Shown here: in pieces, positions 1 through 64,000 of the stretch | How positions within the stretch are numbered: position 1 is the first letter of the stretch | Layout of the letters: each line of letters opens with the position of its first letter | Assembly (NCBI GenBank): GCA_030591685.1 | Contig: JAUVAX010000002.1 | Location: forward strand, 62,001-126,000 | DNA: 64,000 nucleotides | Direction: 5' to 3' | Source: Pseudobdellovibrionaceae bacterium | Lineage (GTDB): Bacteria > Bdellovibrionota > Bdellovibrionia > Bdellovibrionales > UBA1609 | Notes under the pieces: model-generated | Seen by the model: the letters and a program-made list of their open reading frames with translations, nothing else | What the model was told of the DNA's origin: nothing | The model's database searches: none | Translations under genes and position numbers: made by a program

Positions 1-526
1 GGGGAGCCTAAAAGAGGACCTCCCCCTTGTGCATTACTCATTGAGGCACGCCTTTTCACAAATCCAAAGATCCTTTGAGGGCATCCATGCAAATTTAGAA
101 GTTCCAGTCATTGGTTGGATTTTCAAATACCCTATTCGTTGGTTAAGTCGTTTTAATCGCTTTGACTCGGCCATTAGCGATAGTTTAGGGACTGAGGTTG
201 TTAAAATATACACTCAAGATAGCGCTCAACGGGATCGTTTAACGAGTGGTATATATATACCCACGGAGACGAGTGAAGCTCTTGGGTTTCAGGAGCAAGC
301 GTTTAAAGCAACTATGGCCTCAAAGCCCATTGTTAAAAAAATAAAGAAAGCCATGAGGGCCAAGCAGCTTAAAAAGGGCAGTATAACAGACGCCCTTAAA
401 GACGCAGTGAGTCAATCAATTATTACAAGCGACGAGATGCAAGCCCTTAAAAGGGCCGAGGAGCTTTGTTTTGAGGCCATCCAGGTGGATTGTTTTACTG
501 AAGAGGAGTACGTCTCTCGCGTGTAG
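1..526 (+). CDS. fadE: Acyl-CoA dehydrogenase, C-terminal part (FadE-like, DUF1974 domain); 5' end lies outside the window
   Basis: RDRLTSGIYIP and terminal AIQVDCF motifs resemble the FadE C-terminal domain; the frame appears open to the window edge. Confidence 0.75.
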   Translation, partial: GSLKEDLPLVHYSLRHAFSQIQRSFEGIHANLEVPVIGWIFKYPIRWLSRFNRFDSAISDSLGTEVVKIYTQDSAQRDRLTSGIYIPTETSEALGFQEQAFKATMASKPIVKKIKKAMRAKQLKKGSITDALKDAVSQSIITSDEMQALKRAEELCFEAIQVDCFTEEEYVSRV

Positions 527-657
527 AGAGAAGCGCGTAATATAAGTAAACTTAAAAAGGTCACTTAGTTATAGATTTGACATATTTTTGTTGATCTTTA
601 GGCTCAAGTTCATTAAAACTCATTGGGTTAAATGAACAATAATATTGAGGCTATAAT

Positions 658-918
658 ATGAAAAAAGATATCCATCCAGATCTTAGAGAAGTCGTTTTTC
701 ACGATGTTTCCTGTGATTTTAAATACAAAACACTATCTACAGTTCGAACTAAACACGTTACCGACTGGGAAGATGGCAAAGAATACCCCTTAGTAAAGGT
801 TGATATTTCAAGTGCTTCACATCCCTTTTATACGGGTCAACAACGAATTATAGACACAGAAGGCCGAGCCGAGAAATTTAAGAAAAAATTTGGTTCGCGC
901 ATGTCTAAAAGAAACTAA
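658..918 (+). CDS. rpmE2: 50S ribosomal protein L31 type B
   Basis: MKKDIHP...[13 protein letters not shown]; no CxxC zinc motifs; GAGG RBS upstream. Confidence 0.95.
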
Positions 919-943
919 CAGTACTTTTAAAATTCAAAGATTT

Positions 944-972
944 AAGCCAGGCTTTTTGCTTGGCTTTTTTTT
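944..972 (+). terminator. Rho-independent terminator after rpmE2
   Basis: AAGCCAGGC-TTTTT-GCTTGGCTT stem (one G-U pair) followed by a T run. Confidence 0.8.
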
Positions 973-1110
973 GTCCGAAAACCTCAAACATTATTCGTTT
1001 TTCGAACCTCTATACAGTAGAGTTCGCTAAAAAGTGCCCTCTTGGGCTTGGCCTGAATATTTCATAGAGCTAAAGGTTAAGTTGAATAATAAAAAATGAG
1101 TGAGGCACTT

Positions 1111-1989
1111 ATGGCAAAAAAATCATTACTTATCGCAACACTTCCATGGCTTGGGGTTTCACTAAGCGGTGAGGAGTATATTTACTTAACTCATTTGTCT
1201 GAAAACTGTTCGCTAGAAAACTTACCTCGTCTGATAAAAGCAGAGGGTTTAAAACAAAAGTTAAGAGATGAAAAAAAATGGTGGGTACAGGCTCAAGGGT
1301 TCATCGACGGCATAGAAAAGTTAGGAGTCTCTTATACCTTGTTTAACGACCCCGACTACCCAAAGGGCTTTAAGCTGCTAGAGAACCCGCCTTTGATTTT
1401 AACCTATTTGGGGCTGCCCTGCTGGAAGTCATTACAGCTTTTGGCCGTAGTGGGGTCTCGTCAACCTCAAGCGCAAACGATGATTTGGTTAGATGAGGAT
1501 TTAGGACACTTTTTAACCACCTATGATATAGCTACAATTAGTGGGGGCGCTCGGGGGGTAGACCAAAAAGTACACCAAGTGAGTATAAGGGCCTCTTGCC
1601 CCACGATTTGTTTTTTGCCCTCAGGGCTTGGTGATATGTATCCAAAGTCACTCATCAACTGGCATCACCATATCATTGAGCAAGGGGGGGCAGTGGTGTC
1701 GCAGTTTTCCCCGTTTCAGCCGATGTATAAATCTCAGTTTCACGCTCGCAATCGTTTAATCGCGGGACTTTCAGATTATATGCTGATCGCAGAGGCAAAA
1801 CGAAAAAGTGGTAGTTTAATGACGGCAAGAATTGCCTTAGACCTGGGGCGACCCATTGGGGTTCTCCCTTGCTCGCCTGTTGGTGATACAGGGCAAGGGG
1901 GGCTTGACCTTATATATGATGGGGCTCAAATGATACGGGACTACAAAGACTTATACTTATCTATGGGTCGAGAGGGATACTGTTACTGA
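1111..1989 (+). CDS. dprA: DNA-processing protein DprA (short form, no obvious C-terminal winged helix); start could be 1096
   Basis: LAVVGSR, ISGGARGVD, FHARNRLIAGLS, EAKRKSGSLMTA motifs. Confidence 0.92.
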   Translation: MAKKSLLIATLPWLGVSLSGEEYIYLTHLSENCSLENLPRLIKAEGLKQKLRDEKKWWVQAQGFIDGIEKLGVSYTLFNDPDYPKGFKLLENPPLILTYLGLPCWKSLQLLAVVGSRQPQAQTMIWLDEDLGHFLTTYDIATISGGARGVDQKVHQVSIRASCPTICFLPSGLGDMYPKSLINWHHHIIEQGGAVVSQFSPFQPMYKSQFHARNRLIAGLSDYMLIAEAKRKSGSLMTARIALDLGRPIGVLPCSPVGDTGQGGLDLIYDGAQMIRDYKDLYLSMGREGYCY

Positions 1990-3095
1990 GTAAAAATTTT
2001 ATACCGAGTTGAGGCTAAGGCTAGAAATATAATATTTGGCACCCATACCCCAATAATCGGGGGGATTGTCCCTTTTTTAGAGAGCCCCTCAAAGGTAACA
2101 TAGAGTATCCAGTAGGCCACGATGAGTGTGATTGAGAGGACTACTCCGTTTGATTTCCCCTGCCGGCTATTTGTTCGAATGCCAAAAGCTATCCCCACAA
2201 GAGAAAAAGAGAAACATGCAAAGGCCAGGGCCCACCGGCGGTAGAGTTCGGTTTCAAACCTCAGCGTTTGCTTTTTAGTTTTAAGTGACCCCCCCATAAG
2301 GAGTCGTTTAATGTCTTTTGATGAATGAGAAAGGGGGGACTTGCGGGCCTCTCTAATGGGGGCGTTGTCGAATAAATTTATATCATACGAATTAAAGTCT
2401 ATTTTAGTGTGTGAACTAAGGTCTGTTTTATGAATGTTGCCATTAGTAAGAAGTAGCTGGCTTTTTAATTTAGATTTTGAGTTATCAGAAAATATTTGCC
2501 CCGTTTTAGCAATAACTGTAATAGGGGATTTAGGGTTTCTCTCATCAAAGATAAATACTTTACGTAACTCACCCGATTCAGTGTCAACGTCATTGGCATA
2601 AATAACCATGTCGTAAAAGCCTTCTGAAAATACGCCGGCTTTAATATTCACACTGGCTTTTATATTTTTTAAATTATGTATAAGGACCTCAAAGGCTCTA
2701 TTTCCCCAGGGGGCGAGTTCAAAGGAAACCTGAATAGAGGCAAGGGTCGTTAAGAGCGCAAGTATAAGAGCCGGAAGGCTTAAGTGTATAGTGTTGAGGC
2801 CCAGCGACTTAAAGGCTACAATTTCAGAGTCTGAGCTAAACCGACCATAGGTTAGAAGTATTGCAAACAGTAAACTCATTGGGAAGAGTATGGGTAAAAA
2901 ACTAATAGTCATAAAAGACATCATTGAGAAAACGGCTACGGGGTCTACCCCATGTACTAGGACAAATTCTGTGAGTCGTAAAATTTGAAACATAAGTAAA
3001 ACAAAAATAAAAACGACAAGGCCTATTAAAAAACTAGGGAGCATTTCAAAAAATAAATATTTTAATGCAAGCTTTGCTCTCCAAACGTCAAACAA
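1983..3095 (-). CDS. lptF: LPS export ABC permease LptF (YjgP/Q family)
   Basis: GRFSSDSEIVAFKSLG motif; 3 TM + periplasmic beta-jellyroll + 3 TM layout; downstream of kdsA. Confidence 0.85.
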   Translation of the reverse strand: MFDVWRAKLALKYLFFEMLPSFLIGLVVFIFVLLMFQILRLTEFVLVHGVDPVAVFSMMSFMTISFLPILFPMSLLFAILLTYGRFSSDSEIVAFKSLGLNTIHLSLPALILALLTTLASIQVSFELAPWGNRAFEVLIHNLKNIKASVNIKAGVFSEGFYDMVIYANDVDTESGELRKVFIFDERNPKSPITVIAKTGQIFSDNSKSKLKSQLLLTNGNIHKTDLSSHTKIDFNSYDINLFDNAPIREARKSPLSHSSKDIKRLLMGGSLKTKKQTLRFETELYRRWALAFACFSFSLVGIAFGIRTNSRQGKSNGVVLSITLIVAYWILYVTFEGLSKKGTIPPIIGVWVPNIIFLALASTRYKIFTQ

Positions 3096-3121
3096 GTTTT
3101 ATCCTAGTGCATTGGGTGGGG

Positions 3122-4018
3122 TTATAAAGTAAAGGTTCCCACGTTTTCAGGCTTTCCGATGGCTTTTCTTACATTTTGGGCCATTTTTATCATGTTTTCA
3201 TAATATTTAAGGTCTAGCTGGCTGGCGGCATCGCATTTAGCAGACATGGGGTCAGGGTGAGTCTCTATAAACAGGGCATCAGCACCCGCAGCCACAGCGG
3301 CCATAGTTAGGTGGGGAACAAATCGAGGTTCTCCTCCGGCAGGGTCCGCACTTGAGATCCCGTACAGTCTAATGACATGAGTGGCATCAAAACACGCAGG
3401 AACCCCAAGCTCTTGCATGATTGGTATGGCTCTCATATCGGCGATAAGCCGATTATAACCAAAGCATGTTCCTCTGTCGGTGAGTAAGATATTTTTATTT
3501 CCTGTAGATCTAATTTTACTAATAACTCCAGAGAGTGTTTCTGGGGCTAAAAACTGCCCTTTTTTAACATTTATAGCCTTGCCTGTTTCGCCACAGGCAA
3601 TGGCCATGGAGGTTTGTTGGCACATATAAGCGGGGATTTGTAAAACATCAACATACTCGGCAACAGTGGGGACGTCCTCAACCCTATGTACATCGGTTAA
3701 TATGGGGATGCCAAATTCTTTACGAACTCCAGCGAGGATTTTTAGGCCTTCATCGGCTAAAGGGCCTTTCCAGTTTTTTTCAGACCCTCGGTTGTCTTTT
3801 TCATAAGAGCTTTTAAAAATAAGACCTATTCCGAGCCTCTGAGTAATGTCGACAAGTTGTCGAGCCGTGTTCATAATAAGCTCTTTGCTATCAATGACAC
3901 AGGGGCCAGAAATAATGGCAAGGTCCTTGCCCGAGCCCACTTCAATTTTGGTGTTTCCGGACTCTACAGTGAAACTGCGGGAGGGGAGCTCTATTGTTTC
4001 AATTCGTTTGTTTTCCAT
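3122..4018 (-). CDS. kdsA: 3-deoxy-8-phosphooctulonate (KDO8P) synthase
   Basis: GPCVI, FKSSYEKDNR, NVKKGQFLAP, FDATH, LFIETHPDP motifs. Confidence 0.93.
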   Translation of the reverse strand: MENKRIETIELPSRSFTVESGNTKIEVGSGKDLAIISGPCVIDSKELIMNTARQLVDITQRLGIGLIFKSSYEKDNRGSEKNWKGPLADEGLKILAGVRKEFGIPILTDVHRVEDVPTVAEYVDVLQIPAYMCQQTSMAIACGETGKAINVKKGQFLAPETLSGVISKIRSTGNKNILLTDRGTCFGYNRLIADMRAIPIMQELGVPACFDATHVIRLYGISSADPAGGEPRFVPHLTMAAVAAGADALFIETHPDPMSAKCDAASQLDLKYYENMIKMAQNVRKAIGKPENVGTFTL

Positions 4019-4198
4019 ATATATTCTCCGAGTATTTAGCCACCTTAGTTTGATTCCTGTATAAAATCAATGAGCCAAACGGGAGTATTTTAATGTTATT
4101 AACGCTGCGCGCTTAGAGGGAACATTCAGGGTCCTAAAAATATAGAAAACTAAGAAGTTGAATTGACCTAAAAACTATCAGCTATAATAATATCATTC

Positions 4199-4900
4199 AT
4201 GAGAAGCTTAATAATAACAGACAACTTTGATGAACTGAAATACATAAAAGCCCTTTTTTCTAAACTAGGGTTGCCTCTAGAGGCGGCAACGACCTTGCAG
4301 CTCGTGCCAAACATACTTTCAAATTTTAAGCCAAATATTATAATAGTTTCAGGCCAGAGCAAAAAAATAAATGGCATAGAGACTGTTGAAAATTTAGACA
4401 GTAAAAATAAAGGTTATAAATTTATTTACTTAAAAAGTTTAACAGCTAAAATTGATGACCGATTTCAAATTGTAGATGTTCTTTTGGATTCACCGGTGAG
4501 CCCTAAAGGGCTGATTAAAGCACTTGTTAAAGTGTCTGATTATGATGTGAAAACTCTCGAACAAAAGCTCAGCACTTCAGAGAACTCCTCAGAGCCCAGG
4601 GAGAGCGACCGCTACCCATCAGTACTCAGTGAAGAGCCAACGGAGTACTCTAAGCAGTTTGTAGAGGGTCGATCTATGGATTATAATTTTTTAAAGAGCA
4701 ACAAAGACGAAAGAAAATTACGATATGATGAAATTTTAAAAAACTTAAAGCCCATTAACAAATCATCCCATTTTGAGGTTGATAAAATTAAAAAATCTAT
4801 AAAAGAAAATCAGTCTGAAGAGGTCTCAGAAGAAGAACACTCAATAAATGAGCAAAAAAAATTATTCGTTGATTCGTTATTTTCAAAAAAAGACAAGTAA
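4199..4900 (+). CDS. Pseudo-receiver (CheY-like) domain protein with a charged C-terminal region
   Basis: N-terminal REC-like pattern (LIITDN...PNIIIVS...ING), with Ser at the phosphoacceptor Asp position. Confidence 0.55.
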   Translation: MRSLIITDNFDELKYIKALFSKLGLPLEAATTLQLVPNILSNFKPNIIIVSGQSKKINGIETVENLDSKNKGYKFIYLKSLTAKIDDRFQIVDVLLDSPVSPKGLIKALVKVSDYDVKTLEQKLSTSENSSEPRESDRYPSVLSEEPTEYSKQFVEGRSMDYNFLKSNKDERKLRYDEILKNLKPINKSSHFEVDKIKKSIKENQSEEVSEEEHSINEQKKLFVDSLFSKKDK

Positions 4901-4901
4901 T

Positions 4902-6845
4902 TCACTTAATTTTTTTAAATATTTTTGTAACGGCATCAAGAGCCGTTAGGTCAAACAATAGAGTTTTCACCCCAATGCCGTCTTTCACCTTTGTATGAAA
5001 TCGTGAGCGTTCTCTTTTTGCTGGTATGTGTTTGGGGTCTAAAGAGATAGCTTGTGTAAAACACTTATAGGCTCTATCCCTATCACGAGACATTAACAGC
5101 AATAATCCCTTAGAGTAAAAGTAATTAGCACTATGGCGATCCTCTGTTGGTACTTCATTTAACAACCCTAAGCACTGAGTATGTAGCTTTTCTTTGCTTT
5201 CTTTAGTGTAACCTTTTTTTATTACGGCCCAGACATAGTAAATATTTATATCTGAACTCTTCTCTTTGGATTCAAAGATTTCCTTGAAAATCTTGTAGGA
5301 CTCCTTGTATCTACGGTTAAGCAGGGCCTTCTTGCCAGAGATAAAAAGGTCTTCGTTATGTATAATTAATTCGGATTGATTAACCTCTAGTTCGTGCAGG
5401 TATTTGCCACGGTTTTCGTCACTTTTAAGAGTCTGGTAGGCCTCAGTCATAAGTGTAAATATTTTTTCGTTAAGTTTAATAAGTTTAGAGGAGGCGTCGC
5501 CTGGAAGTTTATCAGGGTGTAGTATTTTTGCGAGTTCGTGGTAGGATCTTGAGACCTCTTTTGATGGAGTATTAGCATTAACGCCTAAGATCTCAAAATA
5601 GTTTTGAACTAGCATTTGTTTGTAAATAGTTTTATACCGTTTAAATTTATTGCGGTCTTTTGTATTGTCTACTTTTTCTTTTGAAAACTGAAAAACTCTT
5701 AAATTGAGTAAAAAGTAAAGGGCTCGGTGTAGTTCTTTTTCGTACTTGCTGTTTGCGTCCATGAGCTTTTGCAGAGCGGCACTAGAGTCGACGACTTTTA
5801 TGATTTTAGAAAACTTTTTTAAAACAGACTGATGTTCTAGATTTAAGAACTCACTGAAGTGAACCCCTTTTGAAAAACTTTTTTCAAAAAAGGGAGTAAA
5901 AAAAGTTTTCAACCAGGCCGGGGGTATTTTAGAAGAAATAATATCATTTAAGTAAGGTATAAACTGTTCTTTTGTGAGGTAAAACTCTTCAGGGGGAGTG
6001 TCTTCATCAGTGAAATTAATCTCGATAGAAGTGTTTGTTGTGCTTTTACTGAGTCTAATGGCCATTTGTTGTTTTTTTATGAGGCCAATGACGTGTGGAC
6101 TAATGGCATTGATGTCGACGAGGCGCTCACCTAATCTTTTATGAGAGTTATTTTTTAGTATTTGATCAATCTCCTCTCGGCCAGAGAAGCCCATTTCGAT
6201 AAGTAGTGACCCAAAGTATGAATGCTCATCTTTAAGGTTTATGTGAGTCATGTTCCCCTTATGAAAGACAACAGTAAATATTTCACCTTGCCCCATCATA
6301 ACATTTAAAGTTCCGGAGAGAGTTGAGTTTAAAATTAACGAATAAATCCAAGGTAAATCAAAACCGTGTGTAATTTTTGTGTCATTCAATATATTTACGA
6401 GTTCCTTGTTGCTTGGAGGGGGCTTGCTGAATAATTCATAAAGTAGAGAGGTATTATATGATTGGTAGGGTTTTAGGTTATCTTTAATAAGGTTGACGAT
6501 TTTTTGTAAATTTGCGGGTTTTTTAAAAAAACCCAAAGAGGGAACTTTTTGGAGAGCTTTTCTAACGAGCTGCTTATCTTTAAAAACCCCACTCATAAAT
6601 ACAAACACAGCCTCTCCGGCGCACTGAGCGTTTATTTTTTCAGCTAAATCAATACCGTTCATTGTTGGCAACAAGAGGTCTATAATAATAACTTGGAACT
6701 CACTAAATTTGATTTTTTCAAGGGCCTCATTGGGGTGATGAACAAGGGTTGGCTTCATATCAGCTCTTAGCAAAGTCTCGAAAAGTGCCTTACCTTGAGT
6801 TTTGTTATCTTCTACAATGAGAACACTAATATCTTCGCTGCTCAT
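4902..6845 (-). CDS. Response regulator receiver + DUF4388-like + DnaJ J-domain + TPR protein
   Basis: VLIVEDN...IIIDLLLPTMNG...KKP receiver; NYFEILGV...LHPDK J-domain; C-terminal TPR-like helices. Confidence 0.8.
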   Translation of the reverse strand: MSSEDISVLIVEDNKTQGKALFETLLRADMKPTLVHHPNEALEKIKFSEFQVIIIDLLLPTMNGIDLAEKINAQCAGEAVFVFMSGVFKDKQLVRKALQKVPSLGFFKKPANLQKIVNLIKDNLKPYQSYNTSLLYELFSKPPPSNKELVNILNDTKITHGFDLPWIYSLILNSTLSGTLNVMMGQGEIFTVVFHKGNMTHINLKDEHSYFGSLLIEMGFSGREEIDQILKNNSHKRLGERLVDINAISPHVIGLIKKQQMAIRLSKSTTNTSIEINFTDEDTPPEEFYLTKEQFIPYLNDIISSKIPPAWLKTFFTPFFEKSFSKGVHFSEFLNLEHQSVLKKFSKIIKVVDSSAALQKLMDANSKYEKELHRALYFLLNLRVFQFSKEKVDNTKDRNKFKRYKTIYKQMLVQNYFEILGVNANTPSKEVSRSYHELAKILHPDKLPGDASSKLIKLNEKIFTLMTEAYQTLKSDENRGKYLHELEVNQSELIIHNEDLFISGKKALLNRRYKESYKIFKEIFESKEKSSDINIYYVWAVIKKGYTKESKEKLHTQCLGLLNEVPTEDRHSANYFYSKGLLLLMSRDRDRAYKCFTQAISLDPKHIPAKRERSRFHTKVKDGIGVKTLLFDLTALDAVTKIFKKIK

Positions 6846-6852
6846 GCTGGAC

Positions 6853-6880
6853 TTTTCGGCAAAATAAAGCCCTAACTTTA
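6853..6880 (-). promoter_or_regulatory. Putative sigma28 (FliA) promoter of the REC-DnaJ gene
   Basis: TAAA-N16-GCCGAAAA ending 7 nt before the ATG. Confidence 0.55.
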
Positions 6881-6999
6881 AGTATATTCAGATATTTACA
6901 AGCTCACTCGGGGCAGTTGCATTCAAACTATAAATTGTGTATGAATATTATATTCGACAACAACGAAAAGTAACATAATATTTATTTTAGGAGAGTTTT

Positions 7000-7320
7000 A
7001 TGGCAACAAAAAGTATTTCAGACGGTTCCTTTCAGCAGGATGTATTGCAATCATCGGGCCTGACCTTAGTCGACTTTTGGGCTGAATGGTGTGGCCCATG
7101 CAGAGCTTTAGGCCCAAAATTAGAAGAAATCTCAACGGAACTCAGTGAGCAGGTTTCTATCTCGAAAATAAATATTGATGAAAACCCTGAAACTCCGGCT
7201 AAGTACCAAGTGCGCGGGATTCCAACAATGATTTTATTTAAAGATGGTGAAATGGTAGACACCCTAGTAGGTAACCAAACTAAAGACGCTATTATTCAAA
7301 CCATCAACAAATACCTTTAA
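7000..7320 (+). CDS. trxA: Thioredoxin
   Basis: VDFWAEWCGPC active site, cis-Pro GIPT. Confidence 0.97.
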   Translation: MATKSISDGSFQQDVLQSSGLTLVDFWAEWCGPCRALGPKLEEISTELSEQVSISKINIDENPETPAKYQVRGIPTMILFKDGEMVDTLVGNQTKDAIIQTINKYL

Positions 7321-7467
7321 ATAAACAGCCTCGAAGAATTTATATTTTTTTGTAAAAGCGAAAAATTGACCTAAGAGTTTTATAAAGGGCTCATGAGCCC
7401 AAACAGGCTTAGGCCTTAATGGTAAGGTTGTTTGATATAAAACGAAGTGGTCGACTGTGGCGAGTGT

Positions 7468-8601
7468 TTAAAATAAATACTTTCTATATGCGACAGATGA
7501 TATCAGTCCAAGCCCCGCCATGGTAGACAACAAGCTTGAGCCTCCGTAGGACAATAGGGGTAGGGGCACTCCAACAATGGGCAGTAACCCAATAACCATG
7601 CCTATGTTAACGGTCACGTGCCAAAAAAGATAAGAAAGAACACCGACTGTAATAAGCGCTCCAAATTTATCACGAGCCTGTCGCGCAATGCGAATCCCCA
7701 TAATATAAAGAATTAAAAACAGTATAAAAGTGGTGAGACTCCCGATAAAACCATGCTCCTCACTTAAGACTGAATAAATAAAATCAGTGTGCCTTTCTGG
7801 TAAAAATTCAAGTTGAGACTGAGTCCCTTTTCGAAAGCCCTTGCCAAGAAAGCGGCCACTTCCTACAGCAATTTTTGACTGAATGCTATTGTAGCCAGTC
7901 CCCCTTGGGTCTCTGCCGGGGTCAATAAATGTGAGGATTCTATTTTTTTGATATTTTTTAATGCCATAGTTCCAGACCACAGGAAGGGCAATCATAGTAA
8001 CAAGTGCCGCTGTCACCAGAAGTGATTTTTTGACTTTAACAAACAAGAGCATACTTAGTGAAATGATACCAATTAAAATAGCCGTTCCTAAATCGGGTTG
8101 TTTAACAGTAAGAATAAAAGGAATAAGGGTAATAACCCCAGGGACGAAGAGATCTTTAAAGCCTAGCCCCCCATATTTTACCCTTTTTGCTAGGTAACCA
8201 GCTAACACTAAAACGATGGCTAATTTTATGGTTTCTGAAGGCTGGTATCTAAAAAAACCTAAATCTAACCATCTTTGTGCCCCGTAATATTTTTTGCCCA
8301 CAAAGGGAACAAATAACATAGCGATCACATTTAAAAAATAAATGGGGTACGCAAGTCGAATAAAAAGCTTGTAGTCTATAAGTGTAACAACAAAATAAAT
8401 GGTCCACCCCACGCTGAGCCACATAATTTGTTGAGTAAAAAGGCGGATTAAGTGGTCAGAGGTGGTCACTCCATGGGTCGCACTATAAAGGTTAATAAGT
8501 CCAATAAGGTTTAAAACAAAAATGACCAAAGCAAAATTAACATCAAACCTTTTAAAAAAAGTTTTCTCTTGGACCTGCATGCCTGTGCTCGAAATTTTCA
8601 T
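7468..8601 (-). CDS. rodA: Rod shape-determining SEDS protein RodA
   Basis: GAQRWL, QPDLGT, FLPERHTDF, GVPLPLLSYGGSS; follows mrdA. Confidence 0.95.
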   Translation of the reverse strand: MKISSTGMQVQEKTFFKRFDVNFALVIFVLNLIGLINLYSATHGVTTSDHLIRLFTQQIMWLSVGWTIYFVVTLIDYKLFIRLAYPIYFLNVIAMLFVPFVGKKYYGAQRWLDLGFFRYQPSETIKLAIVLVLAGYLAKRVKYGGLGFKDLFVPGVITLIPFILTVKQPDLGTAILIGIISLSMLLFVKVKKSLLVTAALVTMIALPVVWNYGIKKYQKNRILTFIDPGRDPRGTGYNSIQSKIAVGSGRFLGKGFRKGTQSQLEFLPERHTDFIYSVLSEEHGFIGSLTTFILFLILYIMGIRIARQARDKFGALITVGVLSYLFWHVTVNIGMVIGLLPIVGVPLPLLSYGGSSLLSTMAGLGLISSVAYRKYLF

Positions 8602-8608
8602 GACTCCC

Positions 8609-10573
8609 TCACTGTGTGGTCACTTTTTTAATAGTTTTTTTTGCTTTCTTTTTAAGTAGTTCTGGGTGGTATTTTTTAAAATAAGCCTTCATGACATCTC
8701 GAACGACTGGTGCCCCTCCAGAGGACCCATGACAAGCATGTTCGGCAAACACGATAACGGTGATTTTGGGTTTATCAACGGGCGCAAAGGCTCCAAACCA
8801 GCCATGATGTCGTTTTTTAAAGGGCCTTTCAGAGCATTTACCATAAATTTCCTTTGCGGTGTACGCTTGAACCTGTACGGTGCCGGTCTTTCCGGCCATT
8901 TCTAACTTGCCAGGTAACTTATACCATCGTGCCGTGCCGTGATCGCCATTAGAGACCCTGCGCATGCCTTCTTTTACAATTTTAAAGTTCTTTTTTGAGA
9001 TAAAAATGTCATTACTCGGTTCAGAGGCATCTCTGACTAAAGAGGGTTTGAACTCTTTTATGACTTCACTATCTTGATTAATAATTTTTTTTACAAGAAA
9101 GGGCTTATACACCAGGCCCTCTTGACCAATGGCACTGTAGGCAACGGCCATTTGTAAAGGGGTGGTGAGTATGAACCCCTGCCCAATAGCACTTGAGAGG
9201 TTTTCACCGGGCTGCCACACCTCTCCGTATCGTTGCATCTTCCATTCTTTTGTGGGCATAAGGCCTGTTCGTTCATCGGCAAGGTTAATATTTGTTCGGC
9301 TACCGATACCTAGTAACTTACTGTATTTAGAAATATTATCAATGCCGAGTTCTTTACCCATTTTATAAAAAAACACATTACTTGATCTCTCAAGGGCCTC
9401 TAAAACATTTATTTTTCCGTAACCGTAACGAGTGTGGTCATGATAAGGCCGACCTTTATATTTAAAAACACCAGGGGAATGAATAAGCGTACTTGGTGAA
9501 ATGATTTTTTCTTGAAGTGCTGCAAGAGCGACAAAGGGTTTAAATGTAGACCCTGGCGAGGCGTGATCTTGTATGACTTTGTTTCTTAAAGGCTTGTTAG
9601 GGTCGTTTTTGATCTGGTTGTAGAGCTGTGTAGAAATACCTGTACTAAAAACATTGGGGTCATACGAAGGGGTGCTCACCCAAGCTAAAATTTCACCATT
9701 AGGTTTCATTGCGATAAGAGCGCCGATTCGCGGGCCAATTTTATCGTCACGATTCATGGCTAAAAAGGCGGCCTCGTGGATATCTTTGTCGATGGTTAAG
9801 ACTAAGTGGTTTCCGGTGCGAGCTTGTTTTTGTTTAAGCCCTAAAAAGCTGGCCGAAGAGGGGTCCTGCCCTCGGCCCCGCCCTCGAGCATCCACCTCGT
9901 TGAGTTTGATGCCATTGTACCCACGAATGGTGGTTTCCCAAACATCCTCAATGCCACTTTTACCAATAATATCACCTTGTTCAAACTGAAAGTCAGGAAA
10001 CTTTTTTTTGTAAGAGACGAGCTGTTTTTTAGAGATTTCACCCACATACCCAAATAATTGAGCCGCTGAGTGCTTCATCGAATAGGACCTCACATTTGTA
10101 GGCCTAATACTTAGTCCTGGATGGTGCAGGGTGAGCAGCTTTACTCTAGAAACATCACTGATTGATAAGTTCTTTTTAATGGTAACCGGCCTAAAGAGGC
10201 CGGTTTGGCGCTTGCTTTTTTTAACAAGCTGTAAGATTTCATGTTTTTTTATATTTAAAACCTTACTCAGTGCGAGAGCCATGCTTTCTAACTGAGTCGC
10301 GTATTGGGGGGTAATAGTAGCCTCAAAACCAGGGAGGTTTTCTACAAGAACTTGTTCATTTCGGTCTAAAATAAGGCCTCGTGGGGCTACTATTTTGGTT
10401 TCTTTAACACGGTTTCTGTCGGAGTAGGCTTTTAACTCATCACCTTTTATTATTTGCAAAAACCAAAGACGCCCAAACACTATTAGGGCTGTAATGGTTA
10501 CGGATATGTATAAGAGCTTATATCGGGATTCAAAGTCTTTCGCATTTTGCTCAGGGTTGGTGAGGGTTTTCAT
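8609..10573 (-). CDS. mrdA: Penicillin-binding protein 2
   Basis: PGSTFK (SxxK), SSN, GKTGT motifs; APRGLILDRN dimerization domain. Confidence 0.95.
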   Translation of the reverse strand: MKTLTNPEQNAKDFESRYKLLYISVTITALIVFGRLWFLQIIKGDELKAYSDRNRVKETKIVAPRGLILDRNEQVLVENLPGFEATITPQYATQLESMALALSKVLNIKKHEILQLVKKSKRQTGLFRPVTIKKNLSISDVSRVKLLTLHHPGLSIRPTNVRSYSMKHSAAQLFGYVGEISKKQLVSYKKKFPDFQFEQGDIIGKSGIEDVWETTIRGYNGIKLNEVDARGRGRGQDPSSASFLGLKQKQARTGNHLVLTIDKDIHEAAFLAMNRDDKIGPRIGALIAMKPNGEILAWVSTPSYDPNVFSTGISTQLYNQIKNDPNKPLRNKVIQDHASPGSTFKPFVALAALQEKIISPSTLIHSPGVFKYKGRPYHDHTRYGYGKINVLEALERSSNVFFYKMGKELGIDNISKYSKLLGIGSRTNINLADERTGLMPTKEWKMQRYGEVWQPGENLSSAIGQGFILTTPLQMAVAYSAIGQEGLVYKPFLVKKIINQDSEVIKEFKPSLVRDASEPSNDIFISKKNFKIVKEGMRRVSNGDHGTARWYKLPGKLEMAGKTGTVQVQAYTAKEIYGKCSERPFKKRHHGWFGAFAPVDKPKITVIVFAEHACHGSSGGAPVVRDVMKAYFKKYHPELLKKKAKKTIKKVTTQ

Positions 10574-11112
10574 TAAATCGGCCGTCCGGACTCAGTAGGG
10601 AGCTCTTTTTGGGTCAAGGCATCAAAAAACATAAATATTGTATATAAGGGGAGTGCCGCCAGTGTTGTAAGAAGGGTCGTGAAAATCCAATCAAAAAAAT
10701 GAATTTGTAACGTAAAATGAGCATTGTCTAAAACAAATGAAATCATATATCGAACAGGTACAAATAAAAAAGTTATAAGTCCAACGCTCATAGAGAAATA
10801 AATAGGCCCAGGTTGGTAAAATCTATTTTTAAAAGCAAGAACGACAATAACAAAAATGGTGTTTATAAACATAATCATACCGAGAGGGATAACAGTGAGT
10901 GGGGCCAGCAATAGCGAAAGGAGGTAACTCATAATAAGCCCCTCTTTTGGTGACCTATAAAGGTTCCAATAGGTCAAAACAGGGATCCAAAAATGAGGTG
11001 CTGGGATGTTCCCCGCATATTTTGGCCAAAGCGAAACTTGAAAACACGTAAGGGCTATGGCTGAGAGGTAAAATAAAAAGTAATTTTTAAAGGCACCCCT
11101 GTAGTCCCTCAC
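10573..11112 (-). CDS. mreD: Rod shape-determining protein MreD (divergent)
   Basis: Small multi-TM protein lying between mreC and mrdA. Confidence 0.75.
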   Translation of the reverse strand: MRDYRGAFKNYFLFYLSAIALTCFQVSLWPKYAGNIPAPHFWIPVLTYWNLYRSPKEGLIMSYLLSLLLAPLTVIPLGMIMFINTIFVIVVLAFKNRFYQPGPIYFSMSVGLITFLFVPVRYMISFVLDNAHFTLQIHFFDWIFTTLLTTLAALPLYTIFMFFDALTQKELPTESGRPI

Positions 11113-11999
11113 AAATCCCCCTTGGGGGAGGTCTTATTTTTTATTTCTTCAGGAGACCCTACGGGCTGGGGCTCGAAGTCTCTTAATTTTGCATCTAAAA
11201 TTACAAAAACTTCTTCTAGATTATTAGGGTTAATTACGGGGCTTAACTCGATGTCTTGTGTCGTGCCAAACCGACTCTTTTTAACGTTTGAGATGACCCC
11301 AACAGGAAACCCTTTGGGGAAAATATTATCAAGTCCACTAGTGATGACGAGGTCTCCGATGACGGCGTCATCCCCCCGCTTGAGATAGTTTAAATTTGCT
11401 TTGTCAGAATTATGTCCCTCAACAATGCCACGTGCCCGTGATCGCTGCACTAAGGCATCAATGGCCGCATAAGGGTCAGTGAGTAATATAATTTGAGAAG
11501 TAAACACCTCTGGAGACAGAACATACCCAACAGCCCCCGCGGCAGTAATCACGGCCATGTTCTTTTTTATCCCGTGACGTGTGCCAATGTTGATTGTCAC
11601 TGTGTTGTGTTCTGGAACGAGATCTTTACCGATGACCTTGCCAGCCATGAGTTTCATTTCAGATTTTTGCTTAAACTTTAGGAGGTTTCTGAGCCTTTCG
11701 TTCTCTAAGGTGAGCTCTGTCATTTCGATTAGTTTGGCTTTGAGCTTTGCGTTTTCTGTTGTAAGAGTCCTGTTTTTCTTGCTGATGCCGACGAGGTTTA
11801 AGTAAAGGGAAGTAGTGCCTTTAACGCCGGTGCTAAATGAATTGTAGCCGGTTAAAAAAAGACCTGTTGTAAAGCTAAAGGGTCTTAAGATCCATAGCGC
11901 TTCGCCACTTTTGCGCTCCATGTTGAACAGTAAAAAGGGTATAAATAGTGCAGTCATAAAGAGGGCCACTTTTTTGACATCAAAATTAAAGAAATTCAG
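11109..11999 (-). CDS. mreC: Rod shape-determining protein MreC; probable CTG start at 11999 (ORF track starts at GTG 11969)
   Basis: ENERLRNLL coiled coil, GDLVITSGLDNIFPKGFPVG; in-frame CTG 7 nt after GGAG. Confidence 0.92.
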   Translation of the reverse strand: MNFFNFDVKKVALFMTALFIPFLLFNMERKSGEALWILRPFSFTTGLFLTGYNSFSTGVKGTTSLYLNLVGISKKNRTLTTENAKLKAKLIEMTELTLENERLRNLLKFKQKSEMKLMAGKVIGKDLVPEHNTVTINIGTRHGIKKNMAVITAAGAVGYVLSPEVFTSQIILLTDPYAAIDALVQRSRARGIVEGHNSDKANLNYLKRGDDAVIGDLVITSGLDNIFPKGFPVGVISNVKKSRFGTTQDIELSPVINPNNLEEVFVILDAKLRDFEPQPVGSPEEIKNKTSPKGDL

Positions 12000-12158
12000 C
12001 TTTAAGCTCCTGTAAATGAGTACGGTGTAAAGTGCTTACTAAAGAATTTTATGTTTTAATTTTTATCTTTGCAACGCAAAAAATAAACTTAAATTTAATC
12101 TAAAAGCTTGTAATATTATAATAAAATAGCGAAGCTAGGAGCCCTTAATGGAGGTTTT

Positions 12159-13667
12159 ATGTCGCAAACAGTGAGTGCTTGGGATAAATTTTTAGTTCTA
12201 TGGAACCGTTTTTACAAAAAATTTAAAATATTACTAATTTTAGCTATCGCAACCTTTGCTTTTGCAATTATGGGGATGCTACAGGGAGGCAGTAGTTTGT
12301 CTCAAGGCGGCGGCGCTGCTGCAGTAGTTAACGGTGAGGTAATCTCTGTTTCTGAATTTCGTTCTACATACAGTCGAATGGAACAAGAAATGGGTGGTTT
12401 TTTGCAAAAAATAGAAAACCAAGACTACCGCCGGCAGCTTACGATGAACCTTAAAAAGCAGGCCTTGGACCGATTAGTGTCTACAGAGTTGCTTGTGCAA
12501 ATGGCAAGTCATCAGGGCATCTATGCCTCTGACAAAGAGGTTTTAAGCTACATAGTGACAATCCCCTGGTTGCAGCGCGAGGGCTCGTTTAGTCATGAGG
12601 TTTACGAAGGTTTTTTAAAATCCAATCGAATGAGTGCCGGTGATTTTGAGAGTCGAGTTCGGAGGCAAACTATTATAACAAAAACACAAGGGCTGTTTGA
12701 CAAGTCTTTACAAGATACAAGTGTTGAAACCGAAATGCTCGCAACCCTCATGGGCACAAAAGCTGAAATTGAGTTTATTAAGTTTATTTCATCAGACTTA
12801 AAAGTTAAGGTCTCTCCGGCTGAAACTCAAGGGTATTTAAAGAGCCATTCTGTCGAAATCGATAAAAAATACAAAGAGAACCTTTCTAAGTACACCACTC
12901 CCGAGCAGGTGCGTGCTCGACACATATTAGTAAAATTCAATCAGCAAAAAAAGAAGAGCCAAGTGGCCGCCAAGGTTAAAATACAAAAAGCCATAGAGAG
13001 GCTCAAGTCTGAGAGTTTTGCGGTCGTAGCCAAAGATTTAAGTGAAGACCCTGGGTCTGCGAGTAAGGGTGGAGACCTCGGCTTTTTTAAAAGAGGCCAA
13101 ATGGTAAAAGCTTTTGAAGAAGTGGCTTTTAGTTTAGAAAAAGGCAAGGTGAGCTCTATTGTTGAGTCTGACTTTGGATACCACATTATTAAAGTTGAAG
13201 ATAAAAAAGACAAGTACGTTAAGCCTCTCAAAGAAGTAGAGCTATTGGTGGCGTCTGATTTATTAAGAGCCTCCCGGCTTAAAGGAGTCGAAGAGCAGTT
13301 GGGCGTTGTCATCGCCTCAGGCAAAAAGGCACAAATATCAAAGGCCTTGAAGTTGGCGGGTTTGAAGTGGGAGACCACTGGTGAGTTCACCCTTTCTCAA
13401 GATCAGATCCCAAAGCTTGGTGATGACGAGAGGTTAATTGCTGCAGCTTTAAAGTTAAAAAGTAAGAATACTTTTAGTAAAATTATAAAAAGCCGTGGGA
13501 AGAGTTATATATTGAGGCTAAAAAAACTAAAGTTTGCCAAAATTTCTGAGGCTTCTAAAAGTACCTTGCCCTCTAAGCAGGGGCAGGTGGCTTTAAATGA
13601 TTGGTTAGTGGCCGAGAGAAAACTAGCTAAAATTAAAGAAAACACAGGGCTCATTCGGGGTCGGTAG
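12159..13667 (+). CDS. ppiD: PpiD/SurA-type periplasmic chaperone peptidyl-prolyl isomerase
   Basis: N-terminal TM, SurA-N domain, VRARHILV...SEDPGSASKGGDLG parvulin domain. Confidence 0.88.
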   Translation: MSQTVSAWDKFLVLWNRFYKKFKILLILAIATFAFAIMGMLQGGSSLSQGGGAAAVVNGEVISVSEFRSTYSRMEQEMGGFLQKIENQDYRRQLTMNLKKQALDRLVSTELLVQMASHQGIYASDKEVLSYIVTIPWLQREGSFSHEVYEGFLKSNRMSAGDFESRVRRQTIITKTQGLFDKSLQDTSVETEMLATLMGTKAEIEFIKFISSDLKVKVSPAETQGYLKSHSVEIDKKYKENLSKYTTPEQVRARHILVKFNQQKKKSQVAAKVKIQKAIERLKSESFAVVAKDLSEDPGSASKGGDLGFFKRGQMVKAFEEVAFSLEKGKVSSIVESDFGYHIIKVEDKKDKYVKPLKEVELLVASDLLRASRLKGVEEQLGVVIASGKKAQISKALKLAGLKWETTGEFTLSQDQIPKLGDDERLIAAALKLKSKNTFSKIIKSRGKSYILRLKKLKFAKISEASKSTLPSKQGQVALNDWLVAERKLAKIKENTGLIRGR

Positions 13668-13793
13668 TTTTATTTAAATCAAAGTTTTTATGAAAAAATC
13701 TCATTTTAAGACATCAGGGGGGTGGCTGTTTAGCCCCTGTTTTCAAGAGTGTTCTAATTTGTAACTGTTTAAAATCTTTTAAAAAAAACAGCT

Positions 13794-13820
13794 TTAGCTT
13801 TCTGGACCTAGGTCCGAAAA
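13794..13820 (+). promoter_or_regulatory. Putative sigma28 (FliA) promoter of the S8-PilZ protease
   Basis: TTAG-N15-TCCGAAAA ending 7 nt before the ATG. Confidence 0.45.
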
Positions 13821-13827
13821 GCTATGT

Positions 13828-15663
13828 ATGCTAAGACCCTTAACTTTTATAGTGGCCGTAATTTTATTTGCCGTTTCGTCGCAAGCTCGTGAGTTTGTGA
13901 GCGGCGAACTTATTGTAAAATTAAAAGCCAACTCTAGTGAAAGTCAGTCGTATAAGTTTTTGGGTAAGGCTCAATTACAAAAAAACATGAAATTAAAGCG
14001 TTCATGGAAGCGCATGAAAATGTATCACTTTAACATTAGAAAGGGTCAAAGCGTTGATGAGGCCATTGCCGATTTGCAAAATGACCCTGATGTCGCCTAT
14101 GCAGAGCCAAATTTTATACTTAGCAAATCAGCCAGTGAAGTCCAGAACACTCTTTCAGCAGATGTGGTGCAGTCCATGGCTGCGGCGGGTGGGCTTTACT
14201 CTACAGGTGCAGATATTGGTATTGATCAGGTGATCCCCAATTTAACCCCATCTGGTAATAAACCCATAGTGGCTATTATAGATACGGGTGTTGATATAAC
14301 ACACTCTGTATTTACTCAAAGTAACTCTATATGGGTGAACGCGGGTGAAGTCCCAGGTAATGGTATTGACGATGATGGTAATGGATACATAGATGATGTT
14401 AATGGCTGGAACTTTATTAATAACTCTGGCGTTATGTTAGATGACGATGATCACGGAACACATGTTGCGGGAACCGTTTTAAGCGTAGGGTTGGATATTT
14501 TTCAGGGCACTGTTTCTGAGTCGAGTGTTAAAATTATGCCTCTAAAGTTTTTAGACTCTAACGGGCTTGGAACAACGGCGGATGCCATTGCGGCCATTCA
14601 TTATGCTGTTGATAACGGTGCTTCCGTATTAAATAACTCTTGGGGGGGGGATAGTTACAGCCTTGCACTGCATGAGGCCGTAACTTACACCTACACAAAA
14701 GGGGCTGTTTTTGTGGCCGCAGCTGGTAACTTGGCCGGTAATAACGATTATGCCCCTATATACCCAGCCAGTTATGATGTGCCTAATATTATAGCGGTGG
14801 CAGCGACGACTGACTCTGATAATTTAGCTTCTTTTTCAAACTTTGGTTATAATACCGTGAGCGTTGGTAGCCCGGGGACTGTGATATTAAGTACTATACC
14901 TGGTGGGAACTTTCTTAGAATGTCTGGTACAAGTATGGCCTCGCCGATTGTTTCTGGTATTGCGGGTATTATTAAAGCTCAATCACCGACAATGTTAGGC
15001 TACCAAATCAAGACAATAGTGGAGGACTCCTCAGAGCCTGTGATACCCCTGCAAGGCAAGGTGAGTTCAGAGTCAAGAGTGAACGCCTTTTCGGCTTTAA
15101 CAATGTCGGGGGCGGTCACTGTGTCCTCTTATCAGCCGACTTACTCTTTAGGGGGGCGAAGCTTGGCCTCAGAAGAGGGCGCTGCCGGCTGCGGAGTCGT
15201 GTCAAAATTTGTGGGTGACAAACTCGGTGGGTCTGGCGGCAACGGGTCCTCTGGCGGCTTAGGGTTTCAGTTATTAACCCTACTTATATTAATAGGCCCG
15301 CTTGTTTATATAACATATATGAGAACTCAAAACAGCACAGAACAAAGACGTAAGCATGAGAGGTTTTCTGTTGAGAGTGATGTTAAAATCAAAATTGGTA
15401 ATAAGGAGCTTGTTGGTAGTGTGTCGTCAATATCACTTGGAGGAGTTCAGATTAATACTGATGCCCTGTTAGAAAACGGGGGCATAGTGAAAATGTCTAT
15501 ATCTACCCCTGATGGTAAAGAGCAAATCCAAGTGGCCGGTAAAGTGGTATGGAGCCAAGAAAAAGAATCTTATGGGCTGCAGTTTTCTGAGCCGAACTCT
15601 AAAGCGCTCAATAAAATTTCAAATTGGGTTTCAGGTCTAAAAAAGTCGGCGGCTCAAACTTAG
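13828..15663 (+). CDS. S8 subtilisin-like serine protease with C-terminal TM helix and PilZ domain
   Basis: Signal peptide, prodomain, IDTG/HGTH/AAGN/GTSMA catalytic motifs; GCG + Gly-rich linker + TM; RRKHER...SISLGG PilZ. Confidence 0.88.
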   Translation: MLRPLTFIVAVILFAVSSQAREFVSGELIVKLKANSSESQSYKFLGKAQLQKNMKLKRSWKRMKMYHFNIRKGQSVDEAIADLQNDPDVAYAEPNFILSKSASEVQNTLSADVVQSMAAAGGLYSTGADIGIDQVIPNLTPSGNKPIVAIIDTGVDITHSVFTQSNSIWVNAGEVPGNGIDDDGNGYIDDVNGWNFINNSGVMLDDDDHGTHVAGTVLSVGLDIFQGTVSESSVKIMPLKFLDSNGLGTTADAIAAIHYAVDNGASVLNNSWGGDSYSLALHEAVTYTYTKGAVFVAAAGNLAGNNDYAPIYPASYDVPNIIAVAATTDSDNLASFSNFGYNTVSVGSPGTVILSTIPGGNFLRMSGTSMASPIVSGIAGIIKAQSPTMLGYQIKTIVEDSSEPVIPLQGKVSSESRVNAFSALTMSGAVTVSSYQPTYSLGGRSLASEEGAAGCGVVSKFVGDKLGGSGGNGSSGGLGFQLLTLLILIGPLVYITYMRTQNSTEQRRKHERFSVESDVKIKIGNKELVGSVSSISLGGVQINTDALLENGGIVKMSISTPDGKEQIQVAGKVVWSQEKESYGLQFSEPNSKALNKISNWVSGLKKSAAQT

Positions 15664-15862
15664 TTTAGATGCAGAGGGCCAGAATTGGACGAGCGCAATT
15701 CTTAAGAACTATATTTTTTTTGATAAGAGTACAAGCCTTAAAGGCTTAATTTTGCATTATTTTTTTGATTTTATATTTTTTTCATAAAATAATTTCATAC
15801 AATACTTCTCTTTTTTTCGGTGATATCCACTTGGTTTTAGTGAGCGAAAGGATGAGTAAAGG

Positions 15863-18208
15863 ATGTTGTTGAAACGACTCTTGGCCGTTTTTATATCTCT
15901 ACACTTTTTTTTAAATGCCTTCACCACCCATGCTTGGGCAAGGTCGAGGACGCGGTATAACGAATACGAAGTCCGATTATCCTACCCTGATCAAGTTTTT
16001 CAGTCTGAATATGAAAAACTACGCACTCACGCCAACCAATTTATTGACCAACTCACCCCCTCTCAAAAAACCACTTTTATAAGCTCATTAAAAAACACCC
16101 CTTATCACTTAAATATATATAAAGAAGTTTCTTCAGAAAACCTATTGTCTACAGGCAAAGAGGTTCTTGGGAGGGTGTTGTTTGTGGAGCATGAGGGCTC
16201 ACTAATTAGGCATTACATGCTCTCTTCAAACGATAGGCTAGTGATTTCTGTTAACAAACAGCTACTTAAAGATGCCGATATGGACTTTTTAGAAAGACAC
16301 CTTAAAGAGGTTTATAGTAAGTCTACAATAGCTCGGGAGGTTTCAATTACTTGGAACGGCTTTATACACTCTCAAGATGTTTATACTAAAAGCCATAGTT
16401 TAGCGGCCGAGGACGTTGATTTAATGGCCAAAGCCACTGTAATGAGTTTGTCATATAATAAGAGAGTTCATGAAATGAACGAAAGCACTTTTGATGCTTT
16501 TATTAATGGCTCTATAGAGGCAGAAATTGAAAGGGTCAATGGGCCTAACAGGAGCATTAGCCCTGAAACTTTGGGTTTAATTTTACCACTATATAATTTA
16601 GCGATTGAAAAGCTAGAGGACTTTTACCTCACCGAAGCCTATGAGTATGTTAAGGGGCGGTCTGCACCTAACCAGATGGGTTTAGAGCAAACAGCTGAGC
16701 TTATGCACGAGGCCCGAGAGGCAGCTCAAGAGAGTTTCTTAAAGGGTCTTCAGGAGACAGGTAATATAGAGTTTCACGATATAGAGCTTGGGAAAGTGGT
16801 GCTTACAACTATCGATGGGGAGCTTGTGTATAAAATCCGACCCAACGGAACTGAAAAGATCTTTTTATGGGCCCCAAAGGGTTTAATTTCTGCTGATTCA
16901 ACGCATTTGAGGCAATATATATCAAGGCAGTTTATTGATGCTGGGACTGATAGGTCCGACGGAGAGCGCGGCCGGGACGTTGTACTTATGTGGGCTGATG
17001 AACTCGGTCAAGGGCCAGATATTAAAACTGAGAAAACAACAAAATCAATACCTAAAGTCACAAATTCAAGTGTTCAATTTAATTACCATCAGCGCCCTCA
17101 AGCTTGGACGGCAGAGTATTTTAAGCACTATTGGCGAGCCACTTATAAGCCTACGAGTGCTTCAGATAAAAAATTAGGTATTTACTGCGCCGTTTTGCAG
17201 GGCCTCGTCATGGCCGGGGTCAATGTGATGAAGGTTTCACTCGGGTATGCTGAGGCCATTAACCCATGGACTATTGGTGTGATTATGGTGTTCGGCGGGG
17301 TTATAGGAGCTAACTCAAGTACATATGTAAATTGGAAGTACCGTAAGGGCAAAAAAACAGATTCAGAATTTAAGAACAAAGCCATTCAAACAGCCAAAGG
17401 GGCCACTATAAGTGTGATGTACTCCGTGTCAGTAGGGATTGTTGATAACTCACTTCATAGTTTATATCACATCGCTTACAAGGCTTATGATATAGTTATG
17501 AACTCTTATGGTAAAACTGAATTTGAGCAGTGGGCTGTTATTAAACGCGAAAAACGCGCCGATTTAAAGAGCGTTGGGCTCCCTTATATTGGTTTAAAAA
17601 AACAAAAATTTGTAAAACTAATGAACTTCGATACTGGTAAAAAAATTCTCGTCAATACATCAGAGGCTGAAGAGCTAGTTAAGTCAGAACAGGCTGAGTT
17701 TTTAGAGGCGGACAGTGAGAGAAGGGTTCGAAACAGGTACTCTATTGGCCTAAAATGGATCGATGTACCAGAAGGCAAGGTGAATTTTCAAATTAAAACC
17801 CAAAACGCTATTATAGCAGTAAGGTCAGTGTCTTTAATGATGCAGGTGTGGTGGGTGTGGGCCTCAATACCACTTGTAAAGTACTTAACGTTAAAGTGGG
17901 CTGAAAAAAACCACCCAGATATGGCCGAGAAACTTGAGCTCAGGCAAAAGTGGGATAATTTTATTTTTAACCCCAATCCGAAAAGATTGGTCTCTAATTT
18001 GTACAGAGTGACGATTTTAAAAGCCATGAATACTTACAAAGAAAAACAAATACAATCAGATTTTGTCAGGTCAGTTAACTCATGGAGCAATAAAGAGGGG
18101 CCACAAAAAATGACACCGGCACATAGGCCAGAGCAAAAACCTAAACGCAAGCCGGATTCAATTTTAAAAGAAAATTTATCTTGTCAGGGTTTGTTTGCCG
18201 CCGCTTAG
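15863..18208 (+). CDS. Large secreted hypothetical protein with internal hydrophobic segments and C-terminal SCQGLF motif
   Basis: 781 aa ORF, signal peptide ending HAWA, AAGGA RBS upstream. Confidence 0.75.
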   Translation: MLLKRLLAVFISLHFFLNAFTTHAWARSRTRYNEYEVRLSYPDQVFQSEYEKLRTHANQFIDQLTPSQKTTFISSLKNTPYHLNIYKEVSSENLLSTGKEVLGRVLFVEHEGSLIRHYMLSSNDRLVISVNKQLLKDADMDFLERHLKEVYSKSTIAREVSITWNGFIHSQDVYTKSHSLAAEDVDLMAKATVMSLSYNKRVHEMNESTFDAFINGSIEAEIERVNGPNRSISPETLGLILPLYNLAIEKLEDFYLTEAYEYVKGRSAPNQMGLEQTAELMHEAREAAQESFLKGLQETGNIEFHDIELGKVVLTTIDGELVYKIRPNGTEKIFLWAPKGLISADSTHLRQYISRQFIDAGTDRSDGERGRDVVLMWADELGQGPDIKTEKTTKSIPKVTNSSVQFNYHQRPQAWTAEYFKHYWRATYKPTSASDKKLGIYCAVLQGLVMAGVNVMKVSLGYAEAINPWTIGVIMVFGGVIGANSSTYVNWKYRKGKKTDSEFKNKAIQTAKGATISVMYSVSVGIVDNSLHSLYHIAYKAYDIVMNSYGKTEFEQWAVIKREKRADLKSVGLPYIGLKKQKFVKLMNFDTGKKILVNTSEAEELVKSEQAEFLEADSERRVRNRYSIGLKWIDVPEGKVNFQIKTQNAIIAVRSVSLMMQVWWVWASIPLVKYLTLKWAEKNHPDMAEKLELRQKWDNFIFNPNPKRLVSNLYRVTILKAMNTYKEKQIQSDFVRSVNSWSNKEGPQKMTPAHRPEQKPKRKPDSILKENLSCQGLFAAA

Positions 18209-18323
18209 TGTAAAAAACACGAATCATAGTGTTGCGCTAGCACTTAAATACATTTTTATAATCATTTTTTTTAAGAGCACCTTCAGGGTGATGTTTTTTT
18301 ATCGAGGTGTTTAAAAAAGGCCT

Positions 18324-18671
18324 CTAATAGAGGCCCCATGAAAGAGTAAGTTCTTTTTGCTCTCGCCATTTTCGGTGGCGTAAATTTCTTTTTTTGTGTT
18401 TTTCAATTTGTATAATTATTTTTTTTTGGGCCTTTTGAATGGCCGTCAACAAACAATTATTTGTAGACTTAGTCACCGCTGCACTTGCGAGCCCATTGAC
18501 CATGATCCGAACACTGTAGAGACCTCGCTGAGGCTCCGGGTGAATCACTACAAATACGCGGTGGGACTCTTCATTATGCAGGTGAGACTTTATATTGCAG
18601 ATGCTTTTATTGATTTCTTTTTTTAGACGAACAGGGTTGTCAACCCCGTTAATTGTGATTTGATCGTTCAT
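18324..18671 (-). CDS. HPF/RaiA-like ribosome-associated protein (divergent)
   Basis: beta-alpha-beta-beta-beta-alpha pattern ending LLTAIQKAQKKIIIQIEKHK; AGGAG RBS. Confidence 0.55.
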   Translation of the reverse strand: MNDQITINGVDNPVRLKKEINKSICNIKSHLHNEESHRVFVVIHPEPQRGLYSVRIMVNGLASAAVTKSTNNCLLTAIQKAQKKIIIQIEKHKKRNLRHRKWREQKELTLSWGLY

Positions 18672-18694
18672 TTAATAGGCTCCTTTTTTATAAA

Positions 18695-19045
18695 TTAATA
18701 ATACTTTTTTAGTTCATTAGATTCATAATCGACGCTCTCGTAGTAGGATTCGAAGGGGAGGGTGGACTCTCTATCATCCTCATCACAGGTGTAGTGATCA
18801 ATTTGTATCACCTTTCGGCCGTCAATATCATCGACTAAATATCCAAAGACATCGATGAGGGACCAGGTGAGGTGCCCTAGGTACCTCGTGGCATCTGTTG
18901 TTAGTAGGGTATACTCCTTTCCATCATTTGTGGTCAAAACGTGGTGAGACTCTAACTGACCATTTGATTGGTAAAAGGGGACAAGCACCCCTTTTATTTT
19001 CATGTAAACATGTGAATCTTTTTTTAATTTTTTTGATGTGTTCAT
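18695..19045 (-). CDS. Hypothetical protein, small beta-barrel/OB-like with acidic tail
   Basis: GGAGG RBS; IKGVL...LTTNDGKEYTL...IDVFG...IQID pattern. Confidence 0.6.
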   Translation of the reverse strand: MNTSKKLKKDSHVYMKIKGVLVPFYQSNGQLESHHVLTTNDGKEYTLLTTDATRYLGHLTWSLIDVFGYLVDDIDGRKVIQIDHYTCDEDDRESTLPFESYYESVDYESNELKKYY

Positions 19046-19121
19046 AGACGGCCTCCGTTATATTTTTAATTAAATAAGTTATAATATTAGTTATGCCTAT
19101 AAATTTAAGTTTTATGATTGA

Positions 19122-19436
19122 TCACGAGATATCTTCTTTAACTTTTAAAGAAAACCTATGATCTCTCCAGGGCTGTAGTTGTTGCTTTATGTTTTTTGTG
19201 AGTGAACTAATGAGGCTCCTAATGTTCCGACCGTTCTCTTGGCATTTAAATACCCCACATGTTGATACAATTTTTACGTTGATTAAAAAAATATTATTTG
19301 GGTTTTTATTTAAATGAATCTTTATATAGGAGTTGCTTGGGGATATGTTCTGTAAATACTCAGCCGCTGAAACAACAGCGTCCTGAAATTGAGAAGATTT
19401 TTTGTCATAACTTAGGTCGCAATTTTTTAAAAACAT
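19122..19436 (-). CDS. Second HPF/RaiA-like protein (divergent)
   Basis: Same secondary-structure pattern, ending LTKNIKQQLQPWRDHRF; GGAG RBS. Confidence 0.45.
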   Translation of the reverse strand: MFLKNCDLSYDKKSSQFQDAVVSAAEYLQNISPSNSYIKIHLNKNPNNIFLINVKIVSTCGVFKCQENGRNIRSLISSLTKNIKQQLQPWRDHRFSLKVKEDIS

Positions 19437-19835
19437 GGACGGCTCCGTTTTTTAATGAATATTTTTTTACCTGAGTTGTTTTCCCTTTTGTTTCCTATTC
19501 GTGTTTTAAGAATGAAGGAGTTATCTAATTATTATTTTTCTGCGGCAATATAATTTTTTAAATTTGTAAATGTTTTCATCGTAAGTGTTTGTTTATACTT
19601 ATGTTTTTGTTAAGCCCCCGTTAAGTTTTTATCAATTAAAAATTAACAAAAGTCATAAGTTATTGAATTATAAAATAAATCTCACTTTTATTATTTATGC
19701 ATAACGTATTGTTATTTAAAATATAAAATTAAATGTATTGCCAGCAACCTTTAATTAAACTTTTGAGTTTGTAGTTTTAGTAAGTACATATTTTTTTAAG
19801 TAGAGCTTCAATTAAAGTTATTTTTATCAGCACAG

Positions 19836-19885
19836 TAGGTTAGGTTAGGTTAGGTTAGGTTAGGTTAGGTTAGGTTAGGTTAGGT
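19836..19885 (+). repeat. Pentanucleotide microsatellite (TAGGT)x10
   Basis: Ten perfect copies read directly from the sequence. Confidence 0.97.
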
Positions 19886-20081
19886 TTGCGCTTTGAGGCT
19901 GCTTATGCAGGACTGACCGCTCACTCTATTGTTAATGTCTAAATTTTAAGTAGATTTTTATTAAACAGTTGCTGAGCACATATTTACTAAGTTCGCTTCA
20001 TAGGGTGTGCCCTTTTTGCATTAACCTTTAGCTATCGCCCAACTATGAGTCGATACTGTTTAAACTTGAGTCACTCGTAGT

Positions 20082-20108
20082 TAAGTAGATAAAAAATTAT
20101 GTCGATAT
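20082..20108 (+). promoter_or_regulatory. Putative sigma28 (FliA) promoter of the first pilin pair
   Basis: TAAG-N15-GTCGATAT ending 6 nt before the ATG. Confidence 0.5.
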
Positions 20109-20114
20109 AAAATT

Positions 20115-21077
20115 ATGAATACTCAATGGGGTTTTACTATTAAATCAAACAGAGGTGCTTCACTGATACAGGTCATGATTGCCTCTGCCGTTGCGGGTAT
20201 TGTAAGTTTACTTATTGTCAGTGTGATGCAAAACCTTTTAAAGATGAACAAACAGATTAATGTAAAAACTAATGCTATAATGATTAAGCAATCCATTGTT
20301 TCAATACTCCAAAACTCCGAATCTTGGGAGCACACACTTGATGCAAACACTGTTAAAATGGGTTGTATAAAAAACGGTGTGTCGTGTGCGGCGTATGCTG
20401 ATTTAGATGAGGTAGATCCAGATAAAAGAGAGGGAGAGCTTTTTGTGCTTAAGGACTCTCATAACAACACAGTTAGAGGTTTTACAAGTAATGGTGTGCC
20501 CTGCACAGGTTTCGTAGACCCTACGGCGGGTGCTGACGGTCCCTTGCCCGGAGTAGATAGTTGCCCTTTTGGAGTTGTTTTAAAATTTCTTGCGGACTGC
20601 CCTGACGCTAGTAACTGTATTAAGCCCCTTGTAAAGATCTCAGGATATATTTATTATAACTCTCGTAAACAGAAATTCCCTTATAACCCTGAAAATAATA
20701 AAATTGACTTCATTAGGTCGGGGGATTCAGTGGCTTATATGTGTGCTCAGTTTGGTGGTACTTATAACAGTGCGGCTAAAACATGTGGCGGCGTAGGAAA
20801 CACTGTTGCTGTGGCACCTGTTGTGGCAGCTGGTAATCCGTGCCCTCTTGAGCATGCTTTCTCAGCTGGGAATTCTCCAATTACCATGGTTGATGACGGT
20901 ACGAGGGAGTTTGGAATACGAAGAGGCATAGGTCGTCGACTTGTGAAATGGTATTTGCAAGGTAACAATCTATGGTGTTCTGTAAATAAATCAAGACGTA
21001 AGTTTCACAAGTGTAATAATGGCGTATGGGACTGTGATACGGGAGCAAGCACCTGCTTGACTGTGACGTCGTGTTGA
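20115..21077 (+). CDS. Type IV pilin/pseudopilin-like protein with Cys-rich domains
   Basis: Prepilin-like RG|ASLIQV (Q at +5), hydrophobic helix, Cys-rich body, extra Cys-rich basic C-terminal domain. Confidence 0.75.
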   Translation: MNTQWGFTIKSNRGASLIQVMIASAVAGIVSLLIVSVMQNLLKMNKQINVKTNAIMIKQSIVSILQNSESWEHTLDANTVKMGCIKNGVSCAAYADLDEVDPDKREGELFVLKDSHNNTVRGFTSNGVPCTGFVDPTAGADGPLPGVDSCPFGVVLKFLADCPDASNCIKPLVKISGYIYYNSRKQKFPYNPENNKIDFIRSGDSVAYMCAQFGGTYNSAAKTCGGVGNTVAVAPVVAAGNPCPLEHAFSAGNSPITMVDDGTREFGIRRGIGRRLVKWYLQGNNLWCSVNKSRRKFHKCNNGVWDCDTGASTCLTVTSC

Positions 21078-21116
21078 TAGGTTGTAAATTTAGTTATTGA
21101 TTAATTTGAGGGGTCG

Positions 21117-21782
21117 ATGGAGCTATTAATTAAATCTAATAAGGGTTTTTCACTGATACAGGTTATGATGTTAGCTTCTGTTGCAGGCATATTAAGTTTT
21201 ATAACAGTTAATATGATGCAAAATAATTTAAAAATAAATAAGCGCCTTAACGCTAAAGTTAGTGCTGGGATGATTAATGCGTCTGTAATTGCCATATTAA
21301 ATAACAGTAAATCATGGGAGAACACACTGAGTGCAAATCAGACAATGACTTGTTTAGAGGATAGTGCGGACTGTAGTAGCTTTGGTGATCTAGCTGAACC
21401 TTTTGAGCTCAGGGATGTTCACGACAATATAGTAAAGGGCTTTACGAGTACTGGGGCAGCATGTACAGGCTTTGTGGGCCCTTCAGTGGTGGGGCCTAAT
21501 GGCCCATTGCCAGGTGTTGACCATTGCCCCTTTGGAGTTGAACTTAAGTTTCTTCCGGATTGTGTAGATGACGCTTGCGAAAACCCTTTAGTTGGGATTA
21601 CGGGGGTTGTTTATTATAACCCCAGTAACAGGTCGTTTTCGTTTAACCCTGAAAAAAATAAAATTGATATTACTCGCACGGCTCTCGGAGGCAGTTTCGC
21701 CCTTCTATGCAATAGGTTTTTAGGAACATACATTCATGCGAGCCAATCATGTACACTGGCTGATATCATTCAACAACCGTAA
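21117..21782 (+). CDS. Type IV pilin/pseudopilin-like protein, tandem paralog of 20115
   Basis: KG|FSLIQV; shares GPLPGVDxCPFGV and NPExNKID with the upstream gene. Confidence 0.75.
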   Translation: MELLIKSNKGFSLIQVMMLASVAGILSFITVNMMQNNLKINKRLNAKVSAGMINASVIAILNNSKSWENTLSANQTMTCLEDSADCSSFGDLAEPFELRDVHDNIVKGFTSTGAACTGFVGPSVVGPNGPLPGVDHCPFGVELKFLPDCVDDACENPLVGITGVVYYNPSNRSFSFNPEKNKIDITRTALGGSFALLCNRFLGTYIHASQSCTLADIIQQP

Positions 21783-21958
21783 TGGTTATGGCACATCTTT
21801 TTCTTATTAAAAACAATTCGCTCTGAGTGCTTAGTAGACCAAAAAAATAAAAAAGTTCGGTATTTTTTTCGATTCATGAAAGCCCCAAATAGGCATGTAG
21901 TTTTTACCTTAAGTTGTAAGCTTGTGGCGCTTAACCTTGTGAAATAAAGTCATGCAGC

Positions 21959-21985
21959 CCCCGTAGGTCTCTACGGGGTGGTTTT
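21959..21985 (+). terminator. GC-rich hairpin, possible terminator
   Basis: CCCCGTAG-GTCT-CTACGGGG followed by TGGTTTT. Confidence 0.5.
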
Positions 21986-21989
21986 ACCT

Positions 21990-22005
21990 TGGCATATAAC
22001 TTGCT
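21990..22005 (+). promoter_or_regulatory. Putative sigma54 promoter
   Basis: TGGCATATAACTTGCT has the exact -24 GG / -12 GC spacing; lies upstream of 22093. Confidence 0.65.
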
Positions 22006-22092
22006 GCTGTGTTTTAGTGCGTACGAGTATTAAATTAATGGGCTTCATAAAAAATTTACTTTATGGGGCATGAACCTTTTGGGGGAGCATAA

Positions 22093-22536
22093 ATGCATAA
22101 ACAATTAGTGATGATTTTATCTTTATTAGTTTTCAATACAGCTTTAGCCTCTGTTTCAGAAAAGGGTGTGAAAAGTGAATTGAGTGGTGAGTTAGTCTAT
22201 TATGAGCAATCTGAGAGCTATCTGGTTAAAATTACGGGACTCAGTGCTGAGAGGCTTTATATGGCCGGCTTAAGTCAGCTAGGTGATGTGGAGCCGGAGG
22301 TAATAACTTCAACAGAAAATGGCGTTCGGGCCGAACAATTATTGCGGCAAGTGGCGTTTGGCTCATGGGTGTGTCTTGAGTATTTAAGGCGCTCTTATTT
22401 TAAAAGTGATGAAGAGCGTGAAAAAAGTTTAGCCTCACGAGTTTACGATATGGCTCTAGAATTGGCTAGAAGAGCTAAAAAGCGCTACGTAGTGCCCACA
22501 GGTAAGTATGCCTGCTTAATGTCAACACCCCTTTAA
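22093..22536 (+). CDS. Secreted hypothetical protein
   Basis: GGGGAG RBS, signal peptide ending TALA, two Cys. Confidence 0.7.
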   Translation: MHKQLVMILSLLVFNTALASVSEKGVKSELSGELVYYEQSESYLVKITGLSAERLYMAGLSQLGDVEPEVITSTENGVRAEQLLRQVAFGSWVCLEYLRRSYFKSDEEREKSLASRVYDMALELARRAKKRYVVPTGKYACLMSTPL

Positions 22537-22758
22537 ACGAAGTGTTCAGGGCTCTATTATAATCAGCTCTTAATGGGCACGAGTTAAAGCTTTAAAAACT
22601 CATTTTTTGAGTACTTACCCTTTTAAAGCTCTTAGGTTTAAACCGGGCTGTTTATTTTTGCGGTTTTGTGAAACGGGTGTCTAACAAAAATTGTTACATT
22701 TTAAGTATTCCTTAGTAGGCCACCTCTAATATTGATTTGAGCGGGTACATTACTTGCT

Positions 22759-24474
22759 TTGACTGTACTTATGAGCCAGATCCTGAATTTTTTAATACCA
22801 ATAAATAATCAATGGTTACCACAAGTTATTATGGTTTTAGCCGTTAGTTTTTTATTTGCTCCTTTGGTCGCTAAAGCGCCTGAGGCGACAAAGAAGCTAT
22901 GTAGAAATATATTTTTATCATTATCCCAATCAAACTCTTATGAAAATGTAAGGCAGCAGCTGTTTAGAGTTCGCCCCCATATTAATGAGCTTCAGGGTGC
23001 AGAGGGTGATATGGTTTTTAACCACCTATTAGAGCCTCAAAAGTTACTTGAAGTTAAGGTGCCAGTATTAATGGACTCTGGCGAGGTAAAGGTATTTCAT
23101 GGGTGGCGGTCGTTACATAGCTCGTATAGAGGTCGCTCGCAAGGCGGGACTCGCTTTAGTAATGACGTTGATAAAGACGAAGTCAGAGCTCTCTCGGTTT
23201 TAATGAGCTTAAAAACAGCAGCAGCAGGTATACCATTTGGAGGAGGCAAAGGGGGGTTAAAGATAAACCCTCGTGATCTTTCTTTAAGAGAGCTAGAGCT
23301 AGCGGCTCGAGGGCTCATGAGTGAGCATTTAAAAGCAGATTCGTTTGCGTTTCACCCTGAAGTAGATGGTACAGCCTCAGACAGGGGGACTAACGGTCAG
23401 ATAATGAACTGGATGCTAGACACCTACTTGCACTATAGGGCGACTCATAACAGTTTGTCAGATAAAAAATTACAAGAGTATGTGAATAAAAATTTTGACC
23501 TTGAGGCTATGTATCGTTTAAAGAAAGTCGGCGAAGCCCCTTTGCTTGAAATTTTTAATGGTCTACGAGGCCAATACAGCATACCTGAGTACGGGGTTAT
23601 TACGAGTAAGAGTATTGAGGACGGTGGCTCCCAGGGGCGCACAGAGGCTACAGGGCTTGGGGTTTATTACTCCATAAGAGAGTCTGTAGATCATTTTTTA
23701 GGATTTAGTAAGCATAAAACAAATCAGCTATCAGATTTAACCTTTGCCATCCAGGGTTTTGGTAACGTGGGCTCTCACGCGGCCCTTTTTATCTCAGAAA
23801 TGGGCGCTGGTAAGGTGACTCAAGTTGTGGAGTATGTAGGTAAAGGTAATCCAAAAGAAGAGTTTATTGTTTTCTCTAACCCCTTAGGGTTACCTGTAAA
23901 AGAAATGTTTGAGCATGCGGTCACTCAAAAGCTGCCTTTGGCGCAATTTAAACACCCTGGAGCTAAAATTTTTAGAACAGACGAATCCGGAGCAAAAAGC
24001 TTGTTTGTCTCAAGTCATGTTGATGTGCTTGTGCCCGCCGCTAAGGAGAATCAAATCACCAGTGACAATGCCTCACAGGTAAAGGCTAAAATAATAGTTG
24101 AAGCCGCTAATGGGCCCACGACCCCTCAAGCGGACCTAATTTTAGAGGAAAAAAAGATAATTGTTGTCCCAGATATACTGGCCAACGCAGGTGGCGTGAG
24201 TGTGAGCTATTTAGAGTCACAGCAAAATGCGAACAACACATTTTTAAAAAAACAAGTTGTGTTTGAGCGTTTAGATAAAATAATGACCAGGGCATTTAAA
24301 AACGTCAGAGATGTTTACGAAAAACACGGTAATATAAGCCTGCGTGATGCGGGTTACATTGATGCTGTTGAAAAACTAATTAAAGCTCGAAACACTCAGG
24401 GTAAGGTGAAGCGCCTTACAGAAGAGCTAGACACTCCAATGAGAACCCTTCATAAAAAACAACTCATAAATTAA
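22759..24474 (+). CDS. Glu/Leu/Phe/Val dehydrogenase family protein with N-terminal signal-like peptide (start uncertain: 22759/22771/22831)
   Basis: GGGKGG, GRTEATGLG, QGFGNVG, EAANGPTT, PDILANAGGV motifs. Confidence 0.9.
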   Translation: MTVLMSQILNFLIPINNQWLPQVIMVLAVSFLFAPLVAKAPEATKKLCRNIFLSLSQSNSYENVRQQLFRVRPHINELQGAEGDMVFNHLLEPQKLLEVKVPVLMDSGEVKVFHGWRSLHSSYRGRSQGGTRFSNDVDKDEVRALSVLMSLKTAAAGIPFGGGKGGLKINPRDLSLRELELAARGLMSEHLKADSFAFHPEVDGTASDRGTNGQIMNWMLDTYLHYRATHNSLSDKKLQEYVNKNFDLEAMYRLKKVGEAPLLEIFNGLRGQYSIPEYGVITSKSIEDGGSQGRTEATGLGVYYSIRESVDHFLGFSKHKTNQLSDLTFAIQGFGNVGSHAALFISEMGAGKVTQVVEYVGKGNPKEEFIVFSNPLGLPVKEMFEHAVTQKLPLAQFKHPGAKIFRTDESGAKSLFVSSHVDVLVPAAKENQITSDNASQVKAKIIVEAANGPTTPQADLILEEKKIIVVPDILANAGGVSVSYLESQQNANNTFLKKQVVFERLDKIMTRAFKNVRDVYEKHGNISLRDAGYIDAVEKLIKARNTQGKVKRLTEELDTPMRTLHKKQLIN

Positions 24475-24603
24475 TAACAAATCCTAGAGTTGGATAAAAA
24501 GAAGTTCTTTCTTCTGTTTTTTTTGAGAAGAAGACTCATAGCTGATTTAGAGCGCCCGACTTAGCCTTTTTGAAATCTAAAAAGTGCATTAGACAGACGA
24601 AGA

Positions 24604-25335
24604 CTACTTTTTTGTCCCTATAAAAATAAGGTGGGGGTCTTTACGGAAAAACCTTTTGAGCTGAGACTTAATCCAAAGCGTGCTAAAAACACGGCCTTCA
24701 TGACGCCAAAAATCAGTTGTTTCACAGTGCAGAGTCTGAAAGGAGTGTTTTTTCATAACTTCAACTAGGGAGTGTTGGTCAAAGCTTCTAACGTGCTGAA
24801 AGCGGTGAAAATACGCTCCACACTCTGCACATAAAACTTTTGCAGAGGTTAGGTTTTCATTATTAGGGGTTGTAACAATCACTCTTCCGCCGGGTTTAAG
24901 TATCCGACATATTTCTGTAAGCGTTGAGCTCAGGTCTGGGTCAAGCAGGTGCTCAATGGTTTCAATAAAAAATAAATTATCAAAGGAGTTTGATTGCAAC
25001 TCAGTTGACGGTAGGCCAGAGAGGGTAACCCCTTTTGTAAAATTACTATATTTAGTGAGCTTACCCTCAACAAGTTCCACAGACTGGGCTGAAAAATCAC
25101 AGATGGTGAGTTTAACTAGTGGTTTTTTAATGAGCTTCTCTGAGAGGTACCCATGTCCAGCCCCAAAATCGAGCACGTCGCCAGAAATAGAGAACTTGTT
25201 ATTAACGTATCTAATGAGGCCAGTGCCAACCTGCTCTGTAAAGTAAGAGCTAGATAAGAAGGGTATTTTTTCAATATTATCCCAAAAAAATTTAATCTTT
25301 TCATGATCCCATTTTATGTCATGAAGTTGAGCCAT
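24604..25335 (-). CDS. Class I SAM-dependent methyltransferase
   Basis: VLDFGAGHG motif I; ETIEH...ILKPGGRVIVTTPN; CxxC. Confidence 0.88.
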   Translation of the reverse strand: MAQLHDIKWDHEKIKFFWDNIEKIPFLSSSYFTEQVGTGLIRYVNNKFSISGDVLDFGAGHGYLSEKLIKKPLVKLTICDFSAQSVELVEGKLTKYSNFTKGVTLSGLPSTELQSNSFDNLFFIETIEHLLDPDLSSTLTEICRILKPGGRVIVTTPNNENLTSAKVLCAECGAYFHRFQHVRSFDQHSLVEVMKKHSFQTLHCETTDFWRHEGRVFSTLWIKSQLKRFFRKDPHLIFIGTKK

Positions 25336-25395
25336 AGGGCCTCCAAGCTAAAAAATCCATTTAAAGGGGTTTTGACCCCCTACAATGCTCTCAGA

Positions 25396-25423
25396 AAAAA
25401 ACCACCCTGTCAGGTGGTTTTTT
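25396..25423. terminator. Bidirectional Rho-independent terminator
   Basis: AAAAAACCACC-CTGTCA-GGTGGTTTTTT. Confidence 0.75.
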
Positions 25424-25507
25424 ACAGACTCAACAAACTAGTGCGATATAAAAAATTATGGCTTAGACCCATTGTCACTTATTTTTTTGTTAAGTAAAGG
25501 GCCATAG

Positions 25508-26206
25508 TTAATTAAGAGTGCCCGACACAGAATCTCTAAAACGACCTGAGAAAGTCCCGCCCTCAAAAGCACTGCTCACTGTGCCTGAGTTAATTTTATA
25601 AGCATCTAACGTTACGGCGACGTTTCCAATGGCATCGATAAATGAGGTTTGAGAGCCTGAGTATGTGCAGCTATTAGCTGCGGCAGCGATTGTTAGGGTC
25701 CCCGTCGTGCTTCCGCCAGCAGAGTTGTAGGAGTAATTCATGGAGCATGAGGAGCTATCCCCAGCCACAGCATTCCATGTGGAGTTCAGTACGGCCCCTT
25801 TGGAGCTAGTAAAGCTATTAGCAGGGGTGGCTATCGTTATGGCCGCAGGGAGGGTGACGCTTGATGTATGTGCGGCTTCGTCTACTCTATTTAATGTGAT
25901 CGTTACCGTGTCACCAGCAATGGCTGTAACTGTAGCGCTGTAGGTATAAATCCCAATAATTTGGGATTCTGTCAGTATGGTGGGGGTCCCGCCGTTGACA
26001 CTCACTTCAACGTTGTCACCTGAGGAGAGCTGGATTGACGACCCTCCGATGCCACACCCCACGGTATAGTGAACTGAGATAGAGGCCGAAGCGCCTGTTG
26101 TCGTCGCTGTGTATTGGGCACAAAACCCACTTGTTTTTATATTTGCAGAGTCCGTATTTGCACAACTGATTGCAAATACAGAGAAAAAAAATAAACAAAT
26201 CCTCAT
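25508..26206 (-). CDS. Putative lipoprotein, Ser/Thr-rich, beta-sandwich-like
   Basis: MRICLFFFSVFAISC lipobox after an AGGGG RBS; ORF track extends to 26269. Confidence 0.7.
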   Translation of the reverse strand: MRICLFFFSVFAISCANTDSANIKTSGFCAQYTATTTGASASISVHYTVGCGIGGSSIQLSSGDNVEVSVNGGTPTILTESQIIGIYTYSATVTAIAGDTVTITLNRVDEAAHTSSVTLPAAITIATPANSFTSSKGAVLNSTWNAVAGDSSSCSMNYSYNSAGGSTTGTLTIAAAANSCTYSGSQTSFIDAIGNVAVTLDAYKINSGTVSSAFEGGTFSGRFRDSVSGTLN

Positions 26207-26557
26207 CACTGCATCCCCTAATCTAAGTGTCTCATTTTGAAACACAATACTAAGCCTCTTACTTAACACTTCGGCATCTTTACTTAAATATTATATCACT
26301 ACTATACTTAAATAAGACTAAAAATCAATATCACCTCTTCACAGGAGGTCTGCAATAAACCATGACCTAGTATCGCTCTCAATACTAAACGACAGGCTTT
26401 TTAATGTTACAGTGACAGCCCGGACCCAGAAAACCAGCGCCACATAAAAAGTTATGATTTAGAGTCTCCGTGCCCCATTTTTATTGAGGGGGTTGAAAGC
26501 AAAGGGGAGCATATATTTTTTAAGTGAATTTGTGGAGCTTAAGCCGACAAAGGATGG

Positions 26558-27550
26558 CTATGGAGTGCCGAGGCTTCTGAAGTAAAGGCTTAAGTTTTCA
26601 AGGTCCTCTTTACTGAGTGGGTTAGGTGCTGACTTTAAAATTCCAGGCATAAAAAGCCCATTGGCTCTATCTCCGGTAAGAAAGCCATTTAATTGGTTAT
26701 AAGTAAATGTATGATCTTGCCCGGCTAAATTTGGCCAATTAGGGTTGGTGGCAACAAAAGAGTCATTTGCGTGGCAGTTTCGGCAAGAGAGCCTGTTGCT
26801 GAGTTCAGCTCCTTTAGTTATTTTTTCTTGTATATCCTCTATGTGTGTAAGCATAGGCTGCTTTTTTACAGGGAGCTCATTAAAAAAAGTTAAAATCATT
26901 TGCTCGTCTTCTTCTGTTAAATTAACCGCGTAATTCTTCATGGCCCTCATGCTTAAATCTAATCGAGCCTCCGTGCGAAAATCATTGAGTTGCGCTTTCA
27001 TATAGTTAATATTTTGCCCCGCTAAATTGGGGACCCCAGGGATAGAAGATATGCCGTCAGCTCCATGGCAATTGGTGCATTTGTCTTGTGCCTGAGTAAT
27101 GGGCCTGTCAGGTAGTGGTAGGGGCTCATCGATGGTCGTTAGCGCTTGATCATCGGGGGTTGACTCGTCGTTACGGTTTTTATCTTTAACAGATTGGATC
27201 CAGTTTTTAATGGCCAGTCTGTCTTCTTCTGTAAATTCCTTTGCTTGAGGGCTACCGGATAAAGGCATAAGTTCATCTGTAACAGCCCTTAAAAGCTTTC
27301 CGTTTTCAACGTACAAGAGAACGTCGGTTTGGTTTAATAAGTTAGGTGGAGAGAGAGAGGGGTGGCAGGCTGAGCAAAATTTTTCAAAAGTGGGTCGAAT
27401 TGACTCGTAAGAATAGTTTTCATTTAGGCCTGGGGCCTCATTAAATGGCTCTTTAATAGGCTGATGGGGCCCTGACCTTTGGCAACTTGCTAGTGTAAAA
27501 AAGACTATTACTAGCAATAGGTTAGCCCAATTTTGTAATTTAAAAACCAC
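26558..27550 (-). CDS. Triheme c-type cytochrome lipoprotein (N-terminal monoheme + cytochrome c4-like diheme)
   Basis: LASC lipobox; CSACH, CTNCH, CRNCH; two PNLAGQ c4 motifs; Met ligands; GGAG before GTG. Confidence 0.9.
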   Translation of the reverse strand: MVFKLQNWANLLLVIVFFTLASCQRSGPHQPIKEPFNEAPGLNENYSYESIRPTFEKFCSACHPSLSPPNLLNQTDVLLYVENGKLLRAVTDELMPLSGSPQAKEFTEEDRLAIKNWIQSVKDKNRNDESTPDDQALTTIDEPLPLPDRPITQAQDKCTNCHGADGISSIPGVPNLAGQNINYMKAQLNDFRTEARLDLSMRAMKNYAVNLTEEDEQMILTFFNELPVKKQPMLTHIEDIQEKITKGAELSNRLSCRNCHANDSFVATNPNWPNLAGQDHTFTYNQLNGFLTGDRANGLFMPGILKSAPNPLSKEDLENLSLYFRSLGTP

Positions 27551-27613
27551 CTTTTTAACTCCAGATCAACGTAACAAACATAGACTTTAAAGTTATTCCT
27601 TGTTATTTAACTA

Positions 27614-27629
27614 AGCAAAATTCAAGCCA
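27614..27629 (-). promoter_or_regulatory. Putative sigma54 promoter of the triheme cytochrome
   Basis: TGGCTTGAATTTTGCT on the minus strand, correct -24/-12 spacing. Confidence 0.6.
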
Positions 27630-27635
27630 ATAATA

Positions 27636-28883
27636 ATGAAAGGCCTCCTGCCAGTGAATATCTCTACAGCTTCTTTTTTGAGGCCATTTTTTTTAACAGT
27701 ATATATGGTTTTACTACAAAGTTTTTTTCTCAACTCTGGGGTGCAGGCACGCCCTGAGTTTGCTGTTCGGCATGGCTTTACCAGCTGTACAGCATGTCAC
27801 GTATCGCCATCAGGGGGCGGACCTAGAAATATTACGGGCAAGGCTTTTGGGTTGAATGGTTACGCTCCAGGGCCTTATAGCGGCCAAGATGTTTGGTCCA
27901 TAGATGCTCGTGGGCTTTTTTACTACCCAGAAAAGCCGACTGTAGACAGGGGCGGGCTAGGGTTGATGGCGGGCATAGTGAGTGCAAACCTCCCGATCAC
28001 CTCCAATGAAGAGGGTAAAGCTAAACTGCGAGCCGTTCTTTCTCATAACATTGGTGGGTATCCTGTTGGGGCGGGGAGCCCTCGTGAGACATTTTTGCGT
28101 TGGGAGTTTGATAGAGAATCAAAAACAAGTTTATTACCTCAGCATATTATTTTAGGGAGATTTGTCCCCCCTTTTGGTTTAGTTACCGATGAACACCGTA
28201 CTTACACAAAGCTTCAAACTAAGAGCACATGGAATGACCTAGATGCCGGTGTTATGTTTTCAGGGGCCCCATTAAGTTTTTTACATTATGATTTGGCCCT
28301 TGTTAACGGGCAAAAAACAGCAGGAGCGGGCATGGGTGTGGGCGATGCCAACGTATGGGGAGGGGTTTTAAATTTACGTTTTCTTTCACCTAGTCTGCCA
28401 GTTAGTTTTGGTTTAAGTGGATTACATTATGAAGAGGGGCCGGGTAAAGAGTCGCCTTCAGCGAGTTCGATGTATGTTTTGGTGAACTTAAAAAAGTTAT
28501 CTTCGGGTTTTATCAATGCGGTACTACTTGCTGAATATGTTGTGGCTCAGGGGTGGAATTCGACGATCAATGGTTTTTTTACGGACCCGAACTATAAAGC
28601 AACGGTAGCTGAGTCGGAGTCACGAGGGGTGTATGCTTTTTTGAATTTAAAGATAACTCAAAAATTAAGTTTCATTTATAAGTACGATGAGTTTTCGCCT
28701 AATCAGAGCTTTCCTTCGGATTATTACTCACGCCATGGATTGGGGTTTAAATATTACCTGGGGCCTAATGTGTTTGCTCAGGCGAGGTGGGAAAAGGCGC
28801 ATGCGACTCACCCTAGTGAGGATAATGGCACTGGGATGGGATCTGAGGGCGCCACGTGGGCCTACCTGCAAATGTCCATATAG
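27636..28883 (+). CDS. Monoheme cytochrome c-porin fusion (Cyc2-like outer membrane protein)
   Basis: Signal peptide then PEFAVRHGFTSCTACH...GKAFGLNGY, followed by amphipathic beta-strands ending WAYLQMSI. Confidence 0.75.
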   Translation: MKGLLPVNISTASFLRPFFLTVYMVLLQSFFLNSGVQARPEFAVRHGFTSCTACHVSPSGGGPRNITGKAFGLNGYAPGPYSGQDVWSIDARGLFYYPEKPTVDRGGLGLMAGIVSANLPITSNEEGKAKLRAVLSHNIGGYPVGAGSPRETFLRWEFDRESKTSLLPQHIILGRFVPPFGLVTDEHRTYTKLQTKSTWNDLDAGVMFSGAPLSFLHYDLALVNGQKTAGAGMGVGDANVWGGVLNLRFLSPSLPVSFGLSGLHYEEGPGKESPSASSMYVLVNLKKLSSGFINAVLLAEYVVAQGWNSTINGFFTDPNYKATVAESESRGVYAFLNLKITQKLSFIYKYDEFSPNQSFPSDYYSRHGLGFKYYLGPNVFAQARWEKAHATHPSEDNGTGMGSEGATWAYLQMSI

Positions 28884-29288
28884 CCACACCGTCCTCCTGG
28901 TGCCAGGCACTTTTTTAAAAAAGTAAATACTTTAAAAATAATTTACGATGCTGAGATTGTCTTGAGCGGGGTGTTTTACCTAAATCAACATACCAATCGG
29001 GCAAAGTTAATAACTTTGCCCAGTTGTCTTTAGTGCCGTGAGTAAAAAAAATGTAACTCGAATGCCTGTAAAACTTTAAGTTCTCTAAACTCACCATATT
29101 GAGTGTCCAGAGGGATGGGGGGCGGACTCCGCCCCTATTTGAGTCACTTTTCCTGAAAAGTAATAGGCAGACATAATCTCTGAAAAATTTCAAATTAAGA
29201 CATATTTTTGAAAGTGTAAATTTATTAGATACCCTATGGCTCCGCCGTACAGAAAAATCTCTGTACTAGGGCTAAAGGTGAGCTGACA

Positions 29289-29304
29289 GGGCATGGTCAT
29301 TGCA
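29289..29304 (+). promoter_or_regulatory. Putative sigma54 promoter
   Basis: GGGCATGGTCATTGCA, correct -24/-12 spacing, upstream of the FQNC lipoprotein. Confidence 0.5.
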
Positions 29305-29421
29305 GAATAATAGATAATGACATGCTTGGGGGCATTGTCTACAGCAGAGAAGACAAAGAACTTCACACTGCTGTGAGGCCGTTAAGGGATAGAAACAGTA
29401 TTAATGAAGAGGGGATATCTA

Positions 29422-30336
29422 ATGAAAATGCAAAGTGGAGTATATTTATTTATCTTAGGAGCAACATTAGTTTTATTTCAGAATTGTAGCCAGTCATCAT
29501 CACCTGAGAGTAGTGATGCCACATCATTAACTGATGAAATAAATAACAGTATATTAGTAGACGCCCAGCCGGCCCCAGATGATACGCCGGGCGCGACTCA
29601 GAGTGAACTTGATAAAAACATATATGATTCGAATTCACAGTTTTACACAACAACCTTTAATAATTTAGAGGCCTTTTTGCAGGTAGATATGAATTATTGT
29701 TATGACAATCAAAACATCGTAAGTACCTGCATCACTCGGAGCTTTGGTTTTATTGCAAGGCCTCAGTTTTATGATCGATCAACAGCTGCTGATAATCAGC
29801 ATTTAAGAGGTTTTAATGATGCAGCCGTTAAGCCATGGGATGTTATGGAGAATAGCACAGGTACTGGCTCATTATTTTTTAATTCAGCAGGCAGGGGTCT
29901 AGAAATTGATATGAACCGAAACTTTCCTGTTAAATTTTTAGTGGCCGGTGCAGATAACTCTATAGAGTTTAAGGTGTCTTTTAACCCGGAATTTGTAGTC
30001 AATGTAGAGTGGCAAATGTACTCTTTAAATTGTTTAGGTAGCAGTGATTTTACTGAAGCGAATGAGGCCGGAACTGCAGGGTTAGACGGTAACGGCCTCG
30101 TCTATGAGAGTTTACTAGATCCCTATAATAATGATGATAAATGTTTTAGAATAACTCATATTGGTGCCTATAAAGATTCAGACAATAATTATAAACTTGT
30201 TATTAAGTCCCCTCCGGTAGGGTTTCAGGGAGTTCTTTGGTATCGCTTAATCTTGAGCGATGAGTATGCCGCAGGGGTGGGTTTCAATGCCTATAGCTCA
30301 ATTAAGGATGAAATTGTATATGTGTACTCACAATAA
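29422..30336 (+). CDS. Lipoprotein with FQNC-type lipobox, unknown function
   Basis: MKMQSGVYLFILGATLVLFQNC; GAGGGG RBS; ORF track starts at 29404. Confidence 0.7.
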   Translation: MKMQSGVYLFILGATLVLFQNCSQSSSPESSDATSLTDEINNSILVDAQPAPDDTPGATQSELDKNIYDSNSQFYTTTFNNLEAFLQVDMNYCYDNQNIVSTCITRSFGFIARPQFYDRSTAADNQHLRGFNDAAVKPWDVMENSTGTGSLFFNSAGRGLEIDMNRNFPVKFLVAGADNSIEFKVSFNPEFVVNVEWQMYSLNCLGSSDFTEANEAGTAGLDGNGLVYESLLDPYNNDDKCFRITHIGAYKDSDNNYKLVIKSPPVGFQGVLWYRLILSDEYAAGVGFNAYSSIKDEIVYVYSQ

Positions 30337-30512
30337 AGAAGCAAAAATAACAAATATTTATAGTTTCAATTACCAATTTTGTTTTAAAGTTACACGGCTC
30401 TTTTTCTAAATTGGTCCTAATTAGGGTTTTAAAATATTCTATAAAAAATAATAAATTGATATGTTTATGGAATAGTTATATTCTCAACTGAACATGAGCC
30501 TGGAGGCTAATC

Positions 30513-30800
30513 ATGAAAGGACTTTCAAAGCTCATCATACTAATTCTCATAAGTATTGGTACGGGGTATTTAACGGGTAAATACATTGTTCAGCCTAATA
30601 ACACTGTTTTTTTAGTTCTTTTTTTAGCGACACTCTTTTTGGCGCTGCCCTTGATGTGTGAACTTTTATATAAAGTACTGACGACAAATAAGAGTGAAAA
30701 AAACAAAATAGTACTTTCTAAATTTACAGGGTATACATTTTTATTTTCACTAATAATATTTTTCGGAACATTCGGATGTCTTTACGCTTTGTCGAACTAA
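30513..30800 (+). CDS. Small 3-TM membrane protein
   Basis: GGAGG RBS; three hydrophobic segments. Confidence 0.6.
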   Translation: MKGLSKLIILILISIGTGYLTGKYIVQPNNTVFLVLFLATLFLALPLMCELLYKVLTTNKSEKNKIVLSKFTGYTFLFSLIIFFGTFGCLYALSN

Positions 30801-30918
30801 TACCTTGAGCATGGACAGGTGCTTTTATAAGTATGACATAAGAAATTTATGACTTAGAGTCTCTATCCTTTTTTTGTATACGATTTGAACCATCGCTTTT
30901 TTACATAAATTAACAGAA

Positions 30919-32025
30919 TTACTTTTGTAAATTTGGACCAGTTAAGATTTTATAATATTCTATAAAAAATAATAAAAAAGACAAACACCACAGAACTCCA
31001 GAGGTTTGCAGCAGAGTTAGGTAAAAACCAGGCACAAAAATTGGTAAAAAAGATCGAACGATAACTGCAATATTTAGTAAAACATAACTAAATACCATTA
31101 GTGAACTGGCTTTAAGTGGCCTGCCAGTGTGCCCAAGGCTTACCCTGGTCATCATACCGAACATTACAATACCAAGCGCTCCCATAGTAAAGTAATGAGT
31201 GCTTAATGCGGGTAAGAGCTTTAAAAATGGGTTTAATGCAGTGCTGAGATACCCTATTATCAACCATAAATACCCCATATATAAAACAGCGAGTATTGGC
31301 TTTTTAAATGCACTCAAGGGGTGCCAGCGGGACCAGCGAACACATTGTAATACAAACATTAAGGCCGCTAAAAGAGGTCGTACTAATTGTATGTCGACAA
31401 GGGAGCTTAATACAAACGCGACAAAGCACACCCCTGTTGATACCTCTAACCATTTAAGGCTGCCTACTGAAGGCACCTGAAGGGCTTTTGCTCTAAAAAA
31501 GGGTATAACTCGCCCTGAAATTAAAAGAACAAATCCGACTAAGGTATCAACAGCCATTGTCCTGCCCAGTAAAGGGTCATAAAAATGAATAATAAGATCA
31601 CTAATATATAAGGCGAGTAGCATAAACAATATTTTTTTATTTCTAGGTTTTTCTTTTATCCATAAGGTGGGGATGAGAAACCAAATAAGTGCGGGGATAG
31701 TTATTAGGTCATATACGTTAGCGCCGCCTATAAAAATAAAAATTCGACCCAAAACCCATATTAAAATAAGGGCAAAAAGTTTTCTACCATGAACCCCTCT
31801 GACGCCTGACCAATTTTGACTAGCGGTGAGTAAAAAGCCCATAAGAACGGCTAATGAAAACCCAAAGATCATCTCATGAGCATGCCAAGTCACGGGGTCT
31901 AAGGTGCTCGGTAGCTGTAAGTAGCCAGAATAGCTAATAACCCAAACGCCAATAGCTGCCGTAGAGAAAAGTGCCGCGAGTAAAAAAAAGGGTCGAAACC
32001 CAAGATGTAAGAGGTGCTGTTTCAT
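30919..32025 (-). CDS. nnrS: NnrS family nitric-oxide response membrane protein
   Basis: GFRPFFL, WHAHEMIFGF, GFLLTASQNW, MMTRVSLGHTGRPL. Confidence 0.95.
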   Translation of the reverse strand: MKQHLLHLGFRPFFLLAALFSTAAIGVWVISYSGYLQLPSTLDPVTWHAHEMIFGFSLAVLMGFLLTASQNWSGVRGVHGRKLFALILIWVLGRIFIFIGGANVYDLITIPALIWFLIPTLWIKEKPRNKKILFMLLALYISDLIIHFYDPLLGRTMAVDTLVGFVLLISGRVIPFFRAKALQVPSVGSLKWLEVSTGVCFVAFVLSSLVDIQLVRPLLAALMFVLQCVRWSRWHPLSAFKKPILAVLYMGYLWLIIGYLSTALNPFLKLLPALSTHYFTMGALGIVMFGMMTRVSLGHTGRPLKASSLMVFSYVLLNIAVIVRSFLPIFVPGFYLTLLQTSGVLWCLSFLLFFIEYYKILTGPNLQK

Positions 32026-32301
32026 TATTACTCTCCGTTAAAAAAAATGTTTGACCTGCTATTGGCCGAACCATTAAGTTGAGTTAATCAAAAGAAATAT
32101 GATCCCTAGAAGACACGGCTATCTAACAGCCGTTGTAGGGTGAACGGCGTGCCAAGCGCATGGTTAACTTTAATTTTTTCACATAAATATAAGTAATATC
32201 AAAAGTATTTTTATCAATGTACTCCTCTGTAATTATCGGTGGATGAAAAGAATCAAACTTCATGCTGACCCCAAAAGGCTAGCACTATCGAGAGGGACAA
32301 T

Positions 32302-32556
32302 TTATTTAATAAAAAGCCACTTACCATCCACTTTTGAGAGATAAATATTAACATGATTAACTCCCCATTTGTCTTTTAGCATCAGTGGGCTCATATTCTT
32401 TTTATTTACTATATTAATAATTTTCCCATTACCAACGATTTTGTATTTTAACCCCTCGGCGGACAACTTTAATACTTCTTTATCTTTTTCGATCAAGCTG
32501 AAGGTTTCTGAAAATTCAAAAGCTTTGATTAAGTTTGGAATATGATAGGATGTCAT
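32302..32556 (-). pseudogene. Short ORF, probably a C-terminal gene fragment
   Basis: No clear RBS; ends YLSKVDGKWLFIK like the last strand of a larger domain. Confidence 0.35.
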
Positions 32557-32572
32557 CGTTTCTTCTGCCGAT

Positions 32573-33025
32573 TCAGTTGCCTAGTTTTGTACAATTAAAG
32601 ACGATTACTTCTGCTACACCATCTTTGTACGTTCTCGATTCAAAACCTGTCCCAGTACTCAAATCAATTTCAATTCTTGTTTCTTTTGTTCTTGCGGCAT
32701 AACTATAATCATTTTTAACATATAGAAATTGTATTCCATTATCTATTACTAAATTTTGGAGCAATCCCTCTTCAGTGCTACCATAAACGACTCCCCCCGC
32801 TGAAGGACTCGGGTACTTTGTTCCTGTATGAAGCCGGTGGTTTCTACTAAACTCATCAGCAACTATACACATATCTTCACCCAAAGACTGCGGAGACTTG
32901 AAACCTGAAGAATAGCTACATCGATATCCATGGTTTAATCCAAATCTGTTTTGACAGAGGTCTCCAAGTGCGGCAACGGATGGCAGGGAACTTAAAAGTA
33001 TTAATCCAGACAATAATTTTTTCAT
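32573..33025 (-). CDS. Secreted hypothetical protein with four Cys
   Basis: MKKLLSGLILLSSLPSVAA signal peptide, GGAAGG RBS. Confidence 0.65.
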   Translation of the reverse strand: MKKLLSGLILLSSLPSVAALGDLCQNRFGLNHGYRCSYSSGFKSPQSLGEDMCIVADEFSRNHRLHTGTKYPSPSAGGVVYGSTEEGLLQNLVIDNGIQFLYVKNDYSYAARTKETRIEIDLSTGTGFESRTYKDGVAEVIVFNCTKLGN

Positions 33026-33337
33026 ATTTTTTCCTTCCATCGGTCATAATTGAAATGGTTTTCTGAAACCAGCTCATCATATATTCGACTACGCTCTAAT
33101 ACCTCTGCTCGCTTCAGTTAGCCAGATCAGCTCTAAAACAGTTAGTTAATAAAATTACGAAGTGCATTATATCACAGAAATGTGGGAAATAGTCATACCG
33201 TGAAAAAAGGTTATAGTGTTAGACACTTTTTTATCATTTCAGCGTGATATAAGAAACTTATAATTTAGAGTCGCTGTCACTTTTTTTAGTCCCTTTTTTT
33301 CTATGTGAAAATGACAAAGCCCCTAAGGGCCTTATGC

Positions 33338-33872
33338 TTACCTAAAAATTCGATCCCATACCATTTTAAGTTGCTGCCACTGATTGATCACGCGGGATTT
33401 ATCGGAAGCCAAAAACTTTTCGATTCGTTTATCCATTTTTCCATAACGATAAACGCTTAAGTCAGAACCCATAAAGCCAAAAGTCTCCTGCATGTGATCA
33501 GTGTGCTTTGTTAAATCGTCCACAAAGATAATAGCCTTGTATCGCTGCCCCAGTCTTTCGAGTAAATCTTTCAGCATTAATCCTTTGTGTTGCCCAGCTG
33601 TCATATAAACCCCTCTTTGAAAGCTCACTTGGCGTTGTTTGCCATACTGAGGAACATAAAGACCGGGAAACCCGGAAGGAGTGTTGTAATCTAAGTGGAT
33701 TTTATTATTCATTAATACCCGCTCAGTGGTGCTACGCATCTGCGGCCCACGTGAGGTTAATGCTATAACCGGTAGACCTAAGAGTTGCAGTTTGTAGACC
33801 TCCATGGGGACAAAAGCCTCTGGCGGATGCATGTTAGCCATGCTAAACAGCACATTCTCAATTTCATAAAAC
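33338..33872 (-). pseudogene. 5'-truncated DUF2608/HAD-like protein
   Basis: HAD motif II (IALTSR) and motifs III-IV (HKG...IIFVDD) present; motif I and signal peptide missing. Confidence 0.7.
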
Positions 33873-34058
33873 TTTATCATTCAGGGCTTAGGCGTGGGTT
33901 TTGTGCCTGATTACCTCATCAGAAAAGAGCTTAAGTCCGGAGACCTCAGAATTATAGACAAAAAAAATTATTCTATTCCTTATGAGATTATTCTGATCAC
34001 CCCAAAGGGTAAATATATTTCGTCAAAAGTTAAGGCGGCTATTGCGGCGTTTGTTTAA
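33870..34058 (+). pseudogene. 5'-truncated LysR-type regulator (last ~60 aa of the substrate-binding domain); not in the ORF track
   Basis: Translates NFIIQGLGVGFVPDYLIRKELKSGDLRII...SSKVKAAIAAFV*; in-frame TAA immediately upstream, no start codon. Confidence 0.75.
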
Positions 34059-34247
34059 GAGGGGTTCTTCCCGGTTCATGGTGAAGTGCTAAGTGTCATT
34101 TGGTGCCCGCCAAGCGATAATGGTTGAACCAAGTACAACGAGCAAGGAATATTCGGTAGTTTGGAGACGACCTAGAATTGACCTTGATAAAAAAAGGACG
34201 GAGACCGATTTGCTGTCTCAAGCCCTCCAATGATTATCTAAAATATT

Positions 34248-35027
34248 TTATGAGGACTTGCTCAGTGAATCTGATTTTTTCTCAGCAGATTTGGCCATAG
34301 CAAAGATAGTTTGGTAGGGCAAAATCAATGAGCTTTGGATTGAATCTCTAGAGAGCTGAAGGTGCATGATAATATCACTAGGGGCAAAAAAGATTCCAAC
34401 ATCCTCCTTTTCAATAAGTTGAGGTGGGTTTCCATCAAATATACCCCAACACTTATTAGCTGCTTTACAGAAGTTAGCCATGAGGGTTTCTAACTCCTCT
34501 TTATCGTCCTTTCGTTGTCCAAGGAGAAGGTAAAATGCTGACTGATATATCATCTCGCCAATCATTGAGAACTCAATATCTATATGCTCTTGTAACTCTG
34601 AAAAACGAAAATAATCAAAGCTTGTATTTTGGAAGCCCATACTTTCAAGCTCATCAACAACGTTGACCATCTGGGGGACTGAATGTGCCACACGGTTCTC
34701 ATAGTAGGGGTGTTTCTTTCCGGTTAAACGTTCTCTGAGATCTTGAAGAGATTTTTGTTTCATCAAATAAAGTTCTCGTTCTCGCTGAAAAACTTGTTCA
34801 ATAACAGGCTCTGCATGCTCGGGATTATCTACCAATGTCTTGATTTCTTTGAGAGTGAGGCCCAGCCGTTGCCATTCGCAAACTTTGAGAACTTGTTCTT
34901 GGTGCTCAGAGTTATAAGCTCGATACTTGTTATCATTACGAGCTGGCTCTAGGAGAGCCTGTTGCTCAAAATAACGTAACATTCGAGGACTAACTCCTGT
35001 CTTTTTACTCAGTTCAGAAATATTCAT
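34248..35027 (-). CDS. MerR family transcriptional regulator with unusual C-terminal domain
   Basis: MNISELSKKTGVSPRMLRYFEQQALL...YRAY...LGLTLKEIK. Confidence 0.9.
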   Translation of the reverse strand: MNISELSKKTGVSPRMLRYFEQQALLEPARNDNKYRAYNSEHQEQVLKVCEWQRLGLTLKEIKTLVDNPEHAEPVIEQVFQRERELYLMKQKSLQDLRERLTGKKHPYYENRVAHSVPQMVNVVDELESMGFQNTSFDYFRFSELQEHIDIEFSMIGEMIYQSAFYLLLGQRKDDKEELETLMANFCKAANKCWGIFDGNPPQLIEKEDVGIFFAPSDIIMHLQLSRDSIQSSLILPYQTIFAMAKSAEKKSDSLSKSS

Positions 35028-35047
35028 ATGTCCCCCTTTTCCATCTT

Positions 35048-35078
35048 AGTATCAGGGTTGACATATTGTTAAGGTCAA
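35048..35078 (-). promoter_or_regulatory. MerR-type promoter/operator with 19-bp spacer
   Basis: TTGACC-N19-GATACT with a TTGAC...GTCAA inverted repeat (35058-35078). Confidence 0.7.
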
Positions 35079-35151
35079 TAGGGGCATCTAAGAAAATATT
35101 ATTGCTCGACTTTGGTGTATCGGTTCAAGAACGACCGATAAGGGTATCAAT

Positions 35152-35238
35152 TGGTGCGCCAGAGAGGACTTGAACCTCCACGTCCTTGCGAACACCAGCA
35201 CCTCAAGCTGGCCTGTCTACCAATTTCAGCACTGGCGC
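35152..35238 (-). tRNA. tRNA-Leu(GAG)
   Basis: GCGCCAG acceptor, CCAGC-TT-GAG-GT-GCTGG anticodon arm, long variable arm, GGTTCAAGTCC T-loop, encoded CCA. Confidence 0.96.
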
Positions 35239-35342
35239 ATAATACTTAACTCAAATGAGCGAGGCGAAGAATAGGCATTAATTTAATGTCCAGAGGGCTG
35301 TAGTGTCAATTTAAAATCAGCACTAGAGTCTGAAGCTTCAGT

Positions 35343-35375
35343 AAAAAAGGCGCTTTTATTTTTTAAAGCGCCTTT
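35343..35375. terminator. Rho-independent terminator for the 35391-35720 gene
   Basis: AAAGGCGCTTT...AAAGCGCCTTT inverted repeat with an A-run on the left side. Confidence 0.75.
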
Positions 35376-35390
35376 AGCACGATTAATTAA

Positions 35391-35720
35391 TTAATTAATT
35401 TTAACTTGGACTGTTGCCTGCGGTTTTTTATGTTCAGGGCTCCAGATTTGGACCTCGGCTCTTCCGCTGCGGGTTCTAATGACCTGGCAAAAGTGGCCGG
35501 TTTGGCTGGGTAAAGTGACGTACTTGCCAGGGTTTCTGTCAGGGTCTGACGTGATAACAATTTTATCATGGTGCCCGGGCTCGCCCTTAATAACCCCACA
35601 GAGTTCTGCGGCTTCGTTTTTTAAGTTGTCGCTGACGCGAACAAAGCTTGAGATTTCAATGGATTTTGCATGTAAGCTAAGGCTTGTTAGTAAGCCTAGA
35701 ATTATTAATGTAGTTTTCAT
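35391..35720 (-). CDS. Small secreted hypothetical protein
   Basis: MKTTLIILGLLTSLSLHA signal peptide, GGGAG RBS, two Cys. Confidence 0.7.
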   Translation of the reverse strand: MKTTLIILGLLTSLSLHAKSIEISSFVRVSDNLKNEAAELCGVIKGEPGHHDKIVITSDPDRNPGKYVTLPSQTGHFCQVIRTRSGRAEVQIWSPEHKKPQATVQVKIN

Positions 35721-35819
35721 AGTATCTCCCTTTTTTTAATATGCTAGGCTGTTGTAGTGCTTACAGCCAAGAGATTCTTTAATGACTTTATGCATCGCCA
35801 TGAGGTAAGTCTCTAGCCT

Positions 35820-36836
35820 ATGAACCTAACAGACTTAGATTACCCCTACCCCAAGTCACTCATTGCCACAGAACCGCAAACCCAGTTTCGGACCCTTTTG
35901 TCCTCAAAAGACCAAGTGGGTGAGCTGAGTCAGCAAGAGATTTTTGAGCTCTTTAGGCCTGGAGATGCCCTTGTTATTAACGACACCCGTGTTTTAAAAA
36001 GGCGCACCTTTACGGAGAGCGGCATAGAGGTGTTGTTTTTAAATCAACTGGAGGGCAACAAGTGGGAGGTGCTCTTCCCTGCCAGAAAGCTTAAATTGGG
36101 GCAAACCCTTTGCTTGCCCGGTGGGGTTACTATGACCCTTGAAAAAAAGGGCCTTCCTCAAACAGTCTCAGTTAATCGACCCATAGATGAGGCCTACTTT
36201 GAAGAGCACGCAGAGCTAGCCTTGCCCCCGTACATTCAAGCCGCGCGGGACTCTAGACATAATATAAAAAGCGACGACCACTGGTATCAAACAGCCTGGG
36301 CCAAGCATAAGGGGAGTTTTGCGGCCCCTACGGCAAGTTTACATTTTTCAAATGATGATTTAGAGCAGTTAAAAAAAAGGGGCGTATTAGTTTTGCCCAT
36401 AACACTCCACGTGGGGTTGGGTACGTTTTTGCCCATTAAGGCTAGTGACCTCTCAGACCACATAATGCACAGCGAGTGGTGCTCAATACCAGCAAACACA
36501 GTACTTGAGCTAAATAAGGTAACTCATGGTAAACATAGGGTTTTTGCCCTTGGGACCACTGTGGCGAGGGCGCTCGAGAGTTGGGCTCATGGTTATTTAA
36601 AGTCCTCTGACAGTGGCGATATTTGTGGTGAGACTGATGTTTTCATCCAACCGGGCTTTGAGTTTAAATGTGTAGATGTATTGATGACTAACTTTCACCA
36701 GCCTCAGTCGACACTTTTAGCTTTAGTGGCGGCCTTTTCTGGGTTAGACACTGTAACTGCTGCGTATAAATGGGCAATTGATAAAGGTTTTAAATTGTTC
36801 TCATACGGTGATTTTTCAATATGGAGGAGGGGCTAA
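35820..36836 (+). CDS. queA: S-adenosylmethionine:tRNA ribosyltransferase-isomerase
   Basis: LPPYI, AAPTASLHF, TLHVGLGTF, TNFHQPQSTL, FSYGD. Confidence 0.96.
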   Translation: MNLTDLDYPYPKSLIATEPQTQFRTLLSSKDQVGELSQQEIFELFRPGDALVINDTRVLKRRTFTESGIEVLFLNQLEGNKWEVLFPARKLKLGQTLCLPGGVTMTLEKKGLPQTVSVNRPIDEAYFEEHAELALPPYIQAARDSRHNIKSDDHWYQTAWAKHKGSFAAPTASLHFSNDDLEQLKKRGVLVLPITLHVGLGTFLPIKASDLSDHIMHSEWCSIPANTVLELNKVTHGKHRVFALGTTVARALESWAHGYLKSSDSGDICGETDVFIQPGFEFKCVDVLMTNFHQPQSTLLALVAAFSGLDTVTAAYKWAIDKGFKLFSYGDFSIWRRG

Positions 36837-36875
36837 TAGGGGCTGGAGTGATTCAGTTATTGTAACCTTAAGTAA

Positions 36876-38060
<1,185 letters not shown>

Positions 38061-38215
38061 AAATTAGATAAAACTAACGCCCTAAATATGTATTTTATAA
38101 GCATAGTATAGATAAATTTAAATCTAAGTGATGTTGTAAAGCGTTCTGAGTTGTTTCTACCGTGTTTTTGTGTCATCAACGAGTAGCTAAAACTATAAAA
38201 TATTAAAGGAGCCTT

Positions 38216-38545
38216 TTGATGTTATTCACAAGTACCGTTGCCCATGCTGAGTCGTCTGGAGCTAAATCGCCACAACCAGGTTTTATGGACATGATGCCTA
38301 TGTTTGTGATGCTTATATTTATTATGTATTTTTTGGTCATTCGACCTCAAAGCAAAAAAATGAAAGCTCACCAAAGTTTTGTGACAGCATTAAAAAAAGG
38401 TGATTCTGTTTTGACAACCGGTGGTATTTTAGGAACCATAGCAGGTCTAACCGATCAATATATAACCCTTGAGGTTAATGATGGGTTTAAACTTCGCGTA
38501 TTAAGAACTCACATTGCCAGCAGCAGCAAAGAGGAGCAAAAATGA
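38216..38545 (+). CDS. yajC: Preprotein translocase subunit YajC
   Basis: MYFLVIRPQ, LKKGDSVLTTGGI. Confidence 0.95.
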   Translation: MMLFTSTVAHAESSGAKSPQPGFMDMMPMFVMLIFIMYFLVIRPQSKKMKAHQSFVTALKKGDSVLTTGGILGTIAGLTDQYITLEVNDGFKLRVLRTHIASSSKEEQK

Positions 38546-40245
38546 TTGAAAGCCTAAAAGCCAGAATAACAATCACACTGACCATACTATTTATCGCCGT
38601 CGTGTGGATGATGCCAAACCTCGTCGATTTTGGTGATAGCTGGTGGTTCTCTAAAGAAAAACTAAATTACGGTTTAGATATTAAGGGGGGGTTACATTTA
38701 GTTTTAAAAGTCGATGTAGACTCTGTTTTAGAAGAAAAAACCTTAAGGCAAGCCAAGTCTTTAAGTGCCGACATGAAAAAACAAGGTGTTAAGTTTGTAA
38801 GTGTAGAGCCTTCAAAAGAAAAAAACACAGAGTTTTATATTTTTGTTTCAAATGCTGATGACGTTAAAGACGTCTCAGGGTTTTTAGACAAAAACTATGG
38901 CACCGACCTACAAGTGTTAGACTCGACTAACGATAAAATTAGGGTGAGGTATTTAGACCTCGCCGTGGCTAAGTATACAAAACAAGTCATTGATCAAGCC
39001 ATTGAAGTCATCCGAAACCGTGTAGATGAGTTCGGTGTGGCTGAGCCAAGTATAACCGCACAGGGCTCAGATCGTATATTAGTTCAACTCCCCGGTATCG
39101 AAAACGCCGAGAGCGCAAAGGCTCTTATCCACAAAGCAGCTAAACTAGATTTCAGAATTGTTAATGATGAGTTTGAAGCCGAAAAACTACAAACCCTTAT
39201 TATTGAGGCCGAAACAAAGGGTAATTACACTTTGGGTAAAATAAAGTACTCAGCCTATGTTAAAAAATTAAATAACGACTTAAAGGGTAAAATCCCAAAA
39301 GGGTGGCAGGTTTCTTTTGAAAAGGTCCCTTCGGCGAAAACTCTTGAGGCGGGTAAAACTCCACTTTTAGTCAGCTCTGATGCTATGCTTACAGGTGATC
39401 TATTAGACGATGCCTTTGTGGGCGCTGGTGAGTACAACGAGCCAGAGGTTGTTTTTAGTTTCAACATGGAGGGGCGTCGTAGGTTTTCAGAGGCCACCGG
39501 TAAAAACATAAAAAAACGCATGGCCATTGTTTTAGATGACATTGTTAAATCAGCCCCTGTGATCCAGGGTAAAATTGACTCCCCCACAGCAAGGATCACT
39601 CTCGGTGCTGGTGGCAACTACCAAGAAACCATCGCCGAGGCTCAACTCATTGCCACGGCTTTACGGGCCGGAGCTTTACCCGCCCAGCTGGAGCAACTAG
39701 AAGAGAGAACAGTGGGCCCCACTCTAGGTGCCGACTCTATTGCTAAGGGTAAAAAAGCAGGGCTCATAGGCTCTATGTTAGTTTTGCTGTTTATGCTGTT
39801 GTACTACCGAAGACTTGGTATTGTGGCTGATATTGCTTTGTCCATGAACGTCTTATTAATACTTGCGGTATTAACATCTCTTAAAGCCACGCTGACTTTA
39901 CCTGGTGTGGCGGGTATTGTGTTAACAGTTGGTATGGCTGTTGATGCAAACGTTATTATTTTTGAGCGCATTAAAGAAGAGCTCATGAAGGGGGCCGGGT
40001 TAAAGTCTGCAATTAAAGACGGGTTCGGCCACGCCTTTTCGGCTATTTTTGATGCCAACGTCACAACAGCTGCTGTTTGTGCGGTACTTATGTACTTTGG
40101 CACAGGCCCAGTAAGAGGCTTTGCTGTTACACTTATTTGCGGTATCGCCACCTCAATGTTTACAGCCATCTTTGTTTCAAGGACGGTCATAGAGGTAATG
40201 GTTAATAAATTTAACATGAAAAAGCTTTTAAGCGTTAAAGGGTGA
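38542..40245 (+). CDS. secD: Protein translocase subunit SecD
   Basis: GLDIKGG, RVDEFGVAEP, GMAVDANVIIFERIKEE. Confidence 0.97.
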   Translation: MIESLKARITITLTILFIAVVWMMPNLVDFGDSWWFSKEKLNYGLDIKGGLHLVLKVDVDSVLEEKTLRQAKSLSADMKKQGVKFVSVEPSKEKNTEFYIFVSNADDVKDVSGFLDKNYGTDLQVLDSTNDKIRVRYLDLAVAKYTKQVIDQAIEVIRNRVDEFGVAEPSITAQGSDRILVQLPGIENAESAKALIHKAAKLDFRIVNDEFEAEKLQTLIIEAETKGNYTLGKIKYSAYVKKLNNDLKGKIPKGWQVSFEKVPSAKTLEAGKTPLLVSSDAMLTGDLLDDAFVGAGEYNEPEVVFSFNMEGRRRFSEATGKNIKKRMAIVLDDIVKSAPVIQGKIDSPTARITLGAGGNYQETIAEAQLIATALRAGALPAQLEQLEERTVGPTLGADSIAKGKKAGLIGSMLVLLFMLLYYRRLGIVADIALSMNVLLILAVLTSLKATLTLPGVAGIVLTVGMAVDANVIIFERIKEELMKGAGLKSAIKDGFGHAFSAIFDANVTTAAVCAVLMYFGTGPVRGFAVTLICGIATSMFTAIFVSRTVIEVMVNKFNMKKLLSVKG

Positions 40246-40246
40246 T

Positions 40247-41167
40247 TTGATGAAAAATAATGAAGCTGGAAAATACGATTTTTTATCTAAAGCCAAGCTC
40301 TTTGGTATTGCATCCACTGTAGTTGTCGCTTTAGCTTTATTTTTAATATTTACAAAAGGTTTTAACTACGGGATAGATTTTTCAGGGGGGACTGAGGTTC
40401 AAATCCAGTTCAACTCTGAGGTGAGCCCCGAAAGAGTCCGTGCTGTTACCGAGAAATTAGGGTTTAAAAAGGCTACAGTACAATCTTTTGGAGAGGCCAA
40501 TGAGTTTTTAATTCGCTTAGCCTCTGTTAAGGGTAAAACTGACAAAGAAACAAATGAAATGCTAAACACCATGATCGCAACGGTAACTAATGGGTTTAAA
40601 AACACATTTAAAGACAGTGGGGTGACCATTCGTAGGGTCGATTCAGTGGGGCCTCAAATAGGCTCTGAGCTTAAGCGAAACGGTTTACTAGCTACTTTTT
40701 ATGCACTGTTAATTATATTAATATATGTAGGCCTTCGTTTTGATTATAAGTATGCCCCGGGTGCTGTGATTTGTTTATTTCATGATGCTATTATAACAAT
40801 GGGTATTTTTGCTTTATTTCAAAGAGAGGTGAACGTTCAAACCATGGCGGCTATTTTAACCATCATTGGTTATTCACTTAACGATACTATTGTGACCTTT
40901 GATCGAATCCGTGAAAACGTAAAAGTCTATAGAGACGGGGCCTTTAAAGCCGTGATTAATAGGTCTTTAAATGATGTTCTCTCAAGAACACTTTTAACTT
41001 CAATAACAACTCTTTTAGCTGTTGCTGCGATGTACATTTTTGCCACAGGGGTTATTAAGGACTTTGCATTTACTCTAGGTATTGGGGTGATTGTTGGGAC
41101 TTACTCTTCGATTTATATTGCTTCACCGCTTGTGTTGTTTGTAGATAAGCTGCAGTCAAAGTCGTAG
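40247..41167 (+). CDS. secF: Protein translocase subunit SecF
   Basis: GIDFSGG, GYSLNDTIVTFDRIRE, GTYSSIYIA. Confidence 0.97.
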   Translation: MMKNNEAGKYDFLSKAKLFGIASTVVVALALFLIFTKGFNYGIDFSGGTEVQIQFNSEVSPERVRAVTEKLGFKKATVQSFGEANEFLIRLASVKGKTDKETNEMLNTMIATVTNGFKNTFKDSGVTIRRVDSVGPQIGSELKRNGLLATFYALLIILIYVGLRFDYKYAPGAVICLFHDAIITMGIFALFQREVNVQTMAAILTIIGYSLNDTIVTFDRIRENVKVYRDGAFKAVINRSLNDVLSRTLLTSITTLLAVAAMYIFATGVIKDFAFTLGIGVIVGTYSSIYIASPLVLFVDKLQSKS

Positions 41168-41192
41168 TAAATTATTTTAAGAGGGGTGAGCT

Positions 41193-42914
41193 ATGTATCA
41201 ATGGCAAGCAAAGCATGAGAGTTTGTTGCCACCACCCCCTTTGCCTATGCCCACCCTTTTGTGGGGGGTACTCAGTGCGAGGGGTTTAAAAACAGCCTCT
41301 GAGGTGGAGTCTTTTTACTCCCCTAAGTTAAAAGACCTAACAAATCCATTTAAATTAGATCATATGAAAGAGGCTGTCGACAGGCTTATCAAGGCTTTTA
41401 TTAATCAAGAGTCAGTTTGTATTTACGGAGACTTTGATTTAGACGGCACCTCAGGCATTGCTATTTTAACAAAAGCCTTTAAAGATTTAGGGTATAAAAA
41501 CATTTCGTATTACCAGCCCAAAAGGTTGAGCGAGGGGTACGGGGTGCATGCTAAGGCTTTAGAGACCCTAAAAGCCTCAGGTGTAAATCTTGTTGTAACC
41601 GTTGATGTGGGTATAACGGCTGTTGAGGCTATAGACCGTGCTCATGATATAGGTTTAGATGTTATTGTTACCGACCATCATTTGCCAAAGGCTGTTTTAC
41701 CAAATGCTGTTGCCATCATAAACCCCAACAAGGGCACGTGTAGCTCAGGGCTAGGCCACTTGTGTGGGGCTGGGGTGGGGTTTTACTTATGTTTAGCACT
41801 CAAGTCTCAGTTAGAGCAGCGGGGGCTAATAACCCATGGCTTTGATGCTAAAGAGCTTTTAGATTGTTTTGCTATAGGGACTCTCACCGACCTCGTCCCC
41901 TTAGTTAAAGAAAACCGCGTACTTGTAAAACATGGTTTAAGACAATTACAAAACACTAACAGACCAGGGCTTAAAGCCCTTATGCATGAGTTAGGGTTAG
42001 GGGACCAGCCCTTAACAGCCAGTGATGTTGCCATTCGTTTTGCGCCTAAACTTAATGCCTTAAGCCGCCTTGAAACAAGTATTCTGCCTGTAGATATTTT
42101 TTTAGAAGAAGACGAGTTTAAGGCTCAAAAGCTAGTGAGCGAAGTCATAGAAATAAACAATAAAAGGGTTGAGCTTCAAAACAAGGCCCAGCTTGAGGCA
42201 GAAGCTCACTTAAGTCAGTCAGCACAAAAAAGATTTATTTTTATAGCGTCTGATAAATTTCATCAAGGCGTTGTGGGGCTTGTGGCCACTCGTTTAGCTC
42301 AAGCCTATAATGTGCCGGCCTTTATAGGGGCAATTAAAGAGGGCGGGGTCATTGTGGGCAGCGCTCGTTTACCGGGCGATGGGCAGCCCAGTTTATTAGA
42401 CGCTTTTGAGTGCGCCACCAAGGCCCTTACAAAATTTGGTGGTCATGCACAGGCCGCAGGGTTTGAAATGAGCATTGAGAACATGGCCCTTTTTGAAGCC
42501 AAGCTAAGTGAGCACTACGAAAACACACAATCAAATAACGGGCCTAATACGGGGCCTATTTGTGTGTACGAAAGCCCTGCTTTTTTTAAACAAATTAACC
42601 CTGAGTTTATGAGCTGGCTTGAGGGCCTAGAGCCTTTTGGCAAAGAGTTTGAAACACCAATATTTTGTTTTAATAATTTAATAGTAAAGTCAGTTAAAAA
42701 CTTAAGAGGAGGGCATTTAAAACTATCCCTCCAGTGTTCAAAGTCTAAGGTTTTAAGAGATGGCTTGTGGTTTTCACCCCCGGCACACCATGAGCTTATT
42801 AAGTCGGGGCTAAAGCAAGGCATACAGGTCAGCATGTTAGCGGGCCCTCAGTGGAACCACTTTAACGGTAAAAGCTCAATACAGTTTTTAATCAAAGACC
42901 TTAAGCTCAGCTGA
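41193..42914 (+). CDS. recJ: ssDNA exonuclease RecJ
   Basis: YGDFDLDG, TVDVG, TDHH, GGHAQAAG. Confidence 0.96.
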   Translation: MYQWQAKHESLLPPPPLPMPTLLWGVLSARGLKTASEVESFYSPKLKDLTNPFKLDHMKEAVDRLIKAFINQESVCIYGDFDLDGTSGIAILTKAFKDLGYKNISYYQPKRLSEGYGVHAKALETLKASGVNLVVTVDVGITAVEAIDRAHDIGLDVIVTDHHLPKAVLPNAVAIINPNKGTCSSGLGHLCGAGVGFYLCLALKSQLEQRGLITHGFDAKELLDCFAIGTLTDLVPLVKENRVLVKHGLRQLQNTNRPGLKALMHELGLGDQPLTASDVAIRFAPKLNALSRLETSILPVDIFLEEDEFKAQKLVSEVIEINNKRVELQNKAQLEAEAHLSQSAQKRFIFIASDKFHQGVVGLVATRLAQAYNVPAFIGAIKEGGVIVGSARLPGDGQPSLLDAFECATKALTKFGGHAQAAGFEMSIENMALFEAKLSEHYENTQSNNGPNTGPICVYESPAFFKQINPEFMSWLEGLEPFGKEFETPIFCFNNLIVKSVKNLRGGHLKLSLQCSKSKVLRDGLWFSPPAHHELIKSGLKQGIQVSMLAGPQWNHFNGKSSIQFLIKDLKLS

Positions 42915-42954
42915 GGTTTATAAATATTTAGAGACTCTCAATAAAGCAGTTCAG

Positions 42955-43604
<650 letters not shown>

Positions 43605-43751
43605 ACCATTTGATATCTCATGTAATCTTGAGGGATTAATGGGGGCGAGTGTAATTTGTAATCTTTATAGAGTGTAAAAAATATTTCTATGCTCATTTAG
43701 TTTTAAAAGTTATCTTAATTATTAAATCTTTACACTCTAAAGAGGCTTTTT

Positions 43752-44402
43752 ATGAAGTGTGTAGTATTATTGTCATCAGGTTTAGATTCGACAGTAAATT
43801 TATATAAAGTTTTTCAAGACCACAAAGTAGAGTTAGTGATTACTTTTGATTATGGTCAAAAATCAGCAGCTCAAGAGATAAAGCACTCTAAAAAAACCAC
43901 TCAACATCTAGGTGTTAAGCATAAAATTATTGATTTAACTTGGTTTAAAGATTTTACTTCAACAAGTTTAATTAACCCCTCTCATAATGTCCCGGTTGAT
44001 GAAGCAGTAAGTATTAACGATTTAGAGGCCTCAAAAGAGTCATCAAAATCTGTCTGGGTGCCCAATAGAAACGGGATTTTTTTAAACATAGCTGCGGGCT
44101 TTGCTGAGGGGCTCGGAGCCGAGGCTGTAGTCCCTGGGTTTAACCTCGAAGAGGCCGCGACTTTTGATGACAACTCAAAAGCCTATATAGACAGCCTCGA
44201 GGCTTCTTTTCGTTACTCCACCAGAAATAATACAAAAGTAGTATGCTTCACTGATCAACTCTATAAAAACGAAATAGTAAAACTAGGTAAGAGCTTAAAT
44301 GTAAAGTTTAATTACATATGGTCATGTTACCTCGGTGGTGAGAGTCCTTGTGGGCAGTGCGAGTCTTGCAAAAGATATAAAAGAGCTATTGACTCAAAAT
44401 AG
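43752..44402 (+). CDS. queC: 7-cyano-7-deazaguanine synthase
   Basis: SSGLDS, FDYGQ, WVPNRNGIFL, WSCY...CGQCESC. Confidence 0.95.
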   Translation: MKCVVLLSSGLDSTVNLYKVFQDHKVELVITFDYGQKSAAQEIKHSKKTTQHLGVKHKIIDLTWFKDFTSTSLINPSHNVPVDEAVSINDLEASKESSKSVWVPNRNGIFLNIAAGFAEGLGAEAVVPGFNLEEAATFDDNSKAYIDSLEASFRYSTRNNTKVVCFTDQLYKNEIVKLGKSLNVKFNYIWSCYLGGESPCGQCESCKRYKRAIDSK

Positions 44403-44649
44403 AACTCTCATATTTTTTTTAAAACCCATTTTTTTACTTCAAGGTGATTTTAAGAGCTCATGAGTATAAGGTTCGTTAGGCTTCATGTGGTGTAACAGGC
44501 CCTGTATTAAATTGATATTATGCCGATCCATTTTAAGCCTTAAATAACTAGAAAATATCAAAAAAACCAGTTCACAAAATACGTGTAACTACCGATGAGT
44601 ACTTAAGAATTTAGCTTACAAAAATGTTTAGAGTTAAGTTTTTAAAGGT

Positions 44650-45426
44650 ATGGGACGTATGCTAGGTAAAAATTCAGGTATGTCACTTGTTGAGGTGATG
44701 GTGTCTGTGAGCATTTTAGGTATTGTCAGTATGGGGTTTAGTTCCTATTTCTCTGTATTAAAGTCTCAACATAAAAAGTTAGAGAGTCAGGTTATCAGCA
44801 CCCTTGCTATTGCAAAAGTTAAAGAGCTTATCAAAAATGAGGCCAAGTGGGCTGAGACATTAAATAGCTCTACAAACTATAATCAATTAAAATGCTTAAA
44901 AATTAAAACTGACTACTTATCTGTTTGTACCGAAGGGGTTTTAAAAACGGGTAGTGATTTTGATGGTTTGAATTTTTATGAAAAAAACGCCTCAGGTAAC
45001 ACGGTGTTAGTGTATAGCTCTAAAGCTACTACTTCGCTTTGGGGTATCAACTGGGAGGGTGATTTTTGCCAAGGCTATGATGCCGTAAATGGTAACGACG
45101 ATTGCCCCTTTCGAATCACGACTGAGTTGAGCTTACAGTGCTCTAATGTAGTGCCGGACTGTAAAATTAGAAATTTACATATTGTTGGTCGGCTTCTTTA
45201 TCGCCCATCCTCGGGACGAATGCAAATGAACTTTGACGCCTTAACTTTTTTTGAAAACAGACTTCAGCACTCCGTAGTAGACGCCACTAACTGTACTGAT
45301 TTTGGTGGAGTCTTCAACGTCACTCAAAACACATGTGTTTTACCGACGATATCTTCTGCCTGCGCAGGAGCTAACCAAGTATTAACAGGGTTTACCGGGG
45401 GGGTCGCACAATGTACAAATATATAA
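44650..45426 (+). CDS. Prepilin-type N-terminal cleavage/methylation protein, Cys-rich
   Basis: SG|MSLVEVMV class III signal; GNDDCPF motif. Confidence 0.8.
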   Translation: MGRMLGKNSGMSLVEVMVSVSILGIVSMGFSSYFSVLKSQHKKLESQVISTLAIAKVKELIKNEAKWAETLNSSTNYNQLKCLKIKTDYLSVCTEGVLKTGSDFDGLNFYEKNASGNTVLVYSSKATTSLWGINWEGDFCQGYDAVNGNDDCPFRITTELSLQCSNVVPDCKIRNLHIVGRLLYRPSSGRMQMNFDALTFFENRLQHSVVDATNCTDFGGVFNVTQNTCVLPTISSACAGANQVLTGFTGGVAQCTNI

Positions 45427-46328
45427 TTAAACCTTTTAGGGACAAGCATGTAATTAGTAACTCCTCTGGTAACTTAGCTCTTACAATGGTTGTAGCACTA
45501 AGTTTTTTTGCTTTGACATCTTATTCAGTAAACCTACTTCAAAATCAGCTGCAACAATCAAAAAGAATTGTGTATAAAAGTAAGCTAAAAGCAATTTCAG
45601 ATAACATTAAATCACAAATTCTCAATGAGGCCGCTTGGAACAACACCCTGCAAGCTCCAGCGAATCAATTAAGTCTCCAGTGCATTGGTGACACAGCCCC
45701 CTCGTCAGGAGTTAAGGACTCCTGTGCTGAAACCATTTACTATGATGGTGGTGGAACTTTTGTTGTACAGCCCGGTAAATCTGAAAATAGCCTTAACGCA
45801 GGCAATCCATATGGGCTATTAAAACAGGTGAACAGTACTATCTCAGGGGGGATCGAAATATACTCTGCTGAAAGAGATTCTGGCGGCGCGGCTCAGTTAT
45901 ACTATAATGGGCTTGATGGGAGTAGTGGTGGGTTCACCTTAAATGGTCAACCCTGCACTGGGTTTAATGCAACCGCAGGCTCAGGTAGTGATAGTTGCCC
46001 CATACGTATAAATATTGAATTAAGAAAGCGCTGCGCGATGGTCAATGGTGACCCTTGTGGGATTAATAGTATAGATGTGGTTGGGAGCTTTGTTTTTAAC
46101 GCTAAAACACTAAGCTTTGGCTCTGTAAACTATGATAACGTTAACTTTGAAGTCAATCGCACTAAACTTATTAAATTAAATGACTTTAGTTGTTTAAATA
46201 TGGGTGGTGATTATACAAATAATAATAGCAGCGAAGTATGTGCATTAAAAGTAGCTGAGATGCAATGTGCAGATGGTAATTATATTAAAGGATTCTCAAA
46301 CGGCAGCCCAATATGCGAAAAGTTATAA
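45411..46328 (+). CDS. PilX/GspK-like minor pilin (no Glu5), Cys-rich
   Basis: SG|NLALTMVV hydrophobic N-terminus; GFTLNGQPCTGF...DSCPI motif. Confidence 0.7.
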   Translation: MYKYIIKPFRDKHVISNSSGNLALTMVVALSFFALTSYSVNLLQNQLQQSKRIVYKSKLKAISDNIKSQILNEAAWNNTLQAPANQLSLQCIGDTAPSSGVKDSCAETIYYDGGGTFVVQPGKSENSLNAGNPYGLLKQVNSTISGGIEIYSAERDSGGAAQLYYNGLDGSSGGFTLNGQPCTGFNATAGSGSDSCPIRINIELRKRCAMVNGDPCGINSIDVVGSFVFNAKTLSFGSVNYDNVNFEVNRTKLIKLNDFSCLNMGGDYTNNNSSEVCALKVAEMQCADGNYIKGFSNGSPICEKL

Positions 46329-46350
46329 ACCCTTATAAAGGCAATATAAA

Positions 46351-48594
46351 TTGATAAAGGTATTGAAAAGACTATTTCAAGTTAAATTAAAATATTTTGG
46401 GTTATTAAACTCAAAAGGTTTTTCATTAATTGAAGTCACTGTTACTATGGGGATCATGTCGATTGTTGCCGTTACCGGTACCTATATGTTGATACAATCT
46501 AGTCGGCAGTCTAAAAATTTAGAGGTTAAACTTAATGCCTTTCAGTTTCACTCAATCTTACACCAAGTCATGTTAAACAGTGCGGCTTGGACAAATACAG
46601 TCGAAGATACAGCTAACGCTAAACTTAATAACTGTTTAAGGTTGGTGGATAAAGATTTCACAGCCTGTACAGATACATTAAAAGACGACCCAGCCGCAAA
46701 CCTTGATGACCCCGAAAGAGGGTACCACTTGGTTCTTCGGGGCAGCAATAACACTGTATTTTTAGACTCTACAGATAACAATTTAGGCATGACAGCTCAA
46801 GGTACTGTTTGTAATAATTTTTCAAACACTAATGAGGACTGCCCCTTTAAACCTGAGGTTTTTTGGCGTTTTGAGTGCATCCAAAAAGATTTAAATGTAA
46901 ATGCTAGTTGTGCTGACCCAATGGTCGTATTAACAGCAAGGATACGTAATGAATCAAAAAAATATAGAGGGTTAAATTTTTCAGCCTATAATGTTGCTGT
47001 GGTTAAAGACTACTCAAAGCCTAATGACCCGTCTGTAGTTGTTTGTGATAGTGTTAATGGTAAATTTGATTCTGTATTGGGGCAGTGTGTACAAAATTTA
47101 AATGCCACCTGCCCTAGTGGTTACTTTGTACACGGAGTAAAATCAGATGGCACTTTAGACTGTGTGGCCGCCGGTCAGCCAAAGTGCTCATTTTCTTTAT
47201 CAACATCAAGTTTAAATGAGCCCGCCGCAGATGAGGATTTTCTGTTGCAGGTAGATTTATCAAATGCTTCAACGAAAACTGTTTCAGTGAACTACTCTGT
47301 AAACACCGAAAATACGACAGCTACTTCAGGCGGAGAAACCCCCGATTTTGTTTTAGCCTCAGGGACTTTGACTTTTGACCCTGGTGATGTGCAAAAATCA
47401 ATTACTATTTCAGTTCTTGAAGATACAACCTCTGAAGAGGATGAAACTATTGATGTTATTTTAGACTCGCCTGTAAACTGTGACACCATCGCGCCGGATA
47501 GTCATACAGTAACTATTGTTGATGACGATAACAACGAAAAGCCCACAGTTTTTTTTAGTACACTAAGAAACATTAACGTGAGTGATGTGGTGGATTCAAC
47601 CGTTCAAATGAGCATTATGTTATCAAAGCCATTATCGGTATCTTCAAGTATTACATATTCGAAAACATCTGGTTCAGCAGGTGAAGGTACTGATTTTACA
47701 TTAAGCGGTGGCGGGTCAGTGACCTTTTCACCTGGGGAGACAGTTAAGACCATTGATTTTAATGTTCAAAAGGATACTTTATTAGAGGGTATTGAAGAAG
47801 CCACAATTACACTCTCAGACCCTGTTGAGGCTGATTTAGGATCATCGGAGCAGATTAATTTTACTGTAACAATCTCAGAGACACCGACCATTAGCTTTGT
47901 AAATGCCACTAAGAGTGTTTCTGAGGCTGATGGTGCAATCACTGAAACAGTACATCTTTCAAACTCATCAACGTCAGTGATTAGTGTTAGCTATGAGCTT
48001 GATAATATGAGCTCCTCTGCGGCAGAGGGCAATGATTTTGATTTTATAAATGGTACTTTAAATTTTCCAGCAGGGGCCACAAGCCAATCTATCACTTATA
48101 CGGTAAAAAAAGACTCTATAGCTGAGGGGGCCGAGACCATTAAAATTGATTTGATCAATATTGTAGGGGCTCAATTGGGGTACCCAGGCTCACATGTAGC
48201 TACACTCAGTGACTCTTCAACGTCACCGCTAGACGGTGTTACAGGGGGGTGTTACGTCAACAGCCCAACGCCTGATAGCACAACCCCATCGAGTTGTATT
48301 TCAGAGGTTTGTTCTGAATCTAAGTTCACTCAATTTACAATGTTTAGTGTAGGAAGTCTTTTAGGGTCTGGTGGTTATGAGTTTACAAACATAGATGAGT
48401 GGACCATTGTATGGGCCGGGGATGGGGCCTGTGATAAAAGTGTAAAGGACCCCATGTACTGCAAAGTAAAAAATATGGGCGATTATGCAATGTCTGCAAC
48501 AGTGACGCACAAATTAAGTGGAGAGAGCAAAGCCTTCTCTATAACCAGTCAGGATAAAACTGTAATCATGAATGGAAACAATAAGTGCCCTTAA
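46351..48594 (+). CDS. Prepilin-type protein fused to three Calx-beta-like domains and a Cys-rich C-terminus (putative adhesin)
   Basis: KG|FSLIEV; repeats of DF...G.L/VTF..GE/D..KS/TI.....D...E..ETI. Confidence 0.8.
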   Translation: MIKVLKRLFQVKLKYFGLLNSKGFSLIEVTVTMGIMSIVAVTGTYMLIQSSRQSKNLEVKLNAFQFHSILHQVMLNSAAWTNTVEDTANAKLNNCLRLVDKDFTACTDTLKDDPAANLDDPERGYHLVLRGSNNTVFLDSTDNNLGMTAQGTVCNNFSNTNEDCPFKPEVFWRFECIQKDLNVNASCADPMVVLTARIRNESKKYRGLNFSAYNVAVVKDYSKPNDPSVVVCDSVNGKFDSVLGQCVQNLNATCPSGYFVHGVKSDGTLDCVAAGQPKCSFSLSTSSLNEPAADEDFLLQVDLSNASTKTVSVNYSVNTENTTATSGGETPDFVLASGTLTFDPGDVQKSITISVLEDTTSEEDETIDVILDSPVNCDTIAPDSHTVTIVDDDNNEKPTVFFSTLRNINVSDVVDSTVQMSIMLSKPLSVSSSITYSKTSGSAGEGTDFTLSGGGSVTFSPGETVKTIDFNVQKDTLLEGIEEATITLSDPVEADLGSSEQINFTVTISETPTISFVNATKSVSEADGAITETVHLSNSSTSVISVSYELDNMSSSAAEGNDFDFINGTLNFPAGATSQSITYTVKKDSIAEGAETIKIDLINIVGAQLGYPGSHVATLSDSSTSPLDGVTGGCYVNSPTPDSTTPSSCISEVCSESKFTQFTMFSVGSLLGSGGYEFTNIDEWTIVWAGDGACDKSVKDPMYCKVKNMGDYAMSATVTHKLSGESKAFSITSQDKTVIMNGNNKCP

Positions 48595-48731
48595 TTTAAA
48601 ATTAGGGTCATTTTTATTTTAGATTCAAGGACTACTTGCAGCCTTTGGTCTGGAAATTTACAGTTTTAAACCCCAAAAATTGAATTACTTTAAATGAAAG
48701 TCGAGTTCTTTGTGTATATAAGATCGGTCAT

Positions 48732-48758
48732 TAAATAAACGCTCAAAAATTCCGAAAA
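48732..48758 (+). promoter_or_regulatory. Putative sigma28 (FliA) promoter
   Basis: TAAA-N15-TCCGAAAA upstream of the DUF366 gene. Confidence 0.45.
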
Positions 48759-48788
48759 GTTAATTAATCACAGTCAGTTAACTTAAAA

Positions 48789-49370
48789 ATGAAAGTAGTT
48801 ATGCAGCTTAGATGGTTAGAGCAACAGTTTAAATACGATGGCACTCAATTGCGATCACTATTTGGTTATTTAGGTTATGGGCTTCTAGGTGATTCGGTCG
48901 TAGCTTGGGCGGGCCCTTGTGATATACCTCCTGAGCACATGGTCGACGGAGAGGACCTCAATAACGACGCTAAAATTTGCGGTGATTTAATGGTGCATAT
49001 GATTATTGAACGCTTTGATTGTGATTTGTTATTTGGCGTGAGTATGCAAAGAATATTAGCCAGTCTTGCTATTGATGTGCTTCAAGAGTTATCCCCTCAG
49101 AGTGAATTATCAAGCAAACTTTATAGAGAGGGTGATGATATTTTTTGTGACTATAAAAAAATAAGCATCAGTGTGGCCACTAAAAGCCCTGTATCTACCT
49201 TGGTTCATTTTGCAGTGAATTGTGTCAACACAGGCACGCCGGTAGATACAATGTGTTTACAAGATTTTCAGGTAGATATACAAATGTTTGCAAAGCACTT
49301 AATGCAAAACTTTATTCACGAAATGCAATCCATTAAAGATGCCACTCATAAAGTTAAATGGGTAAAATAA
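48789..49370 (+). CDS. DUF366 family protein (biotin/lipoate ligase-like fold)
   Basis: YDGTQL, MVDGED, REGDD, KISISVAT motifs. Confidence 0.8.
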   Translation: MKVVMQLRWLEQQFKYDGTQLRSLFGYLGYGLLGDSVVAWAGPCDIPPEHMVDGEDLNNDAKICGDLMVHMIIERFDCDLLFGVSMQRILASLAIDVLQELSPQSELSSKLYREGDDIFCDYKKISISVATKSPVSTLVHFAVNCVNTGTPVDTMCLQDFQVDIQMFAKHLMQNFIHEMQSIKDATHKVKWVK

Positions 49371-49428
49371 ATAGCTTTAAAGTAAAAAGTTCTTAATCTT
49401 GAATTTAGCTCTTAAAGGGCGACAACCA

Positions 49429-49989
49429 CTAATTAATAGCGATGACGTCTTTGATCTCAGGCAGTGCCGCTTGCATTCTGGCTTGTACCCCTTGTTTTAA
49501 GGTCATTGTAGCACTTGGACAACCATTACAAGCCCCGTGCATTTCAACGTATAAAATATTTCGCTCGTACTTGTGAAACATAATATCACCGCCATCAAGG
49601 GCCACCGCCGGGCGAATTTCATTATTTAAGATAGTTTTAATTTTTTTAACTATGGCTGAGTCATCCTCATTAAAGTCCTCGTTGCTATTAAGTGTTGGTT
49701 CTAACAAAATAGGCTCATTGCTTTCGATGTGCTCTTTGATGAGGTGGCTTAACGGGTCAGCTAAAATGCCCCAGTCTACCCAGTCTTGCTTGGTGACTGT
49801 AACAAAGTTTGGGCCGATCATAACGGCCGAGGCCCAGGGAAAGCCAAAAATTTTACTGGCCAGAGGGGACCTTGTAGCCTCAAGAGGTTCACTAAAGCTA
49901 ACAACCTCATCACAGATGGTTTTAGTAATGGTAAATTTCATGGACTCAGGGTTAGGTGTCGCTTGGTATAAAACTTCAACATCACTCAT
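49429..49989 (-). CDS. NifU/Nfu family Fe-S carrier (Nfu_N + NifU C domain)
   Basis: TPNPESMKF; IRPAVALDGGD...GACNGCP. Confidence 0.92.
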   Translation of the reverse strand: MSDVEVLYQATPNPESMKFTITKTICDEVVSFSEPLEATRSPLASKIFGFPWASAVMIGPNFVTVTKQDWVDWGILADPLSHLIKEHIESNEPILLEPTLNSNEDFNEDDSAIVKKIKTILNNEIRPAVALDGGDIMFHKYERNILYVEMHGACNGCPSATMTLKQGVQARMQAALPEIKDVIAIN

Positions 49990-50087
49990 TTAAAGGCTCT
50001 CCTTAGTTAGGCCTATTTATAAACTAAATCTCTAAATTTGGCTGGTGTTTTTTGTGAAACTTAGCCATAAATGTATATTCTTCAGCC

Positions 50088-51329
50088 TTAAGTTGTGGCA
50101 GCGGGTCTAGAGACAGATTTTAAGTGGTGGTGGCGTAAAGCTAAGAGGGTCGAAAACAAGAAAAAAGCACCACCAAGTATATAAATACACGTATCGTAGC
50201 CATATTTGTCAGCAAAAACTCCGACGGGGTAACAGGCCAGTGGCCCTACGCTAATAAAACAAAGGCTCACTATGGAGGACAATCGACCTCGATAGATATC
50301 ATTCACGTAGGTGTGTAGAGAAACAGTTATTGCTGAAAAACAAATGTAGGCAAAAACGCCTCCAAAAAATAAGGCTATGGCAGTGAGCTTTAAACTCGTC
50401 AATGAGGGCACAGTAAATATAGTGAGAGTCACTAAGGGGACTGAGGCCCATAAATACTTCATAGGGTTTTTAGGGCTAATAAGGACAAAAATTAAAGCGC
50501 CCACAAAGGCCCCCGAGGCTGAAAACGAAAACAAAAGACCAAACTGATCAGGGGTGAGTTGAAATTTAATTTTTAAGTATGTTCTGTAAAGTACAATGCT
50601 TAAGGGTAAAAATAAAATAACGCTTAAAAAAAGCTGAATTAATCGAAACCGTAAGCTTAAGGTACTAAAGAGGTACTTCATGCCCTCTAAAAGGGCTGCA
50701 AAACTAGTTTGTTGCAATGAGCTTTGCGGGCGCTGAAACAACTGAACTTTACTAAGAATTAATAGTAAAACTACATACGTTATGGCATCAAATAAAAAAA
50801 CAAGGCTTGTCCCGTACCAGTACATGAGCAGGGCGGCTACACCAGGGCCAATGGCTCGTCCCATATGAAAGTTCATAGTGTTTAATAACAAGGTAGGGGT
50901 AAACTCGCTTTTAGGGACAAGTCTGAGGGTTAAAACCTGAAAGGCCGGGCCACTAAAGCTAGCGACAGAGCCCTCAATAATACCAAAAATAATAAGATGC
51001 CAAAGTTGAACTTGGTAAAACTCAACTATAAAAGCAAGACAAAGTGCACTTAAAGCAAGCACTGAATTTGTTAATAGCAGCACCTTTTTTACATTTACAC
51101 GGTCTACTAAAACCCCAGAAGGCAGCGAGAGGATAATGTTTGGGATAGCGGCCATTAAAACCACCAAACCCAGAGCCCAGGCTTTATTGTCGACCAGCTC
51201 TAATATAAGCCAAGATCGAGCCAGGTCGTGGGACCATTTGCCGGTTTGTGACAGGGCTTGAACAATATAGAAGTTTCTAAAGTGAAGGTGCTTAAATGGT
51301 GATAAGCGTCGGGCAAAAAAGTCTCTCAT
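50088..51329 (-). CDS. MFS transporter (MFS_3/DHA3-like)
   Basis: About 12 TM; GVLVDRVNVKK motif A. Confidence 0.9.
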   Translation of the reverse strand: MRDFFARRLSPFKHLHFRNFYIVQALSQTGKWSHDLARSWLILELVDNKAWALGLVVLMAAIPNIILSLPSGVLVDRVNVKKVLLLTNSVLALSALCLAFIVEFYQVQLWHLIIFGIIEGSVASFSGPAFQVLTLRLVPKSEFTPTLLLNTMNFHMGRAIGPGVAALLMYWYGTSLVFLFDAITYVVLLLILSKVQLFQRPQSSLQQTSFAALLEGMKYLFSTLSLRFRLIQLFLSVILFLPLSIVLYRTYLKIKFQLTPDQFGLLFSFSASGAFVGALIFVLISPKNPMKYLWASVPLVTLTIFTVPSLTSLKLTAIALFFGGVFAYICFSAITVSLHTYVNDIYRGRLSSIVSLCFISVGPLACYPVGVFADKYGYDTCIYILGGAFFLFSTLLALRHHHLKSVSRPAATT

Positions 51330-51459
51330 TAGGCGAACCTTACACTAGGGCCAAGGGATGTTGCAAGGTGTGAAGCTTGAATCTACTTGGGTGTCATAAA
51401 AAGAAGTGGTAGAAATAATCGTTAAATATTTAATGAAAAGTGATAATCGAGGTATTCTA

Positions 51460-52377
51460 ATGACACCAAGAGTAAGAGAAATTTTAAACTGGTATGGGGC
51501 AGATAACCCGGGCGTTTTAACTAACATGTCCAGAATGTTAAATCAGGGGCGCTTATCGGGTACAGGTAAACTTGTTATACTCCCTGTCGATCAAGGTTTT
51601 GAGCATGGACCGGCGAGAAGTTTTGCTAAAAACCCCATAGGTTATGACCCCAGCTATCACTTTGAACTGGCCATTGAATCCGGTTGCAATGCCTATGCCG
51701 CTCCCTTAGGTTTTATTGAGGCGGCCGCAAGGGATTATGCTGGCGAAATCCCCTTGATTTTAAAAATTAATAACTCTGATAGTTTGTTTTCTGATTCCAA
51801 CGCTCCCATATCAGCCATGACCTCTAGTGTAGAAGACGCCTTAAGGCTTGGCTGTGCGGGTATTGGTTTTACAATTTACCCCGGCAGCCAAGAGAGAAAG
51901 CAAATGTATGAAGAAATAGCCTTTGCTGCCAGCGAAGCTAAAAAGGCAGGACTGGTGGTTGTGGTGTGGTCATACGCTCGAGGAGCAGGCTTATCAAAAG
52001 AGGGCGAAACCGCAATTGATGTTATTTCATATGCGGCTCAAATTGCATGTCAACTGGGGGCCCATATAGTTAAAGTAAAGCCCCCAAGTGCTCATATCGA
52101 ACAGGCCGAGGCGAAAAAAGTATTTGATGCTCAACAAATAAAAATCACTAAATTATCTGACAGAACAAAGCATGTTGTTGAATCTTGTTTTAATGGTCGA
52201 AGAGTTGTGATTTTTAGCGGAGGAGCCGCAAAGGGTACAGAAGACGTTTTAGACGAAGTTAAGCAACTCGCTGCGGGCGGGTCATTTGGTAGCATAATGG
52301 GTCGTAACGCCTTTCAAAGGCCTAAAAAAGAGGCCATAGAGTTACTAAATAATATTATGGATATATATAAAGGCTAA
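51460..52377 (+). CDS. fbaB: Class I fructose-bisphosphate aldolase (DhnA type)
   Basis: ILPVDQGFEHGP, LGAHIVKVK, GSIMGRNAFQRP; GAGG RBS before ATG 51460. Confidence 0.93.
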   Translation: MTPRVREILNWYGADNPGVLTNMSRMLNQGRLSGTGKLVILPVDQGFEHGPARSFAKNPIGYDPSYHFELAIESGCNAYAAPLGFIEAAARDYAGEIPLILKINNSDSLFSDSNAPISAMTSSVEDALRLGCAGIGFTIYPGSQERKQMYEEIAFAASEAKKAGLVVVVWSYARGAGLSKEGETAIDVISYAAQIACQLGAHIVKVKPPSAHIEQAEAKKVFDAQQIKITKLSDRTKHVVESCFNGRRVVIFSGGAAKGTEDVLDEVKQLAAGGSFGSIMGRNAFQRPKKEAIELLNNIMDIYKG

Positions 52378-52449
52378 CGAGTATTAGCTTATATATTTGA
52401 AAAATTAATATAATAAAGCTCTAACTTTTTATACAGGGGCCCGGTTTTT

Positions 52450-53316
52450 ATGAAATTAACATTTTTTATGGTTTTAATGTTTGTCTTTACGGGGTGCCAA
52501 ACTCTGCCTCCGACTACGGTACGTACAATAAGTGATAAGCGTATTAAAATTTTAGTTGAGGGGGCCAGAAGCCCGCTCGTTTTAAGTAAAGATACAATTG
52601 TTTTAGACTCTCGCTCGGCCTTTGATTATTCGTTACTGCATTTACCTGAAGCTATAAATATAAGTTGGCGCGAGTTTTCAGATGTTCAAGGCCCCTACCC
52701 GGGGGTGATTAAAAAAGACCTCTATTTTATGACGGCTCGTTTATCAAGGTTGGGGATTGGCCCGAACAGCCCGGTTATAGTGGTGGGTTATGGCTCAAAG
52801 GGGCATGGGGATGAGGCTCGACTCGCTTGGATGCTTTATTACTTGGGAGTTAAAAACATTCAGTTTTCAGGGTTAAATTACTTTAAAGCCCGAGTCGTAC
52901 AAAAAATACCCCCTCCTCGAAAAGCACAAACCATTTGGAGCCCAAGGCCCCAAACCTCTACGCTGACAAGTACAAAAGAAATAAAAAAAATATTAAAATA
53001 CCCACCCAAAAATGTTCATATTATAGACGTGAGAACCTCAAAAGAGGCTTTAAATGATGGGGGCTCTTCGTGGATAAAAAAAATTAACATTCACAGTCAC
53101 GAGTTTATCACTCAAAAAGGAAGACCCGACTTAAAATTAAAATCAAAACTTAAAAGCGTTGGTATATTGCCCACCCACAGAGTTATAGTGATAAGTAATA
53201 AGGGGTTAAGATCCTCAACGGCTTTAATGTCGTTACTGTCAATGGGGTATAAAAAGGCCTCACATTTTGTAGAGGGTTGGAAATGGATAAAAAAACTAGA
53301 GAGAGGTCAAAAGTGA
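52450..53316 (+). CDS. Tandem-domain rhodanese-like lipoprotein lacking the catalytic Cys
   Basis: FTGC lipobox; LDSRS...HLPEA; IDVRT...VISNKGLRSS. Confidence 0.75.
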   Translation: MKLTFFMVLMFVFTGCQTLPPTTVRTISDKRIKILVEGARSPLVLSKDTIVLDSRSAFDYSLLHLPEAINISWREFSDVQGPYPGVIKKDLYFMTARLSRLGIGPNSPVIVVGYGSKGHGDEARLAWMLYYLGVKNIQFSGLNYFKARVVQKIPPPRKAQTIWSPRPQTSTLTSTKEIKKILKYPPKNVHIIDVRTSKEALNDGGSSWIKKINIHSHEFITQKGRPDLKLKSKLKSVGILPTHRVIVISNKGLRSSTALMSLLSMGYKKASHFVEGWKWIKKLERGQK

Positions 53317-54206
53317 AAACAAAGATCATTTTATTTATGTTTGTTTCAGGGTTTAGTTTATTGGCTTCCGCAAAAACAATATATGTATTAAAAACAAAAG
53401 GCACAGTCGATTCACGTACTCATTTAAGTGCTATCACAGAGCTTATTGAGGCCTCTGTAGAGGGTGAAAAAGGGTTTTCTGTTACAGGTAATCGCTGGAA
53501 GGCTGATTTCGAGTTAAGGTCCAGGCTCACTCAGTTGGGATCAAAGTACATACTTACAGTTTTTAAGAGCCATAATAAAAAAACTCTGAACTCTCAAAAA
53601 ATGACCTCTCGGTCTTTAGAAGATATGGATGTTGTTGTTGCCCGAGTTGTGCGTGCTGTTTTACGGGGCGAAGAGGCGGCTGCAAACTCAAAGGTGAATG
53701 AGGTCACCGAAGAGGAGCAGGTAAAAAGCTCTCGTCGCTTTAAGGCCCATAAACAATGGGTGTTTGCTCTGGGGGCGTCTAGTGCAACAAATCTAAATGA
53801 ATCGGGTAGTTTTAAAAGTTTTGGCTTTGGTCGTAACTGGAATATTGACCCCGATTATGACTTAGCTTTTTTGTGGACCACTCATATATCTCCCTCAGGT
53901 AGCGCGGCTTCTCTTGTAAATTTAAGTATAGACTTACTCTATTATTTTAATAAAAATAAATCAGCACCCTTTTTAGTGGGTGGTATAGGGTATGCGGGGG
54001 CTGCGGCCGATGATGATGCGGTCTTGTTTTTTTCAGACGACACAGCCGGAGGGTTTAGTGCTAAACTGGGGGGCGGTATGAGGTTTTTTAGGACATCTAC
54101 TGTAAACCTTGGGGTTTCACTCACTCACACAATGATGTTTGCCGACACTACAAAAAGTAATAAAAAACCCGCAGTCACAAGCTTTCAGCTACAAATATTT
54201 TACTAA
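53313..54206 (+). CDS. Secreted two-domain protein: TolB-N/CsgG-like domain + small outer membrane beta-barrel
   Basis: GTG start overlapping the upstream stop, signal peptide, amphipathic strands ending FQLQIFY. Confidence 0.6.
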   Translation: MKTKIILFMFVSGFSLLASAKTIYVLKTKGTVDSRTHLSAITELIEASVEGEKGFSVTGNRWKADFELRSRLTQLGSKYILTVFKSHNKKTLNSQKMTSRSLEDMDVVVARVVRAVLRGEEAAANSKVNEVTEEEQVKSSRRFKAHKQWVFALGASSATNLNESGSFKSFGFGRNWNIDPDYDLAFLWTTHISPSGSAASLVNLSIDLLYYFNKNKSAPFLVGGIGYAGAAADDDAVLFFSDDTAGGFSAKLGGGMRFFRTSTVNLGVSLTHTMMFADTTKSNKKPAVTSFQLQIFY

Positions 54207-54250
54207 TAGTTTTTTAGAAAATTTACTTTTTGATTTGAATTATTTAGGGC

Positions 54251-55201
54251 TTAATAGTTGGTAGAACTAGAGTAAGCCCTGAACATGACTTCGTTCATGG
54301 CCTCCATGAGGTCTGGGTCATATTTTTTACCTAACTTGTGGGTCATAAATAACATGGCGTCTCGTGGAGACATTGGCTTATTGTAAGTTCGTTTGGTAGT
54401 GAGGGCATCGTAGGTGTCTGTAATAGCGACAATTCGGGCCATAGGGTGAATGTCTTCACCCTCAAGCTGCTGTGGGTAACCATTGCCTAAAAAACTTTCG
54501 TGATGCTCAAAACAGCAGGCTTTAACGCTCTCGGCGACATTTTCGTCATTTAAAATTTGCAGGCCAAACTGTGGATGCTTTTGCATTTGAGCCCATTCAA
54601 TGTCATTTAAGGGGCCTGATTTTGTGATTATGCTCGTGCTGACGTTGCGCTTGCCAATATCATGAAAAAGAGCACCTGTGCCGAGTTCTTTGAGGTCCAA
54701 CCGTGAGTAACCGGCAACACTCCCAAGGCCAATGCTGTAAATACTGACATCTAAAGAGTGATTATAGGTATAAAAATCATGGGAGGAGAGGCTAATTAAG
54801 TGGCTCATTGCCGTAGGCTCATCATCTATAAGTTCAACAAAGTTAGTGATTATTTGTTTGGATTCTTCAAGAGCCTGGCCTATGTCGGGGCTTTCAAAGA
54901 GCTCTTCAACTAAGGCAATCGAACACTCGCGTAAAACAACAGCCTTTTCAATGGAGGAGAGCTCCCCGCTAGAGATCCTGTTATGAACATAGCTCTTATA
55001 ATCCGGTCGTTGCTCAACAGGGACATAAAAGGGGTTTGAAGATTTAGATTCAAAATTTAAAATTTTCTCTACTGAAATAGCATTACCTCTTCTTAAGTAA
55101 TGGACCATTTTATTATTAATATTTATAAAGATATCAAAAGGGATAGGCTTTGATGGATGAATGGAGTTAATGCGTATTTTAAAGTATTTTTCTAGATCCA
55201 T
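54251..55201 (-). CDS. HD-GYP phosphodiesterase (RxxN variant)
   Basis: HS..V, HDIGK, HHE...GYP, DTYDALTTKRTYN. Confidence 0.9.
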   Translation of the reverse strand: MDLEKYFKIRINSIHPSKPIPFDIFININNKMVHYLRRGNAISVEKILNFESKSSNPFYVPVEQRPDYKSYVHNRISSGELSSIEKAVVLRECSIALVEELFESPDIGQALEESKQIITNFVELIDDEPTAMSHLISLSSHDFYTYNHSLDVSIYSIGLGSVAGYSRLDLKELGTGALFHDIGKRNVSTSIITKSGPLNDIEWAQMQKHPQFGLQILNDENVAESVKACCFEHHESFLGNGYPQQLEGEDIHPMARIVAITDTYDALTTKRTYNKPMSPRDAMLFMTHKLGKKYDPDLMEAMNEVMFRAYSSSTNY

Positions 55202-55260
55202 GCCCTATAGTTTGCCACGATTTTGTTGACTGTCCAACGAAAGATGTTAACTAGAGACCT

Positions 55261-57387
55261 ATGGCTATTCATATTGACACGCCCATACAATTTTTAAAAG
55301 GAGTTGGCCCAAAGTTAGGGGACGTCCTTCGAAAACGTCAAGTCGAGACGGTGAGTGACTTGTTGGAGTGGTACCCGCGAGGCTACCAAGACCAGAGGGC
55401 CTGTTGCTCAATAAGTAGCCTTGAAGTAGATCAACATGTGTCCTTTCAGGCGCAAGTTTATAGGGTCAACTCTGTGAACATTGGTCGAAGTCGACGACGT
55501 ATGCATGAAATCATTGTTTCCGACTCTACAGGTAAGATCAGTTGTAAATACTTTCGTTCACCTTATAGGGGATACTTTGAAAGGTTCTCGGCGGGGCAAC
55601 AAGTAAGGGTCACGGGGAAAGTCATTGAATACAGGGGTGTAAAGCAATTTCAACACCCTGTTGTTGAGCCCATTGAGGACACCTTACAGGAAGAAAACAA
55701 ACTACTACCATTATACACAGACACTGAAGGGATTAACCCCGGCCGGTTAAGAAAAATAATAGCTCTAGCCATTGAGAGCTTAATTGAAAACCCTGCTCCG
55801 GCAAAGTTAGATGTTCCAGAGAAGTTTCGCCGCCCCGTAGGAGTCCCTGACCCCTTGCCCGATTGGTTAAAGGATAAGTATAACCTATTAACAAAATCAA
55901 AAGCCCTTCAGTTGATCCACCAGCCCCCACCAGAATTAGGTGAAGAGTATTTAAAATTTACATCAAATGCCCAAAAAAGGATTATTTTTGAAGAGTTGTT
56001 TTGGCTTGAGCTACACCTGGCCTTTAAAAGAGCCGGAATAGTTAAAGAAAAGGCCTATCAGCTGCAGCCAAAAATGGAGATGGTTCAAAAAATACTCTCT
56101 ACACTTTCATTTGAACTCACCTCTGCCCAAAAACGCTGTTTACAAGAAACAATAACAGACTTAACTAAACCTCACCCTATGCACAGGCTGCTTCAAGGGG
56201 ATGTAGGTAGTGGTAAAACCATGGTCGCCCTCTTGGCATGTGCTTGTGTCATTGAAAACGGGTATCAAGCCTGTGTAATGGTTCCTACTGAAATTTTAGC
56301 CGAGCAACATTATAAAAATGCAAAAAAATTATTTGCACCCTTTAACATAGACGTTGAATTATTAACCGGCCAAATGAAGGCTTCAGACAAGGCCAAGGTT
56401 TACGAAAAAATAAACACAGGTAAAACCAAGCTTTGTATTGGCACCCATGCGCTGATACAAAAAGAAGTTCAGTTTGAAAAGCTAGGTTTTGTAATTATTG
56501 ATGAGCAACATCGCTTTGGGGTCGACCAAAGGTTGTCACTTCGAAAAAAGGGCATAAGCCCCCATTTTTTGGTAATGACAGCGACCCCTATACCCAGAAC
56601 TTTAGCCATGACCGTTTATGGGGATTTAGACGTGTCAGTCATAGATGAAATGCCAAAAGGTCGGCAGCCCATAGTGACCAGAAAGGTCTTTGATAATAAA
56701 AGATCAAAGGTTATGGGGTTTATGTGTGATCAAGTTAAAAAAGGTCGACAGGCTTACATTGTTTACCCTTTAGTTGAAGAGAGCGAAAAAATAGATTTAA
56801 AAAATGCTGTTGATGAGTTTGAAAATTTAAAATTACAGTACCCACAAATTCGTTTTGGGCTTTTGCACGGTAAAATGAAATCTGCAGAAAAAGAAACCAT
56901 CATGAGGGCCTTTCGTGACGGTGATATCCAAGCTCTCGTGTCGACCACTGTTATTGAAGTGGGGGTGGATGTTGCGAATGCTAATTTAATGATTATCGAA
57001 CATGCGGAGCGCTTTGGGCTCTCACAACTGCACCAATTAAGGGGCCGAGTGGGTCGTGGTGAGCATAAGTCTTATTGTGTTTTAATATTGGGGTATGCTG
57101 TTTCAGAAGAGTCAAAACAAAGAGTCGAAGTCATGGAGCGGACCAATGATGGCTTTAAAGTATCAGAAGCAGATTTAGAAATCCGGGGGCCGGGGCAGTT
57201 TTTAGGAACTAAACAATCGGGCCTTCCTGGGTTTAAAATGGCCAACTTAATTCGTGACTTAAAGGTTTTGCAATTGGCAAGGCAGGCGGCCTTTGAGCTT
57301 GTGTCGTTAGACCCTGAGTTATCAAGAAAAGAGCACCAGCTGATTAGTGAAAACATAAAGTTAAATAAAGATAAGATTGTCGGGTAA
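55261..57387 (+). CDS. recG: ATP-dependent DNA helicase RecG
   Basis: QGDVGSGKT, DEQHRFG, TATPIPRTL, QLHQLRGRVGRG. Confidence 0.97.
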   Translation: MAIHIDTPIQFLKGVGPKLGDVLRKRQVETVSDLLEWYPRGYQDQRACCSISSLEVDQHVSFQAQVYRVNSVNIGRSRRRMHEIIVSDSTGKISCKYFRSPYRGYFERFSAGQQVRVTGKVIEYRGVKQFQHPVVEPIEDTLQEENKLLPLYTDTEGINPGRLRKIIALAIESLIENPAPAKLDVPEKFRRPVGVPDPLPDWLKDKYNLLTKSKALQLIHQPPPELGEEYLKFTSNAQKRIIFEELFWLELHLAFKRAGIVKEKAYQLQPKMEMVQKILSTLSFELTSAQKRCLQETITDLTKPHPMHRLLQGDVGSGKTMVALLACACVIENGYQACVMVPTEILAEQHYKNAKKLFAPFNIDVELLTGQMKASDKAKVYEKINTGKTKLCIGTHALIQKEVQFEKLGFVIIDEQHRFGVDQRLSLRKKGISPHFLVMTATPIPRTLAMTVYGDLDVSVIDEMPKGRQPIVTRKVFDNKRSKVMGFMCDQVKKGRQAYIVYPLVEESEKIDLKNAVDEFENLKLQYPQIRFGLLHGKMKSAEKETIMRAFRDGDIQALVSTTVIEVGVDVANANLMIIEHAERFGLSQLHQLRGRVGRGEHKSYCVLILGYAVSEESKQRVEVMERTNDGFKVSEADLEIRGPGQFLGTKQSGLPGFKMANLIRDLKVLQLARQAAFELVSLDPELSRKEHQLISENIKLNKDKIVG

Positions 57388-57957
57388 AAACACAAGGGCT
57401 GATGGATTGTCATAGAGTACTCTTAAAGGGCCTCGTCGTAAAAAAAAGGCATCAAAAGTTTGTCTTCGAATTAAGTCAAAAATCATTTAAAAAAATAATC
57501 GGTCAATAAGAGGGGACTTTAACTATAATAATAGTTGAAGCTTCTAGTATAAAATTTTAAAGGGCAATTTTAGTGGGTTATAAAAGTAAAATTTAACTCG
57601 AGCTAAAGTGGTTGTTGTGTGGCAAGAATATTTAACGCAGCGATCACAAGGGCAACGTAATTTTTTATGGTACTCATAAGAGCTTTTTTGTAAGTTAATG
57701 TAAGATTTAAGAGGCGCCAGTTTCAGAAAAATGTTTATAATCCAGGTAACTCACTAAATTCACTAATTAATCCCACTAAATGACCAACTGTTGCCCTCTT
57801 TTTTAGGTGCTCAAATTTTATGAGCTGTTTATTCAAGACCCCTTAAAATCCTTTAAATTTAGGTCAGTTAGCCTTTTTGGCCATAGTTGTTTGTAATTTT
57901 TACTGTATAAAAATTACCAACCATGATTCAATACTTCACGAAAGCTATGGAGGGAAT

Positions 57958-60069
57958 ATGAGTCATAATACGTACATAACAAAGATGGTTGTGGTATTAA
58001 CTTTGGTTTTGGGTATCACCCAGGCCCACTCAGGGACAGTACTACATTTTAAAAAAGGGGCATTGAATACGGATTCTCAGGCTTCTTTTTCACAGTTGGC
58101 AACAGGCCAATCTACAGTGCAGCAAAAGACTAATTTTTTTGTTGTACAGTTTAAAAATAAAATCACAGTAGAAAACAAAAAGTTTTTAAGGCGACACGGC
58201 GAAATAATTAACTATGTGCCCGAGGATGCATATTTAATTAAGGCCTCAGTAAATAGCATAAATAAAATAAAGGTCAGTACCGACATTCAGGCGGTTGTGC
58301 CGTTTTTCTCAAGCTTCAGAGTGAGCGATCAATTTGCCTCTTTGAGCGTATTTAATGCGTCAAACAAGGCTCGTGTGGTTATAAAGCTGACGTCTAATAA
58401 AGAGTTAGAGCCTGTATTGTCTCAACTCAAAGGGCACAGTATTGTCGCTTCTCAGGGTAAGACTATTTATCTTGATATTAAACTTCAAGACTTACCGGCC
58501 CTATCTATAATTGAAGGGGTCGAGTGGATTGAGCCTTACTCTCAGCCAAAGCTTATGCATATAGACCTACAAAATGCCACAGGGTTCGAAAATCAAGGCC
58601 AAAAAACCATGGACGATATTACAGGGTTTGAGTCCGGCACAAAAATCATGAACTTTGATACGGCTTGGGCCAGAGGCTATACAGGCTTAAACCAAATTGT
58701 ATCTATGGCGGACACGGGGTTAGATAGTGGTAAAGTCTCAACCTTGCACTCTGACTTTCAAGGAGTTTTATCGGGGCAAGCTTTTGGTATGTTTGCTCGC
58801 GATTGGAGTGACCCTATGGGGCACGGTACGCATGTTGCGGGTTCAGTTATTGGTAATGGTTCGAAGTCTCAGGGCCTTATAAAAGGCGGGGCTTATAACT
58901 CAAGTATGATTGCACAAGGTATGTGGTCTCCAGTTATGGAGAATTTATCTGTACCCCCAGAATTAAGCACCATGTTTCAGGCCGCCTATGATTTAGGGGC
59001 ACGAATACATACCAACTCTTGGGGGAGCCCAAAAAATTTAGGAGTCTATGACGTTTATGCAGGACAGGTTGATGCTTTTATGTGGGAGCATCCTGATATG
59101 TTGATACTTTTTGCTGCTGGCAACAGTGGGCAAGATTTAGATAAGGATGGCCGCATTGATCCGGGCTCTGTAAGCTCACCAGCTACGGCAAAGAACGTAC
59201 TCGCAGTTGGGGCTTCTGAAAATTACTTACTCAGTGGTGGCAACCAAACCCCATTAGGTAAACTAAGACCGGGACCGACTAAGTGGTCTGCTGAACCTAT
59301 TAGTACAGATTTACTTTCAGATAACGCCAATGGAATTGCGGCCTTCTCTTCAAGAGGCCCAGCATTAGATGGCCGTCTTAAGCCAGAAATTGTAGCTCCA
59401 GGTACTAACATAGTTAGCCTTTGCTCTACAGTTGAGGGCTCAAGCCCTTTATGGGGAGGCTTTAACGAAGACTACTGCTACTCTGGTGGGACATCAATGT
59501 CGACACCACTTGTTGCCGGTGCTGCTGCCGTGGTGAGAGAATTCTTAATTTTCAATATGGGTATTGCGGTCCCTTCAGCATCGCTTATTAAAGCTGTTTT
59601 AATGTCTAGTACTGATGATTTGTTCCCTGGTCAATTTGGGTTTAGAAACCAAGGGCAAGAACTATTAGTGCCCGGCCCTAATAACGATCAAGGTTATGGC
59701 CGAGTAAACATGGAAAAGGCCACCCAAAGAGGCAAATTTGTGTCGGTTGTTGATGATGCGGTTTCATTAGAGAAAGACTATGAGTATAATGTGCCAGTAG
59801 GCGGATCCGGGATGTTGAACTTTGTTTTAGTATACACCGACGCGCCTTCGAGCATTTCAGCCTCAAAAGCTCTTGTTAATGACATTGATATGTACATTCA
59901 AGACCCTGACACTGGGGTGACCTATGGGGTCAGTGACCGTGTTAATAATCATGAAAGTGTTATTCTTACAGGTATACAGTCAAGTTACGTTAAGGTCATA
60001 ATTAGAGGTCATAACTTGCCAGTAACAAAAAACGGCAAAGTACCGTTTTCAGTGGTAGTTACACGGTAA
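57958..60069 (+). CDS. S8 serine protease (KP-43-like)
   Basis: DTG, HGTHVAG, AAGN, SSRGP..DGRLKPE, GTSMS, DQGYGRV; signal peptide; GGAGG RBS. Confidence 0.92.
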   Translation: MSHNTYITKMVVVLTLVLGITQAHSGTVLHFKKGALNTDSQASFSQLATGQSTVQQKTNFFVVQFKNKITVENKKFLRRHGEIINYVPEDAYLIKASVNSINKIKVSTDIQAVVPFFSSFRVSDQFASLSVFNASNKARVVIKLTSNKELEPVLSQLKGHSIVASQGKTIYLDIKLQDLPALSIIEGVEWIEPYSQPKLMHIDLQNATGFENQGQKTMDDITGFESGTKIMNFDTAWARGYTGLNQIVSMADTGLDSGKVSTLHSDFQGVLSGQAFGMFARDWSDPMGHGTHVAGSVIGNGSKSQGLIKGGAYNSSMIAQGMWSPVMENLSVPPELSTMFQAAYDLGARIHTNSWGSPKNLGVYDVYAGQVDAFMWEHPDMLILFAAGNSGQDLDKDGRIDPGSVSSPATAKNVLAVGASENYLLSGGNQTPLGKLRPGPTKWSAEPISTDLLSDNANGIAAFSSRGPALDGRLKPEIVAPGTNIVSLCSTVEGSSPLWGGFNEDYCYSGGTSMSTPLVAGAAAVVREFLIFNMGIAVPSASLIKAVLMSSTDDLFPGQFGFRNQGQELLVPGPNNDQGYGRVNMEKATQRGKFVSVVDDAVSLEKDYEYNVPVGGSGMLNFVLVYTDAPSSISASKALVNDIDMYIQDPDTGVTYGVSDRVNNHESVILTGIQSSYVKVIIRGHNLPVTKNGKVPFSVVVTR

Positions 60070-60085
60070 TTTAATATTTTTTTTC

Positions 60086-60119
60086 AAAAAAAAAGGGTCA
60101 CTAAAAGTGGCCCTTTTTT
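60086..60119. terminator. Bidirectional Rho-independent terminator
   Basis: AAAAAAAGGGTCAC-TAAAA-GTGGCCCTTTTTT. Confidence 0.8.
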
Positions 60120-60357
60120 GTCACAATTTTAAAAAATTGAAAACAATTTATACTATGAGTTTACCTCTATTGATAAAGGCTTTTTTATGAGCCTTTATTT
60201 ACTTGGCATGGTGGTTTGAGTGCTTTTTTTGTAATGATTACCAGGAGGGGGATTGTCTCCATTTGCATTGATTTAGCGTGTCAAAGGTGCTATAAAGATT
60301 ATAAGTTTATTTAAGTGTAAGTGATTATTGTTTGCATATTTCCGGAGGTCAAAGACG

Positions 60358-60843
60358 ATGGTTGAATTTAAAACAGGTGATAATGCTGTATATCCTGGTT
60401 ACGGTGTTGGTAAGGTCACTGCCGTTGAGACTAAAGAAATAATGGGTACATCTCAAACATTTTATGTCATTAAAATAGAAGAAACAGGTATGAAAGTACT
60501 TGTACCAAAAGATAATAAAAACTCTTCAGGCTTGCGCCATATCATATCCTCAGGTGAAGCTGAGAAGGTGATTAGCATTTTAAAGCAAGATAAAGTTAAA
60601 ATTGACAAGCAAACATGGAACCGTCGCTACAGAGAGTATGTAGAGAAAATCAAAACAGGGTCTATTTACGAAATAGCAGAGGTTTTAAGAGACCTATTTG
60701 TACTTAAAGTAGACAAAGAGCTCAGTTTTGGAGAACGGCAAATGCTTGAAAAAGCAAGAGGCCTACTTTTAAAAGAGCTCACCTTAGCTACAGACACTAT
60801 GAACCTTAAAGAGTCTGAAGTGGGTAGTATTTTAGGCCTTTAA
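60358..60843 (+). CDS. carD: CarD/CdnL family transcriptional regulator
   Basis: GDNAVYPGYGVG, TWNRRYRE, LSFGER; GGAGG RBS. Confidence 0.93.
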   Translation: MVEFKTGDNAVYPGYGVGKVTAVETKEIMGTSQTFYVIKIEETGMKVLVPKDNKNSSGLRHIISSGEAEKVISILKQDKVKIDKQTWNRRYREYVEKIKTGSIYEIAEVLRDLFVLKVDKELSFGERQMLEKARGLLLKELTLATDTMNLKESEVGSILGL

Positions 60844-61018
60844 GCCTAGGGATCTTTAAACCAAAGTCTCTTTAAAGCATCACACTAAATTTTAAGCCTC
60901 AAAAATTTAAGCCCCTTCAAGCTTTTTATTTGCTTCGTATTGGTATATGTTGACCCCCCTTAAGAGAATTTATAAAACAAACATTTGAGCCCTGCTCTTG
61001 GGCCTTAAAGGTGAGTCT

Positions 61019-62488
61019 ATGAGTCAGCAAGTTCGAGTACGTTTTGCCCCCAGCCCAACAGGGTTTTTACATGTCGGAGGAGCCAGAACAGCTCTTTATA
61101 ATTATTTATTTGCCAAAAAAAATAACGGAACATTTATAATACGAGTTGAAGACACCGACCTAGAGCGCTCCACTGAAGAATCCTTAAAAATGCAGTTGGC
61201 TGATTTAAAGTGGCTGGGCTTAGACTGGGATGAGGGCATAGACCCTGACACCCTTAAGGACTTTGGCGAGCATGGCCCTTACCGCCAAAGTGAGCGCTTA
61301 GAAATATATAATAAGCACGCTCAAGAGCTTATAAGTAAAGGCAAAGCTTATTACTGTTTTTTAACAGATAAAGAGATAGACGCTCAAAGAGAAGAGCAAA
61401 AATCAAAGGGCCTACCGCTGCAGGTAAATAGCCCTTACAGGGATCAAGAGCTAGCGCAGGCTTTAGAAAAAATTGAATCGGGCGAGAAGCCAGTGATTCG
61501 ATTTAAAACTAACCCCGAAAAAAAGACCTATGTTGTTGATGATTTAATACGTAATCAGGTGAACTTTCCGTCAGATATGGTGGGGGACTTTGTTTTAATG
61601 CGCTCAAACGGTATGCCTGTTTATAACTTTTGCTGTGCGATTGATGATGCTTTAATGAAGATCACACATGTGTTTAGGGCCGAAGAGCACCTTAATAACA
61701 CTCTCAGGCAAATGATGGTCTACGAGGCCCTTGGCTTTGCACTGCCAAAATTTGGTCACCTTTCCATTATTTTAGGTGAAGATAAGCAAAAACTCTCTAA
61801 ACGGCACGGGGCTACAAGTTGCCACGAGTACAAATTAAGAGGTTTTTTACCGGAGGCTTTATTAAATTTTATAGCCCTTTTAGGTTGGAGCCACCCGGAG
61901 GGTAAAGAGATTATTTCAAAAAAAGAACTCTGCGAGACCTTTTCTGAAGAGAGGCTAAACTCAGCCTCTGCGGTGTTTGATGAAACCAAACTCACCTGGG
62001 TCAATGCCATGCACTTAAGAGCATTAAGCGATGATCAACTTTGGGAGCTCATAAAGCCATTACTAAACAACGAGGGCATTAGTTTACCTGAGGACTCTGA
62101 TTGGAGAAAACAGGCCTTTGAATTATTTAAGCCCTATATGGAGACTTTAACAGATGCTATCGAGTTGTTTAGGCCGCTTTCTAAGGGAGAGTTTAAAATT
62201 TTACCCGACTCTAAAGAGGCCCTTTCGTGGGAAAGTACAAAAAGTGTTTTTCAAAAATGGATTGAAATTTTAAACGCTCACCCTACTGAAGCTTTAAGCG
62301 AAGATGATTTTATGTCCGCTCAAAACAAGGTTAAAGTAGATTGTGAAGTGAAGGGTAAAAAGCTTTTCATGCCCATTCGGGTTGCGATTATTGGTAAACC
62401 CCACGGGGCTGAGCTTAAATTATTAGTCCCATTAATGAGCAAAGAAACATTAATTCAAAGAGCAAAAGCAGCACTAGAAAGCATTTAA
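61019..62488 (+). CDS. gltX: Glutamate-tRNA ligase
   Basis: RFAPSPTGFLHVGG, KLSKR. Confidence 0.97.
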   Translation: MSQQVRVRFAPSPTGFLHVGGARTALYNYLFAKKNNGTFIIRVEDTDLERSTEESLKMQLADLKWLGLDWDEGIDPDTLKDFGEHGPYRQSERLEIYNKHAQELISKGKAYYCFLTDKEIDAQREEQKSKGLPLQVNSPYRDQELAQALEKIESGEKPVIRFKTNPEKKTYVVDDLIRNQVNFPSDMVGDFVLMRSNGMPVYNFCCAIDDALMKITHVFRAEEHLNNTLRQMMVYEALGFALPKFGHLSIILGEDKQKLSKRHGATSCHEYKLRGFLPEALLNFIALLGWSHPEGKEIISKKELCETFSEERLNSASAVFDETKLTWVNAMHLRALSDDQLWELIKPLLNNEGISLPEDSDWRKQAFELFKPYMETLTDAIELFRPLSKGEFKILPDSKEALSWESTKSVFQKWIEILNAHPTEALSEDDFMSAQNKVKVDCEVKGKKLFMPIRVAIIGKPHGAELKLLVPLMSKETLIQRAKAALESI

Positions 62489-62510
62489 ATTATTTTTAAG
62501 GATCAGACTC

Positions 62511-63968
62511 ATGGCACTTTATATTTACAATACAATGACTCGAACAAAAGAGCAGTTTAAACCCCTAGTAAAGGGTCAGGTGCGAATGTACGTGTGCGGC
62601 CCTACGGTGTACAACTTATTACATGTGGGTAATTTTAGAGGCGCAGTATTTTATAACTTAGTTAGAAACTGGCTTGAAAAGTGTGGCCATGAGGTGAACT
62701 ACGTATTTAACTTTACAGATGTAGATGATAAAATAATTAACCGAGCCCAAGAAGAGGGCGTGACCGCTCAAGAGATCTCAGAGAAATATATCACTGAATT
62801 TAAAAAAGACTACAAAGCCCTAGGGTTAAGGCCTCATACAAGTAACCCTAAAGTATCAGATAACATGGACGCCATTGTTGATTTTATTAAAGAACTTATC
62901 GAAAAAGAAAAGGCTTACGACGTAGATGGAGATGTTTATTATTCTGTCTCATCCTTTGATGATTATGGTAAATTAAGTAATAAAAAAATAGATGAGTTAG
63001 AGTCGGGACACAGAATAGATGCGGACGATAATAAAAAAGCTCCTGAGGATTTTGCTTTATGGAAAAAGTCAAAACCAGGGGAGCCTGAATGGGATTCTCC
63101 GTGGTCAAAAGGTCGCCCAGGTTGGCACATTGAGTGCTCTGCAATGAGTAGAAAGCTATTAGGGGACTGCATAGATATACATGGTGGGGGTTTAGATTTA
63201 GTGTTCCCGCACCACGAAAACGAGATTGCACAAAGTGAAGGATGCTCAGGGCATACCTCAGTGAAGTACTGGGTGCATCATAATATGATTGAATTTGATA
63301 AACAAAAAATGTCTAAATCTCTTGGTAATATAAAAACTTTGAGAGATTTTTTAAAAGAGTACAATGCTGAAATTTATAAATACTTAATGAGCACCTCTCA
63401 TTATAGAAGTATTATAGATTTCTCTCCAGACCAGGTGGACCGGTCCATACAGTCATTAGCTAAATTTTACTCAGCCCTTAAGCTCGCTAAAGATTGTATG
63501 TCTTTAGATCAGGGTTTGGTGCCGGTGCCAGATAAGTTTCACAAAATTATTGATGAGGCTGATGATAAAATCACCCGTGCACTTAATGATGACTTTAATA
63601 CCCCAGAGCTTTTTGCAGCCCTTTTTGACGTTACAAGAGAGTTTAACAAACGAGTTCGCACCCCAGGGGCTGTGAGCCCTGAAAAATCGGCTATCAGTGA
63701 AGTGTATTATGCCTGGATACGATCACATGGTGAGTTGTTAGCACTTTTTCAAAAATCAGCTGGCGAGTTTTTAATGGAGCTAGATGATATGCTATTAGCC
63801 AAAAAAGGGCACAGGCGTATAGAGGTCGACAAGCTAGTGGATGAACGAACTCAGGCTCGACACAATAAGGACTATGCAAAGTCAGACGAAATCAGGGCAC
63901 AGCTTCAAGCCCTAGGCATTGCGGTTCAGGATACAAAAGACGGCAGTGTGTGGGAAGTGGCGAAGTAG
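62511..63968 (+). CDS. cysS: Cysteine-tRNA ligase
   Basis: MYVCGPTVY, GRPGWHIECS, FPHHENEIAQS, KMSKS. Confidence 0.97.
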   Translation: MALYIYNTMTRTKEQFKPLVKGQVRMYVCGPTVYNLLHVGNFRGAVFYNLVRNWLEKCGHEVNYVFNFTDVDDKIINRAQEEGVTAQEISEKYITEFKKDYKALGLRPHTSNPKVSDNMDAIVDFIKELIEKEKAYDVDGDVYYSVSSFDDYGKLSNKKIDELESGHRIDADDNKKAPEDFALWKKSKPGEPEWDSPWSKGRPGWHIECSAMSRKLLGDCIDIHGGGLDLVFPHHENEIAQSEGCSGHTSVKYWVHHNMIEFDKQKMSKSLGNIKTLRDFLKEYNAEIYKYLMSTSHYRSIIDFSPDQVDRSIQSLAKFYSALKLAKDCMSLDQGLVPVPDKFHKIIDEADDKITRALNDDFNTPELFAALFDVTREFNKRVRTPGAVSPEKSAISEVYYAWIRSHGELLALFQKSAGEFLMELDDMLLAKKGHRRIEVDKLVDERTQARHNKDYAKSDEIRAQLQALGIAVQDTKDGSVWEVAK

Positions 63969-64000
63969 AATGTCTACAGGTTTTTTAAAACTAAGAGAGA

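Follow-up and report, generated by a model that had tools for sequence, protein, structure and literature searches.

A glutamate dehydrogenase-family gene and its product

Within the window, by which we mean the whole stretch of 64,000 nucleotides under analysis, an intact reading frame encodes a protein of the glutamate dehydrogenase (GDH) family (Table 1). Besides the TTG start, two in-frame ATG codons at 22771 and 22831 would give products of 567 and 547 aa. The gene stands alone, with a 147-aa ORF (22093-22536) on one side and a convergent methyltransferase gene (24604-25335) on the other, and no effector-immunity or secretion context was found among its neighbours. A promoter scan returned 7 matches against 5.9 expected, and the GC content of the gene region (0.40-0.41) equals that of the genome (0.40), thus giving no sign of recent transfer. 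Reads of one DNA sequencing run, possibly the run behind the assembly, cover most of the gene and show no differences, and two RNA runs gave no matching reads, which is evidence neither for nor against expression. The host is probably a Bdellovibrio-type bacterium and a predator, judging by its lineage, with a genome of 2.66 Mb that is 100% complete by markers. Its phosphoglucose isomerase matches PDB 7nss, the B. bacteriovorus enzyme, at E 4e-86, the next entry reaching 1e-37.

Table 1. Coordinates of the gene, its features and other ORFs carrying the Cys tag (positions in the window unless a contig is named)
Feature	Position	Strand	Remarks
GDH-family dehydrogenase gene, whole ORF	22759..24474	+	571 aa from TTG; frame intact
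Core of predicted Sec signal peptide, V23-A40	22825..22878	+	By eye; Kyte-Doolittle 11-mer 3.0
C-R-N-I-F tag (C-x-x-[ILVF]-F)	22900..22914	+	~10 residues past the predicted cleavage site
Substrate-binding/dimerisation domain PF02812 (ELFV_dehydrog_N)	23035..23427	+	Residues 93-223; E 7e-37
GRSQGG, residues 125-130	23131..23148	+	Gln128 (codon 23140-23142) at the Lys89 site of C. symbiosum GDH; Arg126 replaces the usual Pro
Kept Lys152 and GGGKGG Lys164	23212..23256	+	Equivalents of Lys113 (alpha-carboxylate) and catalytic Lys125, by alignment
DGTASD, residues 203-208	23365..23382	+	Gly204/Thr205 replace Val/Pro; Ala206 (Ala163) and catalytic Asp208 (Asp165) kept
Helical insert H225-Y278 (predicted)	23431..23592	+	Net ~46 residues; clade motif T-P-[LYF]-L-[DE]
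NAD(P)-binding domain PF00208 (ELFV_dehydrog)	23623..24402	+	Residues 289-548; E 3e-58
GFGNVG Rossmann loop	23755-23772	+	Within the PF00208 domain
Tagged signal-bearing 781-aa ORF	15863-18208	+	Ends SCQGLF; no Pfam match
Tagged signal-bearing 204-aa ORF	42990-43604	-	ACTHIF after the signal peptide; no Pfam match
Tagged Fic, AAA + M41, GGDEF, AAA and circularly permuted ATP-grasp ORFs	G000 C23, C84, C27, C62, C39 (L128, L135, L141, L146, L147)		

Both the PF02812 and PF00208 architecture and the predicted fold fit membership of the ELFV superfamily. The AF2 model has a mean pLDDT of 93 and a target TM-score of ~0.9 to hexameric GDHs, and the best solved relatives are likewise small hexameric GDHs (2yfq, E 6e-76), leucine dehydrogenase reaching just 5e-10. 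All NCBIfam GDH equivalogs scored far below their cut-offs (NF040817, the best, 308 bits against 750; NF041398, 284 against 620).

An earlier note on this DNA had described a hydrophobic signal-like segment and an LCRNIF motif ahead of a GDH-family enzyme, and we found them at V23-A40 and at residues 47-52, respectively. Cleavage is predicted to be more likely after L-V-A38 than after A-K-A40, where Pro comes next. As judged by eye, the hydrophobic core and the L-V-A/A-K-A ends are present and a basic n-region is absent, while signal peptides complete with n-region charge, core and small residues at -3/-1 occur in the related proteins P0003 and P0124 and in those of genomes G021 and G300. The tag region is predicted as a helix at lower confidence (AF2 H2-15, pLDDT 58-75). 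Relatives carry the tag as KCASFF, SCQKLF, QCHILF or SCHKLF, and the Cys sits 5-10 residues past the predicted cleavage site, preceded by KKL, VHK, GFS or SSQ. A variant form with R-x-P-A-S before the Cys was seen at L149 1213-2871 and L150 1183-2898 and in P0125 and P0126. A lipoprotein, judged by the familiar lipobox pattern, was rejected, since there is no lipobox with the Cys directly after the hydrophobic core, as was a Tat substrate, since residues 1-40 hold no twin-arginine.

The internal insertion reported in the earlier note is present, its net size of ~46 residues being slightly smaller than the 50-70 aa given there: 56 residues occupy a site that holds 10-11 residues in all 118 standard homologues. 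It is predicted to be helical (AF2 pLDDT 95-98; helices at model positions 197-206, 209-215 and 222-229), and an ESM Atlas search with the insert gave a best score of 0.81, which is chance level. It starts just past the equivalents of Thermotoga GDH residues 158-160, which we take to be a subunit-interface site. Together with the loss of the Trp of EWxQN, which is accompanied by loss of the aromatic motif that follows, this location suggests that hexameric assembly may be altered in the insert-bearing protein.

Active site, substrate pocket and cofactor

Alignment to C. symbiosum GDH placed Gln128 at the Lys89 site and showed the equivalents of Lys113, Lys125, Asp165 and Ser380 to be kept, in agreement with what the earlier note had read from the GGGKGG, SLK and GGVSVS motifs (Lys164, Lys152 and Ser483). 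Its altered GRSQGG and DGTASD motifs are likewise there, the latter with Val, Pro and Pro changed and the functional residues Ala163 and Asp165 retained; the third of these changes, Pro to Ser, is confined to this copy, P0003 having DGTAPD. Other pocket residues are also conserved, namely Thr282 (Thr193), Arg294 (Arg205), Asn451 (N349) and, within GGVSVS, Val480 (Val377) beside Ser483. All 118 standard homologues have Lys at the Lys89 site, as do 380 of the 383 GDHs of 300-620 aa retrieved, and the combination of Gln for Lys89, Arg for the Pro two positions ahead of it and Gly-Thr for the Val-Pro that precedes Ala163 was seen only in this protein and P0003 (2/383).

According to the accessible parts of the sources cited, Lys89 and Ser380 confer glutamate specificity (bioRxiv 2024.12.26.630402; PMC2723916), Lys89 binding the glutamate gamma-carboxyl, a site at which large GDHs have Arg (bioRxiv 2024.12.26.630402). 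Swapping only these two sites in C. symbiosum GDH abolished activity and produced no switch (PMC2723916, available text). The portion of PMC9902596 at hand describes K71A, V143A, P144A and A145G as substitutions that make C. difficile GDH more active towards 2-oxo acids other than its native one, with Arg187 as a further carboxylate ligand that forms a salt bridge. This numbering fits protein P0005 (K71, I143, P144, R187), from which it follows that three of the four sites engineered in C. difficile GDH are changed in the 571-aa protein. Loss of the Lys89 charge together with replacement of Val-Pro by Gly-Thr would probably give a roomier, less positive and still polar pocket (Gln128, Thr282, Arg294, Ser483). 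Since Arg294, as second gamma-carboxylate ligand, and Ser483 remain, glutamate activity may survive. Our best guesses for the substrate, made from the pocket residues, are glutamine, methionine or 2-aminoadipate, and not leucine or valine.

Concerning the cofactor, Glu358 aligns with Glu243 of the NAD-specific P. asaccharolyticus GDH (2yfq), a residue mutated (E243K) to shift preference from NAD towards NADP (PMC5817062, accessible part). Glu358 and the GFGNVG loop suggest that NAD+ is probably preferred, although the fingerprint of GxGxxG plus an acidic residue closing the following strand has many exceptions among GDHs, as noted in the available text of PMC12364357.

Distribution, relatives and phylogeny

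The host genome also encodes an ordinary GDH (contig C10) and a leucine dehydrogenase (contig C29), which answers affirmatively the question of a separate housekeeping enzyme posed by the earlier note. An ordinary GDH of 421-439 aa is present in all five genomes with an exported-type copy, two of them of only 1.2-1.3 Mb. These two, G021 and G300, belong to the same family as the host and, at 93-95% completeness, keep three ELFV dehydrogenases; both (L121, L122) have apparent mevalonate-pathway genes. A close relative, P0003 (553 aa), is an orthologue at 45% identity: its signal peptide is of textbook form, its tag reads KCASFF, and it shares the insert, with RSQGG and DGTAPD in the pocket. Whole-genome searches found the exported-type GDH in 3 of 390 genomes of the class (host, G021 and G300), a rarity which argues against a part in the core predation machinery; it occurs in 4 of 401 genomes sampled from the phylum, which adds G437 and G444, and in 2 of 20 genomes of the order of G444.

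Three more, P0124, P0125 and P0126, came from a profile search, bringing the clade to nine members. The N-terminal extension whose absence from homologues would have told against the earlier reading is carried by these relatives: each of the nine has, at its N-terminus, a hydrophobic segment with a Cys after it, and each bears the insert, while not one of the 321 standard GDHs compared (480 aa or shorter) showed such a segment. This distribution indicates that export is likely a trait of the clade. Seven of the nine keep the GPGKGG and DVPAPD glutamate pocket, which suggests that export came first and that the pocket change marks a sub-branch, so that export and pocket change appear to be separable. 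Secretion and altered specificity, which the earlier note had proposed together, are both well supported by inference, the second not extending to the seven; its candidate metabolic effector at work in prey cytoplasm is plausible and accords with the tagged ATP- and GTP-using enzymes described below. Further members with the Lys-to-Gln change, beyond P0003, were not found among the best 120 of 8000 proteins scored in a single-protein search, in the profile search, in a region search, nor among the best 150 of an HMM scan of 50% representatives, and the DNA pattern DGTAxD-x-GTN matched 23 metagenome loci, none of them a GDH.

In quick, unrooted trees with long branches, the first six members formed one group (SH-aLRT 98), and in a tree with more rows a branch valued at just 90 set the nine members plus P0256 apart from the other sequences. 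Grouping of the nine-member clade with the housekeeping clade was rejected by the AU test (p-AU 0.0003), and with it an origin as a duplicate of the housekeeping gdh.

The HMM scan of 50% representatives retrieved more GDHs with the same insert. Among 31 aligned rows, hand-picked for the insert or the signal segment and including two controls, 22 have 53-84 residues at the insert site and share a T-P-[LYF]-L-D motif; these counts were read from the alignment, as sorting by regular expression misplaced P0219, P0240, P0337 and P0122. A hydrophobic segment is clear at the N-terminus in twelve of the 22; three are borderline or partial, and seven have none, two of the seven being apparently partial records. 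Several are modules of proteins of 800-5900 aa, one of them labelled Omnitrophota (P0348). As the insert also occurs in GDHs beyond the clade, some of which lack a signal segment, it is older than this gene and no proof of export, and its interpretation as a one-off or purely export-specific feature was rejected. Other proteins in this set deserve mention. P0256 bears both signal segment and insert and has a pocket altered differently (AIAAPD, ARNEAT and changes around the Val377/Ser380 sites), possibly a second specificity variant. P0129, P0132 and P0333 are GDHs of ~800 aa with the same insert and no signal segment, whose C-terminal domain has no Pfam match and looks P-loop-like by eye.

The Cys tag in the host genome

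Of 2333 ORFs, 15 have the pattern C-x-x-[ILVF]-F among their last 10 residues, where 1.9 were expected, and 44 have it within residues 13-75, where 19.1 were expected. By a crude script, 18 of these 44 have a hydrophobic segment ahead of the tag, ~11 of them convincing by eye, and in a similarly crude scan the tag appeared either after a signal peptide or at the C-terminus, never in both places. Out of 25 tagged ORFs scanned, 18 had no Pfam match and seven matched Fic, GGDEF, AAA plus M41 peptidase, AAA, circularly permuted ATP-grasp, phospholipase D and carboxylesterase. Five of the seven, assigned by family match alone and one of them at a contig start, belong to ATP- or GTP-using families, and this need, like that of an NAD-dependent GDH, points to a destination where cytoplasmic nucleotides are available. 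Type IV pilus PilB scored over its cut-off in the host genome. The ATP/ADP translocase PF03219 was matched in none of the five genomes, the controls likewise giving no match.

Proposed function and alternative explanations

We tentatively favour, giving it a little less than an even chance, a reading in which the gene encodes a second GDH-fold enzyme that would be exported through Sec, would likely prefer NAD+ and would deaminate an amino acid other than glutamate in the contents of the prey. Its N-terminus would very probably serve as a cleaved Sec signal peptide. Since a steady supply of NAD is not expected in the periplasm, or anywhere outside the cytoplasm, onward routing is proposed, and we judge the chance to be slightly better than even that the Cys tag would direct the protein, in company with other tagged enzymes, to the cytoplasm of the prey or into a prey cell that has been opened. 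Once there, the enzyme would probably oxidise its substrate to a 2-oxo acid, ammonium and NADH, draining the amino-acid pool of the prey and shifting its redox state, and the seven relatives with a canonical pocket would do the same with glutamate. In the accessible parts of the literature, B. exovorus is modelled as reaching the prey cytoplasm upon disruption of the inner membrane (PMC12428579), and an unsilenced catabolic GDH has been linked to growth suppression via futile cycling in B. subtilis (bioRxiv 2021.04.12.439528), which provides a rationale for the glutamate-type members of the clade. It is speculative, and somewhat unlikely, that Bdellovibrionota deliver an amino-acid dehydrogenase into living prey by way of Sec and the Cys tag, with prey NAD+ serving to drain the amino-acid pool, as an effector class in common with Omnitrophota carrier proteins of which this copy would have a new substrate (glutamine, methionine or 2-aminoadipate, for example).

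The main rival, which we regard as rather unlikely, keeps the exported enzyme on the producer side, in the periplasm or at the surface, where it would use amino acids and NAD from lysed prey or act as a binding partner of an uptake system. In G021 and G300, where the exported GDH lies in the thrS-infC-rplT region (L121 2736-6069, L122 6366-9628), the gene immediately upstream of it is sodium:alanine-symporter-like, and a peptide-transporter-like gene follows 20 bp downstream of the exported GDH in G437 (L150 1183-4361), all named by eye; such neighbours in three relatives would fit nutrient handling in the bacterium's own envelope, as would the N-termini of G444, G437 and P0126, which resemble uncleaved anchors with a linker, and the predicted extracellular glycolytic domains of Omnitrophota giant proteins, for which nutrient pre-processing has been proposed (bioRxiv 2023.11.21.568195, available text). 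However, no transporter lies beside the gene in the host genome, nor on the same strand in G444, and all nine members have complete catalytic and NAD sites, which a pure binding protein would not need. The expected scarcity of NAD outside the cytoplasm weighs against producer-side catalysis as well. That the exported protein is still a glutamate dehydrogenase, Arg126 and Arg294 holding the gamma-carboxylate instead of the lost Lys, seems improbable to us. In its favour, Arg126 is confined to the two proteins with the Lys-to-Gln change, Arg occupies the Lys89 site of large GDHs, the C. difficile enzyme has its second salt bridge from Arg187 and seven relatives keep the glutamate pocket; yet Arg126 stands two residues off the Lys89 position, and Val-Pro is replaced by Gly-Thr at sites that open the pocket in engineered enzymes (accessible part of PMC9902596).

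Export itself calls for some caution, as this copy appears to have the weakest signal peptide of its close group, with an uncertain start and that Pro after A-K-A. We nevertheless find it highly improbable that translation starts downstream of the hydrophobic segment, or that the segment anchors an enzyme body lying in the producer cytoplasm. Such a situation would accord with the lysines after the segment, with the insert-bearing GDHs that have no signal segment and with the three upstream starts, none of which, by eye, is preceded by a clear ribosome-binding site. On the other hand, the signal peptides of P0003, G021, G300 and P0124 are short and canonical, having a basic n-region and ending in A-x-A, the Cys tag is common to other signal-bearing ORFs, and a start at the next ATG (Met85) would remove the first helix of the family. 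A decaying or catalytically dead paralogue is scarcely credible: branches are long and Ser207, Ser283 and Ser487 depart from near-invariant sites, but the frame is open, all catalytic residues are kept and an orthologue that is 45% identical has these pocket changes too, implying that they are under selection.

Relation to known enzymes and significance

Taken as a known kind of enzyme in a new form, with export that appears well supported by conservation, the 571-aa protein shares with small hexameric GDHs (2yfq, Pyrococcus 1gtm, Thermotoga 1b26, B. subtilis GudB/RocG 3k8z/3k92; 30-35% identity, TM ~0.9) the same fold, the catalytic Lys/Lys/Asp, the Rossmann loop and the acidic residue at the 2yfq E243 site, and differs from them in its signal-like N-terminus, Cys tag, 46-residue helical insert, changed pocket and lost EWxQN Trp. 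The extracellular GDH of C. difficile presumably has no signal peptide. There, the GDH reported outside the cell is the housekeeping enzyme (PMC7482061, accessible text), whereas here it would be a dedicated paralogue with a signal-like segment. Leucine, valine, phenylalanine and tryptophan dehydrogenases belong to the same ELFV superfamily and also have a residue other than lysine at the Lys89 site, but they are far more distant; leucine dehydrogenase, defined in the available part of PMC2723916 by Leu40 and Val294 at the Lys89 and Ser380 sites, was rejected on this distance and on the Gln and Ser found here. The engineered GDHs of C. difficile (K71A, V143A, P144A, A145G) and P. putida (A167G, V378A) are altered at the same pocket positions (PMC9902596, in the part available), the replacements here being natural and polar (Gln, Gly, Thr).

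Omnitrophota giant proteins, from host-dependent bacteria, likewise place cytoplasmic-type enzymes behind a signal peptide, and the accessible main text of the two preprints describing them holds no mention of GDH modules that we could find (bioRxiv 2023.11.21.568195; 10.64898/2026.06.07.730766). Compared with the giant proteins that carry GDH modules, which keep the Lys89 site, the protein studied here is a stand-alone enzyme of 550-580 aa with a short Cys tag. In the literature searched, whose coverage left out most subscription journals, no GDH with a signal peptide was found described for these bacteria; what that literature holds, in its accessible parts, on secreted glutamate dehydrogenase concerns C. 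difficile and helminths.

On the question of how the prey cytoplasm is reached and disabled by Bdellovibrio-type predators, the available part of a 2025 review (PMC12428579) finds that evidence is still limited for the functions of their secreted enzymes and secretion systems. An NAD-dependent enzyme is a built-in reporter of location, as turnover occurs only where NAD is, and its activity can be assayed in one cuvette; for these reasons a small stand-alone protein offers a far easier test of the Cys-tag route than giant carriers do. Likewise, a natural GDH changed at three sites targeted by engineers may represent a new amino-acid dehydrogenase activity of biocatalytic use.

Two further loci in the window are worth recording. 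Tandem ORFs of 320 and 221 aa (20115-21782, + strand) have pilin-like N-termini (G-x-S-L-I-Q-V-M), several Cys and no Pfam match, and an ORF at 13828-15663 (+ strand) encodes a secreted subtilase of family S8 that has a hydrophobic segment late in its sequence and ends in a PilZ domain.
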